A stretch of DNA of 64,000 nucleotides from Candidatus Methanomethylicia archaeon (GCA_038727515.1 JAVYVS010000001.1:64001-128000), one strand, 5' to 3'; positions 1-64,000 are shown, counted from the first letter of the stretch. Notes: a model not told the origin generated them from the sequence alone. Translations and numbers: made by a program.

Positions 1-4
1 AAAT

Positions 5-542
5 CTTTCAATTCCCTTTGTTGGGTTCAAGCCCCGAGTTTAACGCCATGAATGGCCATTTGATCGCTTTCAATTCCCTTTGTTGGGTTCTGTGGAGAGG
101 AGGAGTTGAGGAGGAGGATTAAAGATTTAATCTTTCAATTCCCTTTGTTGGGTTCGGGGGATAATGTTCGACGTATCATTCGCACTTCAACTTAACTTTC
201 AATTCCCTTTGTTGGGTTCTCCTTGAAAGCCCGCAGAACTATACGCATCTGCTAATATATGCCTTTCAATTCCCTTTGTTGGGTTCTGAATGGAATTGTG
301 GAGAGGATTTTGAAGTCGATATCGCCTTTCAATTCCCTTTGTTGGGTTCGATAACAGTCGTCACAGCAGTTGAGAAGTGGAATGCTGATACTTTCAATTC
401 CCTTTGTTGGGTTCAAAGGTAAGAAAATAATAGGAGTATGAGATTATGGTTAAATTCTTTCAATTCCCTTTGTTGGGTTCTTTGCCATATCTACTAAAAA
501 CAATTAAACCAGAATATACTTTCAATTCCCTTTGTTGGGTTC
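5..542 (-). CRISPR. CRISPR array 1 (leader-proximal part; runs off the left edge), 9 repeats and 8 complete spacers in window
   Basis: Identical CTTTCAATTCCCTTTGTTGGGTTC at 5, 67, 132, 196, 263, 326, 391, 457, 519 with ~38-43 bp unique spacers; leader on the right, so transcribed on the minus strand. Confidence 0.99.
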
Positions 543-747
543 CGATATTATTATTTCTTTTTTCGGCTTTTTAAGGTTTTTCCCATGTTGAATTGTAATA
601 CGATCATGGCACAAATAAAATTTGCATTAAATTAATAATCAAATGTACCAATTCATGATATAGTTCACTATATAGTTATGCGTAAAATATTCGACAATAG
701 ACGTAAAAGATTTCGACAATTTATAGTTCACCACAAGGTAAACTATG
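543..747 (-). promoter_or_regulatory. CRISPR leader 1
   Basis: AT-rich ~205 bp abutting the array, closely similar to 20543-20747 (reverse complement) and 37645-37849. Confidence 0.93.
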
Positions 748-797
748 TGTTGAAAATTTTATTTTTAGGTATGTTATATACATATGTAGGTGAGATT

Positions 798-1337
798 TTG
801 GCTGAGGATGTTTTAAGGGAGATTGAGAATTTAGCGAGGAAGTGTTTTCTCCCTATTGTTGGTCCTAGGAGGGGTCGGATTTTAGTGGATGTTATCCGTG
901 AATTTAAGCCTAAACGTATTTTGGAGATTGGTACTCTTATTGGTTATTCAACTATTTTGATGGGGAAGGAGCTTGATGGTGATGCACATATAATTACTAT
1001 TGAGATTGATCCTGAAGCTGCTGAGAAAGCTGTGGATAATATTAGGAGGGCTGGTATTAAACCTAGGGTTGATGTTTTGGTTGGTGATGCTCTTGAAATC
1101 ATTCCGAAACTTGAGGGTGAGTTTGATCTTGTTTTTATTGATGCTGATAAAGATGAGTATTTGGATTATTTGAAGTTGGTTGAAGGTAAACTTCATAGTG
1201 GTAGTGTTGTAGTTGCAGATAATGTTTTTCATGCACCTTCCTATCTAGATTATGTTAGGCATTCTGGTAAGTATAAGAGTAAATTTATTTCTGCTGGTGG
1301 ACGTTGGGATGGACTTGAAGTCAGTATTAAACTTTGA
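798..1337 (+). CDS. SAM-dependent O-methyltransferase (caffeoyl-CoA OMT/YrrM-like)
   Basis: LEIGTLIGYS and FDLVFIDADK...DN motifs; ORF-track start 678 lies in the CRISPR leader, TTG at 798 follows GGTGAG RBS. Confidence 0.88.
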   Translation: MAEDVLREIENLARKCFLPIVGPRRGRILVDVIREFKPKRILEIGTLIGYSTILMGKELDGDAHIITIEIDPEAAEKAVDNIRRAGIKPRVDVLVGDALEIIPKLEGEFDLVFIDADKDEYLDYLKLVEGKLHSGSVVVADNVFHAPSYLDYVRHSGKYKSKFISAGGRWDGLEVSIKL

Positions 1338-1385
1338 ATTTAATTTTTATAAATTTTGTATTGTATAATTAGTTTTGGTGTATTT

Positions 1386-1829
1386 TTGTCTATTGATGAG
1401 AGTAGATTGGAGTATTTGCTTAGGGGTAAGACTTGGAGTGTTTATTGGCTTCTTTTAAAGACTGGTAGGCCTATGGGTGTTAGGGAAGTTCAGAGGTCTT
1501 TACGTTTTAGTAGTCCTAGTGTTGCTCTTCATCATTTAGAGCGTTTAAGGGAGTTGGGTTTGGTTGGTAAAGATGATGATAGTGGAAACTATTTTCTCAT
1601 TAATGAAGTTAAGATTGGGGTTTTAAGGCATTTTGTAAAATTGGGTAGACTTCTATTTCCAAGATTCTTCTTTTATGCCATCTTTACATCTTCTTCCACA
1701 ATACTATATACATTGTTTTTAATGAGTGGGTTTACCCGTGAAAATCTATTTATCTTAGTTTTCGGTTTAATTGTTTCTTTAATTTTTTGGTATGAAGCTT
1801 TAAGGATTTGGCGTATGAAACCATTTTAA
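1386..1829 (+). CDS. Winged-HTH regulator with two C-terminal transmembrane helices
   Basis: MGVREVQRSLRFSSPSVALHHLERLRELGLV HTH followed by two hydrophobic segments; start at TTG 1386 is estimated. Confidence 0.75.
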   Translation: MSIDESRLEYLLRGKTWSVYWLLLKTGRPMGVREVQRSLRFSSPSVALHHLERLRELGLVGKDDDSGNYFLINEVKIGVLRHFVKLGRLLFPRFFFYAIFTSSSTILYTLFLMSGFTRENLFILVFGLIVSLIFWYEALRIWRMKPF

Positions 1830-1862
1830 TGATTGTTCTAAATTTTAGAACATCTTGTTCTT

Positions 1863-3716
1863 TTGTATAGTATAATATTCTTCAAATGGTTAATTTATTT
1901 GGTGTTGATTTTGGATGTTGAAGTTAAAAGGAAGAGTATTATTTATGGTTTTCTAGCATTTCTATTTGCCATTCTCATTTCAGGTTTTTGTTTTAAATTT
2001 GGTATTCAACCAATATATAATCTATATTCTCCAGATATCTGTAGATTCTCTAGTTATGAGGAATTGGAGAAATTTTTAAAGGTGAATTTATCTTTTTCAA
2101 GTAATTTTAGCAGTAGATATTTAATTGAATTTTCTAGGGGTGGTGAAATTAGTATTTTAAGTGAGGGTAAAATTGTTCCTGCTCATTCAACAACTAATGT
2201 TCAAGTTGCTGGTGTTGATGAAGCTGATATTGTTAAAACTGATGGTGAATATCTGTATATTGTTTCTGATGGTAATATCTATATTGTTAGAGGTTATCCA
2301 CCTAATAAGATTGAGGTAATTTCAAAATTATCTTTTAATAGAACTTATAATTTACAGATTTATGTTTCTGGTAATAGACTTATTGTTTTAGGTTGTATTA
2401 AACCTCAATATATTATTTATAAGAGTTTGATTATGCCAATTCCAAATCGTATTGAAAGTATGGTTTTCATTTATGATATTTCAGATAGGGGGAATCCAAT
2501 ATTAAAGAGGAGTTTAGTTTTTAATGGTACAATTTTAAGTTCTAGGATGATTAATGATTATGTTTATATTGTTTTGAATAATCCCGCGTTGGAGTTTGTT
2601 GATGGAGGTTTTAGAATTCTTATACCAATGATTTCAATTAATGGTTTTACTAAAGTTGTTGAAGCTAATAGGATATGGTATGTTAATAGTTCAGATGTAT
2701 TCTATTATTTTACTATGGTTGGTTCAATTAATGTCTTCAATGATTTTGAAGATCCTTCTTATGAAGTATTTCTTGTGGGTGCAACTTCATGTATATATGT
2801 TTCACATGATAATCTATATTTAACCATTCCAAACACTAAGCTTTGGATTAAATCTTTAAATCCATTTAATAAACATGAAACATTCATTTATAGAATTGAA
2901 TTGAAGGGTGGTAGGATTAGTTTAAAGGCTAAGGGTATTGTTCAAGGTTATGTATTAAATCAATTTAGTATGGATGAATACAATGGTTTTCTTAGAGTTG
3001 CAACAACTACATGGGAGGATTCCACTTCTAAAAATAATGTCTTTGTATTGGATATGAATTTAAATGTTATTGGTAGATTATTGGATCTTGCTCCTGGGGA
3101 ACGTATATATTCAGCTAGATTTATGGGTGATAGATGTTATCTTGTAACCTTTAGACAAGTAGACCCATTTTTCGTAGTAGATTTAAGTGATCCTAGGAAT
3201 CCAAAGGTTTTAGGATTTCTAAAGATTCCTGGATTCTCCAGTTATCTACATCCATATGATGAGAATCATATAATTGGGATTGGAATGGAGGATGGTAAAG
3301 TTAAATTATCATTATTCGATGTTTCAAATGTTGCTAAACCAGTGGAGCTGTCAAAGTATGTTTTTGAGGGTGAATCTTCCAGTACACTTGTGTTGCAAGA
3401 TCATAAGGCATTTCTATTTGATAAATCAATGAAGTTATTAGCTCTTCCAGTATCAATATCCTTTATAAATGGTAGTAAAGGTGGATACGTTAGAAGTTAT
3501 TGGCAGGGATTATATGTTTTCCAATTGGATTTAGAAGCTGGATTTATTTTGAGGGGTAGAATAACCCATCAAAATAATGTTTATGATTTGAGTAGTAAAT
3601 ATTTTGTGAAGAGAGCTCTGTATATTGGAGAATTTCTCTATACTATTTCTGATGGTAAGGTTGCTGTAAACAATTTAAGTGATTTAAAGGTTGTTGGTGA
3701 ACTATTTTTAATTTAA
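1863..3716 (+). CDS. Membrane-anchored/secreted beta-propeller domain protein (Beta_propel family)
   Basis: STTNVQVAGVDEADIVKTDG, NQFSMDEY, GERIYSARF, VTFRQVDP, LKIPGFSSYLHP motifs; N-terminal hydrophobic anchor. Confidence 0.88.
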   Translation: MYSIIFFKWLIYLVLILDVEVKRKSIIYGFLAFLFAILISGFCFKFGIQPIYNLYSPDICRFSSYEELEKFLKVNLSFSSNFSSRYLIEFSRGGEISILSEGKIVPAHSTTNVQVAGVDEADIVKTDGEYLYIVSDGNIYIVRGYPPNKIEVISKLSFNRTYNLQIYVSGNRLIVLGCIKPQYIIYKSLIMPIPNRIESMVFIYDISDRGNPILKRSLVFNGTILSSRMINDYVYIVLNNPALEFVDGGFRILIPMISINGFTKVVEANRIWYVNSSDVFYYFTMVGSINVFNDFEDPSYEVFLVGATSCIYVSHDNLYLTIPNTKLWIKSLNPFNKHETFIYRIELKGGRISLKAKGIVQGYVLNQFSMDEYNGFLRVATTTWEDSTSKNNVFVLDMNLNVIGRLLDLAPGERIYSARFMGDRCYLVTFRQVDPFFVVDLSDPRNPKVLGFLKIPGFSSYLHPYDENHIIGIGMEDGKVKLSLFDVSNVAKPVELSKYVFEGESSSTLVLQDHKAFLFDKSMKLLALPVSISFINGSKGGYVRSYWQGLYVFQLDLEAGFILRGRITHQNNVYDLSSKYFVKRALYIGEFLYTISDGKVAVNNLSDLKVVGELFLI

Positions 3717-3799
3717 ATCTAGATTTCCCTATTCCCGTCATCTTTGTCATTCACAATAGAAATCTATATTAATTTTTCGTATTAAATTGAGGTTTAGTT

Positions 3800-5251
3800 T
3801 TGGTGGTTTTGTTGAAAGGTGTTGATGATCGTAGGATTTTAAGTGTTCTTTCAGTTACAACTCTTGCTGCTCTACTTACTGGTTTAAATGCTAGATTAGC
3901 TGTTGTTGGTTTACCTATTATTGCAAGTGAATTGAATGCGAATGTTGATACTATTTTGTGGATTGTTCAAGGTTATATGATTGGTTCAACTATTATTCAA
4001 TTGATTGTTGGTAGGCTTTCTGATATTTATGGTAGAGTTAGATTGTTTAATTTGGGTTTTCTAATATTTATAGCTGCTGCTATAATTGCTGGTTTCTCTC
4101 CTAATCCTATTGTTTTGATTTTATCTAGGATTATTCAAGGTGTTGGTGGAGCTTTCCTCATGACCTTAAGTATAACTATTTTAACCGATAATATTCCTAG
4201 GGGTAGATTGGCCACTTGGCTTGGTGTTAATCAAGTTGCTTGGAGAATTGGCGCTATTATGGGGCTTTCACTTAGTGGTTTCATCATAGATTTATTGGGT
4301 TGGAGGTGGCTTTACCTCTCATATGTCCCCATAGGTTTCATCTTTTACTTATGGGGTGTAAAAACTTTGAAGGAAGTTTATAAGCCTATTGAAAATCCTT
4401 ATATTGATAAGATTGGTTTCATATTGTTCACATCTTTCCTCTCTACACTTTTAATTTCATTGACGCTATTCACCTTTGGATCTACATATATTTATTATGC
4501 ATATACACTCTTACTTGTATCAATGATATTTTTGGGTTTATTTGTTTATTGGGAGTTTAAAATTCCATTTCCAGCTTTAGATTTCTCCCTCTTTAAAATT
4601 TGGCAGTTTACTGGTGGAATAATTTCTCAAATGCTATATTCCGTTGGGTTTGGTGCTTCTTCAACATTATTGGTTTTGTATCTTGAGGTTGTGAGAAGGT
4701 TTTCTGCTACTTGGACTGGTATAGCGATAACCCCATTTGAATTTTCATATTTATTGTTTGGTTTGCTTGGTGGTAGACTTTCTGATAGATTTGGATATGT
4801 TAAGATAACTGTGATTGGTTTATCTGCTTCTTCCATTGCATTTTATCTTTTTTCCACTATGAATATGGAAACTGACCTCAATCTAGTGGTATTATATCAA
4901 GTATTGTTTGGTTTTGGAGCTGGATTATTTGTAGCTCCAAATACAAGTTCAATTATGACTTCTGTATCTCAAAGTAAGAGGGGTGTGGCTTCTGCAATTA
5001 GATCAATATCCTTCAATATTGGTTTCCTATTGAGTTTAAATCTTGCTATAATTTCCATGGTTCAATACGTACCATATGATGTAGCGTCAAAATTGATAGT
5101 GGCTAAAGGTTTATCTTCTGGTAGTGGTGGGTACACCCTCCTTGATTTAGCAAATGCCATTTCAAAATCCTTCTTAATACAAGCTATAGCCATGGCTTCT
5201 GCAATACCTTTCTCATTGTCTAGAGGTTTAAAGATCAATGGAAAATTGTAA
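3800..5251 (+). CDS. MFS transporter, DHA2 (EmrB/QacA-like)
   Basis: Many TM helices; GRLSDIYGR and GRLSDRFG motif A; RIIQGVGGA. Confidence 0.9.
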   Translation: MVVLLKGVDDRRILSVLSVTTLAALLTGLNARLAVVGLPIIASELNANVDTILWIVQGYMIGSTIIQLIVGRLSDIYGRVRLFNLGFLIFIAAAIIAGFSPNPIVLILSRIIQGVGGAFLMTLSITILTDNIPRGRLATWLGVNQVAWRIGAIMGLSLSGFIIDLLGWRWLYLSYVPIGFIFYLWGVKTLKEVYKPIENPYIDKIGFILFTSFLSTLLISLTLFTFGSTYIYYAYTLLLVSMIFLGLFVYWEFKIPFPALDFSLFKIWQFTGGIISQMLYSVGFGASSTLLVLYLEVVRRFSATWTGIAITPFEFSYLLFGLLGGRLSDRFGYVKITVIGLSASSIAFYLFSTMNMETDLNLVVLYQVLFGFGAGLFVAPNTSSIMTSVSQSKRGVASAIRSISFNIGFLLSLNLAIISMVQYVPYDVASKLIVAKGLSSGSGGYTLLDLANAISKSFLIQAIAMASAIPFSLSRGLKINGKL

Positions 5252-5297
5252 ATGTTTTTGAGTAATCTTTATTTGTATTCTATTTAGAATTATTCTT

Positions 5298-6530
5298 GTG
5301 AGAATTATTCCTAGAGGAATTGAACTGGAACTTATAGAGAAATCTGGTCCTTGGAAGATGATTTATGGGAGGAGGAAGACTGGTAAATCCTTTCTCGTGG
5401 AAAACTTCTTGAAGTATGATAGATTCTTCTTTGTTAATAGAGATTCAACTGTTATGGATAAATTTTCCATGGAGAAGTATAATTGGAATGAATTTCTCAA
5501 AGTTTTTAGAGAGCTTCTTGGGGTTAAGAAGATTGTTATAGATGAATTTCATCGTTTACCAAGTGAATTCCTAGATTTCCTACACTCCATGGGTTCTAGG
5601 GGTGAATTAATATTAATTACATCTACACTTTGGCTTGCTAAGAAGCTTCTTGGTGAAGGTTCACCTTTAATTGGACTTGTATATCCCATAAAAATTGGAT
5701 TAATTGATGAAAGAGATTTAATAAAAAGTTTATCTAGTGAATTTAGTGGTAAAGAGCTTATTGAAGTATGTGTTTATTTAAGGGAGCCATTCTTAATACC
5801 AAATTTTAAACCGCCTCTACGTGAATTTCTAACTAACTTCCTCTATGAAAATAAATATTTCCTTAAGAATTTGATTGGAGAGATATTTAGTGAAGAAGAG
5901 AGGGAGCTTACCAATGTTTATGATGTTATTCTTAGAGCTATATCTAATGGTAGGAATGTGAGTACAGAGATTTCAACAACCCTATTCTCTAGGGGGTTGA
6001 TTGTTAAGGATAATCCAGGTGTTGTACAAAAATATTTAGATATACTTACCGATATGGGGATTATTGAGAAATTTAAGGTTTATGGTAAAAGGAAATTCAA
6101 GTATATGCATATATCCCCATTACTGGATTTACACTTCTATCTTGAGGAGAAGTATTCTTATGTTGAGGTGGATACACCATTAAAATTCATTAAAAACGTT
6201 GTTGAAATTAAAATTCCAATTCATGTGGAGCAATTCTTTAGAAGTTTACTATCGAAAATCTTTGGATTACAACCACAATTAATAGAAGAGAAGGATTTTG
6301 AATTGGATTTAGCTTTATTCAAATTCAATGATTTAGAGTTAATTGGAGAAGTTAAATGGAGGGATTATGTAAGTGTGGGAGAAGTTAAATCAATTGAAGA
6401 TAAAATGGGTAGGTTTAAAGGTGTTAAGAAGATTTTGATTGTACCAAATGAAAAAGTTTTGGAGAAAGTTCCAGAGGGAATCGAGGTTTGGGATGTGGAT
6501 ACTCTACTTAGATTTGTATTGGAGGGTTGA
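5298..6530 (+). CDS. Archaeal AAA+ ATPase with C-terminal PD-(D/E)XK-like domain
   Basis: Walker A YGRRKTGKS, Walker B IVIDEFH, C-terminal ELDL...GEVKW. Confidence 0.85.
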   Translation: MRIIPRGIELELIEKSGPWKMIYGRRKTGKSFLVENFLKYDRFFFVNRDSTVMDKFSMEKYNWNEFLKVFRELLGVKKIVIDEFHRLPSEFLDFLHSMGSRGELILITSTLWLAKKLLGEGSPLIGLVYPIKIGLIDERDLIKSLSSEFSGKELIEVCVYLREPFLIPNFKPPLREFLTNFLYENKYFLKNLIGEIFSEEERELTNVYDVILRAISNGRNVSTEISTTLFSRGLIVKDNPGVVQKYLDILTDMGIIEKFKVYGKRKFKYMHISPLLDLHFYLEEKYSYVEVDTPLKFIKNVVEIKIPIHVEQFFRSLLSKIFGLQPQLIEEKDFELDLALFKFNDLELIGEVKWRDYVSVGEVKSIEDKMGRFKGVKKILIVPNEKVLEKVPEGIEVWDVDTLLRFVLEG

Positions 6531-6532
6531 AT

Positions 6533-7846
6533 CTATTGAATGAGGTATAACTGTTCTTGTCTTCCATGTAGCCAATATGGTTTTCCATTGGTAAAGACTA
6601 TATCATCTTCCAATGCCATTCTAATCTCCATATCACCCCACTCTGGAATTTTATGGTATGTACATAGTTCTATGGAGAAACATGTATCTTCAATAACTTC
6701 ATAATCCCCTCTTCCAGGTATGCCTTCTTGATTATCCCATAAACCTATGATTGGCCCTGCCCCATGACCATGAAATCCAAGTGGATGTGTATATATCCTA
6801 CCCTTAATCCCCTCTCTACAAGCTTTCTCCAATGCTGATTTCAATATTTGATTTCCAGTTCTACCAATTTCAAATTCCTCCAACAATATATCTTGTAGTC
6901 TATTTGTTGTTTTTAGAGCGTTTTCAATGGATTTAGGAGCATCTGTTTCCCCTATTTTAAGTATGTATGCATTGTGTTGTGTATCTGTACATAGGTTTAA
7001 ATATCTTATCCCCACATCACAATGTAGCAAGTCTCCAGGCATAATCTTCTTTCTAATATTCCCACGTTGAACTCCAAAGTTTTGTGGTGGATTATCTGGT
7101 GCTTGAATATCTACTGTTGGTTGAAACCATGCTTCTAAACCTAAATCCAATATTGTTTGCCTCATCCACCAAACCACATCTTCAGTGGTTGTTACTCCAG
7201 GGTGAATAACATTGTTTGAAAATGCTTCTCTAATAATGGTATGCGCTATTCCCACTATACCTGGATATACATCTATTTCTGGTTTAATCCTCTTCTCAAG
7301 CCATTGAACAATAAGTCTCTCAGCACTTTTAACGCGATTCATGTAATCTCCTAAAGCTCTACTTATTAAGTTGTATTCAGTGTAGGTTAAACCATCTGCA
7401 TGTTGAAAGTTTTCAGAGAAGTTTAATCCTATGGTTTTTGGATCTCTTTCTCTAACGATTCTAGTTAAACATGTAAATTGATCTTCTTTTTCAGGGTCCC
7501 ATACAGCTTCATAGAATCCTTCAATTCCATAACGTGAGAGAACAAGTTTCTCTAAATTTCCATCTCTTCTAAGTGTAAATACTAGTATAGTCCTCCTCCT
7601 AGCTGAAAGCATTGTTGAAGGTAGTAGTGAAAACATTACTGGATCTTCATTATATTCCCTTCCATCCACAATCCACATATCAAATCCTTCTTTCAACATT
7701 AATTCTGGTAGGAGTTTATCTAGTCTCTCCTTCAACCATTCATCAACGATTTTCGCTCTCTCTTTTAAGGGTAGAATCTTATTTTTAATGGAATTTAATC
7801 CACAAAATCCCTCAACCAATACTTCCACCAATAAGATTATTTCCAA
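6533..7846 (-). CDS. M24 family metallopeptidase (Xaa-Pro aminopeptidase-like)
   Basis: GDLLHCDVG...TDTQ, THPLGFHGHGAG, FSIE, LEDD metal-ligand motifs; true start may be slightly downstream. Confidence 0.88.
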   Translation of the reverse strand: MEIILLVEVLVEGFCGLNSIKNKILPLKERAKIVDEWLKERLDKLLPELMLKEGFDMWIVDGREYNEDPVMFSLLPSTMLSARRRTILVFTLRRDGNLEKLVLSRYGIEGFYEAVWDPEKEDQFTCLTRIVRERDPKTIGLNFSENFQHADGLTYTEYNLISRALGDYMNRVKSAERLIVQWLEKRIKPEIDVYPGIVGIAHTIIREAFSNNVIHPGVTTTEDVVWWMRQTILDLGLEAWFQPTVDIQAPDNPPQNFGVQRGNIRKKIMPGDLLHCDVGIRYLNLCTDTQHNAYILKIGETDAPKSIENALKTTNRLQDILLEEFEIGRTGNQILKSALEKACREGIKGRIYTHPLGFHGHGAGPIIGLWDNQEGIPGRGDYEVIEDTCFSIELCTYHKIPEWGDMEIRMALEDDIVFTNGKPYWLHGRQEQLYLIQ

Positions 7847-7852
7847 AAACCT

Positions 7853-8461
7853 TTAATGCTTTTCCAATTCACTTTTAACTTCATTTATAAGTTTTATTGC
7901 TTTCTCTATCTCTCCCCTAAGTTTAATGTTATATAATGCTGCAGCTGGATGATATGATGCTATCACATATACATTCATCCCCAAAAATTTTGCCCTATAT
8001 ATTTTACCTTGAACTTCACTTATAGATGTAAACTTTATCCCAGCTTTTGAAAATATGTATGATGTTGAATGTCTACCTAAAGTTACAATTATCTCTGGTT
8101 TTATCAAGTTTAATTGTCTATCTAGGTATGTATGACATGCTTCTATCTCTCTTTCATTTGGATCTCTATTTTCAGGAGGTCTACATTTAACTATATTGGT
8201 TATATAGACTTCACTCCTCTTAATTCCAGCTTTACCTAGGATTTCATCCAATAGTTTTCCAGCTGCACCAACAAAAGGTAAACCTTTCACATCCTCCCAA
8301 TATCCGGGTGCTTCACCAATAAATACTATAGATGCATTAATATTTCCATCACCTAAAACTGGATTTCTACGATGCCTCCATAAATCGCACTTCCTACAAT
8401 TCTTTACTTCAAGTCTCAATTTCTCCATAGCTTCAAAATTCTGTGATTTTTCCAAAGACAT
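7853..8461 (-). CDS. udg: Uracil-DNA glycosylase, family 4 ([4Fe-4S])
   Basis: CxxC, GEAPG, PFVGAAG, TNIVKCRPPENR, YHPAAALY. Confidence 0.95.
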   Translation of the reverse strand: MSLEKSQNFEAMEKLRLEVKNCRKCDLWRHRRNPVLGDGNINASIVFIGEAPGYWEDVKGLPFVGAAGKLLDEILGKAGIKRSEVYITNIVKCRPPENRDPNEREIEACHTYLDRQLNLIKPEIIVTLGRHSTSYIFSKAGIKFTSISEVQGKIYRAKFLGMNVYVIASYHPAAALYNIKLRGEIEKAIKLINEVKSELEKH

Positions 8462-8537
8462 TTAACCAAATATACTTGGGTTTAACCCTAAAATTAATTT
8501 TCCCCTTAATTCTATAAATTAATCTTTAAATTTAACT

Positions 8538-9647
8538 TCACTCAATACTCTCAATATCTTCTTCTTGAACTAGTTTTTCATGTAGTATTGTGGTTATAGC
8601 TGTTATTGCTGATGCTAATGCATAGTCTGTTGATATAACTATTCCTGGTGCTATATCTAGTACGTAATTGGCAAATCTAAATAATCCAGTTGGAATTCCT
8701 TCTCTAGCTCCCACCATTAGGTTTATATTCCTCCCCCTTTTCACATTCTCCAAGATGAAATCAGCTACTTCACCACTTATCTTTGATATAGGTTCACCTT
8801 CAGGTTCAAATATTATTATTGGTTGATTTATCTTTGATCTAATGAATTGATACATATCTTGTATTTGAACTTGAGTTTTATGTACTTCTCTACCATAATT
8901 CCTCTTTTGAATCTTATATCTAGATTCTATACCTTCAAAAAGACCCTTTAAAAAGTGGTAGAATGGTTGTGCATCAACTATTGATATTGGAGCTATAATC
9001 AATCTCCCAACTTCATATGTTTGAACCTCCCTTCCAATCCTAGTACCCATAACATATGATGCATCTATAGGCCCTAGATAAGGTTCATGTGCAATTACAA
9101 ACTTCCTAAAAACCTTATACATTGGATATTTATACGGCTTCATCTTCCTATGAAATTCAGATCCTGAAACCATTGATAGATATGCATAACCATTAATTAT
9201 TTGTACCACTAAAACTTTATCTGGATTCTCCAAATCTACTTTAGCATTAGTTAACTTCTTTAATTCACTCCCAACAGCTATATTTACATCCATCGATTTA
9301 AAATCATGTCTACCTCTCCTAACAGTTGAAACTGCAAATTTATCTTCACATGATATTCTTTCAGAAAAACTCTTTGAACATTCAATTATCCCATCCAATT
9401 TAGCTTCACAAATTTTCTCCACAAGAAAAACTTTCTCAACTTCTGGAATCCTCTTTTTCACTTCTTCAAACAATTTATTCTTATCACTTGCATATGCAAC
9501 TAAAACCAATCCTGGAAATCCCTGTGGAGATGAAAGCACTTGAGCATTTACATCTAAATCCCTAACATAAGACTCCACAATCTTCTCCATCCCAAGCTTA
9601 CAAGTTATTATTAAATCAACCTTATCATAAGCAAACAGTTTCATCAA
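8538..9647 (-). CDS. THUMP-domain SPOUT-family RNA methyltransferase
   Basis: THUMP (FAVSTVRRGRHDFKS...VDLENPD) plus SPOUT knot (VGAREGIP...DIAPG). Confidence 0.82.
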   Translation of the reverse strand: MMKLFAYDKVDLIITCKLGMEKIVESYVRDLDVNAQVLSSPQGFPGLVLVAYASDKNKLFEEVKKRIPEVEKVFLVEKICEAKLDGIIECSKSFSERISCEDKFAVSTVRRGRHDFKSMDVNIAVGSELKKLTNAKVDLENPDKVLVVQIINGYAYLSMVSGSEFHRKMKPYKYPMYKVFRKFVIAHEPYLGPIDASYVMGTRIGREVQTYEVGRLIIAPISIVDAQPFYHFLKGLFEGIESRYKIQKRNYGREVHKTQVQIQDMYQFIRSKINQPIIIFEPEGEPISKISGEVADFILENVKRGRNINLMVGAREGIPTGLFRFANYVLDIAPGIVISTDYALASAITAITTILHEKLVQEEDIESIE

Positions 9648-9684
9648 CCCCCAATTATAATTTAATTAAACCATGAAATTATGT

Positions 9685-9831
9685 TTAATGCAATACTTTA
9701 ATAATATGGTAATGTGTTTCAACTCCACTTGAACTTGTAAATGCAGCTCCAACTTTACCTTCAAGTTTCTCATGTACTTCAATAGATCTATCAATTAAAT
9801 TCTTAAGTTTGCTGGGCATTTTACCATAGTA
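9685..9831 (-). pseudogene. Fragment of a WrbA/flavodoxin-family gene
   Basis: Manual translation YYGKMPSKLKNLIDRSIEVHEKLEGKVGAAFTSS; no N- or C-terminus. Confidence 0.7.
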
Positions 9832-10113
9832 TTTTATTATAAAGCTTCCACGTATACATCAAAATATTATTTGGTATTTAAGATGAAGCTTTATTGTATT
9901 AGTGGGTTTACTTCAATGATTTCATCTTCCCTTATGAATCTTCTATATCAAGCTTCAAATAATTTTGGTGTTATATTACATCACAATAGTTGGACATAGC
10001 AATTTACAGGGAGCTATTCAAGAAGCAGCATCAAAATTACGGATTTCAATGTTATTTTGGGATATACTTTGCTTTTCTACTTATACATAGACTTATAGTG
10101 GAGTTTATGAAAC

Positions 10114-11190
10114 CTATAACCTCTTAGCAGCTTCCTTTATTAGGGGATCCATAAATTTATTATCCTCATCTATTATAGAGTGTCTCCTCAAAGTTATTAG
10201 TATATCATGCAATACCCTATCACTTACACCTCTACCTTCAATATCCTCTAAAAACCTTTTAAGCTTACCCCACTCTACAACTTCCTGTGCCAAAGCTCTT
10301 AGAATTACAATATATCTACTCCTACTAACTCTAAATCTAAGGAAGTTTTCAAGCTCCAATCTAGCAAGTTCAATAGCATCATTCCAAATATCCCTATAAC
10401 TTCTTCCACCAAAACACTTTGAATATCCATAATATGTAAGCCACCCTATAATACCATTAAACATATTTACAACTTCTTCAATTTCACTTTTAGGAGGTTC
10501 AACACCATATTCTTCAAAACCCTTAATTAAGAAATCTATAGCCTCCTCCCTCCTCAGTCTCCTAGTTTTAACTTCAAAATATGCTCTTCCAAAGAGGGGT
10601 GCCTTTGGATCCTTTAAAAAGCCATAGAGTACACCCATTTCAGAGCCAGATATTATAAAGGAGAGATTTCTAAGATGATCATATGCATATGCCATGGCAT
10701 TCTGAAGGATTCTACCAACAATGCCAAAAGCATTTTGAATCTCATCAAAAACCACTACAATCTTTGAATTATGTTCATAAGCTGCATCATTAAGTATTGT
10801 GAAAAGCTCCGTTAAAAGAGGTCTATCCCTACCCCAACTAAACTCAACATTAAAACCTGATATACTAACCCCCCTCACAACCCTCAAAAACTTCAATATA
10901 GTTTCCTGAAAACTCTTCCATCTAGACCCCCAAGCCAACAACTCTGATACCCCACTAGATATAAAGCTATACAAATCCCTTCTAGAACCAATTGTACTCC
11001 TCAAATCAACATACATATAAGGAACATTACAATCTTCAAGAACTGACAGTATCAATGAAGTTTTACCAGTCCTCCTCAAACCAGAAACTAGAATTAAAGG
11101 TTGCCCAATAGCATTTCTAAGCCTATGAAATTCATCATCAAAATCATAAATATCCTTCTTCAAACGTTTAGGTCTAGGATCAAAAAGCAC
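10114..11190 (-). CDS. Archaeal AAA ATPase (ATPase_2-like)
   Basis: LFDPRPK N-terminus typical of the family, SGLRRTGKTS, VVFDEIQ, ISGSEMG, LFGR; start at GTG 11190 is estimated. Confidence 0.88.
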   Translation of the reverse strand: MLFDPRPKRLKKDIYDFDDEFHRLRNAIGQPLILVSGLRRTGKTSLILSVLEDCNVPYMYVDLRSTIGSRRDLYSFISSGVSELLAWGSRWKSFQETILKFLRVVRGVSISGFNVEFSWGRDRPLLTELFTILNDAAYEHNSKIVVVFDEIQNAFGIVGRILQNAMAYAYDHLRNLSFIISGSEMGVLYGFLKDPKAPLFGRAYFEVKTRRLRREEAIDFLIKGFEEYGVEPPKSEIEEVVNMFNGIIGWLTYYGYSKCFGGRSYRDIWNDAIELARLELENFLRFRVSRSRYIVILRALAQEVVEWGKLKRFLEDIEGRGVSDRVLHDILITLRRHSIIDEDNKFMDPLIKEAAKRL

Positions 11191-11224
11191 TTTCACACCG
11201 AAAGCAACTTTCATACTGAAAGTT
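11189..11224. promoter_or_regulatory. Tandem palindromic operator-like sites CTTTC-N5-GAAAG at the ATPase start
   Basis: ACTTTCACACCGAAAG (11189-11204) and AACTTTCATACTGAAAGTT (11206-11224), 18-bp period. Confidence 0.55.
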
Positions 11225-11374
11225 AAAAACCTTTCTATCCTATGAGAAGAACGCTTATATACTTTTTATCATAGCTGTGACGAATGATCTATTAAATTTT
11301 TAGAACCCCACCCCTATATCATGCTTAAGCATAATTAATGCTTTATTCGCTTCCTTCAATCCAAATATGTTTAT

Positions 11375-11699
11375 TTACTTCCTTATCAAATTTATAACTA
11401 GTCTCCACCTTTCTCCAAATTTTGTGTTACCTTCGTTAACCCTTATCAGTATATTTATCTCAAAATTGTAGTATCCCGCATCTTCACCATAATACACTGG
11501 CTTCTCATCCATCATCAATGTGGATACACTATACGACTTCACCTTCGATTCATTATGCAACTTCTCCATCCCTTAGACTCAAACCTTTAAACATCTTAAA
11601 AAAGAAGTTCTGTACTGCAAATCCACTATACCTTTAAAACTTAAACTTCTCATACATTCTTAAATTGATCTTCAGTAAAACAATAGATTCATCAAACAT
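11375..11699 (-). pseudogene. cas6: Decayed N-terminal part of a cas6-like gene
   Basis: MFDESIVLLKINLRMYEKFKF*RYSGFAVQNFFFKMFKGLSLRD then frameshift to EKLHNESKVKSYSVSTL, resembling the Cas6 N-terminal G...LH...K.YSVS.L pattern; no Gly-rich C-terminal loop. Confidence 0.55.
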
Positions 11700-11851
11700 A
11701 ACTTCAAAATTGTATGAAAACCACTTTAAATCTTTTATCAAAAAATTTATACTCAAAATTTAACCAAGATTTAGTTTTGGGTACACCTTCACTTAAAGTC
11801 TCACAGCAAGATACTACAATAATACAACAGTCCAGTGGAAGAAGGGCTTTT

Positions 11852-12604
11852 ATGGTAAAACCTGAAGAATATGATGGGAATATAATGGTGGATTTAATCC
11901 GATTGCTGGATGATTTATTTTATAAGGACATAGTGAACTGCAGAAGGTGTGAGTTCTCCCAGCGGGAACCAAAGCATTATAACTCCAAACCTGAGTGGAA
12001 TTTGCCTCCCCAGTTTCAATTTTGGGCTAAAAACAAGTTTCCATGCAAGAAGGATGTATATTACACAATGTATCAGCTCAACCCTACCCGCTGGGTGGAG
12101 CCTAACGTTGTCTTCGTAAGTCTGAGATCCAGCACTGGACATATACCAAGCATATAAGATATCATATTCGCGAACGCTTTGATTAAACACGGTTTAGCGA
12201 AGGAGAGGTTCAACATGGATGGTGACAGGTTCGTCTACTATGAAACCTACGTTTTGGTTACAGATTTAACCTGTTGTAGAGGCCCAGCGAAAGAGATGGT
12301 TGAGGCGAGGCATGTGGAGGCATGCATAGGTCACTTCATTAAGCAACTTGAAATACTCAAGGAGTATTATGGAAAAATCCCGAAGATCATAGCCATTGGC
12401 AAGAGCATAACCGAACCTAAATTGAAACTGGAAAGTGTAAAGAAGTACCTTCAGGAAGTGGGAACTAAAGTCATAGGTACAGTTCCACACTATGGTAGGC
12501 AGAAAAATCCAGAGGAGTACATCAAGAAATTCGACGAAGCCCTAAATAAGAACAGAATTACTTTTAAATCCGTGGATTTCGGCCATCTTCGCAACATAAC
12601 TTAA
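11852..12604 (+). pseudogene. Divergent uracil-DNA-glycosylase-superfamily gene interrupted by one in-frame TAA (12155-12157)
   Basis: ORFs 11714..12157 and 12179..12604 share a frame; CRRC, VTDLTCCRGP, EAC..HF..QL, PKIIAIGK, VPHY parallel family-4 UDG motifs. Confidence 0.65.
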
Positions 12605-13493
12605 TCATGTAAACACGGGAATGATGTTGAAAGTTGGACCAACTTTAAAGCTGGGAAATTTTGGAAAGCATTATACTCAAGGATTGTAGCATGTATGATT
12701 TAATAAATTTACAGTAAGCTATACTTTTACACTAATTAATGAATATTGCAATGACCAGAATGGACGTCGCAACAGCTCATATTGGTGTCGAAAAATCGCC
12801 GCCATATTTTTAAGAGTCGAAATGTTAAAACAAATCTAAGACGATCAAAATGCTTGAATTTGTTTACTGTAATGAATTTCTGGAGGAGGTGGGGGAAATG
12901 TATGATGCCTTTAAAAATTGACTTAAAAGTTTAGAGAGCAATATAAGTGAAAAGATTAAAGAGAGAAGAAGATATCCTGCTTATGTGGATAAAAGTTATT
13001 TGTAGTATGGAAGAATTTTATATACTGAAAAAGGTTAGATATGATACTACCAGAACAGAAGGAAATATGATAATAATTCAGCTAGCCCTTTACAAAATCT
13101 TACCGATCTCTCCAATCCCAATTCGTGTGACGATTCTTGGAGATTGGCAAAAGTGGTATGAAGAAAAAGCGATGATGAAGGAAAAAGCTTCATATCTAAA
13201 TGGAGCCTTCCGACGGAATTAGTGAATTCAAAAGGTCCAAGTTTTATTGGCATAATGAGTGATATCTCGTTTATGAAACGACAGGTATTTCAGAGTCAAT
13301 TGATTTACTTTATGATAAAAGACGAATAAAAATTAGAAAACTCTTCTCTCCATTAAATTTGATAATTATGATTTTTCCAAGATTTTACAAATAACTGAAA
13401 GTCTTTTTGCATGGTCTGAAGATAGTGAAGCTATAGTAAAACTTACTCTCAAAACTTGAACTCTAATCTAAATTTGATCTTAGATTATGCCAT

Positions 13494-13563
13494 AAAACTC
13501 CTTGAACATTCATTTATCCTATACAATTTAGCTTCACAAATTTTCTCAAATTCTGGAATCTTC
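13494..13563 (-). repeat. Degenerate partial copy of the THUMP-SPOUT gene (9366-9453)
   Basis: 54 bp with 4 mismatches, an 18-bp deletion between TTCTC direct repeats, then TTCTGGAATC. Confidence 0.85.
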
Positions 13564-13703
13564 ATTTTAACATTTATGGTGCATTTGTATCCATGTATAG
13601 CTTTAAATATGGTAATCAAATAAAAGTAAAGGATAAATTTTATTTAAATAAATTTATTTGTGGATACTTTCTTAAACAATTAAATATTTGATGGTAAAAT
13701 AAT

Positions 13704-15752
13704 ATGAGTACCCTTAGTTTTTGTCCTAAATGCGAAAGTTTAATGAAGTTTAGAAAGGTGGGAAATAAATTAGAAACTTATTGTACTAGATGTGGATATA
13801 CGAGTATTATTATAGAATTTGAGGAGAGAAAATCTAAAAAGATTGTTGAAATAGATTTAAATGAATTAATGGATGTAATCATTAGAGAGAGAAGTTTTGC
13901 AGTTAAAGATGCTACGAGTATAAGTTATCCTGCTATTATTGTTGATGTTTCACATGGAATAGCCACCATAAAAACAAAGTATGCTACTCATTTTCAATCT
14001 GGAGATCCCATAGGCTTCTATGAAAAAGGTGGCCCAAAATATTTTGGAACAGTAATCGATTCACATCAAGACTTTATAACAGTTTTAACACCAATTGAAT
14101 GGGATGAAATAGAAAAAGAATTATATATTGATATTTTCGATTATGAACCATTAATAAGTTATGATCTTCAATTAAACCTTCTCAAACAGATAAATGGAGA
14201 AGAATCTGAATATTTAAATGTAAAAGTATCAAATGAGAATGCTATTAATCTCGTTTTTAAAAATCTTAGTTTACCAGAATTGAAATATCACAAACTTATG
14301 GATGTAATGGATGTTAGTAAAAGGTTTAAACTTGATAATTCACAGATAAAAGCTGTTGAAGCTGCACTTGCCTTAAACGATAATGAAATACTTTTAATTG
14401 TAGGTCCACCGGGAACTGGTAAAACTAGAGTTATAGCTAAAATAGCTTTCGAATTAATGAAGAGAGGTGAAAAAGTACTAATAACTTCACATACCAATAG
14501 AGCTGTAGATAATGCTGTAGAAAATCTACCTTTAGAGAAAACACTTAGAGTTGGCAGACCAGAAAAAGTTTTAGAAAACATAAAGAAGTACCTACTCAGC
14601 TATAGGGCGAGAGAACGAATAGGTCAAATGATATTGGATTTAGATAATAAATTATATAAATTTTTCAATGAACTACGTAATTTAATTAAAGATTACGAGA
14701 AAATTAAAGATTACAAGAAAAGTAGAAATTATGAAAAGATTGTATTAAGGAATATCTTAAAGAAATATAAATCTCACATTATAGATACCATTAAAAATAG
14801 AAATAAAATGATTAGAGAAGAATGTGAAAAACTAATTGATGAAATTCCGATAATTGGATCTACATTAGTTAAATCACAATTACCACCATTGTGGAACATT
14901 GATTTTGATACTGTAATTATTGATGAAGCTAGTCAAGCATCAATAACATTAGCATTGTTAGCCATGGTTAAAGGTAGGAAGTGGATTTTAGTTGGAGATC
15001 ATAAACAATTACTGCCAATATTTCGAGATAAAAGAGTAAGTAGTATAGAATCAAGAATAAAGTTAAGTGCATTTTCAGGTTTAAAGGAAAAATATGAGCA
15101 TAGACATTTATGGCTGCAAATACATTATAGAAGTCACCCAGACATAATTGGATTCTCAACAAAATATATTTATGAAAACAAAATAAAATGTCATGAAACA
15201 TGTTTAAACCAAACATTAAAATTTGAAAAACCTCCAAAACTAGAATTCCTTACAGAAACAAAACCAGCAGTATTCATCCATGTTAATGGTATAGATGAAG
15301 TGGTGGGGAAATCGAGAAGAAATGAAAAGGAAGTTGAAGTTATATGTGAAATAATAAGAGAATTAATAAATTGTGGGATAAAACCATCAGAAATAGGGGT
15401 AATAAGCCCATTCATAGCACAAACAAAACAAATAATAGAAAAACTACCAAAAACAAAAGAGAAAATAGAAGTAAACACAGTAGATGCATTCCAAGGAAGA
15501 GAAAAAGAAGTAATAATATTCAGCATAACAGACACTACAAAACTAAAATTTCCCTCAGACCCCCATAGACTAAACGTAGCACTCACAAGACCCAGAAAGA
15601 AACTAATAGTCGTAGGAAATGGAAAAGCAATAACAGAAAAAGCAAAAAACACACTACTCCACAAATACCTAGAATACTGCTACACAAAAAACACAATATA
15701 CGACTGGAACAAAAAGATATGGCTACAAAAACAAGAAAAAACTCAAACTTAA
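13704..15752 (+). CDS. Superfamily 1 helicase (UPF1/DNA2/NAM7-like) with N-terminal Zn ribbon
   Basis: FCPKC...CTRC; GPPGTGKT, TSHTNRAVDN, IIDEASQ, VGDHKQL, HYRS, TVDAFQGRE, RLNVALTRP. Confidence 0.93.
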   Translation: MSTLSFCPKCESLMKFRKVGNKLETYCTRCGYTSIIIEFEERKSKKIVEIDLNELMDVIIRERSFAVKDATSISYPAIIVDVSHGIATIKTKYATHFQSGDPIGFYEKGGPKYFGTVIDSHQDFITVLTPIEWDEIEKELYIDIFDYEPLISYDLQLNLLKQINGEESEYLNVKVSNENAINLVFKNLSLPELKYHKLMDVMDVSKRFKLDNSQIKAVEAALALNDNEILLIVGPPGTGKTRVIAKIAFELMKRGEKVLITSHTNRAVDNAVENLPLEKTLRVGRPEKVLENIKKYLLSYRARERIGQMILDLDNKLYKFFNELRNLIKDYEKIKDYKKSRNYEKIVLRNILKKYKSHIIDTIKNRNKMIREECEKLIDEIPIIGSTLVKSQLPPLWNIDFDTVIIDEASQASITLALLAMVKGRKWILVGDHKQLLPIFRDKRVSSIESRIKLSAFSGLKEKYEHRHLWLQIHYRSHPDIIGFSTKYIYENKIKCHETCLNQTLKFEKPPKLEFLTETKPAVFIHVNGIDEVVGKSRRNEKEVEVICEIIRELINCGIKPSEIGVISPFIAQTKQIIEKLPKTKEKIEVNTVDAFQGREKEVIIFSITDTTKLKFPSDPHRLNVALTRPRKKLIVVGNGKAITEKAKNTLLHKYLEYCYTKNTIYDWNKKIWLQKQEKTQT

Positions 15753-15914
15753 TTACTTCCATAATCTTCTTAAATTCACATGAACAACAATAGCTAATAG
15801 TGTTTTCTCATTCTTTACCCTCATCCCATTTCACAAAACATTAAATAGATGTTCACAGTCTTATGATAGAAATATAAGTAATTCATCACCATATAGATTA
15901 TGGAGATAATTTTT

Positions 15915-16106
15915 ATGAATGTAAATATTAGAATTGAGGATCTTAAAGAATCAAATATTAATGATCTCATATATGTTTGCTCCTCTAAAAGGCTTGATGA
16001 TCCAATCCATCAGCAGGGTATGAGATTTAAGAAGCTTTGACTTCTTGAAATACTTAAAAAATATGGTTCCATTGCAAAAATTGCTTACCACAATTCTAAT
16101 ATTTAA
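15915..16106 (+). pseudogene. Truncated N-terminus of a probable GNAT acetyltransferase
   Basis: MNVNIRIEDLKESNINDLIYVCSSKRLDDPIHQQGMRFKKL*LLEILKKYGSIAKIAY with internal TGA, preceded by GGAG RBS. Confidence 0.55.
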
Positions 16107-16166
16107 CGAAGTAGATTTTAAGCTTAAATTGAAGAAGCTTCAAATCATTAATGAAAGAGGGTATAT

Positions 16167-16637
16167 ATGACGAATTACTGGGTTCTATCATCTTATAGTT
16201 TAGATAATATACGGAGAGCTCATGAAAGGTTGATATGGGGCTTTACAGATCCTACAATTAAGAAAGAAGAGAAGTATGCTAAAAATTGGCGGGACTTCAT
16301 TAAATTATACAATAAAATTTCGTTCGGTGACATAATGGCTTTTCAACTCTTTCAGGAAGGAAGATTTTATATTCACGGCTTAGGCGTGGTTCAAGAAAAA
16401 TTTTACGATGACGAGACACCGATATGGGATGATGAGGTCAAATATAGGCGTGTCTTATACCCTTGGAAAGTTAGATTTGGATTAATGCTATACTCAGAGT
16501 CACCTATTACAGAGTTAGCTATACCTACCCATGAATACGTTACAGGCTATGGTATTGGTAAGTTGCCGAGAGGAGACTTAGAAACAATTATTCGGAGTTT
16601 AGAAAAAACCACAGGTTTAAAAGTCAAGTTCATATAA
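16167..16637 (+). CDS. Stand-alone EVE/PUA-like domain protein
   Basis: NYWVL...N......IWGF...ISFGDIMAF...GLGVV....YDDETPIW...YPWKVRF pattern typical of EVE-like domains. Confidence 0.7.
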   Translation: MTNYWVLSSYSLDNIRRAHERLIWGFTDPTIKKEEKYAKNWRDFIKLYNKISFGDIMAFQLFQEGRFYIHGLGVVQEKFYDDETPIWDDEVKYRRVLYPWKVRFGLMLYSESPITELAIPTHEYVTGYGIGKLPRGDLETIIRSLEKTTGLKVKFI

Positions 16638-16784
16638 ATCAATTTAAGAAGTTAAGATCTTTGAAATCCTAAATAAAGAGATTTTGCGGATATAAGCCTA
16701 TAGAGCTCTGCTGGATGACATGGCTCATCCAGCCCGAGGGAAAAAAATGAGGATAGAGAAATATTCAAGCATACCATCAAAGAT

Positions 16785-17642
16785 TTAAGCGTAGAATTTC
16801 TTAGCACTCTCACAGATCTTCGCAATTGGACACTCTTCACAATCAGGGTCTATGTCGTAGCAATAGTCGCGTCCCACAACCCAAAAGATATCATCCAATT
16901 TTACTGGAAGGTCTGGAAAGGCTAGCTTAGAGAATGCGAGTATATCATGGATGTGGTTTGGTAGCTCGCCCCTCCACCCTTCTTCCCCTGGAAACATGCG
17001 GCCGAAAATCCTATTGAAAACTTTGATTACATTAACGTCTATAGGCATATCTGCAAGATTCCCCTCTTTAACATCAAATTCTGGTGACTTTGCCTTCACT
17101 TGGTCAAACCAGGGATGGCATTTGGAAAGACCTAAAGATCTATAAATGAAGTCTTTCGTTGTCATACTAGCCTTTTTAGGACCAATTCCCGCTATTCTCC
17201 TCAATGTGAAGTAGACTTCCAAAGCCGTGTACGGTCTATTCTCAAACATGGTTACTGGAGACTTCCCCTCTTTTTGAAAGAATCTTAGAGCATCTAGTAT
17301 ATCCTCAGAAATTTTATTAATATATCCATCCTGCCCCTCCTTATCCTTCATACGACTAGAACATTTATCTTCAAAAAACTTTCTTAACATCTCTTTATAA
17401 TCAACTTTTAAAAGTCTGGGTAGGTCAAACCCCCCTATCCTATCATTCAACCATGAAGGAAACTCAAAGGCATAACCGTGGAACCCTCGTTCATTGCATA
17501 TCGTGGCTATTAAAGGTGCAAATTCGTTTTGCTCTAAAAGAGGATCATCGGGCCACTCCAAATAAAATTTTTCCCAGATTTCAGCGAGCTTTTCAGCCTT
17601 CTCCTTAATTTCTGAAAAGCTAAAATCTTTTATACTCATCAA
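16785..17642 (-). CDS. HhH-GPD superfamily DNA glycosylase/lyase with [4Fe-4S] motif
   Basis: HhH LRRIAGIGPKKA, catalytic PIDVNV, C-x6-C-x2-C-x5-C (CYDIDPDCEECPIAKIC). Confidence 0.85.
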   Translation of the reverse strand: MMSIKDFSFSEIKEKAEKLAEIWEKFYLEWPDDPLLEQNEFAPLIATICNERGFHGYAFEFPSWLNDRIGGFDLPRLLKVDYKEMLRKFFEDKCSSRMKDKEGQDGYINKISEDILDALRFFQKEGKSPVTMFENRPYTALEVYFTLRRIAGIGPKKASMTTKDFIYRSLGLSKCHPWFDQVKAKSPEFDVKEGNLADMPIDVNVIKVFNRIFGRMFPGEEGWRGELPNHIHDILAFSKLAFPDLPVKLDDIFWVVGRDYCYDIDPDCEECPIAKICESAKKFYA

Positions 17643-17968
17643 GTAACATATAGTAAAGTTTCAATTTAAAGGTTTAATGATATTAGATTTTACGGAAAAT
17701 TTCTGGTTCTGAAAATAATGAGGGAACTGTTTATCAAAGGCTTAATTCTTATTTAAGAACTATTGAAGCTCATGTTTTGCCTCAAAACTCTTTGGATGAG
17801 TCTTGCTGGTTAAATCAATTTCACGGTTTAAATGCTTGCTATGATTATGAGGCTTTAGGAAAAGAATATTGTGGAGGAGGATATAAGTTTCCTACATCAA
17901 TCTTTCCATTGTTTTTAAAGGGCTATTCAGATAAATCTTGAGGTTTTAAATGTTAATTTTAACTCTTT

Positions 17969-19336
17969 TCAGGAGCCTTTTTTAATCCAATTTTCTACGT
18001 CATTTAGTTTGTTATTTATGTATCTGATTTTTATGTCTTCTCCATCTCTCTTCACTTCAACCATAGTGCTTTCAAAACCTGAATGTGCAAAGAAGTCTCT
18101 TACAATTTCCTTACTTCCTTTTGCTTCAATAACCTTGCTATACACAGTCCAATCGTTGGGTATTTTTTCTTTATTCGCCTTTATTTCATTTACATCACGT
18201 TTCAAAAATCTACAGTTTAAACTTAAGTTTAATTCTTTGTATAGTGGGATAAATTCTGATAATATGCCACATATGTTTGGTTCATCTTCTTTAACCTTGT
18301 CTTTAAGTTTATTTTTTATGAATGTGTATATCGCCATTGAATAGAAGATGTTAATTAATTCTTTGTCTTTAACAGTATATGTGTAAATCTTATTTTCATT
18401 TTTATTGATTTTTGGTTTAATTATTCCTTCACATTTTTCCGTGAAGAATTCTATTAAATCATCTTCTAAACTTTCAATTTTAAAGTCTAAATTTATCATT
18501 TTTTGATTATTGTTTTTACGGGTATAGAAAGCTAGTGGTGTATTATATTTTATTGAATTGAAAGCTAATGTAAAAATGTCTAGGAAATTTCTCAAGTTTT
18601 CCCTTAAATACTCAGTTTCTTTGCCGATTTTCATTCTCAAATTTTCATCAACTTCAATGTAGTATTCAGGTTTACAAATCTCATCTATTCTTCTACCTCT
18701 AATTGGAGATTCAAAGAAAGCTTTAACATCATATTCACATAAATGTATCCTGTATTTATCCTTTTTTAAACCTTTTATAATAGGCTCTGAAACAGCATAT
18801 TTAGCTTTAATTCCACGTTTTTGAAGCTTCCTCTTAACAATTATTGCTCTTAAAGCTTCAAGAAGTGTGGATACATACAAATTGTATCCAGTGGAGATAT
18901 CGGCGATAATCATTAATTCATCATCAATATTCCTTTCATGTTTCAACATTTCGAAAAACAATTGGAGTTGAATATTGTTTGGAGCACTTTCAAATTCAAA
19001 TTCTACATCTCCAATCCTATATCTACCAATGGAATTAACGATGATAACATCAAAATTTCCACATTTAGAATAACTTGAAATCTTGTCTTTAAAAATCTCC
19101 TTAATCTTATTTTCATTGAAATCATACAATAAACTTTTATCTTCAACCATGCTGCAAGGACAGATATAGAAGACTTTAACATCAAAATCCTTTTTCATGT
19201 AATATGAAGCTAGAGCGTCTGAAGATAGGTAAACATCGTTTTCCTCATGGCCATCAACAATATAAGAAACCTTTTCATATCGAGCAATATCCCCAAGAAC
19301 CTTATAAATATAAAGAGTTTTCTCAGGTTTAGACAC
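17969..19336 (-). CDS. csx1: Csx1 CARF-HEPN cOA-activated RNase
   Basis: N-terminal CARF (LGD...Y; DISTGYN), HEPN RDFFAHSGF, CRISPR context. Confidence 0.92.
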   Translation of the reverse strand: MSKPEKTLYIYKVLGDIARYEKVSYIVDGHEENDVYLSSDALASYYMKKDFDVKVFYICPCSMVEDKSLLYDFNENKIKEIFKDKISSYSKCGNFDVIIVNSIGRYRIGDVEFEFESAPNNIQLQLFFEMLKHERNIDDELMIIADISTGYNLYVSTLLEALRAIIVKRKLQKRGIKAKYAVSEPIIKGLKKDKYRIHLCEYDVKAFFESPIRGRRIDEICKPEYYIEVDENLRMKIGKETEYLRENLRNFLDIFTLAFNSIKYNTPLAFYTRKNNNQKMINLDFKIESLEDDLIEFFTEKCEGIIKPKINKNENKIYTYTVKDKELINIFYSMAIYTFIKNKLKDKVKEDEPNICGILSEFIPLYKELNLSLNCRFLKRDVNEIKANKEKIPNDWTVYSKVIEAKGSKEIVRDFFAHSGFESTMVEVKRDGEDIKIRYINNKLNDVENWIKKGS

Positions 19337-19409
19337 ATAAAAATTAGTAAAACTAAAATTTAAAATTTTTTAACTTAAAATTAAATAAACAAATATGGGG
19401 TAGAAGATT

Positions 19410-19718
19410 GTGAATGATTTAAATTGGTTGGTAATAGAAGGAGATGAAATTAAGTTTAATTTAACTCCAAATCAATCAATAACCCCAGACAGTTTACCTA
19501 AAGCAGTTGAAATAGTGTATAATCATTTCAGCATAAATAAAGTTGATTTGATAAAGGTTAGTGGGAGAGGTCCCATATGGCTTTATAGTGCCGTGGTCCA
19601 TGCAGTCGCCCACTTAGCTAAGGCAATAGCAGTTTACGATGCAATAAACAATTGTTACATAGTTGTTGTAAGTCATCACCCAAAATATGAAATTGGGCAA
19701 ATCATAGAGAAATCATAA
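19410..19718 (+). CDS. csx3: Csx3/Crn3 ring nuclease
   Basis: ~100 aa, SGRGPIWLY...H...AVYD...VVVSHH. Confidence 0.85.
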   Translation: MNDLNWLVIEGDEIKFNLTPNQSITPDSLPKAVEIVYNHFSINKVDLIKVSGRGPIWLYSAVVHAVAHLAKAIAVYDAINNCYIVVVSHHPKYEIGQIIEKS

Positions 19719-20498
19719 TGCATACTTAAGTATTGTCACCGTCCATTTCCTCAATACTAACCTTCCATCCTCCTCTTTAATTAAATTCCTATCCTTTAAA
19801 TCTTCAATCATATCCATACCATAAATCTTCTCAAATTCACCTTTAGGTGTAAATCCATGCAACTTATAATCATCATAAAGCTTCTTCAAAGGTTTAATGT
19901 AATCCGAAGTAATGGATATTGGAAATATAGGTATCATCTCAACATCTTGAAACCTCTCATGAATATAATATATATTCTTAACATTCAATAGAGAAGCAGC
20001 TAAAACAGCAATAGCATTCTCAGGTTTAAATCCACCAGTAGCATTCAAATAAACATTAACCCCAGCCCTATGCAACTCACCAATTTTACACATAAGCTTA
20101 TCAAGTAAGTTAATAAGACCATCCTCAAAAAACCCTTTAACACCAAACCCCTCAACTTTAATTGAACTACACCTCAAACCATAACAATCCACCAAAAACT
20201 TCTCAATAACCTTAGCACAAAACACACCCTTACCAGTATCAGTATAATACAAATAAACCTCATCAACAGCTTTAGCCTCAAGAAACTTCCTCATAGAATT
20301 CAACTCAGCACTAGCCCTAAAAGGATCAACCTTAACAAACTCATAAACCCTCAAGAAAAACCCATCAGCAGGAGTAGCCCTCCTAAAAAGCTCAACATCA
20401 TCATCACAAATCCTCACATCATCATCAGAAACACCAGAAGACCTCTTATAATTCTCAATAATAGAAGTACCACAAATAACCAAATGAACATTCATCAT
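19713..20498 (-). CDS. CARF-wHTH protein, APE2256/SSO1393 (Crn1-like ring nuclease) family
   Basis: CGTSII, SAELNS, YTDT..G, NATGGFKPE, YIHE; C-terminal wHTH. Confidence 0.82.
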   Translation of the reverse strand: MMNVHLVICGTSIIENYKRSSGVSDDDVRICDDDVELFRRATPADGFFLRVYEFVKVDPFRASAELNSMRKFLEAKAVDEVYLYYTDTGKGVFCAKVIEKFLVDCYGLRCSSIKVEGFGVKGFFEDGLINLLDKLMCKIGELHRAGVNVYLNATGGFKPENAIAVLAASLLNVKNIYYIHERFQDVEMIPIFPISITSDYIKPLKKLYDDYKLHGFTPKGEFEKIYGMDMIEDLKDRNLIKEEDGRLVLRKWTVTILKYAL

Positions 20499-20542
20499 AA
20501 AAACTAAACAACCAAAAACATATAAATATTTTTCAAGTAAAC

Positions 20543-20747
20543 CATAGTTTACCTTGTGGTGAACTATAGATTGTCGAAATACTTTACGTCTACTGTCGAA
20601 TATTTTATGCGTAACTCTATAGTGAACTATATCATGAATTGGTGCATAAGATCATCAATTTAATACAAATTTTATTTATGCCATGATCGTATTACAATTC
20701 AACATGGGAAAAACCTTTTTAAACCAAAAAAAGAAATAATAATATCG
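20543..20747 (+). promoter_or_regulatory. CRISPR leader 2 with BRE/TATA-like GAAAAACCTTTTTAAA (20708-20723)
   Basis: Homologous to leaders 1 and 3; TATA-like box ~25-30 bp upstream of the first repeat. Confidence 0.92.
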
Positions 20748-23700
20748 GAACCCAACAAAGGGAATTGAAAGTGTATTCCTCCATGAACTGCTCTCTGCCT
20801 AGCTCCGGCAGGAACCCAACAAAGGGAATTGAAAGTAAACAGAATTTACCTTTAAAGGTTCATGGGGAACATTAGAACCCAACAAAGGGAATTGAAAGTA
20901 CTCCTTCCCTAAGGTAAACACATGTTTATTAATGAATTGAACCCAACAAAGGGAATTGAAAGAGCTTGTCTTCACCGCGCTGGCATTGATTGACGGCTTA
21001 GGGAACCCAACAAAGGGAATTGAAAGGAGGAAGCATGGGAGAAATTCTGTAGTCTTTATCCAGATGGAACCCAACAAAGGGAATTGAAAGACCAATAATT
21101 GATTACGCTAAGAGGTATTGGTTTGATTGAACCCAACAAAGGGAATTGAAAGCTGGAAGGGATTCCCCATTCAATGAGCCAACTAGGATTAGAACCCAAC
21201 AAAGGGAATTGAAAGTTTAACACTTCTCTACCAATTGAATTAAAGTTGTAAGTAAGAACCCAACAAAGGGAATTGAAAGACCTTGGCGTGGTCGTAGAAG
21301 TGCAAAGTCTTCCGCTCACCCGAACCCAACAAAGGGAATTGAAAGTCTCAAGCTCCTCCAACTTATCCCTCTCAGCCTTCAACTTGAACCCAACAAAGGG
21401 AATTGAAAGATATGTCTTGACAATCGATGGGGAATTGAGGAGATACAGCTATGAACCCAACAAAGGGAATTGAAAGTAATGATTTTGTGGATCACCATAT
21501 TTACAATTACCCGAACCCAACAAAGGGAATTGAAAGCTTTTGCCGGTTCTCCTCGTGGATGGCTGCTCAATCGAACCCAACAAAGGGAATTGAAAGACCT
21601 ACATTTATTCGCCTTCTACTTTGTCGATGACGACGGCAGAACCCAACAAAGGGAATTGAAAGATACTTAATGATGGCGGGTTAAGGTTTATGTTTTCCTC
21701 CGGAACCCAACAAAGGGAATTGAAAGACGCTTCAATCATACTTTCCAATCCAATCATAATATAGTTGAACCCAACAAAGGGAATTGAAAGTTAATTTCTT
21801 TTTATTTTATTCTTCCTTTTTTATTGGGGAAGAACCCAACAAAGGGAATTGAAAGATAGGCTTAGCCCTAAACTCAATGTTGAGAGGCTGATGGGAACCC
21901 AACAAAGGGAATTGAAAGGTGGGATACTGCCTGAGGATTGGAGGTACCGCCACGTTATGAACCCAACAAAGGGAATTGAAAGTTACATTAAGTAAGCAGT
22001 TAAGTGTTTCGGAACTACCCTGAACCCAACAAAGGGAATTGAAAGACTTGGGGCTTGACATCCAATAATCGTCGAACCACCAGACGAAGAACCCAACAAA
22101 GGGAATTGAAAGTCTTGACGTAGTTGAGTATCAAGTCCTTCAGTATTGACCTTGAACCCAACAAAGGGAATTGAAAGTTTAATGACATCCTCATATGTTT
22201 CCCTTGGGTGAGCTTGAACCCAACAAAGGGAATTGAAAGCACTTGAGGAGCCGAAGATAACGCTTAGAGAACTTGAAAGGAACCCAACAAAGGGAATTGA
22301 AAGCCCAACCCCCGATTTAAGGGGGTGGGAAAGGAGGGGAATGACGAACCCAACAAAGGGAATTGAAAGTCTTGACCACCCTAAACCCTCTTAAACTTCT
22401 TAAGGGGAACCCAACAAAGGGAATTGAAAGATTTTAGCCCCCCATATCCTAGCTATCTTCTTCAGATATTGAACCCAACAAAGGGAATTGAAAGTGTGGG
22501 AGGATGCATATAAACTTCTTTCAACAAAACTTTGAACCCAACAAAGGGAATTGAAAGATGAATTGGAGAAGCAGATGTACATCGGCTATGCAATACTGAA
22601 CCCAACAAAGGGAATTGAAAGATATATCTTGACGGGCTTAGATTTGTGCAATCAGCAACGAACCCAACAAAGGGAATTGAAAGAAGAACCAAACTACTTG
22701 TATTTGTTGTTGTGTAATTAAGAACCCAACAAAGGGAATTGAAAGTGTGTTGGATGCCAGAGCTGTAATGCATGTCAAAATTGTTAGAACCCAACAAAGG
22801 GAATTGAAAGTTTAGAACTTCCTTTACATCCTCTGGTAATTTATTTACATGAACCCAACAAAGGGAATTGAAAGTACACTATAAGCATTGGACTCAAATA
22901 GTCTTTAACCGAACCCAACAAAGGGAATTGAAAGGCAACTATCGTAAGTAATTCTTCGTGTTCTTTTGGTAAGAACCCAACAAAGGGAATTGAAAGCTAT
23001 CCTTAAAGTCCATGTTGTGGTTGTCTTTATTAAAGGTGAACCCAACAAAGGGAATTGAAAGAGTTAAATACTTTATTCTACTTGGAACATTATCATAAAT
23101 TCCGAACCCAACAAAGGGAATTGAAAGATAACACGCACCACTAGATATGGTGGTATTACGCGAAGGAACCCAACAAAGGGAATTGAAAGTATGAGGACGT
23201 CATCAGGAGGCTCATTGAGATATATGAACCCAACAAAGGGAATTGAAAGGACGTAACCATACTCTTATATCCGAAGAACATAAACCATGAACCCAACAAA
23301 GGGAATTGAAAGGAGCTTCCCCTCAACCATTCCATACACATCTTCAAGCCAGAACCCAACAAAGGGAATTGAAAGCCGTAACTTACTTCGTAGCTAATAC
23401 CCTTGGTAGTGTATGAACCCAACAAAGGGAATTGAAAGTGCATTGCAGCTTTGACATGTCTGGCAGGTTCCATAACATAGAACCCAACAAAGGGAATTGA
23501 AAGGCCTCCATAATTTTCTGCCGCATAATTTCTATTGCAGATAAGAACCCAACAAAGGGAATTGAAAGATTACAACCTCTTTAAGCCCGCCAAAGATTTT
23601 TTCTTGAAGAACCCAACAAAGGGAATTGAAAGGTCTGATTTCCCCTTAGAGTTACTTGCACCATAAGAGTTAAGAACCCAACAAAGGGAATTGAAAGCTA

Positions 23701-25544
23701 CATATATTGTTCCATATGAATTTTTGTACACTTTTATGAACCCAACAAAGGGAATTGAAAGCACTACTCTTAAAAGCCATATCACTCGTCTCATCTTGAT
23801 ATGAACCCAACAAAGGGAATTGAAAGTCAACCATGCTTTAACATTGTCTTCAACCCACTCGAAACCGAACCCAACAAAGGGAATTGAAAGTACATGTCGA
23901 GGAGATTGATGCTGAGAAGGGTAAGGAGGCGAACCCAACAAAGGGAATTGAAAGGAATCCTATCACGGTTTTAGGTAAACGTTTCCCCACTTTAGAACCC
24001 AACAAAGGGAATTGAAAGATCATATAAATTGATTGATTGAATGGATAAAAATTTATGAACCCAACAAAGGGAATTGAAAGTAATACGGGGAAAGCGAATA
24101 AATCTCAGTAAAGAAGAGAACCCAACAAAGGGAATTGAAAGGCAACTTGATATGTCTTCAGGTTGAGCTCAGCCCTAACCTTGTCGAACCCAACAAAGGG
24201 AATTGAAAGTCAACATAAGTATCACTTGTAGTAGTTATTAACTCGCTACGAACCCAACAAAGGGAATTGAAAGAGACCCCTTCTTAGAGGAACTCGATGA
24301 GGAATGGTGTCAGAACCCAACAAAGGGAATTGAAAGTCCTGAAGCTTCTCAAGTCTCTCCATTATGCACTTCATAGAACCCAACAAAGGGAATTGAAAGA
24401 GGAAAAAGTCTTGAAGTGTTCTAAGTGCATCTTGATGATGAACCCAACAAAGGGAATTGAAAGTCCGAAATCTACGAGGTGGGAAACTATGGGTGAAATA
24501 GAGGAACCCAACAAAGGGAATTGAAAGCTTGTTCCAACCACTGCGATTATATTGAATTTAACCATTCATGAACCCAACAAAGGGAATTGAAAGTACACAC
24601 TTACATAGCCAAAATACAGTCGGCTATTAGCCGGAACCCAACAAAGGGAATTGAAAGTAAATGTGGCTAATAGTTTTATTTCCGTCTTTGAATATGAACC
24701 CAACAAAGGGAATTGAAAGGCCGTTTTAGCACCAAAATCCGCTTCAACCATTACAATGAACCCAACAAAGGGAATTGAAAGAAGTGGAGAGCTCAGCCTG
24801 ACATTGGCATATGGCCCTACGAACCCAACAAAGGGAATTGAAAGGTTCTGATGTCGTTTAGGCAGGTATATGTCAGCACTGCTATGAACCCAACAAAGGG
24901 AATTGAAAGATAGGTGTGGTGAGAACATCACGGGCAAGCATACAACTAGAACCCAACAAAGGGAATTGAAAGTTTTTATTGGAGGTGATAAGATGAAGTA
25001 TAAGGTTGTAACGAACCCAACAAAGGGAATTGAAAGATATCCTCAACGCTTTGAACCCTGCTCTCAGCCTCCAATGGAACCCAACAAAGGGAATTGAAAG
25101 AATGCCTCCTTACCCTTCTCAGCATCAATCTCCTCGACATGAACCCAACAAAGGGAATTGAAAGGTATCTAATATCTTGTACCACTCACTAAGATTGTAT
25201 CTCATGAACCCAACAAAGGGAATTGAAAGTTGATTTCGTCTTTAAAGAGCTCTACGCGTTCTGGCTGAACCCAACAAAGGGAATTGAAAGTAATTACTAG
25301 TGTAAGCTTTACAGAGGGTAATTACGGTGAACCCAACAAAGGGAATTGAAAGCTGTCTTCTGCCTTTATACTGCACCGCTGGTGCACTGGGAGAACCCAA
25401 CAAAGGGTATTGAAAGATATTGCCACACCATAAATCATTCCACGTGCAATCTCTTCGTATGAACCCAACAAAGGGAATTAAAAGACAATAAACCCTATGG
25501 GATCTGCTAATCACCCCTATAAAGAACTCAATAAAAATTGAAAA
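20748..25544 (+). CRISPR. CRISPR array 2, ~75 repeats and 74 spacers plus a degenerate terminal repeat
   Basis: GAACCCAACAAAGGGAATTGAAAG from 20748 to 25484 (manual count); variants at 25393 and 25461; degenerate copy 25524-25544. Confidence 0.99.
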
Positions 25545-25757
25545 TATCCTTTTTTCTGAGCCTTCTTTTTATGCACTGATTTCAATAGAGAAATTTGAAG
25601 GGAGATAAAGTTTAACAGTTTTCCGTTAGAGTTAAAAACGTGCAAAACTCTTTTTCTACTTTGTAAAGAAAATTTTTACTTCCAAATCATAGAATGAGCC
25701 GTAGTAAAAGTTTTATGTTGATACGGAATATTTATGTATTTTGGGAGATGTTAAGAT

Positions 25758-26678
25758 ATGAGTATAGAAAGACGTATTATAGGTTTGTACGAGATTTCTG
25801 AAATAGTTCTGATTAAAGCGATTACTAATCTTCATCCTGGTGTAGGAAGGACGGGTGAAATTGTTGATTTACCTGTTCAGAAAGATAATCTTGGGTTTCC
25901 CATAATATATGCATCAAGCCTTAAAGGTGCTTTGAAAAGTGCGCTTTGGCAATTTAGTGATGATAGAGATATTGTGAAAGCTTTATTTGGTTCTGAACCT
26001 GATGATGTTGAAAAATTCACATCGGCGGTAGCTGTACTGGATGCTTTCACTCTAGCTTTTCCAGTGAGGAGTTTAGAAGGAGTCTATGCTTTTGCAACTT
26101 CTCCTGTGTTGCTTAAACGCTTCAACGAATACTTAGGAATTACTGGAGAAACTTGTGAATATGTAGAGAAACTATCAAATCTATCAATAGATGAGGGAGT
26201 ATGTGAAACTTCGGAAAATGCTAAAAACCTCCTTAGTATCAAAACCTTAGATGACGTGCTTATTATCAATGAAGAGATAAAGGTAGAGTGCAAAACTAAT
26301 TATTTTACGGAGGTTGAGGAACTCGAAAAATTATTTGGGATTGAACGAGGACGACTTATCCTACTCAATGATGATGACGCTCTAAAAGCTATGGAAAAGT
26401 CTTTAGTACGGGTTACTCGAATAGCAATTGATAGAGAGAAGAAAACAGCTAGAGAAGGAGCTTTATGGACAGAGGAATATATTCCTTGGGGCACGGTTTT
26501 CGCTACAGCCTTCTTGTATTCTAAGGCAAAGAAATCTGAAAAATTGCAAAAAACAAATGACGTTAAGCAAAAACTTCACGAATTACTCAGTAAAATGGGA
26601 AATTATCTGATAATAGGAGGTAATGAAACCATCGGAAGAGGCATAGTGAAACTGGAATTTAAAGAAAAAGAGGTGTGA
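25758..26678 (+). CDS. cmr4: Type III-B RAMP Cmr4
   Basis: LHPGVG...VDLPVQKD...P.IYASSLKGALK, GALWTEEYIP, IGGNETIGRG. Confidence 0.96.
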   Translation: MSIERRIIGLYEISEIVLIKAITNLHPGVGRTGEIVDLPVQKDNLGFPIIYASSLKGALKSALWQFSDDRDIVKALFGSEPDDVEKFTSAVAVLDAFTLAFPVRSLEGVYAFATSPVLLKRFNEYLGITGETCEYVEKLSNLSIDEGVCETSENAKNLLSIKTLDDVLIINEEIKVECKTNYFTEVEELEKLFGIERGRLILLNDDDALKAMEKSLVRVTRIAIDREKKTAREGALWTEEYIPWGTVFATAFLYSKAKKSEKLQKTNDVKQKLHELLSKMGNYLIIGGNETIGRGIVKLEFKEKEV

Positions 26679-27145
26679 AAATTATGAGCATGAACGACCA
26701 AGTGTTAAGTGCAATAGGGGATTTTGAATATTTATTGAATTTATTAGAGAAAAAAGAGAAAAGCGAGGTAGGCAAGAGTTTTAGAAGCAGATGTAGAGAA
26801 TTACCAAACTTAATAGAAGATTTTGGCTTTGTACCAGCTGCGAGTTTCTGTTATGCAAATGCTGGTAAAACTAATTATGATAAGATAAAGGATGCACTGG
26901 AAACAAAGAGTAAGATTAATGATGATAATCATAAAGAGAAAGGATATGCCATTTATCTCTACTTCGTGTTAAAAAGGTTAAAAGACCTTAAGCTTATAGA
27001 TGAAGCTCATTTAAATGATCCAATTAAGGCCTTTGAAGAGCTTAGGAAGGGAAAACAAAGAATTGCCAGTAGACTTCTCAGACCTTACATAGTTCAACTG
27101 AAACAATTGTCGGAAGCAGTATTTGAAGTAGAAGAGGCGAAGTGA
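26675..27145 (+). CDS. cmr5: Type III-B small subunit Cmr5
   Basis: FRSRCRELPNLIEDFG, helical, located between cmr4 and cmr1. Confidence 0.9.
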   Translation: MKIMSMNDQVLSAIGDFEYLLNLLEKKEKSEVGKSFRSRCRELPNLIEDFGFVPAASFCYANAGKTNYDKIKDALETKSKINDDNHKEKGYAIYLYFVLKRLKDLKLIDEAHLNDPIKAFEELRKGKQRIASRLLRPYIVQLKQLSEAVFEVEEAK

Positions 27146-27146
27146 A

Positions 27147-28733
27147 GTGAGTTCTTGGTTAAACCTTCAGAAAAGTTTAATGGAAAGTCATGATCTTATA
27201 GCTGAAATTGATGTTGAAACTACTACCTTAACGAGGATAGGAGGTTATAAAGCCACACCCTATAGCTTAGGGCTGAAACTATTTAGTATACCAACTGCAA
27301 AGTCTTTGAAGGGTATATGGCGGTGGTGGGCAAGAGCTGCTATAGTTGGCGCTTATAATGGGAAAATCAATTATAAGGAAGCGAACAAACATCTGAATAA
27401 GGTACTAGGTGGTACAGGTAAGGATGAAGGAGTTTCACTATTCAAATTGGAAATTTCTGATATTAAATTTACCCAAAATTATGAAGATAAATTAAGTCAA
27501 ATTATTAATGAAATAGATAGATTTTTTGAAAATGCTAAAAGCTTTTTGGAAAATCAGATATCGACGTTGAAATTACCGCAAGATACTGAGATTTCAGTTA
27601 GTTTAAATCCCTCTGATCTTGCTATAATTATTGAATATAAGGGAGACTTATCTAAATACAAGAATAGAATAGATAATTTAATTAAGAAAGGACCCTTAGG
27701 TAATTATTTTGTTGGGAGTAAGCTGACAAAGAAAAATCGTAGAATCGTTATTAGTTTACAGATCCCTGAATTGAATAATTATCCGCAAATACCTAGAGTA
27801 AAATTGTTGCTGATGAAGCGGAAAGATGTAGAAGATGAAGTTCTTAAAAGAAGTAATATTAACTCTGAAAAAGTATTGAGGTATTTAGAAAGAGTAAAAG
27901 AGGAAATTTCAGCTCTGATAAGCAGAGGATTGAAGTTTAGGATTTCACTTTATGGAATTAGGGGGAGAGAGCATGATTTTGAAAAAGTTAATTTTGCTCT
28001 TTCGTCTCTCATGCTCTCTCTGATTTTAGGAGGTATTGGTTCGATAACAAAGAGAGCTTTCGGCTCATTAAGAATACTCTCGTTTAGGTTTGGAGATGGT
28101 CTTAAAGTAGATCAAGAACTTCGAAAGATTTTCCAGGAATTGCAAGATAAGGAATTTACTGAGAGTGAGTTAAAGGAAAGGCTCGAAAAGATGTGCAATA
28201 TTACGATAAATTATGCTAAGAGGTTATTTAATATAAACACAAACAAAGAGGAGAAAGGATATATTCCTGAAGTTCCATCATTGAGTAACATTAGAATAGA
28301 AGTAATTGAATGTAAGTCTCTAAATCTTGCTGAAATAGGAAATGCTTTTGTTAAACAAACTTGGAAAGTGTCTTCTAGAGTACAAGGCAGAGATCTCCAT
28401 ACATGGATACTGGGGTTGCCAAGATTCCAAAAAGAGATGGGGACAGGATATGCTGTAAAGCGTGATAAAAGTTATGACCCGCTGAGAAGGGTATCATCAA
28501 TTGGTGTTAGATTCTTCAAAACTCGCAATAAGGACTTCATTATCATCTATGGGCTGCCCTCCAAAGATTGGCCTAAAGATCTATATCATATTAGGAGTAG
28601 AAGACCACTGGATGAAAAGTTGGTTAGAGAAATCTCCATTGGAAACTCTATAGAAAAAGTTTTCGATTACGCATTCAGAAAAGTCTTAGAATACATTAAG
28701 AGTAGCTGTCAAAGAGGGGTCAAAAGTGGCTGA
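27147..28733 (+). CDS. cmr1: Type III-B RAMP Cmr1
   Basis: SLKGIWRWWARA, LGGIGSITKRAFGS, LGLPR. Confidence 0.93.
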   Translation: MSSWLNLQKSLMESHDLIAEIDVETTTLTRIGGYKATPYSLGLKLFSIPTAKSLKGIWRWWARAAIVGAYNGKINYKEANKHLNKVLGGTGKDEGVSLFKLEISDIKFTQNYEDKLSQIINEIDRFFENAKSFLENQISTLKLPQDTEISVSLNPSDLAIIIEYKGDLSKYKNRIDNLIKKGPLGNYFVGSKLTKKNRRIVISLQIPELNNYPQIPRVKLLLMKRKDVEDEVLKRSNINSEKVLRYLERVKEEISALISRGLKFRISLYGIRGREHDFEKVNFALSSLMLSLILGGIGSITKRAFGSLRILSFRFGDGLKVDQELRKIFQELQDKEFTESELKERLEKMCNITINYAKRLFNINTNKEEKGYIPEVPSLSNIRIEVIECKSLNLAEIGNAFVKQTWKVSSRVQGRDLHTWILGLPRFQKEMGTGYAVKRDKSYDPLRRVSSIGVRFFKTRNKDFIIIYGLPSKDWPKDLYHIRSRRPLDEKLVREISIGNSIEKVFDYAFRKVLEYIKSSCQRGVKSG

Positions 28734-29589
28734 TATCAATTTTGAATCATTAAATAAACCAAATTTGTGGAGTTATATAGCATTAGCTGGTTATGATGTG
28801 ATGACAAAAAAGGTTGTAGAAGATGAGGATAAAGTAGCAAGAGAAGAACGAAAAATCTTAGAGTATATAATTAAGCGGGCAGAACTTCCTAGCAAAGAAA
28901 TTAACTATATTCTTGGGAATATTCAACAGGCACTCTTAAATTGTGGTTATGAAGTAAGGAGAGTGAAGATTAAGGCAATATCTTTGGCTCTTGTAGGAGT
29001 ATCAGAAACTTTTGGTAGGATACCATTTGAAGTAGGTTTATATTTTGACCCAATATTGAATGTTCCTTACATACCTGGTTCCACAATAAAAGGTGTTATT
29101 CGAGCTGGTGTCTTCGATTTACTTTCTAAACATCAATTTTCTGAAGAGAAAGTTAAAAACGAATGTGAAAGACTCTTCGGGGATAATAAAAGCGCTGGCC
29201 TTATTGGCTTCACAGATGCATATCCAATTGAGAAAGGTGAGGGTGGCTATCTACTCTATCCTGATGTAATGACTCCTCACTACAAGAATGATACTGCTAC
29301 AGAACTGGAAGTCTCACCTACACCAATAGTTTATCTTACCATTGCACCAGGAACCATATTCCAATTCTACCTCTTTTACAGGAGGGAAAGAGGGGGTGAT
29401 GAAAAGAAAAGGCAGCTTATCATAAGAAATTCTCAATATGCTGATCTAGCTGAAACTCCAGCTCAAGACTTGAATAGATTGGGTATAGTTGATCTTGGAT
29501 TATTATATTCCTTCTACAAGGGTGTGGGGGCAAAAACATCGATAGGTTATTCTAAATTTGAAATTTTGAGTTATGAGTCTATGAGGTGA
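28726..29589 (+). CDS. cmr6: Type III-B RAMP Cmr6
   Basis: PYIPGSTIKG, FTDAYP, DVMTPHY, GVGAKTSIGY. Confidence 0.95.
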   Translation: MADINFESLNKPNLWSYIALAGYDVMTKKVVEDEDKVAREERKILEYIIKRAELPSKEINYILGNIQQALLNCGYEVRRVKIKAISLALVGVSETFGRIPFEVGLYFDPILNVPYIPGSTIKGVIRAGVFDLLSKHQFSEEKVKNECERLFGDNKSAGLIGFTDAYPIEKGEGGYLLYPDVMTPHYKNDTATELEVSPTPIVYLTIAPGTIFQFYLFYRRERGGDEKKRQLIIRNSQYADLAETPAQDLNRLGIVDLGLLYSFYKGVGAKTSIGYSKFEILSYESMR

Positions 29590-29595
29590 TCATTT

Positions 29596-32500
29596 TTGAA
29601 TGAAAATATTTTTGCTTATAAAGTGGCCTGCCTTTTACATGATCCACCGAATAAAGCTTGGCTTCTTAAAAATAATAAGGATCATGTTAAAGAGGCAAAA
29701 CATATTGCTGAAGGAATTCTGGAAAATACTTGCTTTAAAGAAGTCGTAAAACATATGGAAGATATAGTTAAACCAGCTGATATGTTAGCTTCAAGTATTG
29801 ATCGATGGTTATTAAGCAAGATCGTTGGTAAAGAATACCATTTATTTCCAGTAAAGGAGATTAAACTCAAGAACATCTTTAATCCTAAATTTTCTCAGAA
29901 AATTGAAGAAGAGCAACCTTCTATAGATGAATTCATTAAAAGTCTAAGGGACCTCATCAAGTATATAAGTGACCCCCGGTTAGCCTATCATGTATTATAC
30001 GCAAGTTATGAAGCCATATGGATACAATTAGGTCTTCCATCAGGTCCAGCGGATACAAGAGCACCTTCCCATAGTGTTTTTGATCATAATTATGCGACGA
30101 CATCTATGATGAACTGGCTATTGGGAAAAAGGGAGCCTAAGGGAATATTGTTATATATAGATCTTGGAGGACCACAAAAATTTATATCAAGTTCTAGGAA
30201 GCTCAGCGACCTTTGGGCGTCAAGTTATCTTGCTTCAGCACTTGCTTGGAGCATATTCTGGATCTTTTTAAGAGTTTTAGGTCCTGATATAATGGTCTTA
30301 CCCACGTGCAGGGGGAATCCATTTTATTACCATAGCTTAATATCAGAGCTAATTAAAAATGGTGTTGATAAAGTTGTAATAGAAAAAGTTAAGAGGATAT
30401 CGATAGAATATACAGGATACGATCCAGATAGGGACAAGATACCAAGATATGCAGTAATTCCTGTTACAGCTACACTCATGTTACCGGAACTGGAACAATT
30501 AAAGGAAATCGATTGTTTTAAAGAGATCGAATTTATGAGGGGATATGAGGGCTTAGAGGAATTTGTGGAGAAAAAGTACCAAGAAATATGGAGAAATATC
30601 TATGATAAAATAATTGAAAAGTGTAAGGAGTTGCAGAATGAACTAGGCCAATTGTCTGTTGAAATAGTAAGGCTCTTACAAGAATGTAAAAATTTTGGTT
30701 TTGATAAAACTCCCCCGCTGCCAATTAGAGTTATAGCTCTCGATACGAATAGGCTTTATCAATTAGGTTCACAAGACAAAGATAGTTATACCCTATATCA
30801 CAATATGTTTAAACTTTTAGCTTACGAAGAGGGGAAAAGGAAGATCTATAAATTTAGACCTGAAGAAGACTTAAAGCTTTTTGAAATGACTTCGCAACCT
30901 ATTAAAACTTGGCCGAAGGAATCTGAAAGAGGCTTTGAATATTGTAGTGTGTGTGGTCGTTTACCAGCGATTATAATCCTTCCTTCGAAGGAGGATGAGT
31001 ACAAGAAATACTTGAAGATAGAGCTTGAACCCATTTTTGGTATGGGTGAACGTCTTTGCCCGTATTGTTTGATAAAAAGGCTCATAAGTATAAATCAAAT
31101 ACTTAAATTGGTTGTGGACGAGTTGATTGGAAGAATTGTAGAAGAATTACCCAGTTTTAGATTCCCATCGGTTTCAGATATTGCAATTATGCCCTTCAAA
31201 AAATCATTTATCACTAATAGTATGAAAATCGATAACTTCCGAGAACTAGCTAATGAACTTTCTGAATGGATAGATGAAATTTGGAGAAAAATGATAGAAA
31301 AAGGGTTACCCTTAGGTGGAAAGATAATAGGGAGAGAACCAATGATATATACTGAAATCGAATTAGCAGAAAAAATCAAAAATCTAAAATCTAGTGAGTT
31401 GAAAAGAAATCTTGAAGCGATACTGTTTGCGGATTCTGAAACCCTCTTCTTAGCAACACATAAAATCAGAAAAGATAAGGGGGAAGAATATTACTCCCCA
31501 AGAAGAGATTGGTTAGAACTTAGAAAGAAAATTTATGGTAATAAAGAAATGGCAAAGCATATGAATTTAGAAAGGGAAAAGATAGAAGATCTGAACACCT
31601 ATTATGCCATTATAAGATCTGATGGTGATAACTTAGGTAAGATGATACGGGGCAAAGTTAAAGAAGGATTTAGGATTACAATAAAAGATTACCTTTGCAA
31701 TATGTTGGAGGGGGACAGTGCAAAAGTGGTAAAGGCAATATTAAATAACGATTATGAACATGCAAAAAAGATATGTAAACAATATAACGTAGAGAATGTT
31801 GACGAGAAAATAAAGGATGTAACGGAGCTCATTAATAGGCTTCTAAATGAAGATGGAATTATAATTTCGCCATCGTATCATTCAGCCTTAAGTAGAGCTT
31901 TAATAGTTAATGCAGTAATAGATAAAGAGATAATAGATGAATATGATGGTGTAACCATTTATGCTGGAGGGGATGATCTATTAGCTATAACACCCGTCAA
32001 GAACTCTTTAAACGCCGTCCAAAAACTGAGGGAAAGATTTAGTTTTCCATCAGAATTTAAGGGCTTTTATCAGAAAAAGAACTATTTAATACCTTCATTG
32101 GTCACCGCTAGTAGGAGCTTCTGTATATATTTCACCCATTATATGTTCCCACTTTATGCAGTAATGGGGAGATCTGCAGAGTTGCTGGAGGAAGTAGCTA
32201 AAGAATCGAAGTGGATAGTGAGTAATGATGAAAAAAGAGAAAAGGATGCGCTCATCCTTGTGTATAGCCCAAGGGGTGGTGAAGCCTACTCTTTATTACC
32301 CCTTTCAGACATTAAGGTTCCAGATCAGAATCTAGCTAAAAGTTTAAAATATATAAATGAGCTTATCTCAAACATGGAGGAAAGCCGTGAATTTTCATTC
32401 TCACTAATATATGACTTTAACGAAAACTTCCAGACAATCAAATTACTTATTAACAGGAATAGTAGGGACTTATTGGAAAAGCTAATGAAAACGATCTTTG

Positions 32501-32679
32501 AAAGGAATCTTAAAATACAGGATAAACAACAGCGTAAGAAAGTAATTGAAAGTTGGGTTAAAAGACTTATGGAAGATTATGATGTATTATGTAAAATAGA
32601 TGTAGATATGATCACTTTCTTAGAACAGTTCTTCTCAACTCTGATGCTTTATAGATCCGCTCTAAGGGGTGTGGAGTAA
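29596..32679 (+). CDS. cas10: Cas10/Cmr2 with HD and cyclase palm domains
   Basis: LLHDPP, PADTR, QKFISSSRKLSDLWASS, Zn-binding CSVC/CPYC, SDGDNLG, YAGGDDL. Confidence 0.97.
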   Translation: MNENIFAYKVACLLHDPPNKAWLLKNNKDHVKEAKHIAEGILENTCFKEVVKHMEDIVKPADMLASSIDRWLLSKIVGKEYHLFPVKEIKLKNIFNPKFSQKIEEEQPSIDEFIKSLRDLIKYISDPRLAYHVLYASYEAIWIQLGLPSGPADTRAPSHSVFDHNYATTSMMNWLLGKREPKGILLYIDLGGPQKFISSSRKLSDLWASSYLASALAWSIFWIFLRVLGPDIMVLPTCRGNPFYYHSLISELIKNGVDKVVIEKVKRISIEYTGYDPDRDKIPRYAVIPVTATLMLPELEQLKEIDCFKEIEFMRGYEGLEEFVEKKYQEIWRNIYDKIIEKCKELQNELGQLSVEIVRLLQECKNFGFDKTPPLPIRVIALDTNRLYQLGSQDKDSYTLYHNMFKLLAYEEGKRKIYKFRPEEDLKLFEMTSQPIKTWPKESERGFEYCSVCGRLPAIIILPSKEDEYKKYLKIELEPIFGMGERLCPYCLIKRLISINQILKLVVDELIGRIVEELPSFRFPSVSDIAIMPFKKSFITNSMKIDNFRELANELSEWIDEIWRKMIEKGLPLGGKIIGREPMIYTEIELAEKIKNLKSSELKRNLEAILFADSETLFLATHKIRKDKGEEYYSPRRDWLELRKKIYGNKEMAKHMNLEREKIEDLNTYYAIIRSDGDNLGKMIRGKVKEGFRITIKDYLCNMLEGDSAKVVKAILNNDYEHAKKICKQYNVENVDEKIKDVTELINRLLNEDGIIISPSYHSALSRALIVNAVIDKEIIDEYDGVTIYAGGDDLLAITPVKNSLNAVQKLRERFSFPSEFKGFYQKKNYLIPSLVTASRSFCIYFTHYMFPLYAVMGRSAELLEEVAKESKWIVSNDEKREKDALILVYSPRGGEAYSLLPLSDIKVPDQNLAKSLKYINELISNMEESREFSFSLIYDFNENFQTIKLLINRNSRDLLEKLMKTIFERNLKIQDKQQRKKVIESWVKRLMEDYDVLCKIDVDMITFLEQFFSTLMLYRSALRGVE

Positions 32680-33743
32680 TGAGTGAGGTAGTATCAATGA
32701 GTTTCAGAATACTCGAACCAATGATGTTTCGCGGCCCAGGGGAATTTGATCCATATGTTAGAGGTACCTATAGTAGAGCCACAACTTTAGCAATGCCCTC
32801 CCCCTCAACAATAGCAGGCGTTCTAGCAACGTACTGTATTTCAGTATTAGGTATACCCGCACCCAGCTATGGAGACTGGCTTGAACGATATCATGCTGTC
32901 TTAGGAAACGACGTACGAATAAAAGGGCCGTTAATTAAGTTTAATGGTAAGATTATGGCTGAAGATAAATTACTTAATGGTTTTCTAGAAATGGAAAAGG
33001 TAAAGCAAAAATGTGAAATGGAATATAAGAAGCTAGCTAATAAGCCTAATCTACTAGAGAAACTCTATGAGCATCTTAGTGGGAAAAAGGAAAAATTTAA
33101 GCCTAGCATCAAGCTGAGGAAAGATGTAAGAATAGGTGTTGGACTAGAGATAAGAGGAGATGTTCCTATGAAGAGTGTGAAAGAAGGTTTCATTTATACT
33201 GCTGAATACATAGATTATATGAGAATTACGAACAAGAAACCTAAGAGAACTTCCGTGGAAATTGTAGCAGAAATCAGAGGCAAACTCGTTGAAAATTTAC
33301 TTTCAATCCGAGCACTACCTGTTAAGTTAGGTGGAGAAGGCAGAATAGCTCTTCTTTCCTTCCAAAGTGGAGAAAGAATTCTAGAAGAGATTAAAAAGTT
33401 TTGGAAAGATCAAGAAAGATATCAAGGACTCTTAGCTTTGTACTTAGCTACTCCAGCTCTCTTTAAAGGAGGTAAAAGAGTGGAAGAATACGTGAAAAAC
33501 TGGGTGAAACATATTAATTGCAGATTTATGGGTATTAGTGGAGAATCTACAGTACTTGGCGCTGGTTTCATGATAGATGAGAAAAGAAGAAAACCAATTT
33601 ACACTTCGTTAAATCCCGGCAGTATCATATTTGTAGAGGGAAGTTTAAATCTTCTAGAAATTTATCGAGACAAACTACTAGGTGAAGCTAGCACATTAGG
33701 TTATGGTACCATTCTACCTATACCAATTACACCTATTAATTAA
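32679..33743 (+). CDS. cmr3: Type III-B Cmr3
   Basis: LEPMMFR, PSPSTIAG, LGGEGR, LYLATPA, LGYG. Confidence 0.94.
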   Translation: MSEVVSMSFRILEPMMFRGPGEFDPYVRGTYSRATTLAMPSPSTIAGVLATYCISVLGIPAPSYGDWLERYHAVLGNDVRIKGPLIKFNGKIMAEDKLLNGFLEMEKVKQKCEMEYKKLANKPNLLEKLYEHLSGKKEKFKPSIKLRKDVRIGVGLEIRGDVPMKSVKEGFIYTAEYIDYMRITNKKPKRTSVEIVAEIRGKLVENLLSIRALPVKLGGEGRIALLSFQSGERILEEIKKFWKDQERYQGLLALYLATPALFKGGKRVEEYVKNWVKHINCRFMGISGESTVLGAGFMIDEKRRKPIYTSLNPGSIIFVEGSLNLLEIYRDKLLGEASTLGYGTILPIPITPIN

Positions 33744-33870
33744 GCATCGAGAATCATAAATCTTTTTCGCCTCTTCACAATCTTTCGGAAATTCTTTACA
33801 CAAATTATGTCATTGGTAAAAAGAAAAGATTATAAAATGAGAAAATTTAAAGATTATACACATTTTCTAA

Positions 33871-36800
33871 CCTTCAATACCCTTTGTTAGGTTCGGATGA
33901 CCCAAGAGAAAACTACATAATAACCTACATTTTCTTTCAATACCCTTTGTTGGGTTCTCAAGCTTGATGAACATTGAAGGCTGAAAACAATCCATAACTT
34001 TCAATTCCCTTTGTTGGGTTCTGCTGCTTTCAACTCTGACGCTGCCAATGCCTATACATTGCTTTCAATTCCCTTTGTTGGGTTCAAATACTATTAGTAC
34101 ATAGTATGTTTTGGGGTGATTAAACTTTCAATTCCCTTTGTTGGGTTCTCCACTCGAAAACAAGCACGATAGTTCACTCTGCAGTGAACCTTTCAATTCC
34201 CTTTGTTGGGTTCTGACTACATACAGTATTTGTTTCAAATCCGAAACCAGTACTTTCAATTCCCTTTGTTGGGTTCCCTTGAGCGTGCTCGTGAAGGCTG
34301 AGCTGAACCTGTCTTTCAATTCCCTTTGTTGGGTTCATACATAAAGGCGGTGGTGTAAAATGAGTGTAAATATATCCTTTCAATTCCCTTTGTTGGGTTC
34401 GCCTGAGTATGTACGTGAAGAAGCTAAAAGGATTTTAGAAGGCTTTCAATTCCCTTTGTTGGGTTCCCAGACTTCGATAATAGTGGATACAGCTTCATTG
34501 GACTTCTTTCAATTCCCTTTGTTGGGTTCACCGAGAAAGAACCAATCTATTATAAAACTGCTACGAATACTTTCAATTCCCTTTGTTGGGTTCTAGCCTT
34601 CAAACCTAACCTTGCCAATAGGCTTATATATCTTTCAATTCCCTTTGTTGGGTTCAGGTGATTATCTAGTAATTGAAGTGGAATCAAGATTTGACTTTCA
34701 ATTCCCTTTGTTGGGTTCCTAATAGTTAAGAAGCATGCATTGACAAGCAGACATGTACTTTCAATTCCCTTTGTTGGGTTCCTACATTTACCGATACAAC
34801 AAAAAGTGGGTGGTCCAATTCTTTCAATTCCCTTTGTTGGGTTCTGCATTAATAATAGTCATAAACGCTACTACAGCATCAAATGCTTTCAATTCCCTTT
34901 GTTGGGTTCAAGGGGTTACCGAAATGAGTGTTGGAGAAAAAATTCTGCACTTTCAATTCCCTTTGTTGGGTTCAGCCAAAACATGTTTGTGAATATGCCC
35001 ATGACACTCCAAACTTTCAATTCCCTTTGTTGGGTTCGGACGTCATTGGCTTAATATGGCAGTCGTTATTTCTGAGTCCTTTCAATTCCCTTTGTTGGGT
35101 TCTCCTGATGATTTTCTCAACGTTCTTGTATGCAGTTGCATACGCTTTCAATTCCCTTTGTTGGGTTCGCTCCCCCCTCAAATATTCTATTAGTCCCTTC
35201 TCATCTTTCAATTCCCTTTGTTGGGTTCTATAATAGTGAACCACGAACTGTTATCAACATATACTTTCAATTCCCTTTGTTGGGTTCGGGATACTCTGAC
35301 AATCTAGACGACTACGTAATCATCTTTCAATTCCCTTTGTTGGGTTCATAGCTTTCAACAAGTGTTAAACCGCATTTACCTATAATTCTTTCAATTCCCT
35401 TTGTTGGGTTCTTAGACTTGTGGGAACTATAGATTTAATGATTGAAACATACTTTCAATTCCCTTTGTTGGGTTCTGAATTCGAGGGTAACCTTGTCTCC
35501 GTAGCCGTAAAATGGCGCTTTCAATTCCCTTTGTTGGGTTCGAAGTAAAGAGGAATGTTGATTCCAACATCAGATAGGCTTTCAATTCCCTTTGTTGGGT
35601 TCCCTCCTAAGCCTCCACTCTTCCTCCTCCCTCTCCATCCTCCCTTTCAATTCCCTTTGTTGGGTTCGTCACAGATGCAAAGAGGATTGTGCAAGCCTGG
35701 ATGCCTTTCAATTCCCTTTGTTGGGTTCAGACTACTCAGTACAATCCATATTATTCCGCCAATACTTCTTTCAATTCCCTTTGTTGGGTTCGTATAAGTC
35801 CAAGTAAGATTGCAGCTGGAAACATGAATCTTCTTTCAATTCCCTTTGTTGGGTTCGTATGGGCTTCATCTAGCCCCTCCCGAAGGCGAATACGTATTCT
35901 TTCAATTCCCTTTGTTGGGTTCTTATGCCTACACTTATCAAGGGATGCAGCCTACGCCACTTTCAATTCCCTTTGTTGGGTTCTTATTTCATCCACGATC
36001 TCAGCCTTCAAGCCTTCAACGTCTTTCAATTCCCTTTGTTGGGTTCTGTGTCTAACGGGTGGCCGTGGAACGGGTGGCTGGAAGCTTTCAATTCCCTTTG
36101 TTGGGTTCTGGGATGATGTTGGAGTACACTTCCCAGCCACAAAGTATACTTTCAATTCCCTTTGTTGGGTTCATAGAGGTGGGGAGTATTGAGAAGCTTC
36201 TTGCCTACATCTTTCAATTCCCTTTGTTGGGTTCAAAATATTCGGAAGCGAAGTAACCGCAGGCGACGTAGTAGGACTTTCAATTCCCTTTGTTGGGTTC
36301 AAAGTAAAGCTTGAATTATACTATGATAATGAAAAACTATACTTTCAATTCCCTTTGTTGGGTTCAGCATATCTAGACCTAGTGGCTTTATCAGCAATAA
36401 ATCTTTCAATTCCCTTTGTTGGGTTCTAGAAGAGGAAGGAATGGATATAAGTGATTATGTTGTTATCTTTCAATTCCCTTTGTTGGGTTCATGCTCCAAG
36501 CCTTAAGCTTCTGATCGTTTGGCGGCAGACTTTCAATTCCCTTTGTTGGGTTCCATTATTAGTGGTGGAAGCGTTCCAGGCACATTTATCCTCTTTCAAT
36601 TCCCTTTGTTGGGTTCCTCCTCCTAGGATTCTATGGCAGCTGGAGGGATATATATACTTTCAATTCCCTTTGTTGGGTTCATGGCACAGTTGTGGCAGTC
36701 GGATGTCGCCACCGCCGTGCAACTTTCAATTCCCTTTGTTGGGTTCGTTCAAGTGAGACATTGAATACTTTGCTTAACATCATGAACTTTCAATTCCCTT

Positions 36801-37644
36801 TGTTGGGTTCAAGATAATGGTGCTAACGGGATACATGGTTTTAAGAGTATCCTTTCAATTCCCTTTGTTGGGTTCCACCTTTAAACTCATATTTGCCAAG
36901 AGTTTCAACAAGTACTTTCAATTCCCTTTGTTGGGTTCTGGCTAGAAACGAGATTCAAAAGCATTTTTCAAGGGATGCTTTCAATTCCCTTTGTTGGGTT
37001 CGAACTTCAAGTTCGTGGTATTCGATGAAGTACATCATTCTTTCAATTCCCTTTGTTGGGTTCTTAAAAAGGTAGAGAGGCTTTTAGCAAATAAGTACAA
37101 AGTCTTTCAATTCCCTTTGTTGGGTTCGGAATTATACGTTAAAACTTATAGGGAGGTGTAAGTAGATGGTTACTTTCAATTCCCTTTGTTGGGTTCCTAA
37201 GCCAGTTTCACTAAAATTACACACTACTCGCTGTTCTTTCAATTCCCTTTGTTGGGTTCCTGCACTGTCAATTTCAAGTCCCGTCAACATTAACTTTAAC
37301 TTTCAATTCCCTTTGTTGGGTTCAGGCGAACTACACATTCCAGCTGCTGGGAGAGGTCCTCCACTTTCAATTCCCTTTGTTGGGTTCCCTAACTAGCTCT
37401 GGAACGTTCACGCTTGCAGCGTGGAAGTCTTTCAATTCCCTTTGTTGGGTTCTGATGGTGGGTTCATGGAGGATCCTAAAAGTATTATATAACTTTCAAT
37501 TCCCTTTGTTGGGTTCCACCTCCAAATTTGACTGCGAATCCCTTCCAACCACTCGACTTTCAATTCCCTTTGTTGGGTTCGGCGTCACGGCTTCACCTAT
37601 TATCTTGGCTTCATCCATGACTTTCAATTCCCTTTGTTGGGTTC
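33871..37644 (-). CRISPR. CRISPR array 3, ~60 repeats and 59 spacers
   Basis: CTTTCAATTCCCTTTGTTGGGTTC repeats (manual count); variant trailer repeats at 33871 and 33934; leader on the right. Confidence 0.99.
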
Positions 37645-37849
37645 CGATATTATTATTTCTTTTTTTGGTTTAAAAAGGTTTTTCTGATGGTTAATTGTAA
37701 TACACATCATGACACAAACAAAACTTGCATTAAATTAATGATCAAATGTACCAATTCATGATATAGTTCACTATAGAGTTATGCGTAAAATATTCGACAA
37801 TAGACGTAAAAGATTTCGACAATCCATAGTTCACCATAAGATAAACTAT
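37645..37849 (-). promoter_or_regulatory. CRISPR leader 3
   Basis: Closely similar to 543-747. Confidence 0.92.
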
Positions 37850-37857
37850 ACTTCCAT

Positions 37858-38526
37858 TTATGTTGTGTTTTTCACAAATAGTTTTGCTATTTTCTTCGAT
37901 TTTAAATGGTATTCTTTCCCTATTTTCTCATATTCTATTAATCCCATTTCAATTAGTTTTTTCACGATTTTATGTACACTACTTTTTGCCATTTTAAGTT
38001 TCTCTGAGAGTTTGCTTATGTTTATCCCCTCATTCTTCATGATGACCTCTAATGCACTTCTATATTCATCTTTTAATGGTGTTTGAATTCTAAAGACTTC
38101 TATTGGAAAGCTTAAGTATCCCTCAAGATTTTCCAATTCAACCTCAATCCTTCCTTCTAAACCAGTCAATATGGCTGCAGTAAGCAATTCGATGATTAAG
38201 CTCCTCATACCACCACTCAAATTGAGAATAACATCATAACCCATGTTTTTAAACTTCTTTAGTTGTTCACCGATCATGTAAACTGAAAGTTCAAAATCCT
38301 TTGTTGGAACTGAAACAACATGTAGACCAACACCCTCAAAATACCTTTTAACAAAATCCATTAAAATTTGTAAAGCCTTCTCCACCTTCTCAACAATGGG
38401 TTCAGCTGTAAAAACAACAATGACATCACCACTAGAAAGACCAGTCCTAAGAATACCACGAATAGCAAAACGCTCATCAAAACCCAAAGTCAAAACCAAA
38501 ACCTTCAAACACAACACCAAAAACAA
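37858..38526 (-). CDS. csa3: Csa3 CARF-wHTH transcriptional regulator
   Basis: TLGFDERFAIR, NLSGGMR, C-terminal wHTH; divergent from the I-A operon. Confidence 0.93.
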   Translation of the reverse strand: MFLVLCLKVLVLTLGFDERFAIRGILRTGLSSGDVIVVFTAEPIVEKVEKALQILMDFVKRYFEGVGLHVVSVPTKDFELSVYMIGEQLKKFKNMGYDVILNLSGGMRSLIIELLTAAILTGLEGRIEVELENLEGYLSFPIEVFRIQTPLKDEYRSALEVIMKNEGINISKLSEKLKMAKSSVHKIVKKLIEMGLIEYEKIGKEYHLKSKKIAKLFVKNTT

Positions 38527-38638
38527 TAATGGTAAAAGTACAATATAAAATGAACGATCAACAAAAAATATTAATAATGCATAAAAAAGAAAACAATATA
38601 TATTACTAAACTAAGATAATATTGAGGGATGTATTAAA

Positions 38639-39175
38639 ATGAGCGTTCATCAAATTACAGAATTACCTAAAGTTTTAGCATTACTCTTAGTTGAGCAGGG
38701 AAGCTATACATACATTGATAAATTAGCACAATCAGCTTCAAAAGATTTAGCATTATATCATATTAGAGAAGCATTAAGAGATTATCACTCATTATTAAGT
38801 AGAGGTATAAGCAATGATGAAGCAAAAATGACAGCTGACACGATAAATTTCTTAAAGATAGAAAATGAAATAAGAGATATAAATGAGACTTCATCAATTT
38901 CAGGTTTAAGAGAAAAACTTTCCTTTTTGTCAGCACAAGCCTTAGCTGAAGCTGCAAGAATAAGGACTAGGAGTACTTATGGCATTGGTCTTAAAATCTT
39001 AGAGTTTTTCAATAAGAAAGGAATATCTTTCACAGGTGTTGAGGATTTCAGGAAGGCTATAATGGATCAAATAAAAGAAATATCAAAGTCATTAAACATA
39101 GTAGAAGAAGATATTAGTGAAATTGCAGAAAACACATCATTGTTAAAAAGTTTATTAAGAAGAGGTGAAAAATGA
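38639..39175 (+). CDS. csa5: Type I-A small subunit Csa5 (Cas11)
   Basis: SYTYIDKL...ALYHIREALRDY; first gene before cas7. Confidence 0.8.
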   Translation: MSVHQITELPKVLALLLVEQGSYTYIDKLAQSASKDLALYHIREALRDYHSLLSRGISNDEAKMTADTINFLKIENEIRDINETSSISGLREKLSFLSAQALAEAARIRTRSTYGIGLKILEFFNKKGISFTGVEDFRKAIMDQIKEISKSLNIVEEDISEIAENTSLLKSLLRRGEK

Positions 39176-40188
39176 TGGTTTACATTTCTTTTAGAGGTAG
39201 AATATGGCTTCAAGCTGAAGCTGCAAACATGGTGGAAAGTGTTGGAAATTATGTTAAACACAGAAGAGTTCCAGTCTTAGTTAAGGAGGAAAATTCATAT
39301 TTGACTTTCTTTGTGCCTGCAATTTCTGGAGAAAGTATTGCACATTGTTATCAAACAATTTTGTCAGAAGAACTTTTAAAGTTAAATGAAGATGTATGTG
39401 ATTTTTGTAAGAAGGGACTATTTATTAAGAGTACTAATGCGGAAGTATATAGGGAAGCGTTCGGGAAAAATCCTCCAAAAGCTGGTAAAACGATAGAAGA
39501 AACCATGAAAGCAATAGACGAAATAGAGCAATCTATAGTGAGTGGGTGTGGTGTCGAAGATATTGGAGGCTTTCTGTATGCTGAGAATCCGAACGTCAAA
39601 AGAACTTCAAACTTCTTTGTGGGATACATGATTCCAGTAAGAGAAGTATTAAAAGGGGTTTCTATAGATCCACAACTTCATAGTAGGTATGCATTGGGAA
39701 CAAAGTTTATACAGGCTGGAGCAGGGGTTGCAGGTCAAATGATCTATTATGTTGAAGTATCATCAGCAGTATTTAACTTCTCATTTGATTTGGATACAAA
39801 ATTCATAGGCAGGTACACATTTCATTCCGATAATTATGGAAAACCTGTAATTAGTGATGATAAAATTAAGAAAAGGATTTTTGCAGCTTTAAATGCATTA
39901 CAGCATTTATTAATAGAGTTTCCAGTGGGGGCTAAGAGGACTAGATTTAATCCCTCAGATATAAGATGGGAATCTTTAGCTATAGCAATATCAGATGATG
40001 TATGGACAATACCCAGTAGTTTCACGCAAGACTATATAAACAGAGGAATAATGAAAAGAGAAAAAGTAAATTATAATACAGTAATTTACACGTATTCTGA
40101 AGAGAAACAAGAGAAAGTTAAATGGTATTCTACACCTGAACATGCAATTATCGATGCAATTAATGATGCAAAGGGTAGAGTTTCATGA
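39172..40188 (+). CDS. cas7: Type I-A Cas7 (Csa2/DevR)
   Basis: NMVESVGNYVKHRRVP, PAISGESIAH, EDIGGFL, GAKRTRF. Confidence 0.96.
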   Translation: MMVYISFRGRIWLQAEAANMVESVGNYVKHRRVPVLVKEENSYLTFFVPAISGESIAHCYQTILSEELLKLNEDVCDFCKKGLFIKSTNAEVYREAFGKNPPKAGKTIEETMKAIDEIEQSIVSGCGVEDIGGFLYAENPNVKRTSNFFVGYMIPVREVLKGVSIDPQLHSRYALGTKFIQAGAGVAGQMIYYVEVSSAVFNFSFDLDTKFIGRYTFHSDNYGKPVISDDKIKKRIFAALNALQHLLIEFPVGAKRTRFNPSDIRWESLAIAISDDVWTIPSSFTQDYINRGIMKREKVNYNTVIYTYSEEKQEKVKWYSTPEHAIIDAINDAKGRVS

Positions 40189-40967
40189 AGGGTTTCCTTT
40201 TTGATGTAGAATTCAATTGGGGATTTCAAGCTAGAATTGCAGGCATGTCAAAAACATCACCCTCATATATTTTTCCGCCACCAACAAGCATTTTAGGAGC
40301 TTTAAGCGAAGCATACGCCAGAAGAAAAGGTTTAAGTGAGAGTAAAAGTGTGGAAACCATGAATAGGTTATCTACAAAATTATTAGCACTGTCATATAAA
40401 TCTTTAAATGCTATTCCGATAACTTTTCAAGATATTAATAAGATTATTGCCATACGAATCGCAGCTGGTGTTGAATATCCATCGGCAAAAAATGTCTACG
40501 GATCTTTTGATGCACCGGCTAGAGGAAAAACTTTTCTTTCATCAATAGATGGTAGAACACCAACAATAAGAATTATGCTTGTTTTCAAAGATGATATTGA
40601 TATAACATCTGAAGATCTCTGGAAAATTAAAAGAATAGGTAGCAAAGAAAGTATGACTTCTACTGTAAATGTAATTGAAGAAAATCCTAAGATCGTAAGA
40701 GAGCCACCAATTATAACACAATATTTATTTCCGGTGATGGAAGGATTAGAGTATGATTTAGATGGAGAGTATGTAGAGCAAGATTTCGTTCCGGTTATAG
40801 GTCAACAAATAAAGGATTCTCCTTCCACTCTTTACTTATCATCTATGGTTGTAAAACATATAATTGGAGTACCTTTTAGAAATTTCTTTTTCAGGATTAG
40901 GAAATTACCTAAGGGATTTGTCGGTTATGAAATTAATGGGGAGGTGGCTATTGGGATTGAGGGTTGA
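40185..40967 (+). CDS. cas5: Type I-A Cas5
   Basis: WGFQARI...SY.FPPPTSILGAL, RIGSKES. Confidence 0.95.
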   Translation: MKGFLFDVEFNWGFQARIAGMSKTSPSYIFPPPTSILGALSEAYARRKGLSESKSVETMNRLSTKLLALSYKSLNAIPITFQDINKIIAIRIAAGVEYPSAKNVYGSFDAPARGKTFLSSIDGRTPTIRIMLVFKDDIDITSEDLWKIKRIGSKESMTSTVNVIEENPKIVREPPIITQYLFPVMEGLEYDLDGEYVEQDFVPVIGQQIKDSPSTLYLSSMVVKHIIGVPFRNFFFRIRKLPKGFVGYEINGEVAIGIEG

Positions 40968-42012
40968 AGTAATATCACCTCTAAATTCGTCTATACTTTC
41001 ATCCATGCTTTATGAGGGATTGCTGTTTATTAGGTCTGAATGTGGCGATGATGCAGATTTAGACTGTTTAAAGGAACTATGGGATAAAAAGAAAGACGTA
41101 CATTTCGATTTTGTTGGAAATGATAAAAAATATATTGATTTTATTAAAAATGCAAAAAGTTTTAATGATTTTGCTAAGTATATGAAAAGTATTATTCCTC
41201 AAGACTTAAACATCTATGTAAGTGTAAATCCTAAATTGCAACGTGTCTTTGTTGGATCAAAATCATTTGTTGAAAGTGGTAGAAAAAGTTATTCATTACA
41301 AATAATGAAGGTTGATAGATATATGGGCATTACAAGTACAGAACTTGGCATTACAAACAAAGAGGTAACAGTATATGCTGATTTAAATGGTATATACTTA
41401 TTCTTCTTAGGGTTGATTTCAGCATATCTTACTTCAATAAGAGGAAAAGGAGTTAATGATTATTATTTCTTATTTTTTGATACAGGTGTACTTCCGTTTA
41501 TACTTAGAAACCCTAAGAATTGGATGGTAATAAAGGAAAATATAGCCAATGAACTAAAGGATGTCTTAAACAAGTTGAAAAGTGTAGTGGATGAAATCAT
41601 AACGTTATCCGTGCTTTTGAATTCATTTGCGGTAAAAAGCATCAAAGAGCAAAATGTAAGATTCACAAGTCTAAGATTGGTAAAACTGAGTAACGAAGGG
41701 AACACATACAAAGTATATAATGATATGCCATTAGAAATATTTGTTGATCAAAAGATTTATATGAATGAAAAAGTTGTTGAAACGCTTCAGGGGGTCTTAA
41801 AAACATTAATTGATCCTGCATCTAAATTTGTAAATGGTGTTGACCAACAGGGCGATGGATATCATGCCTATATGGCACTAAAATATCTGTACAGCTATGT
41901 GATGACAGGTAATAGTGAATATCTCGAAAAATGTTTTAGAGAAATTCATGAAGCAGATAGAATAAATCCAGAAAAAGGATATCTACTATGGGCCTCAAAG
42001 AAGCTTATTTGA
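40951..42012 (+). CDS. Type I-A large subunit (Cas8a/CsaX-like)
   Basis: Position between cas5 and cas3'; TTG at 40951 follows GAGGTGG RBS; product assigned mainly by synteny. Confidence 0.7.
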   Translation: MGLRVEVISPLNSSILSSMLYEGLLFIRSECGDDADLDCLKELWDKKKDVHFDFVGNDKKYIDFIKNAKSFNDFAKYMKSIIPQDLNIYVSVNPKLQRVFVGSKSFVESGRKSYSLQIMKVDRYMGITSTELGITNKEVTVYADLNGIYLFFLGLISAYLTSIRGKGVNDYYFLFFDTGVLPFILRNPKNWMVIKENIANELKDVLNKLKSVVDEIITLSVLLNSFAVKSIKEQNVRFTSLRLVKLSNEGNTYKVYNDMPLEIFVDQKIYMNEKVVETLQGVLKTLIDPASKFVNGVDQQGDGYHAYMALKYLYSYVMTGNSEYLEKCFREIHEADRINPEKGYLLWASKKLI

Positions 42013-43550
42013 AGGTAGTAGAATATTTAAGTAAACAAAATTTCCCATGTAAGAGACCATTTATAGAATACGTGATCGATAAAATCCATAATGATAAGGA
42101 AAATAATCCATTTTTTATAAATGCTCCAACGGGTTATGGAAAAACATTTATTTCAATGAGTGTAGCCCTTAATGAACTTACAAATGGCTATAAAACAATA
42201 ATATCATACCCATTAAGATCATTAATTGAAGATCAAAAATTTAAAATTAACAGTTTCATGGATTGGATTGGTAAAAGAGATGTTGTAGGCTGTAGATATA
42301 TGGGTGACGCAACTTCCATATATTTAGTATATCCGATAACATTAACAACTATAGACACACTTTCTCTAACGGCCTTAGGCATATCGCCGGAAGATACAAA
42401 AAGTATTTTTAATGAACTTATGGGAACAAACTATGGAAGTTTAGGTCACTACATATTTTCTTGGGCATCTGTATATACATCGACCATAATATTGGATGAA
42501 GTTCATTTATTATATGATAGCTCTAAATCACTAAGTTTTCTTATTTCTTTATTAAAAATAAGTAGAGAGCTTGGTAATAGGTTAATATTCATGTCTGCAA
42601 CAATTCCAGATAAATTTATACAAAAATTAAAAAAGTATCATAAAAACGTAATCTATGAAAAATTCAACAAAAATATTGATCCCACGTTTTATGAGGAAAG
42701 AAAAGAGAAAAATTATGAAATAAAATTAGAATCTTATACTTCAGAGGAAAAGTTGGAAAATATAAAGAATATAATTGAAAATGATGAAAAGAAGTTTAAT
42801 AGAGCTTTAATAGTTTTTAACACTATTGAAGATGCTATTAAACTCTATAGTATGATAAAGGGCAATAAAATATTAATACATTCAAGATTTTCGATTAAAG
42901 ACAGAGAAGAAAAGTTAAAGCTCATTGAAAAGTTAAGTTGCCAAAATAAACTTATAGTTATAGGTACACAAGCAATTGAAGCTGGGGTAGACTTCTCTTC
43001 AGATCTAATAATAAGTGAGATAGCACCCCCAAACTCCTTAATTCAAAGATTTGGAAGATTTTTAAGAAAATATGAAAAAAATGGAAAGGCATACATATGG
43101 TATGAAGAGAATATTTTAAATGATGATAAAAAACTAAATTACAAAGTTTATGATAAACAGTTAATTACCAGAACAATAAAATATCTAGAACAGCATAAGA
43201 GTATTAACCTCCATATAGATTTTGAAAACTTTTTAAATGAGGTTTATGTTGATGATCCAAAAGTAGATGAAAAACTAGTAGATGAAATAATATATATAAT
43301 GTTTGATTTAAGAGAACCCACTAAATCAGCATTTAAACTTTTACTGGAAATGGAGGGAAGTTTCATAAGAGATGGAAATATATTTACCGCAGTAACGGAA
43401 GATAACATTGAAGTTCCTGTAAATTACAATTTCCTTAGAAACAGATGCATAGATCCTCTATTAAATGAGAAAGATGCTATAATTAAAGCTTTGCAAGGTT
43501 TTAAATTCCGTGTTAAAGGGAAATATGATAAAGAAGTGGGATTGGTGTAG
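41988..43550 (+). CDS. cas3: Cas3' helicase
   Basis: APTGYGKT, LDEVH, MSAT, HSRF, TQAIEAGVD, QRFGR. Confidence 0.96.
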   Translation: MGLKEAYLKVVEYLSKQNFPCKRPFIEYVIDKIHNDKENNPFFINAPTGYGKTFISMSVALNELTNGYKTIISYPLRSLIEDQKFKINSFMDWIGKRDVVGCRYMGDATSIYLVYPITLTTIDTLSLTALGISPEDTKSIFNELMGTNYGSLGHYIFSWASVYTSTIILDEVHLLYDSSKSLSFLISLLKISRELGNRLIFMSATIPDKFIQKLKKYHKNVIYEKFNKNIDPTFYEERKEKNYEIKLESYTSEEKLENIKNIIENDEKKFNRALIVFNTIEDAIKLYSMIKGNKILIHSRFSIKDREEKLKLIEKLSCQNKLIVIGTQAIEAGVDFSSDLIISEIAPPNSLIQRFGRFLRKYEKNGKAYIWYEENILNDDKKLNYKVYDKQLITRTIKYLEQHKSINLHIDFENFLNEVYVDDPKVDEKLVDEIIYIMFDLREPTKSAFKLLLEMEGSFIRDGNIFTAVTEDNIEVPVNYNFLRNRCIDPLLNEKDAIIKALQGFKFRVKGKYDKEVGLV

Positions 43551-44264
43551 ATGGTTGTATATAGCTTTTATTATCCTGAAAAGGGAGTGATGGAAAGATT
43601 AAGAGATCATATTCTAACAGCTTTAGAAACCTTTAATGTAAATAGTAAACTAGTAAAATTTGGTGAAAAACTAAATAAGAATTTTTATAAAATTTTAAGA
43701 TATAGTATAATTTTCCATGATTTTGGGAAGATACCATTTAATCAATATACATTTAATCCTAATAAAAGGCTTGATTTTTCAGGACATGAAATAATTTCAT
43801 GTTATGCAACTGATATATACCTAACAAAAATCCTTGAAAAAGATTCTGATTTTACAAATGAATGTAAAAAAATAATTTTGCTTGCAATACTACTTCATCA
43901 TCATCCTATGAAATTAAAAGAAAGATTGCAGAGATTGAGTAGAACAAATAACATGATGATAAACTCAGAAACCTTTAAAATTTTTTACCAAGAGATTGAT
44001 GGAATAAAAGACATGCAATTTATTCCTATTCAAATAAGTAAAAGCATAAATGAAATGGTTGCTGAAGTGGATGGTAGATGGGGGTTGATGAGGGAATTGT
44101 GGCGAGAAATTTGGATGAATTCAGATAGTAAGGTTAAGAAAACATTTCTTTTAACTATGCAAGGATTAATTAGTGCAGATTATAATTCAGCTATTAAATT
44201 GAGAGGAAATGGTGAGAAAGATTTTGCTAAAACTATCCATTTATTTCTAAAATTTTATTCCTAA
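43551..44264 (+). CDS. cas3'': Cas3'' HD nuclease
   Basis: L.DH, FHDFGK, HEIIS, LHHH, SADY. Confidence 0.94.
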   Translation: MVVYSFYYPEKGVMERLRDHILTALETFNVNSKLVKFGEKLNKNFYKILRYSIIFHDFGKIPFNQYTFNPNKRLDFSGHEIISCYATDIYLTKILEKDSDFTNECKKIILLAILLHHHPMKLKERLQRLSRTNNMMINSETFKIFYQEIDGIKDMQFIPIQISKSINEMVAEVDGRWGLMRELWREIWMNSDSKVKKTFLLTMQGLISADYNSAIKLRGNGEKDFAKTIHLFLKFYS

Positions 44265-44271
44265 AGAGATA

Positions 44272-44859
44272 TTAATTACCATGGCATATTCTATTGTACC
44301 AGCATGTTTTGCATTTTGTTTTTTGTTTTATTGGTGGTATTGTTTTTCCATTTATTATTTCATGTGTTTTTTGTATGATTTTTATTGTGTGGTTTTTTAG
44401 TTGTTTTGTTAGTATTCTTTCATGCCATAGTTTTGTTGGTTTGTAGTATAATATGATTTTGTATGCTGTTTGTTTTAGTGTTTCTTCTGCCATTATTGCG
44501 TATGTTGTTGTTTGGTATATGTGGTCTGGGTATGGTTTTTTGGTTTCGCTGTATTTTATTTCTAGTATGTGCATTTTGTTGTTTTTCCAGTATATGGCGT
44601 CTGCTATTCCTACTACTTTGTATTTCTCGCTTTTTAGTGGTACTGAGAATAATGTTTTTTCTGCTTGTATTCTTATTTCTCCCAGTATGCTTTTCCTTCT
44701 TTCAGCTGTTTCTTTGTCTTTTTCATATTCTTCCTTTCCATCCATCATCATTTGTGTTTCTGGTTCTATGATTCTTCTGACATGTTTTTGGTAGAGTATT
44801 GTTGGGCAGAATAGGTAGTCTCTTACATGTATTGGTGTTATGTAGACTTCCTCCTCCAT
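44272..44859 (-). CDS. cas4: Cas4
   Basis: FCP, GIAD...EIK, Q...Y, CKTC..C. Confidence 0.95.
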   Translation of the reverse strand: MEEEVYITPIHVRDYLFCPTILYQKHVRRIIEPETQMMMDGKEEYEKDKETAERRKSILGEIRIQAEKTLFSVPLKSEKYKVVGIADAIYWKNNKMHILEIKYSETKKPYPDHIYQTTTYAIMAEETLKQTAYKIILYYKPTKLWHERILTKQLKNHTIKIIQKTHEIINGKTIPPIKQKTKCKTCWYNRICHGN

Positions 44860-44868
44860 TTTTACACC

Positions 44869-45147
44869 TCATATTATGATTATTTCCTCTTCTTCTTCGG
44901 TGTATGGTTCTCCAATGATCTCCCTTAATTTTAGGTCTGCATCACATATTTGGAATATTTGTATGTTTCCCTTGTTTTTCCCTAGTATTTTTGTTAACTT
45001 CTTTTTTAGGTGTTTTCTTGTTTGAGCATTTATTTCTCCTATGAAGGCGCTTTTCTGTATTCTTATAAGTCCAGCTTCTTTGCATGCTTGTGCTATGGCT
45101 AATCTAATTTTATCGTCTGTTATATCGTATATTACTAGTGTATGCAT
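44869..45147 (-). CDS. cas2: Cas2
   Basis: LVIYDITDD..R, RIQKSAF. Confidence 0.97.
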   Translation of the reverse strand: MHTLVIYDITDDKIRLAIAQACKEAGLIRIQKSAFIGEINAQTRKHLKKKLTKILGKNKGNIQIFQICDADLKLREIIGEPYTEEEEEIIII

Positions 45148-45160
45148 TTCTAAACGCCCT

Positions 45161-46177
45161 TCATATGATGTTGTATGGTTGATATGTGTTTACGTATTTC
45201 ATTATGTATTTTGCTAGTCTATGTGGTTGTAGATGTATGTGTCCACTTAGGGGTATGCTTCTATCCATAAACGTTGTTTTTGTCTTTAATTGTTCATAGA
45301 ATGCTTTTAACAGTTTTCTACGTCCTTCTTCACTTAACTTTTTATTTGGTTCTAAGAGTGTTTTCCATTCATTTGTTGTTGTGAAAATGTTTATTAAGGT
45401 TTTGTCAACTGTTGGCTGTCTGAATTCCTCCATTAAATCCATTACTAAGCTTGGTCTTCTACTACTATCTTCATGGAGGTATCCAATGTATGGGTCTAAT
45501 CCTGAAAGTTCCACTGCAAACCATACTTCACTTGCCAGTATTGTGTATAGATAGTTTAGAGATATGTTGAATGGGTCTTCTGGATTATCATACTTCTTCC
45601 TCCTCTTACCATCATATCCCACTTCACTTGGAATCACTAGGTTTAATGCTTCCCAATAATATTTACTTGCTTCAGCTTCCTTTGAAATATATAATTGTTT
45701 ATTATTGCTTGGACCATAATTTTCAATGTAATTCGAAATCTCCATGATCTTAGAAATATACCAACCAAGTTTTTCACTAATTTCACGATTAATTCTCATT
45801 TTAATCTTTCTAATCCTCTTTAAAAGATTCAATTGATTCCTAATTTTATTTACAACTATAATCCACCTTATAAAATCCCCTCTAGAATCTTCTTGAGCTT
45901 TAATCTGTTCTTTCTTAAGTTTAACAGATCCACCTTTACCCATAGGTTGAAGTTTACCTATAGGTCTATCTCCAGAGAGTAAAATTAATTGTATATTATG
46001 CTTTAACAATAACCTTAAAGCATCTCCACTAAAACTTATACCACTGGCATTAGCTATAATACATGAAACATTACCAACACTAATACTCTTCTTTTCTCCA
46101 CCTCTACTAATAATTAGCATTCCACCCTTCTTACCCACATAATAACCATAACCGTCAAGAATGATTCTTCTCACCAC
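45161..46177 (-). CDS. cas1: Cas1
   Basis: EAEASKYYW, DPFN.SLNYLY, DPYIGYLH, SLVMDLMEEFRQP.VD. Confidence 0.97.
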   Translation of the reverse strand: MVRRIILDGYGYYVGKKGGMLIISRGGEKKSISVGNVSCIIANASGISFSGDALRLLLKHNIQLILLSGDRPIGKLQPMGKGGSVKLKKEQIKAQEDSRGDFIRWIIVVNKIRNQLNLLKRIRKIKMRINREISEKLGWYISKIMEISNYIENYGPSNNKQLYISKEAEASKYYWEALNLVIPSEVGYDGKRRKKYDNPEDPFNISLNYLYTILASEVWFAVELSGLDPYIGYLHEDSSRRPSLVMDLMEEFRQPTVDKTLINIFTTTNEWKTLLEPNKKLSEEGRRKLLKAFYEQLKTKTTFMDRSIPLSGHIHLQPHRLAKYIMKYVNTYQPYNII

Positions 46178-47141
46178 TAATCTTCAACCTCCTAGAACTA
46201 CAATAATCATAGTATATACAGTAATCTGGGCATTCAACTGGGTAACCTGGATCTTCACCCATCTGTATTATATCAAAAGCTTTATCTCTAATTTCAATAA
46301 ACTCCCTCCTAATATTATCATCAATGAAAAATACATCGTTCCTAACTTTCACAAAACCATCTTTAATAGATAAATAGGATATAACACCATAATCCACTGG
46401 AACTTCTAAATCAGCTTCAATAGCTAAAGCATAACCTGCAAGAGTATATTTATGGAAATCCCTAACATCACCAGTTTTAATATCCACAACAAGTCTATTA
46501 TCTAGGAAAACATCAACCTTAAGTTCCTTGGATAAACCTATAAATCTTCCATCCACAATCTTCTCCTCAAAGGCTGGGAGAAGTTTACCAACAACATTCT
46601 CAACCTTAGGATAACTTAAACTGCAAAGTATTTCATCAAGTTTAGCACAAACATTCAAAACAATATAATCAAATAATATGTTGGAATCATTCCTTAAAAC
46701 ATTGTAATCATCACCTTTAACATACCTATCAACGTTATGATGCTTAAAAATAGAATCAATAAATTTTTCACGTTCATTCATGAGGAGCATAAAAAGTTCA
46801 CATCCCCTAACAAGTCCATGAGAGTAAAGTTTACCTCTCACAAGAGAGTAAATCCCAGAGCAAATATCATGGTAAATCCATCCTCTAACAGTCTTAAAAC
46901 TTATTGGTGCAGAAATATTTACAACTCTACGTAGATAAACATCCCTATAATTCGGACAGTAACGATTGGCAACTTCAGAAACACTTAAGAAAACATCATC
47001 AACAGGTGGAGAGAGAATATCACTACTCCAATTCCAACCCCGCAGTTCATCAGAAATACTACTAGAACCATAAAGCCTCTTCAAACGAGTAATCAATCTA
47101 TCAAGTTCATGACTAGAAACTATAAACATAAATAAAACCAA
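46155..47141 (-). CDS. csa1: Type I-A Cas4/Csa1
   Basis: ELRGWNW, YCPNYRDVYL, DIKTG, LAGYALAIE, C-terminal Cys cluster. Confidence 0.94.
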   Translation of the reverse strand: MVLFMFIVSSHELDRLITRLKRLYGSSSISDELRGWNWSSDILSPPVDDVFLSVSEVANRYCPNYRDVYLRRVVNISAPISFKTVRGWIYHDICSGIYSLVRGKLYSHGLVRGCELFMLLMNEREKFIDSIFKHHNVDRYVKGDDYNVLRNDSNILFDYIVLNVCAKLDEILCSLSYPKVENVVGKLLPAFEEKIVDGRFIGLSKELKVDVFLDNRLVVDIKTGDVRDFHKYTLAGYALAIEADLEVPVDYGVISYLSIKDGFVKVRNDVFFIDDNIRREFIEIRDKAFDIIQMGEDPGYPVECPDYCIYYDYCSSRRLKISGEKNHS

Positions 47142-47246
47142 GAAATACTTGATAAGAGAAAAGATAAATTTTACATAAACATTTAGAATCTGAAGGTTAC
47201 GCTAAATTTATAAGTAAATGTACTGGGAAACTGTTTTTGGCTTCAT

Positions 47247-47597
47247 ATGAGGAAGATAACTTTTAATGATATTTTGGAGAGGGGTAGGATTGTTTCTTGG
47301 GATGATGAGAAGGTTTGTGTGGAGTTGTCTGGTTTAACTAGTGATGGAGTTAGGGTTAAAGGTGTCTTCACACTTTTAAGGAATGTTAAGAGTGTAGAGT
47401 TTGGTGGGTTTGGTTTACCCTTTGTTTCAGAGTATAAGATTAATTTTAATGGTGTAGAGGTTTGTAGTGGTCAAACAAGATCTAAATATTGTGATGGTGA
47501 ATATTCTTTCGAATTTAAATATCTTTTAAGGGTTGAGAAGGAGAATTTATTGGATTTCACAAACATCTTCTTAATCTTCATGGAAATTGAGAAATAA
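47247..47597 (+). CDS. Hypothetical protein, divergent from csa1
   Basis: 116-aa ORF with ATG and host-like codon use; no motif recognised. Confidence 0.6.
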   Translation: MRKITFNDILERGRIVSWDDEKVCVELSGLTSDGVRVKGVFTLLRNVKSVEFGGFGLPFVSEYKINFNGVEVCSGQTRSKYCDGEYSFEFKYLLRVEKENLLDFTNIFLIFMEIEK

Positions 47598-48057
47598 AGT
47601 TTAGAGGAAATCTTGAAATGTATATTTGTAGACCTTGAATCATGGATTTACAGTATGTTTAAACATATTCCTCAATCTTTTCAATGAAGTGAAGTAATCA
47701 TCATAATATGGATTTTCCCATCCCTAACAATTTTAAGTTATCTCTATCGTAGATTCACCTAAACCCTAGGTTTTCCATTATGTTTTTGGAAAGACGTTTA
47801 TGTATCTGAAACCGTTTACTTCAATTTTATGGAAACAATCTCTAAAAATGATGTAAGAAGATGCTTAGAATCAAAATATATTAAAACATGGGAAAAGGCA
47901 ATTGGAGGAGATTGGTTAAATCGATGTTGTTTATGTAGTTGATTTAGATGGTTATATGGGGATCATCTGTATTGACATAGGATATGCATAAGAATAAATG
48001 ATAGCTATAATTCAAATTTTACTTTAGCATAAATTTAAGGTATATGTGTGAAATGAA

Positions 48058-49209
48058 CTATACTCCAATATTTAATAGGAATTCTGGTATATCTTCTTCT
48101 TCAAGTATTATGGTGTTTTTTGGGTATTTTCTATGTGGTTTACCAGCTTTAACTTCAATCTTTAAATTTCCAGCTATACAATCAATTTCAAAGCTATTCC
48201 TATAATAGTAAATTTCATTAAATTTTCTAAATAAATGTTCTTGTACAATATTTTCATATAATGTTGCATCAAGGAATTTCTCTCCAGTCCAAAATGAAAT
48301 GGTATGTAAAATGGAGGGGTCTCTGAAGAATATCTTCTTCTCCCTTCTAAAACTAACTTTTCTATTCCATTTCCAATAAGCTAAACCTAAAACATATAAA
48401 TCCTCAAACTTCTCTAAATATTCAGCTACAGTCTTATAACTTACTCCAACATCTCCAGCTATGGATTGATATGAAATTGGTGAGGGTAATTTACTTAATA
48501 AACTTGTGAAGATTTGATAGGAGGTTTTAACACTTAAACCAATCTTCAGTATATCGCCTTCAAAAGCTTTAATCCAATCACCATAAAACTTCTCACGATA
48601 ATTTATTGAATTTGGGAAACCACCAAACATCTTATAGTATTCGAAAGCCTCCTTTAACTCACTACTTCTCCCTTCAATCTTTAAAGCTTTAATAAATTCA
48701 GTGAAGGATAGTGGCATAACACTTATAACCCTACCACTACCAGTTCTACCGGGGAAAAGCTCAACCTCCCTCCTCAACTTCAAACTCATAGATCCAGAAA
48801 CAGTAATCACTGAATTGCTAAATCCTCCAGCATCAATTAAACCCTTTAAAGGTTTCCACCAACCCTCTAAACTAGTAACTTCATCCATAAAAATAAATTT
48901 AAATCCCCTCCTCAAAAGGAGGAGTAAAACCTCTTGAAACCTCTCAACACTTGGAATAAGTTCAACATTTAAATAAACTATCTCATTAGCATTAACACCC
49001 TTCTCAATTAAATCTTTAATCAACAATTTAATCCCAGTGGTTTTACCAACCTGTCTAGGACCCAAAATAAAATTCAAACTAAAGGGGTTTAGAGAAACAT
49101 CATTTATCCATTTAGGAATCCACTTTATCTTCTGCTTCTCCCACCTCTCTAAATCAATATCTTCCTCCTCAAACCACCATGGATTTAAAACTTCTAAAAC
49201 TTCCTTCAC
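48058..49209 (-). CDS. AAA ATPase (AAA_14/DUF4143-like)
   Basis: NPWW, GPRQVGKTT, MDEVT, SGS, GGFP, EIDC...EVK. Confidence 0.9.
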   Translation of the reverse strand: MKEVLEVLNPWWFEEEDIDLERWEKQKIKWIPKWINDVSLNPFSLNFILGPRQVGKTTGIKLLIKDLIEKGVNANEIVYLNVELIPSVERFQEVLLLLLRRGFKFIFMDEVTSLEGWWKPLKGLIDAGGFSNSVITVSGSMSLKLRREVELFPGRTGSGRVISVMPLSFTEFIKALKIEGRSSELKEAFEYYKMFGGFPNSINYREKFYGDWIKAFEGDILKIGLSVKTSYQIFTSLLSKLPSPISYQSIAGDVGVSYKTVAEYLEKFEDLYVLGLAYWKWNRKVSFRREKKIFFRDPSILHTISFWTGEKFLDATLYENIVQEHLFRKFNEIYYYRNSFEIDCIAGNLKIEVKAGKPHRKYPKNTIILEEEDIPEFLLNIGV

Positions 49210-49690
49210 AATAGAAATATAAATTCCATAAATTTATAAATATTTAGAGATGGCAACTCTATAAATTTAAGTATAATCTTAATTGTTTAGAAGATTAATA
49301 TGATATTCTTATAAGCACAACTCTCAATACTTATCTCTAATGAAATAAGAAGTATGGAAAGGTTAAGTTAATATGTGTTTATGAATACCTTCAAGGTAAA
49401 TATTTGGCTTCCATCAATGAAATTCTTTGATCAAAGACTTGAAAAGAAGCATAAACATTTTTTAGTTATATCAAGAGGAGCCCATTACATGGTTACTACG
49501 CGAATAATACTATGAAACAAGTGCTGATGCTAGCTACATCATTTTATACCAATAAGTTTTTATATTGATGTAATGAAAACAGATTCGAGGATCTTGAAGA
49601 AGATTGGTCGTATAGAGTTGATTACATATAAACGCATTGGTAGAGTGTATAGTTTAAAGGTTCTTAAGAAGATCATGGAGGAATCAAAGG

Positions 49691-50131
49691 GTGACTGTGA
49701 GAGTAAAGGTGAAAATTAAGAGTTTAAAGGGATTAAGGATTGGTGGCGTTATTGAGACTAGTTCACTTTTAAATACTGGGTATGCTGGATCTTCCCCAGA
49801 AATCATAGTACCAGTGAAGTTAGCTGAGAATCTTGGACTTTGGCCATTGCCTAATGAAGCCATAGAATCCATATATGATACTGCAGGCGGCCCAGCAAGA
49901 TTCTATATGATCAGAGAAGCTGCAATCATTCAAGTAGTTGAGGAAGATTGTACATCAAAAGAACTCGTAGTTGACATAGTCGTATCGCCCTTAGAAAGAG
50001 AGGTTCTGTTAAGCGATTTCGTCATAGGCGAGTTAGGTATAGTAATCTTAAACGCTTACAGAGGATTTTGGAAATTCGATAGAGACGATTTGGGAAAGAT
50101 AAGATATAGTAAAAGACCTGAACTTTGGTGA
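49691..50131 (+). CDS. Archaeal clan-AA (retropepsin-like) fold protein
   Basis: LLNTGY in place of DTG, IVP..LAE.LG, DTAGG, EVLLSD..IGELGI. Confidence 0.6.
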   Translation: MTVRVKVKIKSLKGLRIGGVIETSSLLNTGYAGSSPEIIVPVKLAENLGLWPLPNEAIESIYDTAGGPARFYMIREAAIIQVVEEDCTSKELVVDIVVSPLEREVLLSDFVIGELGIVILNAYRGFWKFDRDDLGKIRYSKRPELW

Positions 50132-50220
50132 TCAATTTAATCGTCTATTAAATGTAGTAAACTTTGTATCACCTTCTTTACCACAGGAGGATTCTTTGGG
50201 TAGAAATCCCCTCAAACAGA

Positions 50221-50427
50221 GGATATGAATGTATCTAAAAGGATTTGAAGATGCAAAACTTATAAAAGAAATGGATGAGAAGGTTAGGGGACAAGTTGTA
50301 AATGTTGCTTGTTTACCGGGGATAGTTAAATATTCATTAGCGATGTTTAATACACATTAGGAGTATGGTCTTCCAATTGGTGAGTGGCAAAATAGATATA
50401 GAAGTTAAAGAAGAAGGTTATTTCCCA
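50221..50427 (+). pseudogene. rtcB: Fragment of RNA ligase RtcB
   Basis: [43 protein letters not shown] matches RtcB NVA.LPGI...AMPD.H.GYGFPIG; stop and frameshifts. Confidence 0.8.
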
Positions 50428-50438
50428 TTTATATGTGT

Positions 50439-50942
50439 TTATTCATGTAGGTTTATGATTTCGATTTTCATGGTTTTAGTGTCTAGGATGGCTATGGTTG
50501 ATTTTCCCGTTAGGTATCCACATACTTCCCCTGGATTTATTACTAGGGTTTTTCCAATGGTGTAGGTTTCTGCTTTATGTGTGTGGCCGTGGATTACAAT
50601 GTTGAAGTAGTTTGAGTTTATTAGAGCTTTTAGTAGGGTTTCATCATCTCCATGTATTAATGCTATTTTTAGGTTGTTAATATTCAACTCTGCAAATCTT
50701 CCATATATTTCCCCATTTAATTCTTGGAATCTTCTTCTAATTAGGTTTTGATCTCCATCATTGTTTCCAAATACACCTATTAATTTAGCTTTTAATGGTT
50801 TGAAACGTGAAACTGCGAAGGGTGCTATGTAATCTCCAGCGTGGAGGACGTATTCAACGTTTTCTTCATTTAATCTCTTTACAGCTTCATCTATCATTTG
50901 AAGTCTATCATGTGTATCTGAGATTATTCCAATTTTCATCAT
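50439..50942 (-). CDS. Metallophosphoesterase (MJ0936/YfcE family)
   Basis: ISDTH, HAGD, GNND, HG, GHTH, NPGE. Confidence 0.93.
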   Translation of the reverse strand: MMKIGIISDTHDRLQMIDEAVKRLNEENVEYVLHAGDYIAPFAVSRFKPLKAKLIGVFGNNDGDQNLIRRRFQELNGEIYGRFAELNINNLKIALIHGDDETLLKALINSNYFNIVIHGHTHKAETYTIGKTLVINPGEVCGYLTGKSTIAILDTKTMKIEIINLHE

Positions 50943-51014
50943 TATTTAGATTTGTTTGATGGATTTAAATGGTTTGTGGAAAGATTTTTCTTTAGGTTTA
51001 AATTAGCTTTTTTT

Positions 51015-51067
51015 GGATGATGAGAGTCATGTCAACTGATTTATGAAGAATCCTAGGGTATCTGACA
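51015..51067 (+). ncRNA. Box C/D guide sRNA
   Basis: C ATGATGA 51017-23, 12-nt guide, D' CTGA 51036-39, C' ATGAAGA 51043-49, 12-nt guide, D CTGA 51062-65. Confidence 0.85.
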
Positions 51068-51115
51068 CTATAGTAATTTATTTCTTAAGTTTATTTTCAA
51101 ATTATATGGGGTTGA

Positions 51116-51556
51116 ATGTCTTTTGAATATTTGAAGAATCATTTTAAGAAGATTTATCCTTCTTGTTCTTCTATTGAAATTGAGAATTTGGTTTCAGCTA
51201 TAATCCATGATAAGTATTGGAAGGTTCATCCAAATAAGGGTGATGCAATTTATGTTGTTGCTTTAACTAGAGCTAGATATCCATGTGATAATGGTTTTAG
51301 AGCTAGAGCCACAGCTGTAAATACCATTATAGTTTCACGTAGAGCTGCAAAATTTTGTAGGCGTGGTAGAATTTTATTGGCTAAAAGAGTTGATGATAAG
51401 TATTTTTCGGAGACTGTTATTGATTGGCCAGCCTTCCTAAAAATTATACGTTTAAATGAAGATTTCATATACAGTTTCCTAGTGGAAAATGAAAATCCAC
51501 CTGTCTTCCTAAATAAACGTATACTTTCAAAAATCCTTAAAGAGTTAAAGTGTTGA
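51116..51556 (+). CDS. Hypothetical basic protein
   Basis: 146-aa ORF with GGGG RBS; no motif recognised. Confidence 0.7.
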   Translation: MSFEYLKNHFKKIYPSCSSIEIENLVSAIIHDKYWKVHPNKGDAIYVVALTRARYPCDNGFRARATAVNTIIVSRRAAKFCRRGRILLAKRVDDKYFSETVIDWPAFLKIIRLNEDFIYSFLVENENPPVFLNKRILSKILKELKC

Positions 51557-51580
51557 GTATCTTTAGATTCATGGTGAAAG

Positions 51581-52003
51581 TCATTTGATTAAAGTTCTTC
51601 TTGGTTTTATTAAAGTGATTCTTTTATTCACATAATCTATGCATACCCTATAATCCTTTAATAATCCATACCCTATACACCCATAAAACCTATGTTTAAA
51701 TTTCTCATCTGTAGTGATATTTAGAACTGTAGCTTGAACCTTCTCAAATCTTATACCTGCAAATTCAAAGGTGTCTATGGTTGTTATATGTATTGGTACT
51801 TCTCCTCCAGCTCCAATCCCCCTTCTTCCAGTATCTATAACTTTAAGCCCTAATTCATCAGCAAAAAATCTAAGTATGGTTAATCCTGGACCTCCAGTAT
51901 CAATCCAAAAATCATATGGCCCCATACCATTAACATACGCTGGAACAGTTATTAAATGCCCAATAAGTTTAAACTGAATTGATCGTGGAGACATAACAAA
52001 CAC
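51581..52003 (-). CDS. Retropepsin-like aspartic protease
   Basis: FWIDTGG, GAGG flap, GCIGYGLL...IDY. Confidence 0.85.
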   Translation of the reverse strand: MFVMSPRSIQFKLIGHLITVPAYVNGMGPYDFWIDTGGPGLTILRFFADELGLKVIDTGRRGIGAGGEVPIHITTIDTFEFAGIRFEKVQATVLNITTDEKFKHRFYGCIGYGLLKDYRVCIDYVNKRITLIKPRRTLIK

Positions 52004-52033
52004 TAATAATACATTATTTATGTATTATATATC

Positions 52034-52549
52034 TCAAATTTGTGTTAATTCCAAGGCTTTTTGAGCTAATTCTTCTGGTGAATCAACGTATACTATTTTT
52101 GATAGGAATCTATTGTCAAAAGCGTTTTTAAAGGTTGATTCTAGTTTATCTGTACTCATACCAGTACCTCTCAGTATTACAATGGGTTTACCATATGAGT
52201 ATGCTATGAAGAGTTCAATTAAAGTTCCTATTTCCCCTCCCAGTGAAACAACTACGTCACTACACCTCACAAGTATAACACTTCTACCCCTATAATCCAA
52301 CCCGGTATCTATAATTGTAAATAATTTATTTCTAGGGGGGATATTTATGGGGTTTAATGGTAAAATGAAGACAACTTGTAATCCTCTCTTTAATGCTGCA
52401 TCAGCTACATCTTTCATTAAACCCCAATAACCACCTAAGAATATCCTACAATTCTCAGGTAGTTTGGATATGAATCTCCAAGCTAAATCCATATTACTGC
52501 CTTCACTATGAGCTGCAACACATATATTTATCATTAAATCACCATCCAC
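52034..52549 (-). CDS. LOG/SLOG family Rossmann-fold protein
   Basis: GGYWGLM, TGLDYRGRS.ILVR.SD, GGEIGTLIE. Confidence 0.85.
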   Translation of the reverse strand: MDGDLMINICVAAHSEGSNMDLAWRFISKLPENCRIFLGGYWGLMKDVADAALKRGLQVVFILPLNPINIPPRNKLFTIIDTGLDYRGRSVILVRCSDVVVSLGGEIGTLIELFIAYSYGKPIVILRGTGMSTDKLESTFKNAFDNRFLSKIVYVDSPEELAQKALELTQI

Positions 52550-52643
52550 AAAATTAGATATGTAATTTATTAGGTTATTAATGTGTTTATTACCATGGTA
52601 ATATTTATTAATTGTTATATCTATTGTAGTAGGGTGTATTTGT

Positions 52644-52817
52644 ATGAAGGTTGTAGATCCAGTATGTGGTATGGATGTGGATTCAAGTAAAACTCCCTTT
52701 AAAACGATATATAAGGGTAAGGTATACTACTTTTGTAGTAATCATTGTAAGAAGGTTTTTGAAGAGAATCCTGAATATTATTTGAAGCATGGTCCGATGG
52801 GTATGCATAAATTATAG
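52644..52817 (+). CDS. YHS/TRASH domain copper chaperone (absent from ORF track)
   Basis: MKVVDPVCGMDV...YKGKVYYFCSNHCKKVFEENPEYY, directly upstream of copA. Confidence 0.92.
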   Translation: MKVVDPVCGMDVDSSKTPFKTIYKGKVYYFCSNHCKKVFEENPEYYLKHGPMGMHKL

Positions 52818-52834
52818 ATTCTCTATGTTAATGG

Positions 52835-55240
52835 TTGATTTTCATGTTTATTAGGGAGAGAATTAAGGTTCTTGGGGTTGATTGTCCTACATGTGTGTAT
52901 TCTATTCAGAGAAATTTGAGTAAATTAGGTATTTCAAAATTTGATGTTGATATTACAACTGGAGATGCTATTATAGAGTATGATGCTAAGGTTTGTAGAG
53001 CTAGAGATGTGTATAATGCTATAAGAAGTGCTGGTTATGATGTATTTAAAGAGCAAATTATAGTGGCTGTGGATGATTTAAGTGATCGTACATATTATTT
53101 GGAATCTAAACTTCTATCACTACCTGGAATTTTTGAATGTAAATCCTCCTCTATAACTAAACTTATTAAAATCATCTATAATCCATTTACAATTAATAGT
53201 GAAGGTATTCTTCAAGAAATTTCAAAACTTGGTTTTAAAAATGTTAAACTTTTAAGTGAAATTGCTGTGAAAGGTGGGAGAGAAGGTTTCGTATTGTTTA
53301 GAAGGTTGATGGCATTTATCACTGGTTTAATAGTAATAGTTTATTCAACGATTTCAATGTTTATTGAGCATATTGTTGTTGAAGATGTATTTCCATTGGC
53401 TGTTATTGCCATAATGACAATGATACTTTCAGGAGACATTGTGGTGAGAGGTTTTAGAGCATTATCAAAATTTACCCCCACAATGGAATCTCTAATAGCT
53501 CTTTCATCAACGGCATCTTTAGTATTTGGGCTTACCGGACTTTTAGGATTAACCCACTTGGAGGGCGGTGTACAATCCAATACATTTTTTGAAGCTTCAG
53601 CGGGAGTTGCAGGATTCATGAGTCTAGGTATATATTTGGAGGAGAGGCTTAGGGGTAGAGCTGCTAAACACATTGAAGATCTAGCTAGATTAATGTATGG
53701 TAAAGCTAGAATCTTGAAGGATAATCGTATAATTGAAGTTGATATTTCAAATTTAAAACCTGGAGATATTGTGGAAGTTAAAACTGGAGAGATAATACCC
53801 GTTGATGGAATAGTGGTGGAAGGTTGGGGTTATGTGGATGAATCTAGTTTTACTGGTGAACCAATGCCAAGACTTAAGAAAGATGAGAATAGAGATCCCG
53901 TTTTAGCTGGTTGCACTCTTACCTCTGGATTTCTAAGGATTAGAACCACTAGGGTTGGTAGAGATACATTACTCTCATACATTATTGAGACGGTGAGGGA
54001 AGCTCAATTCTATAAACCAAAGATTGCTAGATTAGCTGATGGAATAGTTGGAGTATTCACTTATGGTGTTATGTTAATTGCATTAACAACATTCCTATAC
54101 TGGTGGTTTATTATTGGTGAATATTCAATGGCTGTTTTATTTTCAGCATCAGTTTTAGCAATTGCTTGTCCATGTGCCCTTGGAATAGCTATACCCATGG
54201 TGGTATTCTTTGCAGTTATAAAAGCTTCTAGAATAGGTTTATTGATAAGACGTGGAGATGTATTTGAAAGAATCTTAGAGGTAGATACAATTCTATTTGA
54301 TAAAACTGGAACTTTAACAATTGGAAAACCAGTTTTCAGGAAACTATATATTTTTGGGTCTATGAATGAAAATGAGATACTTAGCTATCTATGTAGTATT
54401 GAATCACGAAGTGAACATCCATTGGCAAAAGCAATTTTAACATATTGTTTAGAGAAGGGCATAGAATATTTTGAACCAGAATATTATGAGTATTTCCCTG
54501 GGATGGGTGTTATGGGGATTGTTAAAGGTGTAAATATTGTTGCTGGAAATAGGGAATTCATGAAGAAACTTGAAATAAACTTAGATTCTAATGTTGAGAA
54601 AATAATAAATGATATTGGTTTAAGAGGTGCAACCCCAATAATTATAGCTATTAATGGTATGATAGTTGGCATAGTGGAAATTGGAGATGAATTAAGATTT
54701 GATGCAGAAACAGTTATAAGAGAACTTAAGAGAAGTGGGTTTAAAGTGGGGATTGTTAGTGGTGATATCCCAACTAGTGTTAATTACTACTCAAAAATCT
54801 TTAATTTAGATTTAGCATACTCTGAAATGAAACCTGATGATAAAGTGCAATTCATAGAGAAACTTCAGAGAAATGGTGGTAAAATAGCATTTGTAGGTGA
54901 TGGTGTTAACGATGCACCAGCAATATCAACTTCATATCTAGGTATAGCTATGGGTAGAGGCTCAGATATTTCAAGGGAAGCTGGAGATATTGTTTTAACT
55001 GGAAATAGACTTAAAGATCTATTAACACTAATAGATTTAAGTAAAATTGTGAAGAGAAAGTTTATTGAAAATTTAATGTGGGCATTCATATACAATTTAA
55101 TCTTAATACCAATAGCTGCTGGAATCCTATATAATTCATATGGACTCTACATAAAACCTGAAATAGCAGCTTTATCCATGATATTAAGCGATATAAGCGT
55201 AATACTAAACGCAAGCACCATACTAATAAAAAGAACATAA
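52835..55240 (+). CDS. copA: Cu(+)-translocating P1B-type ATPase
   Basis: CPTC metal-binding domain, TGEP, CPC, DKTGT, SEHP, GDGVND, YN and M..S. Confidence 0.93.
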   Translation: MIFMFIRERIKVLGVDCPTCVYSIQRNLSKLGISKFDVDITTGDAIIEYDAKVCRARDVYNAIRSAGYDVFKEQIIVAVDDLSDRTYYLESKLLSLPGIFECKSSSITKLIKIIYNPFTINSEGILQEISKLGFKNVKLLSEIAVKGGREGFVLFRRLMAFITGLIVIVYSTISMFIEHIVVEDVFPLAVIAIMTMILSGDIVVRGFRALSKFTPTMESLIALSSTASLVFGLTGLLGLTHLEGGVQSNTFFEASAGVAGFMSLGIYLEERLRGRAAKHIEDLARLMYGKARILKDNRIIEVDISNLKPGDIVEVKTGEIIPVDGIVVEGWGYVDESSFTGEPMPRLKKDENRDPVLAGCTLTSGFLRIRTTRVGRDTLLSYIIETVREAQFYKPKIARLADGIVGVFTYGVMLIALTTFLYWWFIIGEYSMAVLFSASVLAIACPCALGIAIPMVVFFAVIKASRIGLLIRRGDVFERILEVDTILFDKTGTLTIGKPVFRKLYIFGSMNENEILSYLCSIESRSEHPLAKAILTYCLEKGIEYFEPEYYEYFPGMGVMGIVKGVNIVAGNREFMKKLEINLDSNVEKIINDIGLRGATPIIIAINGMIVGIVEIGDELRFDAETVIRELKRSGFKVGIVSGDIPTSVNYYSKIFNLDLAYSEMKPDDKVQFIEKLQRNGGKIAFVGDGVNDAPAISTSYLGIAMGRGSDISREAGDIVLTGNRLKDLLTLIDLSKIVKRKFIENLMWAFIYNLILIPIAAGILYNSYGLYIKPEIAALSMILSDISVILNASTILIKRT

Positions 55241-55276
55241 ATCTTTAATCCAAAATTCATTAATAACATTCTCATT

Positions 55277-56020
55277 TCATGTAAATATACTATCTAAGAG
55301 CATCATTATTGAAAAACCACTTATAAAACCAAAGGTAGCTTTCCTTCCAAAACCCTTCTGATGACTTTCAGGAATCATCTCATCTACAACTATAAAGAGC
55401 ATGGCTCCAGCTGCAAATACTAAACCCCAAGGGAGAAGTGAATGAGCTAGAGAAACTAGTACTATACCGAGAAAACCTCCAATGGGTTCAATGAGACCTG
55501 TTAAAGTAGCATAACCAATAGCCTTCCACCTACTATATCTTTCTCTTAAAAGAGGGAGAGCTACAGCTAAGCCTTCCGGCGCATTCTGTAATCCAATTGC
55601 AGTAGCTACAATCAAACCTGCTTCCACATTACCCGAACCAAAACTTACACCAACAGCTAAACCCTCTGGAAAATTATGAATAGTCATAGCAATTATGAAA
55701 AGCCAAACTTTTGAGAGTTTTGAATATGGACCTTCAAATCCTGCAACGGGGTGAAGATGTGGAGTAAAACGATCAATAAAATGTAGTAAGAGTGCACCTA
55801 TAATGAGGCCACCCATAGCTATCCATGGTCCACTTAAATCAATTGCAGGAACCAAAAGACTGAAGGCTGTAGCTGCTGACATAACTCCTGCAGCAAAACC
55901 AAGTAAGACATCCAATGTATCATCAGAGAAAGATTCCTTTAGAAATATGGGGATTGCTCCAATACCCGTAGCTAAACCTGCCAATAAACTAGCTAAAAAC
56001 CCTAAATAAATTATCTCCAT
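55277..56020 (-). CDS. ZIP family metal transporter (ZupT/GufA-like)
   Basis: GFAAGVM, HNFPEGLAVG, QNAPEG, EMIPE. Confidence 0.93.
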   Translation of the reverse strand: MEIIYLGFLASLLAGLATGIGAIPIFLKESFSDDTLDVLLGFAAGVMSAATAFSLLVPAIDLSGPWIAMGGLIIGALLLHFIDRFTPHLHPVAGFEGPYSKLSKVWLFIIAMTIHNFPEGLAVGVSFGSGNVEAGLIVATAIGLQNAPEGLAVALPLLRERYSRWKAIGYATLTGLIEPIGGFLGIVLVSLAHSLLPWGLVFAAGAMLFIVVDEMIPESHQKGFGRKATFGFISGFSIMMLLDSIFT

Positions 56021-56321
56021 TCAACCCACAATCCTCTTCAATTTAATATTTTACAAGAAAAATAAAATATTACTTAACCCCCTCTATTTTCATTATCTCT
56101 CTCTTACGAAGAAACTTTATGACAAACCAACTAGAAACTATAAGTTTAAAATTCATCTTTTAGTTGAGTCTGTTTCAATTATTGTTTGCATCTTCGTAAT
56201 TCTCCTACTATATAACAGTATTAGTAGAAGAATTAACATCTATTATAATTCCAACTTTTTTCAGGGTTGATTCAAAATTACATCAATATTGGGATCGTAC
56301 TGAAATATGTGTGTAGTAAAG

Positions 56322-56591
56322 TTATGTTTCTTCGAGGTATCTTTTTACGGTTTTTAGTGCGTGGAGTAATTCTCCTCCTAATGCTGTTAGGTGGTATCTT
56401 TTCCTTCCGCTGAAATCTTCTTCTCTTATGAATCCTTTAATTTTCATTAATTCTATGATTTCCTTTGTTCTATCTAAGGGCATATTTGCTCTATACGATA
56501 TTCTTGTTATTGTATTATAATGATTTGATGCTATAGCTTCCAAAACATCCATATATATTTCATATTTACTTCTCTTCTTATTTTTGATCAT
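56322..56591 (-). CDS. Winged-HTH transcription regulator
   Basis: KRSKYEIYMDVL...TRISYRANM...YHLT..G. Confidence 0.85.
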   Translation of the reverse strand: MIKNKKRSKYEIYMDVLEAIASNHYNTITRISYRANMPLDRTKEIIELMKIKGFIREEDFSGRKRYHLTALGGELLHALKTVKRYLEET

Positions 56592-56600
56592 GACTCTTCA

Positions 56601-57884
56601 TCATAATGGTGGTTTTGGAAGCTCTTGAACTTTTTGAGGTTCAAAAGTTAAGTGAACATTTCTTCCAATCTCTATACCTTCGGTGTAGTATATTTTCCCA
56701 TGTATTGTGCATTCATCTCTTATTACGGCTGTTTTAACATAGATGTTTTCTGCTTCACTTTCACTTCCCATAACTAGATTCTCTGCATATATATCTTCAA
56801 CCTCAGATTCCCTTCCCAAGTGTATCTCCCCACCAATTAATGGTCCTTTAGCTTTTCCCCTCTTACCCAATTTTATGATCTTTGCTTTAGCTCCATTATC
56901 TGTTTCTATCTCTCCTCCCACATCTATGTATTCTTCTGCAATTATGGATCTTGCTTTAACTTTTCCACCAACCTCAAGCCATTTAACATCTACATCTTCA
57001 CTAACCCTAATTATTCCTCCAACACTTATTCCCCCAGAAATCTTCATCCACCCACTCACCTCCATTCTACCTCCAATCTTTACATCGTCGCCAGTGAAGT
57101 TTCCCCTTATGTCTGCTTTTCCACCAATATCCATGGATTTTATCTTTGTAGGTCCCTCCACAACCATTTTTCCTCCAACAATAACCTTCTCTCCTTCACA
57201 TCCCTCAATTATTTTCAATGATCCACCAACATTAATTGTATCGAATTTTAGGTATCCATGTGATTCTAATTTTCCACCCACATCTATCGATTTAACCTCC
57301 AACTTTGATTTCGATTTCACTTCAAATAATCCACCTACATCAATCTTTTCAGCTTTAACATCTCCACTTATCCTTAAACTTCCACCCACATCAATACTTC
57401 TGCATGTAACTCCACCACTTATATTTGCTGTTCCACCCACATTAACATCTTCAGAAGCCCTTAAACCTCCATCAACTCTTAAAGATCCCCCCACATTCAC
57501 TGTTTTCACATCTAAACATCCATTAATCTCCACCTTTCCACCCACATCTAACCTTACACATTTAACATTTCCACCCACATATAACCCTCTATCTATATCT
57601 ATCTCTTCAGCTTCCAAACTTCCATTTACCAATAGACTTGCATCTTCAGATGTTATATCTTCAAAAACCTTTAAATCTCCTTGAATCTCAACTTTTCCAT
57701 CACTTATATCCATGGCTCTAGTCTTCAAACTACACTTAAACTTCACATAACCTTCACAATACAATTTTCCATCAACTTCAACTTCATTAAATCCCTCTAA
57801 GCATTCAACTATGCATCCATCCAATAATTTTAGGTCTTCATTAACTCTACCAAGCTTTACAACTTCTCCACTAAAACTTTTCAA
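56601..57884 (-). CDS. Bactofilin-like (polymer-forming) beta-helix repeat protein
   Basis: Many ~17-aa repeats (D/N)VGGxLxVxGxV. Confidence 0.75.
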   Translation of the reverse strand: MKSFSGEVVKLGRVNEDLKLLDGCIVECLEGFNEVEVDGKLYCEGYVKFKCSLKTRAMDISDGKVEIQGDLKVFEDITSEDASLLVNGSLEAEEIDIDRGLYVGGNVKCVRLDVGGKVEINGCLDVKTVNVGGSLRVDGGLRASEDVNVGGTANISGGVTCRSIDVGGSLRISGDVKAEKIDVGGLFEVKSKSKLEVKSIDVGGKLESHGYLKFDTINVGGSLKIIEGCEGEKVIVGGKMVVEGPTKIKSMDIGGKADIRGNFTGDDVKIGGRMEVSGWMKISGGISVGGIIRVSEDVDVKWLEVGGKVKARSIIAEEYIDVGGEIETDNGAKAKIIKLGKRGKAKGPLIGGEIHLGRESEVEDIYAENLVMGSESEAENIYVKTAVIRDECTIHGKIYYTEGIEIGRNVHLTFEPQKVQELPKPPL

Positions 57885-57959
57885 TGTAATTTCACCTCAG
57901 TAAAGGTTTATATTAAAAGAAATTAACTATAACGCACAAATTGTGAGTACAAAATGTTA

Positions 57960-58275
57960 CTAAGCTGTTGATGTTTTCAAGAGAATTTAATATTTCGTAT
58001 GTCTTGGAACCCCCTTCATCTTTTAATTTCACTTCAATCTCCCCTCTAGCCTTAACATCTCTTGATATTTTCAGACACTTAAATGTCAACTTATACTACA
58101 TTTTCCCATCATTATATCTTGAAATTCTAATTCTAAGAGCAGAATCTCGTACATAGTTTTTGCATGATCTAAATCAATGTAGTGATATTTCTCATAACTT
58201 GTTTCATGACGTTTAAATCCCATATTTTCCAAATTTATCTAAATTAACATATATCTTTACTTCATATTCAAACAA
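57960..58275 (-). pseudogene. Decayed CYTH/class IV adenylate cyclase (CyaB-like) gene
   Basis: FEYEVKIY..., DSALRIRI, *YKLTFK...KARGEIEV pieces across frameshifts and stops. Confidence 0.7.
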
Positions 58276-58349
58276 CTCCCTCTAACACCAAATATAATTG
58301 AATTATATCCTGTATTAAAGGGTGATTATATGATTCATTGATTATAGGT

Positions 58350-59667
58350 TTATGTTATTAACCATTTCCATAGTGGTATGCATTTTATTTCTATGTTTTC
58401 AACATTTATTTTCCCTTCATAATCCCATGTTATTATTTTCAGGTTTTTACAGTTTAGTTCTTTTGATGCTTTCATTAAACTCTTTATTTCTCTATTATGG
58501 ATTTCACTTTTACTGTTTGCATATGTTACTTGTATTACCTCTTTTACGTATGATCCACTCCTAATTACGAAATCAACTTCATTTCCATCTCTTTTACCAT
58601 ATTCTTTCCAGTATGAAATATCTCTTACATCGCCAATTCTCCTAATTAATTCTATTGCAACAGTATTCTCCATTAATTTACCATATTCCTCTTCAACTTC
58701 TGGATATAATGCTCTAATTATCCCATTATCAATTACATGTATCTTCTTTGGATATTGTTTTCTATCTTTAATGTTGTATGAGAAGATTTCCATTGGTATT
58801 AATAGGAAGATTTCTTCAGCGTATTTTAAGAATTTTATTAATGTGTTTTTACTGCACTTTAAACCTATACTTTTAAGGAAGTTATGGATCTTTGATATAC
58901 TTATCTTATTTGTGAAACATTTTATCACGTATCTTAGAAAATTATCCATTAATATTGGATCAACTTTATATCTTTCAATTAGGTCCCTATAAAATATTGT
59001 TTCATAATATGTCTTCAAAATTTTATTCTTCAATTCATAGTCTTCGCTTAAAACAACCTTTGGATATCCACCAAATCTAACATATTCATCTAGAAGTCTA
59101 AGTATTCTACCTCTCTCCTCCAAGTAGCTTATTACATTTATATCTTTGATTTCAAAATTCCTTGCTTTTAAAAATTCTCTAAAACTGAAGGGTAGAATAA
59201 CATAATCTATGCTTCTACCCCTTAAGGTTGTGGCTATTTCTCTACTGGAAAGTTTTGAAGATGAACCTGAAATAAATATTTTAAAACGATTTGAATTATA
59301 AATTCTCCTCACCCATTTATCCCAGTCCCTAACATTTTGGATTTCGTCTAAAAATAGATATATTGGTTCATCATCAATTGGAGAGAATATTTGATAGAAA
59401 ATCTTCATCATACCTCTAAATGGTTTGCATCCAGATTTCTAAGTCTTTCATGTTCAAAATCAATATAAAGAATATTACTTCTAGGAACATTATTGTATGC
59501 CTCCCTAATTAATTGGTACATTCTGTATGTTTTCCAGCTTGTCTTGGACCTATTATTGAAATTATCATGTTTGTATCTAAAGGTATCTTTAATTCCCTTT
59601 CAATGAGTTTAGGTAGAATTTTTACATACCATTCAGATAAAACTATTTTGAAATCTTCTTCCCTTAC
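58350..59667 (-). pseudogene. AAA_14/DUF4143 ATPase with two frameshifts near the 5' end
   Basis: Upstream frames give ...IIGPRQAGK / TYRMYQLI...DFEHERL / MMKIFY..., joining ORF 58350..59411 (LDEIQ, SGSSS, GGYP, EVDF). Confidence 0.85.
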
Positions 59668-59802
59668 AAATTGTATTATGTGAGAACAATTTTATAATAA
59701 TTTTGTTCTCTTACGAAACAATTTCATGATATCTTAGAATTCACTTAATTTTGGTTCTTAGTATGAATCCATTTTTTATGTATTCAAATATTGTTATTCC
59801 TC

Positions 59803-60024
59803 CATCAATCTTAGGCTTTATACGCTTCTCCAACCATCTAACAGTCAATCTCTCAGCACTCTTTACACACTCTATATATCCCTCTAAGCTTTACTCAACA
59901 AATTGTATTCAGTATATGTTAATCCATCAGCATACTGAAAATTTCAGAGAAATTTAACCTTATTGTCTTAGGGTTTCTTTCTTCAACATTCTAGCTAAAC
60001 ATGAAAGTTGATTCTCCTTTTCAA
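59803..60024 (-). pseudogene. Decayed internal fragment paralogous to the M24 peptidase (7271-7495)
   Basis: NPKTIRLNFSE/FQYADGLTYTEYNL/VKSAERLTVRWLEKRIKPKID versus DPKTIGLNFSENFQHADGLTYTEYNL...VKSAERLIVQWLEKRIKPEID. Confidence 0.88.
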
Positions 60025-60099
60025 GTTTTCATAATAGATTGAAAAGATAGATTTAACCTTCATTTTAAACAATGAAAAACTTGTTGTAGTTACAAAATG

Positions 60100-60516
60100 T
60101 TATTTTATATGGGTTATTTCAAATAATTCTTCTATTGGTTTCTCCATTAATTTTAAAGCTTCCTCCTCTGCTACATTACTTTTCAAGTTTTTTAGGTTTG
60201 TTAAAATGTGGTCTTTAAGTTTCATTTCCAGTTTTTCATCGTTTAAAATGAAGGTTACTGTTAGACCTTTTGCTTCTATGAGTTCTATATTTCTCTTTCC
60301 ATATGTGCATCCAGTGGAGTATTGTATTCCATCTATAAAGCATGATGTTGGAGGTTTACCTTCACATTCCACTTTAACCTTCATTTTAAATTGATCTTTG
60401 CCAAGTATGTTTATTGCGTATAAACCTGCCTTTAAACCTAAGATTAAGAATGGTCCTAAATGCCCATGGAATTCCACAGCTCTATTAACTAGATCTTCTG
60501 AAATTTTATACTTCAA
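60100..60516 (-). CDS. FmdE family protein
   Basis: FHGHLGPFLILG, SCFIDGIQ..TGCTYGK.N. Confidence 0.9.
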   Translation of the reverse strand: MKYKISEDLVNRAVEFHGHLGPFLILGLKAGLYAINILGKDQFKMKVKVECEGKPPTSCFIDGIQYSTGCTYGKRNIELIEAKGLTVTFILNDEKLEMKLKDHILTNLKNLKSNVAEEEALKLMEKPIEELFEITHIK

Positions 60517-61060
60517 TTCTCCTTACACCTCTAACTATTAATGCTTCAACAATCACTATTCCAATGATTCCACCCATAGCTCCACCAATAGCGTGTAATC
60601 CAGCCCAACCTAATGCTCCACCCCATCTTAATAGGGCTTTTGGATCCATGAAGAGAAATCCAATTATAAATCCAGCTACTGCTGCTGAAATCACTGAATT
60701 TAAGAATAATCCACCTATCCTCACAATTCTATTCCTATAGATTCTCTTATAGCCTACTATAAGCATTATTAAATCGAAGAATATTGATGCCGCTGTAAAT
60801 CCTAGGAAGTGTATTGCTGTTGGTCTTGTTATAAAGTTTATGGCTGTAGCTATTAATCCAGTTAATGTTGGAGCTCCTAATTTTCCAACCCACCAAACAG
60901 CCAATATTATACTTGCAAAACCAACGATATCACATAGGAATGGTAGACCAGTTAATTGGAAGAATATTGGTGAATATAACCAATTTAAAATTCCCCAAAG
61001 AGCTGCACATATGGCTATCCCTGATAGATCACGGGCTTTGAAATACATTATATGCACCAT
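60506..61060 (-). CDS. Membrane protein, ECF transporter S-component-like
   Basis: ~5-6 TM helices, AxxxALWG start; downstream of coaBC. Confidence 0.6.
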   Translation of the reverse strand: MVHIMYFKARDLSGIAICAALWGILNWLYSPIFFQLTGLPFLCDIVGFASIILAVWWVGKLGAPTLTGLIATAINFITRPTAIHFLGFTAASIFFDLIMLIVGYKRIYRNRIVRIGGLFLNSVISAAVAGFIIGFLFMDPKALLRWGGALGWAGLHAIGGAMGGIIGIVIVEALIVRGVRRIEV

Positions 61061-61092
61061 AAAATGTGTTACTATTTTATATAAAAGTGTTA

Positions 61093-62361
61093 CTATTTAA
61101 CATTACCCTTCAAAGACTTTTTAATTTCTAATGCTGATTTTATTATTTCTCTAGCAATCTCCCTTTTACTCATCTTTGGAATATGCTTTACATTTCTATT
61201 TCTATCTATTATATAGATTTCATTGTAATCCGAACCGAATCCTATATCTCTTCTTGAAACATCATTAGCTACTATTAAATCTAGATCGTTTTGTAGTAAT
61301 CTTTTATATGCTCTTTCAATCATTTCTTCAATTCCAACTCCATATTCAGCTTTAAATCCAACAATAACACTTTTAGGTGCATATCTTCTAACTTGACTAG
61401 ATATTTTTGGTGTTGAAACCAATTTTACTGTTAATTCTCCTATATCACTTGATATCTTCCCCTTAATTTTCTCATGGAATTTAAAGTCTAATGGAGCTGC
61501 TGATAGGAATATGAAATCATAATTCTTACTATTTAATTCATTTATTACTGCATTCAACATTTCTTCACATGTAACTACATTAATAACTTTTGCATTCATT
61601 GGAGGTTCAATATTTGAAGGTCCCATTATAAGTGTTGTTTCAGCTCCAGAGGCGATACATTCTTCAGCTAATGCAACCCCCATTTTACCACTACTCGGTG
61701 TTGTGAGGAATTTTACATCATCAAGGTATTCTCTAGTTGGACCGGCAGTTATCAATACCTTCATTCCAGATAGTATTTTTGGTGTGAAAAAGTTTATTAC
61801 GGCATTTATAACTTGTTCTGTAGATGCTATCTTCGCCTTTCCTTCTTCAATTCTAGGTCCAATAAATATTATCCCCTTTTCCTCCAATTTCCTTATGTTT
61901 TCAACTACAAAGGGATTTGTATACATGGTTTCATGCATTGCTGGAACAATCATTATTGGTATTCCAGTTCCAAGAGCTGTAGATACCGTTGTTGTTACAG
62001 GTGTATCATCTATTCCACAGGCAATCTTACTTATGGTATTTGCAGTGGCAGGTGCAATTAAAACTAAATCTACTTTTGTAGAAGTTTTACCACATAATTC
62101 CACATGCTCGATTTTACCAGTTAAATGTGTTATAACTGGATTTCCAGTAGCCCACTCCATTAAATATGGATGTATAAGTTCTGTGGCTGCTTTACTCATA
62201 ACTGTATATACTTCTGCTCCATGGCGCATTAAACCTCTAGCTATCTCAGGGCTTCTTACTGCTGCAACACTACCACAAATACATAATACTATTTTCTTCC
62301 CCTTGAGAAGATTACTCCATGATCCAATGATCTCTTTACTTGGATGGATCATAATATTCAA
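61093..62361 (-). CDS. coaBC: Bifunctional phosphopantothenoylcysteine decarboxylase/ligase
   Basis: GSVAA, APATANTISKIA.G, PAMH..M, ITAGPTRE, SSGKMG, GFKAE, ANDV. Confidence 0.96.
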   Translation of the reverse strand: MNIMIHPSKEIIGSWSNLLKGKKIVLCICGSVAAVRSPEIARGLMRHGAEVYTVMSKAATELIHPYLMEWATGNPVITHLTGKIEHVELCGKTSTKVDLVLIAPATANTISKIACGIDDTPVTTTVSTALGTGIPIMIVPAMHETMYTNPFVVENIRKLEEKGIIFIGPRIEEGKAKIASTEQVINAVINFFTPKILSGMKVLITAGPTREYLDDVKFLTTPSSGKMGVALAEECIASGAETTLIMGPSNIEPPMNAKVINVVTCEEMLNAVINELNSKNYDFIFLSAAPLDFKFHEKIKGKISSDIGELTVKLVSTPKISSQVRRYAPKSVIVGFKAEYGVGIEEMIERAYKRLLQNDLDLIVANDVSRRDIGFGSDYNEIYIIDRNRNVKHIPKMSKREIAREIIKSALEIKKSLKGNVK

Positions 62362-62405
62362 TAAGCCTTATATTCAATGATTAATTAAATCTTATGTTTA
62401 ATAGT

Positions 62406-63479
62406 TTATTCCACCTTTATAATATTGTATCCAGAAGCTCTCCTAAGTCTATTCATTACAGCTAACCCCAATCCCTTTAATGGTAATCCTTCAGCCAATA
62501 TTAAATTTACATTTTCATCGTCAAATTCCCTTAAAAGTTTAAATAGATTCTTTGCTGCAGATTTTAAATCACTTCTACTACCCATAGATTTAACGATACC
62601 CCTACCATATCTATGCATTGTTTCATCTGTAGCTAATATACCAATTTTCAATCCAAACTTAGAATATTCCTCTGTTAACTCAATAATCTTATCCACAATT
62701 TTATTTAAATCTCCTTCTACAACTATTAATTCAGCTTTTGGAGCATAATGTTTATGTTTCATTCCAGGTGAAAGTGCATATTCAACTTCAATTTTCGCTA
62801 TTACACTTGGATGTATTGATACCTCTCCTAAAACCTCCTTTAATTCTTCATATGTTACTCCACCAGGTCTTAATATTTGTGGTGGTGTTTGTGTTAAATC
62901 TAAGACTGTAGATTCAACTCCTATCCTAGTTGGTCCAGCATCTAATATTACATCGATCTTTCCATAGAAATCTTGTATTACATGTTGAGCTAATGTTGGG
63001 CTTGGTCTACCAGCAATATTTGCACTTGGAGCTGCAATAGGAGTTTCAGAGGAATCTATTAATGCTAAAGCCACTTTATGATTTGGCATCCTTATACCAA
63101 CAGTATCCAATCCACCAGTAGTTACCCTTGGAACTATTTCTGAAGCTTTTAAAACTATGGTTAAAGGTCCAGGCCAGAATCTTTTCATGAGTTCTTCAGC
63201 TTTTTCGGGAACTTCCACTGAAAGTCTATATACATCTGAAATTCTACTTACATGTACTATTGTTGGATTATCTAATGGTCTCATCTTAACCATATACATC
63301 CTCTTTACAGCTTCAGCATTCAGAGCATCTACACCTAAACCATAAACGGTTTCCGTTGGGAAGGCAACTAAACCTCCATTACGAATTACATTAGCAGCTA
63401 TAGTAATCTTATCCATCTCTGGATTTTCAGGATCCACCTTTAAAATCAATGTATTCTTCAATGGTTTTTCATCCATCAA
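62406..63479 (-). CDS. sua5: L-threonylcarbamoyladenylate synthase Sua5
   Basis: AFPTETVYGLG, K.RP.DNP, WPGPLT, APSAN, SPGMKHKHYAP. Confidence 0.97.
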   Translation of the reverse strand: MMDEKPLKNTLILKVDPENPEMDKITIAANVIRNGGLVAFPTETVYGLGVDALNAEAVKRMYMVKMRPLDNPTIVHVSRISDVYRLSVEVPEKAEELMKRFWPGPLTIVLKASEIVPRVTTGGLDTVGIRMPNHKVALALIDSSETPIAAPSANIAGRPSPTLAQHVIQDFYGKIDVILDAGPTRIGVESTVLDLTQTPPQILRPGGVTYEELKEVLGEVSIHPSVIAKIEVEYALSPGMKHKHYAPKAELIVVEGDLNKIVDKIIELTEEYSKFGLKIGILATDETMHRYGRGIVKSMGSRSDLKSAAKNLFKLLREFDDENVNLILAEGLPLKGLGLAVMNRLRRASGYNIIKVE

Positions 63480-63563
63480 CTATCTTATTGATTATATTCA
63501 TTTATTTAAATTTGCATTTCCATAAAGAACAATTATATACTAAACCAAATAAATATTTAATAC

Positions 63564-64000
63564 ATGATTAAGAGTGTAGATAGCATCTTCGATTTAATTG
63601 GGAATACTCCACTTTTAAAACTTAGTAAAATCTCTAGGGGTGTTGATGCAAATATATTTGTTAAATGTGAATTTATGAATCCAAGTGGTAGTATTAAGGA
63701 TAGAGCTGCTTTAAGAATGATAAATGATGCTGAAAATCTAGGTAAACTTAAGAGTGGTATGACTATTATTGAAGCAACTAGTGGTAATATGGGTCCAGCC
63801 TTAGCCTTTGTAGGTGGAGTTAAAGGTTATAATGTAAATCTATATATACCTAAGAGTTGGACTGGAACGTATAATCCTGAAAATAGGATTAAATTAATGA
63901 AGATATTTGGAGCTAAAGTTGAAGATGTAGATTTAAATCTGTATAGAAGGTATCTGGAAAATATACCTAGCGATAAATTTTCAGCTGCAGCTTTTGGTTT
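63564..64000 (+). CDS. PLP-dependent cysteine synthase family protein (runs off the right edge)
   Basis: IGNTPL, KCEFMNPSGSIKDR, EATSGNMG (manual translation). Confidence 0.9.
   Translation, partial: MIKSVDSIFDLIGNTPLLKLSKISRGVDANIFVKCEFMNPSGSIKDRAALRMINDAENLGKLKSGMTIIEATSGNMGPALAFVGGVKGYNVNLYIPKSWTGTYNPENRIKLMKIFGAKVEDVDLNLYRRYLENIPSDKFSAAAFG

Follow-up and report, generated by a model that had tools for sequence, protein, structure and literature searches.

The locus described here spans positions 11852-17642 of a 64,000-nt stretch of DNA from a Candidatus Methanomethylicia archaeon (GCA_038727515.1 JAVYVS010000001.1:64001-128000); this whole stretch is referred to as the window, and its numbering is used throughout. 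The locus belongs to a strain-variable island with housekeeping genes (UDG, THUMP methyltransferase) on one side and the accessory genes of a type III CRISPR system on the other. On the left side, the call of a canonical repair UDG at 7853 was confirmed as a family-4 UDG (7853-8461), and the left part of the variable stretch is a minus-strand gene (10114..11214) encoding an archaeal AAA+ protein of the ATPase_2 family with a C-terminal MCM-type winged helix (Pfam ATPase_2, E=4e-13; MCM_C, 1e-9). A homologue of this ATPase with 61% identity lies 8 kb away from a helicase homologue in genome G014. A cas6 relic on the minus strand (11443..11738) comprises the 5' part of the gene and its upstream region and matches G000:C1:61452-61753 with 76.6% DNA identity over 303 nt; the intact counterpart, encoding a 288-aa Cas6 (Pfam CRISPR_Cas6, E=4e-16), is located 2.3 kb before the window. 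On the right side, the type III accessory genes begin with csx1 (minus strand, 17969..19336), a CARF-HEPN gene matched by Pfam Csx1_CARF and Csx1_HEPN and by TIGR01897.

Between the cas6 remnant and csx1, both of which hold as flanks, the preliminary description had placed four genes, for a UDG-superfamily protein, a zinc-ribbon UPF1-like helicase, an EVE-like protein and an HhH-GPD Fe-S glycosylase, and the coordinates and domains of all four were upheld by profile or fold. As it had also cautioned, the genes do not form one operon: they lie on both strands and are separated by 0.1-1.1 kb of non-coding or decayed DNA. We considered the interval 12605-13703 as pseudogene debris but set this aside, as a DNA search of 40 related genomes gave no intact ancestral gene, the sole matches being a 54-bp repeat and, in G001, the region upstream of the helicase. 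The GC and CpG richness reported earlier was reproduced for the two glycosylase genes, whose content is foreign to the genome. The GC contents of the UDG-like and HhH-like genes are 41.3% and 40.0%, at the 98th and 97th genome percentiles (mean 32.9%), and their observed/expected CpG ratios are 0.64-0.95, compared with a genome mean of 0.38 and with 0.11-0.21 in the flanking housekeeping genes. A viral origin is not supported, since the viral contigs contained no relatives of the EVE-like and UDG-like genes and gave only two distant matches to the HhH-like gene, with 26-29% identity.

The UDG-like gene (plus strand, 11852..12604) was identified by profile as a relative of family-4 UDGs and is a pseudogene here, with one reading frame broken by a single in-frame TAA at 12155..12157 (plus strand). 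In a contig of the same species, L006, a Ser codon occupies the position of this stop, and the gene is intact in both L006 and P0056. Relatives are few: a word search gave two and an exhaustive HMMER search nine. A profile of the nine matched the family-4 UDG 4zbx (E=7e-6) and aligned with the family-4 UDG of the window itself over 167 columns with an hhalign probability of 94%. The four Fe-S cysteines (C13, C16, C125 and C141) are invariant in the family, whereas motif A, GE(A/G)PG, is replaced in all relatives by (A/S)LRPST (GEAPG to ALRPST), and the proteins carry an insertion of roughly 35 aa. Judged from these sequences, the UDG-like proteins appear to form a family that is very rare, descends from family-4 UDGs and has had its active-site loop rewritten, and the copy in the source genome is dead. 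One homologue, P0060, has a PglX-like methyltransferase with BrxL at a distance of 3 kb, and ParE nearby. Another homologue, P0058, sits on a contig too short for its neighbourhood to be informative.

The helicase gene (plus strand, 13704..15752) is intact and encodes an Upf1/IGHMBP2-like SF1 helicase (AAA_11, E=1e-41; AAA_12, E=3e-47) in which residues 6-76 match a TFS-like zinc ribbon. The Walker A and B motifs, GPPGTGKT and IIDEASQ, are present, and the TIGR00376 score of 299.6 bits falls under the cut-off of 348.9. Of the 401 genomes of the phylum, 13 carry a homologue, and three of these homologues have in-frame stops; the helicase is a rare accessory gene with a patchy distribution. Among the PADLOC models, which had been suggested as a check on the locus, there were no matches for the UDG-like, EVE-like and HhH-like proteins, while the helicase core matched MkoA with 255 bits. 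Mokosh consists of the helicase MkoA and the PLD nuclease MkoB, or of the fused MkoC. The helicase differs from it in that the match is confined to the helicase part at the C-terminus of MkoA and in that its own N-terminus is a zinc ribbon, and we rejected membership because neither a PLD partner nor a PLD fusion was found in the helicase and the nine neighbouring ORFs scanned. A partnership with the EVE-like gene was also considered, but an EVE gene adjoins the helicase in only two of the 13 helicase genomes, the window and G009 (Ca. Culexmicrobium cathedralense), which is too weak for a system.

The EVE-like gene (plus strand, 16167-16637) lies in a strain-specific single-gene insertion of 0.6 kb (plus strand, 16095..16683) that is missing from L006 and G001. 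DNA homology with both, at 93-97% identity, stops at 16094; the same-species strain L006 is 97% identical up to this position and lacks the EVE gene. The insertion cut off a GNAT-like gene, leaving a remnant of 47 codons (plus strand, 15897..16040) whose translation matches the N-terminus of the intact 269-aa version in L006. Elsewhere, the cassette occurs alone in unrelated contexts, with 85% identity to L017 over 16120-16638 and 78% to L013 over 16115-16637. The protein has no Pfam match, including EVE (PF01878), and its sole family match, NF002008 (E=8.5e-4), is far under the cut-off of that family. In the AF2 predictions, the best of five models reached a pLDDT of 76 and the other four were near 50. 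The top Foldseek matches were 2p5d (EVE, E=2e-6), PH1033 (EVE), YTH domains and THYN1, with TM of 0.5-0.6, indicating an EVE/YTH-like fold. Nine relatives of the gene were obtained, and W5, W24, W41, W87, W100 and Y128, candidates for an aromatic cage around the modified base, are invariant across 18 sequences. Based on the model, the protein is predicted to be a modified-base reader, and the cassette appears to be a recent arrival. One homologue lies within a type I R-M operon (L043), and others (L064/L069) come after the SNF2-nuclease of a DUF499 system. We looked for a COG1743-DUF499-SNF2-nuclease-EVE system in the window and rejected it, as tblastn with the DUF499 and SNF2 proteins of L069 gave no match to the window.

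The HhH-like gene (minus strand, 16785..17642) encodes a divergent Fe-S HhH-GPD protein, a predicted glycosylase/AP lyase according to its motifs, profile and AF2 model. It contains the motifs GIGPKKA, PID and C-x6-C-x2-C-x5-C, with K156, D202 and C261/C268/C271/C277 as the key residues. G152, G154 and D202, representing the hairpin and the catalytic Asp, are invariant in 28 homologues, and so are the four cysteines and K156, the Nth-type Lys. In a profile match to EndoIII 9nzc (E=4e-4), D202 aligned with the catalytic Asp, and GiGpKk aligned with GIGRKS in a low-scoring segment; the spacing from hairpin to Asp is ~45 residues, compared with ~20 in EndoIII. The copy in the window has Asn after the catalytic Asp, where most homologues have His. 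No Pfam family matched at E<=0.01, and the score against TIGR01084 mutY was 13.9 bits with a cut-off of 286, so that no curated Pfam or NCBIfam score was reached. The AF2 model (pLDDT 93, pTM 0.90) is a two-domain, all-helical glycosylase fold, for which Foldseek gave 1orn as the best match (E=9e-5, TM 0.67 by target) and MutY and Mig (1kea) as the next ones; an atlas search likewise gave EndoIII-type clusters. The structural check proposed earlier thus sustained both the EVE/YTH-like and the EndoIII/MutY/Mig folds. Compared with Endonuclease III (Nth), MutY and Mig.MthI, the protein shares the HhH hairpin, the catalytic Asp, the Nth-type Lys, the C-x6-C-x2-C-x5-C loop and the overall fold (target-normalised TM about 0.65). 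It differs from them in having 13-14% identity, scores under the Pfam and NCBIfam thresholds, an extended N-terminal region and an accessory, patchy distribution. The source genome has two canonical HhH-GPD + EndIII_4Fe-2S genes elsewhere.

The family comprises at least 45 sequence clusters and 175 metagenome matches, mostly archaeal and from hot-environment samples, and no relative was found in the 40 related genomes searched. The HhH-like DNA of the window is 92% identical to the copy in an integrase-flanked element (L002) and 83% identical to the same-species allele in L006, which has a frame break close to the start of its gene; the family is accessory and horizontally mobile. Defence or mobile-element genes (restriction-modification, BREX-like, DUF499, pAgo, CRISPR or integrase) lie beside the gene in at least nine of 18 independent contexts, a raw tally with no matched control family. 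Within one cluster, the neighbours are C5 methyltransferases and integrases (L002), a BrxC-like ATPase (L050) and a large methyltransferase (L008); elsewhere they are DUF499 with SNF2-nuclease (L069), HmaC/DUF499 (L073), pAgo (L057), type IIG enzymes (L085, L012) and type I R-M (L103). Two further contexts have helicase- or HerA-like ATPase genes only, and seven have no recognisable defence gene, some being plainly housekeeping, with a tRNA synthetase (L056) or HD, PHP and T2SS genes (L010). The HhH-like proteins appear to constitute a family of EndoIII-type Fe-S glycosylases that is undescribed, largely archaeal and at home in defence islands. More broadly, the defence-island reading of the locus was borne out family by family: the HhH-like, UDG-like and EVE-like genes have homologues near genes of restriction-modification, BREX-like, DUF499, pAgo and toxin-antitoxin systems and near integrase genes.

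Considering that DNA methyltransferases lie near many HhH-like homologues, the glycosylases might not be antiviral but rather accessory enzymes of repair, carried along with methyltransferases and mobile elements in the manner of Mig or Vsr, and act on methylation-linked deamination or alkylation damage. The nearest folds, EndoIII, MutY and Mig, are compatible with this, as are the thermophilic hosts, given that deamination is fast in thermophiles. However, the neighbouring methyltransferases belong to several unrelated classes (C5, N4/N6, type IIG, type I and BREX-like) at variable distances, and the HhH-like enzymes therefore have no cognate partner among them. In L002, the C5 methyltransferase is already adjoined on the same strand by a separate canonical HhH-GPD gene that matches the PADLOC nicking-enzyme model, and the pAgo, DUF499 and CRISPR contexts have no adjacent methyltransferase. 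We therefore regard a repair role as unlikely, with an appreciable chance left to it.

The EVE and HhH-like genes are adjacent and convergent in the window and in L063-L069, and this 2-kb block has stayed about 90% identical across contigs whose flanks differ. The EVEs adjoining HhH-like genes fall in two separate clades with 100/100 support, therefore the pairing has had at least two origins. A third locus, L073, has a remote EVE gene at a distance of about 1.2 kb from its HhH-like gene; a second small ORF there (9556-10014) was considered as an EVE gene and rejected with an hhalign probability of 0.4%. It is conceivable from this adjacency that the Fe-S HhH glycosylase/lyase and the stand-alone EVE constitute a modification-dependent restriction system of archaea that acts by base excision and is split over two genes. 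A modified base specific to viruses would be recognised by the EVE and excised by the glycosylase, which would also nick the DNA. If so, this would be the first archaeal defence glycosylase described and the first EVE-glycosylase partnership. The nearest relatives are nonetheless unpaired (HhH-like without EVE in L002 and L006, EVE without HhH-like in L013-L021), the pair is not co-transcribed because it is convergent, and complex prediction of the two proteins scored 0.00 in both runs, which is uninformative either way. We consider such a dedicated pair doubtful.

Considering the folds, motifs, distribution, mobility and neighbourhoods, which are directly supported, we lean, with modest confidence, towards the locus being a mosaic of small defence genes acquired separately, with the HhH glycosylase as an archaeal counterpart of the bacterial Dag and Brig defence enzymes. 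Separate small defence genes are preferred to one machine because relatives of the glycosylases and the reader occupy antiviral islands elsewhere. We infer the substrate, the antiviral role and any cooperation between the proteins as follows. The glycosylase would flip out a base modification that is absent from the host and carried by some viruses; D202 would cut the glycosidic bond, and a Schiff base formed by K156 would nick the strand, so that abasic sites and nicks halt viral replication. The EVE protein may bind the same or a related modified base via its conserved aromatic residues, and could then guide or license neighbouring effectors, either the glycosylase or a helicase/translocase.

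Decay in the region raises the question of whether the genes are hitch-hikers without present function in the host. The UDG-like gene is broken, cas6 and GNAT-like relics are present, three of the 13 helicase homologues have in-frame stops, and the HhH-like gene of L006 has a frame break. Nevertheless, the helicase, EVE-like and HhH-like genes of the window are full length and keep all family-invariant residues, and both families are conserved over 25-60% identity, therefore under purifying selection. Loss of function throughout is thus quite improbable. It is very improbable that the helicase, the HhH-like gene or both are ancillary to the type III CRISPR system. The HhH-like gene is 327 bp from csx1 on the same strand, and the G014 helicase homologue (52% identity) directly follows type III RAMP genes. 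Yet CARF, SAVED and other signal-sensing domains were not found in the four proteins, CRISPR genes occur in none of the other annotated independent HhH-like contexts, and most helicase homologues are not adjacent to cas genes. As for one integrated four-gene base-excision restriction module of UDG-like, helicase, EVE and HhH-like proteins, all lie within 6 kb beside csx1, but the idea is hardly credible and was not supported, because the four families were nowhere found together as a set at the other loci examined, the UDG-like gene is broken by TAA, the EVE gene is a strain-specific insertion missing in a strain 97% identical up to 16094, and the genes use both strands, with gaps of 0.1-1.1 kb of non-coding or decayed DNA, and form no operon. 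The preliminary description had offered either a single module or a set of mini-systems; the former fell with the lack of co-occurrence, and the latter fits. A neat-looking four-gene module can thus be a mosaic of independent insertions.

To our knowledge, it was not until 2024-2025 that antiviral DNA glycosylases came to light in bacteria, and archaea have no known example. What is new here is the delimitation of an EndoIII-type Fe-S glycosylase family that is undetected by any Pfam model and recurrently flanked by EVE readers. If the enzymes of the favoured mosaic excise modified bases, immunity by base excision would reach into the archaea, the existence of archaeal viruses with modified DNA would be suggested, and thermostable enzymes for mapping modified bases would become available.

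Stand-alone archaeal EVE proteins have been described as attached to COG1743-DUF499-SNF2-nuclease systems and type I R-M operons, in a study where glycosylases are nowhere mentioned (Bell, Wolf and Koonin 2020, PMC7641849). The EVE-like protein of the window has an EVE/YTH-like fold and homologues in the same two settings, whereas the Pfam EVE model is blind to its subfamily and the genes next to it encode an SF1 Upf1-like helicase and an HhH glycosylase. The UDG-like protein resembles, by description, the UDG-fold defence glycosylases Brig1/Brig2 of bacteria (Nature 2024, PMC11078745) in belonging to the UDG superfamily, in the alteration of its active-site loop and in having a homologue among BREX and toxin-antitoxin genes; unlike these, it appears to descend from Fe-S family-4 UDGs and is a pseudogene in the source genome. 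The HhH-like family is alike, in its described features, to the HhH-fold Dag defence glycosylases of Vibrio integrons, Dag1/Dag2 and related (Getz et al. 2025, bioRxiv 10.1101/2025.10.29.685425). Both are single small genes for HhH-fold glycosylases that sequence models miss, with atypical composition, defence or mobile-element genes nearby and canonical repair paralogues elsewhere in the genome, and Dag1 is apparently bifunctional too, like the predicted HhH-like glycosylase/lyase. The HhH-like family differs from Dag in coming almost wholly from archaeal hot-environment metagenomes, in its EndoIII-type 4Fe-4S loop and about 70 extra residues, and in being sometimes paired with a stand-alone EVE gene.

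The genes under study lie at 7.8 to 20.5 kb of the window (G000:C1:64001-128000), in an archaeal host genome (G000; 1.59 Mb, 12 contigs, 32.9% GC) related to that of Ca. Culexmicrobium cathedralense; proteins that match closely are labelled Methanomethylicia at NCBI. The order begins with a canonical family-4 UDG (7853-8461, minus strand), followed by a THUMP/SPOUT methyltransferase, an ATPase_2 protein with a winged helix (10114-11214, minus), a cas6 relic (11443-11738) and the UDG-like frame (11852-12604, plus). About 1.1 kb without a credible gene separates this frame from the helicase (13704-15752, plus), after which come a 47-codon relic, the EVE-like gene (16167-16637, plus), the HhH-like gene (16785-17642, minus), csx1 (17969-19336, minus) and a ring-nuclease-like CARF gene. 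All four domain identities proposed in the preliminary description were confirmed, as was the GC/CpG richness that it had reported for the glycosylase and EVE-like genes. The genome is strongly CpG-depleted (mean observed/expected 0.38; 0.11-0.21 for housekeeping genes that adjoin the island, 7853-11214), and recently acquired genes are conspicuous at 0.64-0.95. The cas6 relic is 76.6% identical to the 5' part of an intact 288-aa Cas6 gene (G000:C1:60845-61711, equal to L139:346-1212; Pfam CRISPR_Cas6, E=4e-16) located 2.3 kb ahead of the window start. A 54-bp direct repeat, 93% identical, occurs inside the THUMP gene (9366-9419) and 160 bp upstream of the helicase (13494-13547), and in the archaeal genome G001 a THUMP-like fragment is directly joined to the helicase upstream region. 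Taken together, these suggest that the 4.1-kb inter-repeat stretch with the ATPase_2 gene, the cas6 relic and the UDG-like gene is an insertion.

The HhH-like protein had no Pfam match, and its gene was not found in the 40 related genomes searched. In 28 homologues, a GxGxKKA hairpin, the Asp in PID and a C-x6-C-x2-C-x5-C motif are invariant. The family profile matched EndoIII (E=4e-4), whose catalytic residues coincided with the invariant Lys and Asp, and the predicted model (pLDDT 93) matched EndoIII, MutY and Mig with TM scores of about 0.65 at 13-14% identity. Two canonical HhH-GPD genes with EndIII_4Fe-2S domains are present elsewhere in the host genome. Essentially no relatives of the UDG-like, EVE-like or HhH-like genes were found in IMG/VR.

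To survey genomic contexts, we fetched 79 metagenome loci carrying HhH-like relatives, which formed 48 clusters at 85% identity, and annotated their neighbours. Among 146 non-redundant neighbours within 5 kb, the Pfam census was led by DNA methyltransferase families (UPF0020, 4; N6_Mtase, 3; Eco57I, 3; N6_N4_Mtase, 3; C5 methylase, 2), and ResIII, DEAD and Helicase_C domains and integrases were also frequent. PADLOC added mad2, type I and II methyltransferases, pAgo and HmaC. Individual loci carry a BrxC-like ATPase (L050) or a 996-aa methyltransferase (L008, in one cluster with L050), a 1280-aa helicase with a methyltransferase (L005), DUF499 with an SNF2-nuclease (L069), a type IIG-like methyltransferase (L012), an Eco57I/MmeI-like enzyme (L085), pAgo (L057) or HmaC/DUF499 (L073). 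In the type I R-M operon of L103 (1121-5779), hsdM and hsdS are separated by the gene for a 593-aa protein that contains an RNase HII domain. In L002, the 89%-identical HhH-like gene is part of an element bounded by integrases that comes close behind rpS10 (7426-20855). The element also has two genes for C5 cytosine methyltransferases and a canonical HhH-GPD gene of 237 aa; the latter matches a PADLOC type II nicking-endonuclease model (E=7e-29) and is probably a Mig/Vsr-like repair partner.

Of 18 independent contexts whose flanks were usable, the window included, at least 9 contained a recognised defence or mobile-element gene; two had only helicase- or HerA-like genes, and seven had nothing recognisable or housekeeping genes. 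Getz et al. (10.1101/2025.10.29.685425) reported 45% for Dag glycosylases versus 3.1% for housekeeping ones, within 20 kb. The methyltransferase neighbours would also suit a role in methylation-linked repair, but the HhH-like gene has no cognate partner and also occurs in pAgo, DUF499 and CRISPR contexts, and we regard such a role as unlikely.

The EVE-like protein likewise had no Pfam match, and its best AF2 model (pLDDT 76) matched the EVE proteins MJECL36 and PH1033, YTH domains and THYN1. Among its relatives, that in L043 immediately precedes hsdR of a type I operon, those in L064 and L069 follow the SNF2-nuclease of a DUF499 system, and others lie directly upstream of the Upf1-like helicase (G009, Ca. 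Culexmicrobium cathedralense), beside a transposase (L017) or an ATPase_2 gene (L020), or in unremarkable settings. The type I operon and DUF499-SNF2 settings were described for stand-alone archaeal EVE proteins by Bell et al. 2020 (PMC7641849), in which glycosylases are never mentioned. In the archaeal genome G004, a 228-aa protein (L038:988-1674, G004:C15), encoded divergently from an EVE-like gene, has an RLWGF motif similar to that of the EVE family, and the sequence of its C-terminus resembles an AbrB/SpoVT-type domain; the protein may represent a fusion of an EVE-like reader with a DNA-binding domain. Two more weak EVE-like matches in G004 lie inside longer ORFs.

In L063-L069, an EVE-like gene (43-44% identity) is convergent with an HhH-like gene (46-50% identity) at a distance of 0.3 kb, as in the window, where the gap is 147 bp. 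A 2-kb block (L069:6259-8279) is about 90% identical in L065 and L067 with differing flanks, and L071 and L012 kept the glycosylase alone without EVE. The EVE tree places the glycosylase-adjacent genes in two clades (100/100 support for both) that also include members from other contexts, so the adjacency arose at least twice. L073 has a remote EVE gene (hhalign E=2.6e-4 over 125 columns; hmmsearch E=0.0014) that directly precedes HmaC and is about 1.2 kb away from the glycosylase. The closest relatives of the HhH-like gene lack EVE and those of the EVE-like gene lack the HhH-like gene; the association is not obligatory, and a true two-gene system appears doubtful.

The UDG-like gene is one frame broken by a single TAA (12155-12157), where the same-species metagenome contig L006 has Ser; it is inactive in this genome, and an intact 233-aa version is on record (P0056). 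The family is tiny, with two relatives by word-index search of 5.8 billion proteins and nine by exhaustive HMMER search of 1.84 billion representatives. Their profile matched the family-4 UDG 4zbx (E=7e-6) and the window's own UDG (94% hhalign probability over 167 columns). The four Fe-S cysteines are invariant, (A/S)LRPST replaces motif A GEAPG, and about 35 residues are inserted after CxxC. One relative (P0060) has a PglX-like methyltransferase with BrxL at a distance of 3 kb, and ParE nearby.

The helicase, with AAA_11 and AAA_12 domains and an N-terminal TFS-like zinc ribbon, scored 300 bits against TIGR00376 (IGHMBP2 family; cut-off 349) and may have either a defence or an RNA role. Of the phylum's 401 genomes, 13 carry it, which represent 11 of 161 genera; three of these homologues have a single in-frame stop (L026, TAA; L027, TAA; L142, TAG). 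In the archaeal genome G014 (contig C6, L031:1423-10706), a zinc-ribbon helicase of 52% identity comes directly after a type III CRISPR effector row (RAMP genes), with an ATPase_2 homologue of 61% identity 8 kb beyond. The arrangement of the window is thus partly repeated in another family.

The DNA of L006 is 97.4% identical to the window from 7836 to 16094, where the match breaks. Past this point, L006 and G001 carry the remainder of a 269-aa GNAT-like gene and then a 134-aa gene, whereas in the window 47 codons of the GNAT-like gene remain, followed by a cassette (16095-16683) with the EVE-like gene that recurs in unrelated contexts (L013, L017) at 78-85% DNA identity. From 16684 on, the HhH-like gene has only 83% DNA identity to L006 but 92% to L002, in which it is flanked by two integrase genes with C5 methyltransferases. 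These alignments show that recent insertion and allele replacement built the right half of the stretch. All of the families are accessory. That the genes are functionless hitch-hikers seems improbable, and so does a role as ancillary genes of type III CRISPR. The single four-gene module entertained in the preliminary description is scarcely credible, as a tblastn search with each of the window's proteins across all fetched loci gave no second locus with all four families.

For these genes, folds, catalytic motifs, mobility and genomic neighbourhoods are established, and on balance we lean towards a mosaic defence island with a defence-type glycosylase. If EndoIII chemistry and the Dag and Brig enzymes of bacteria are a guide, the HhH-like enzyme would excise a base modification absent from host DNA and nick the strand through K156, and the EVE protein would read a modified base and assist neighbouring effectors. 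The literature searched contained no description of the HhH-like family, of its EndoIII-type architecture with an Fe-S loop, of its archaeal setting or of the repeated adjacency to EVE genes. Defence glycosylases as such, and EVE readers as parts of archaeal restriction systems, are already known kinds, and the convergent EVE-like/HhH-like adjacency is new.
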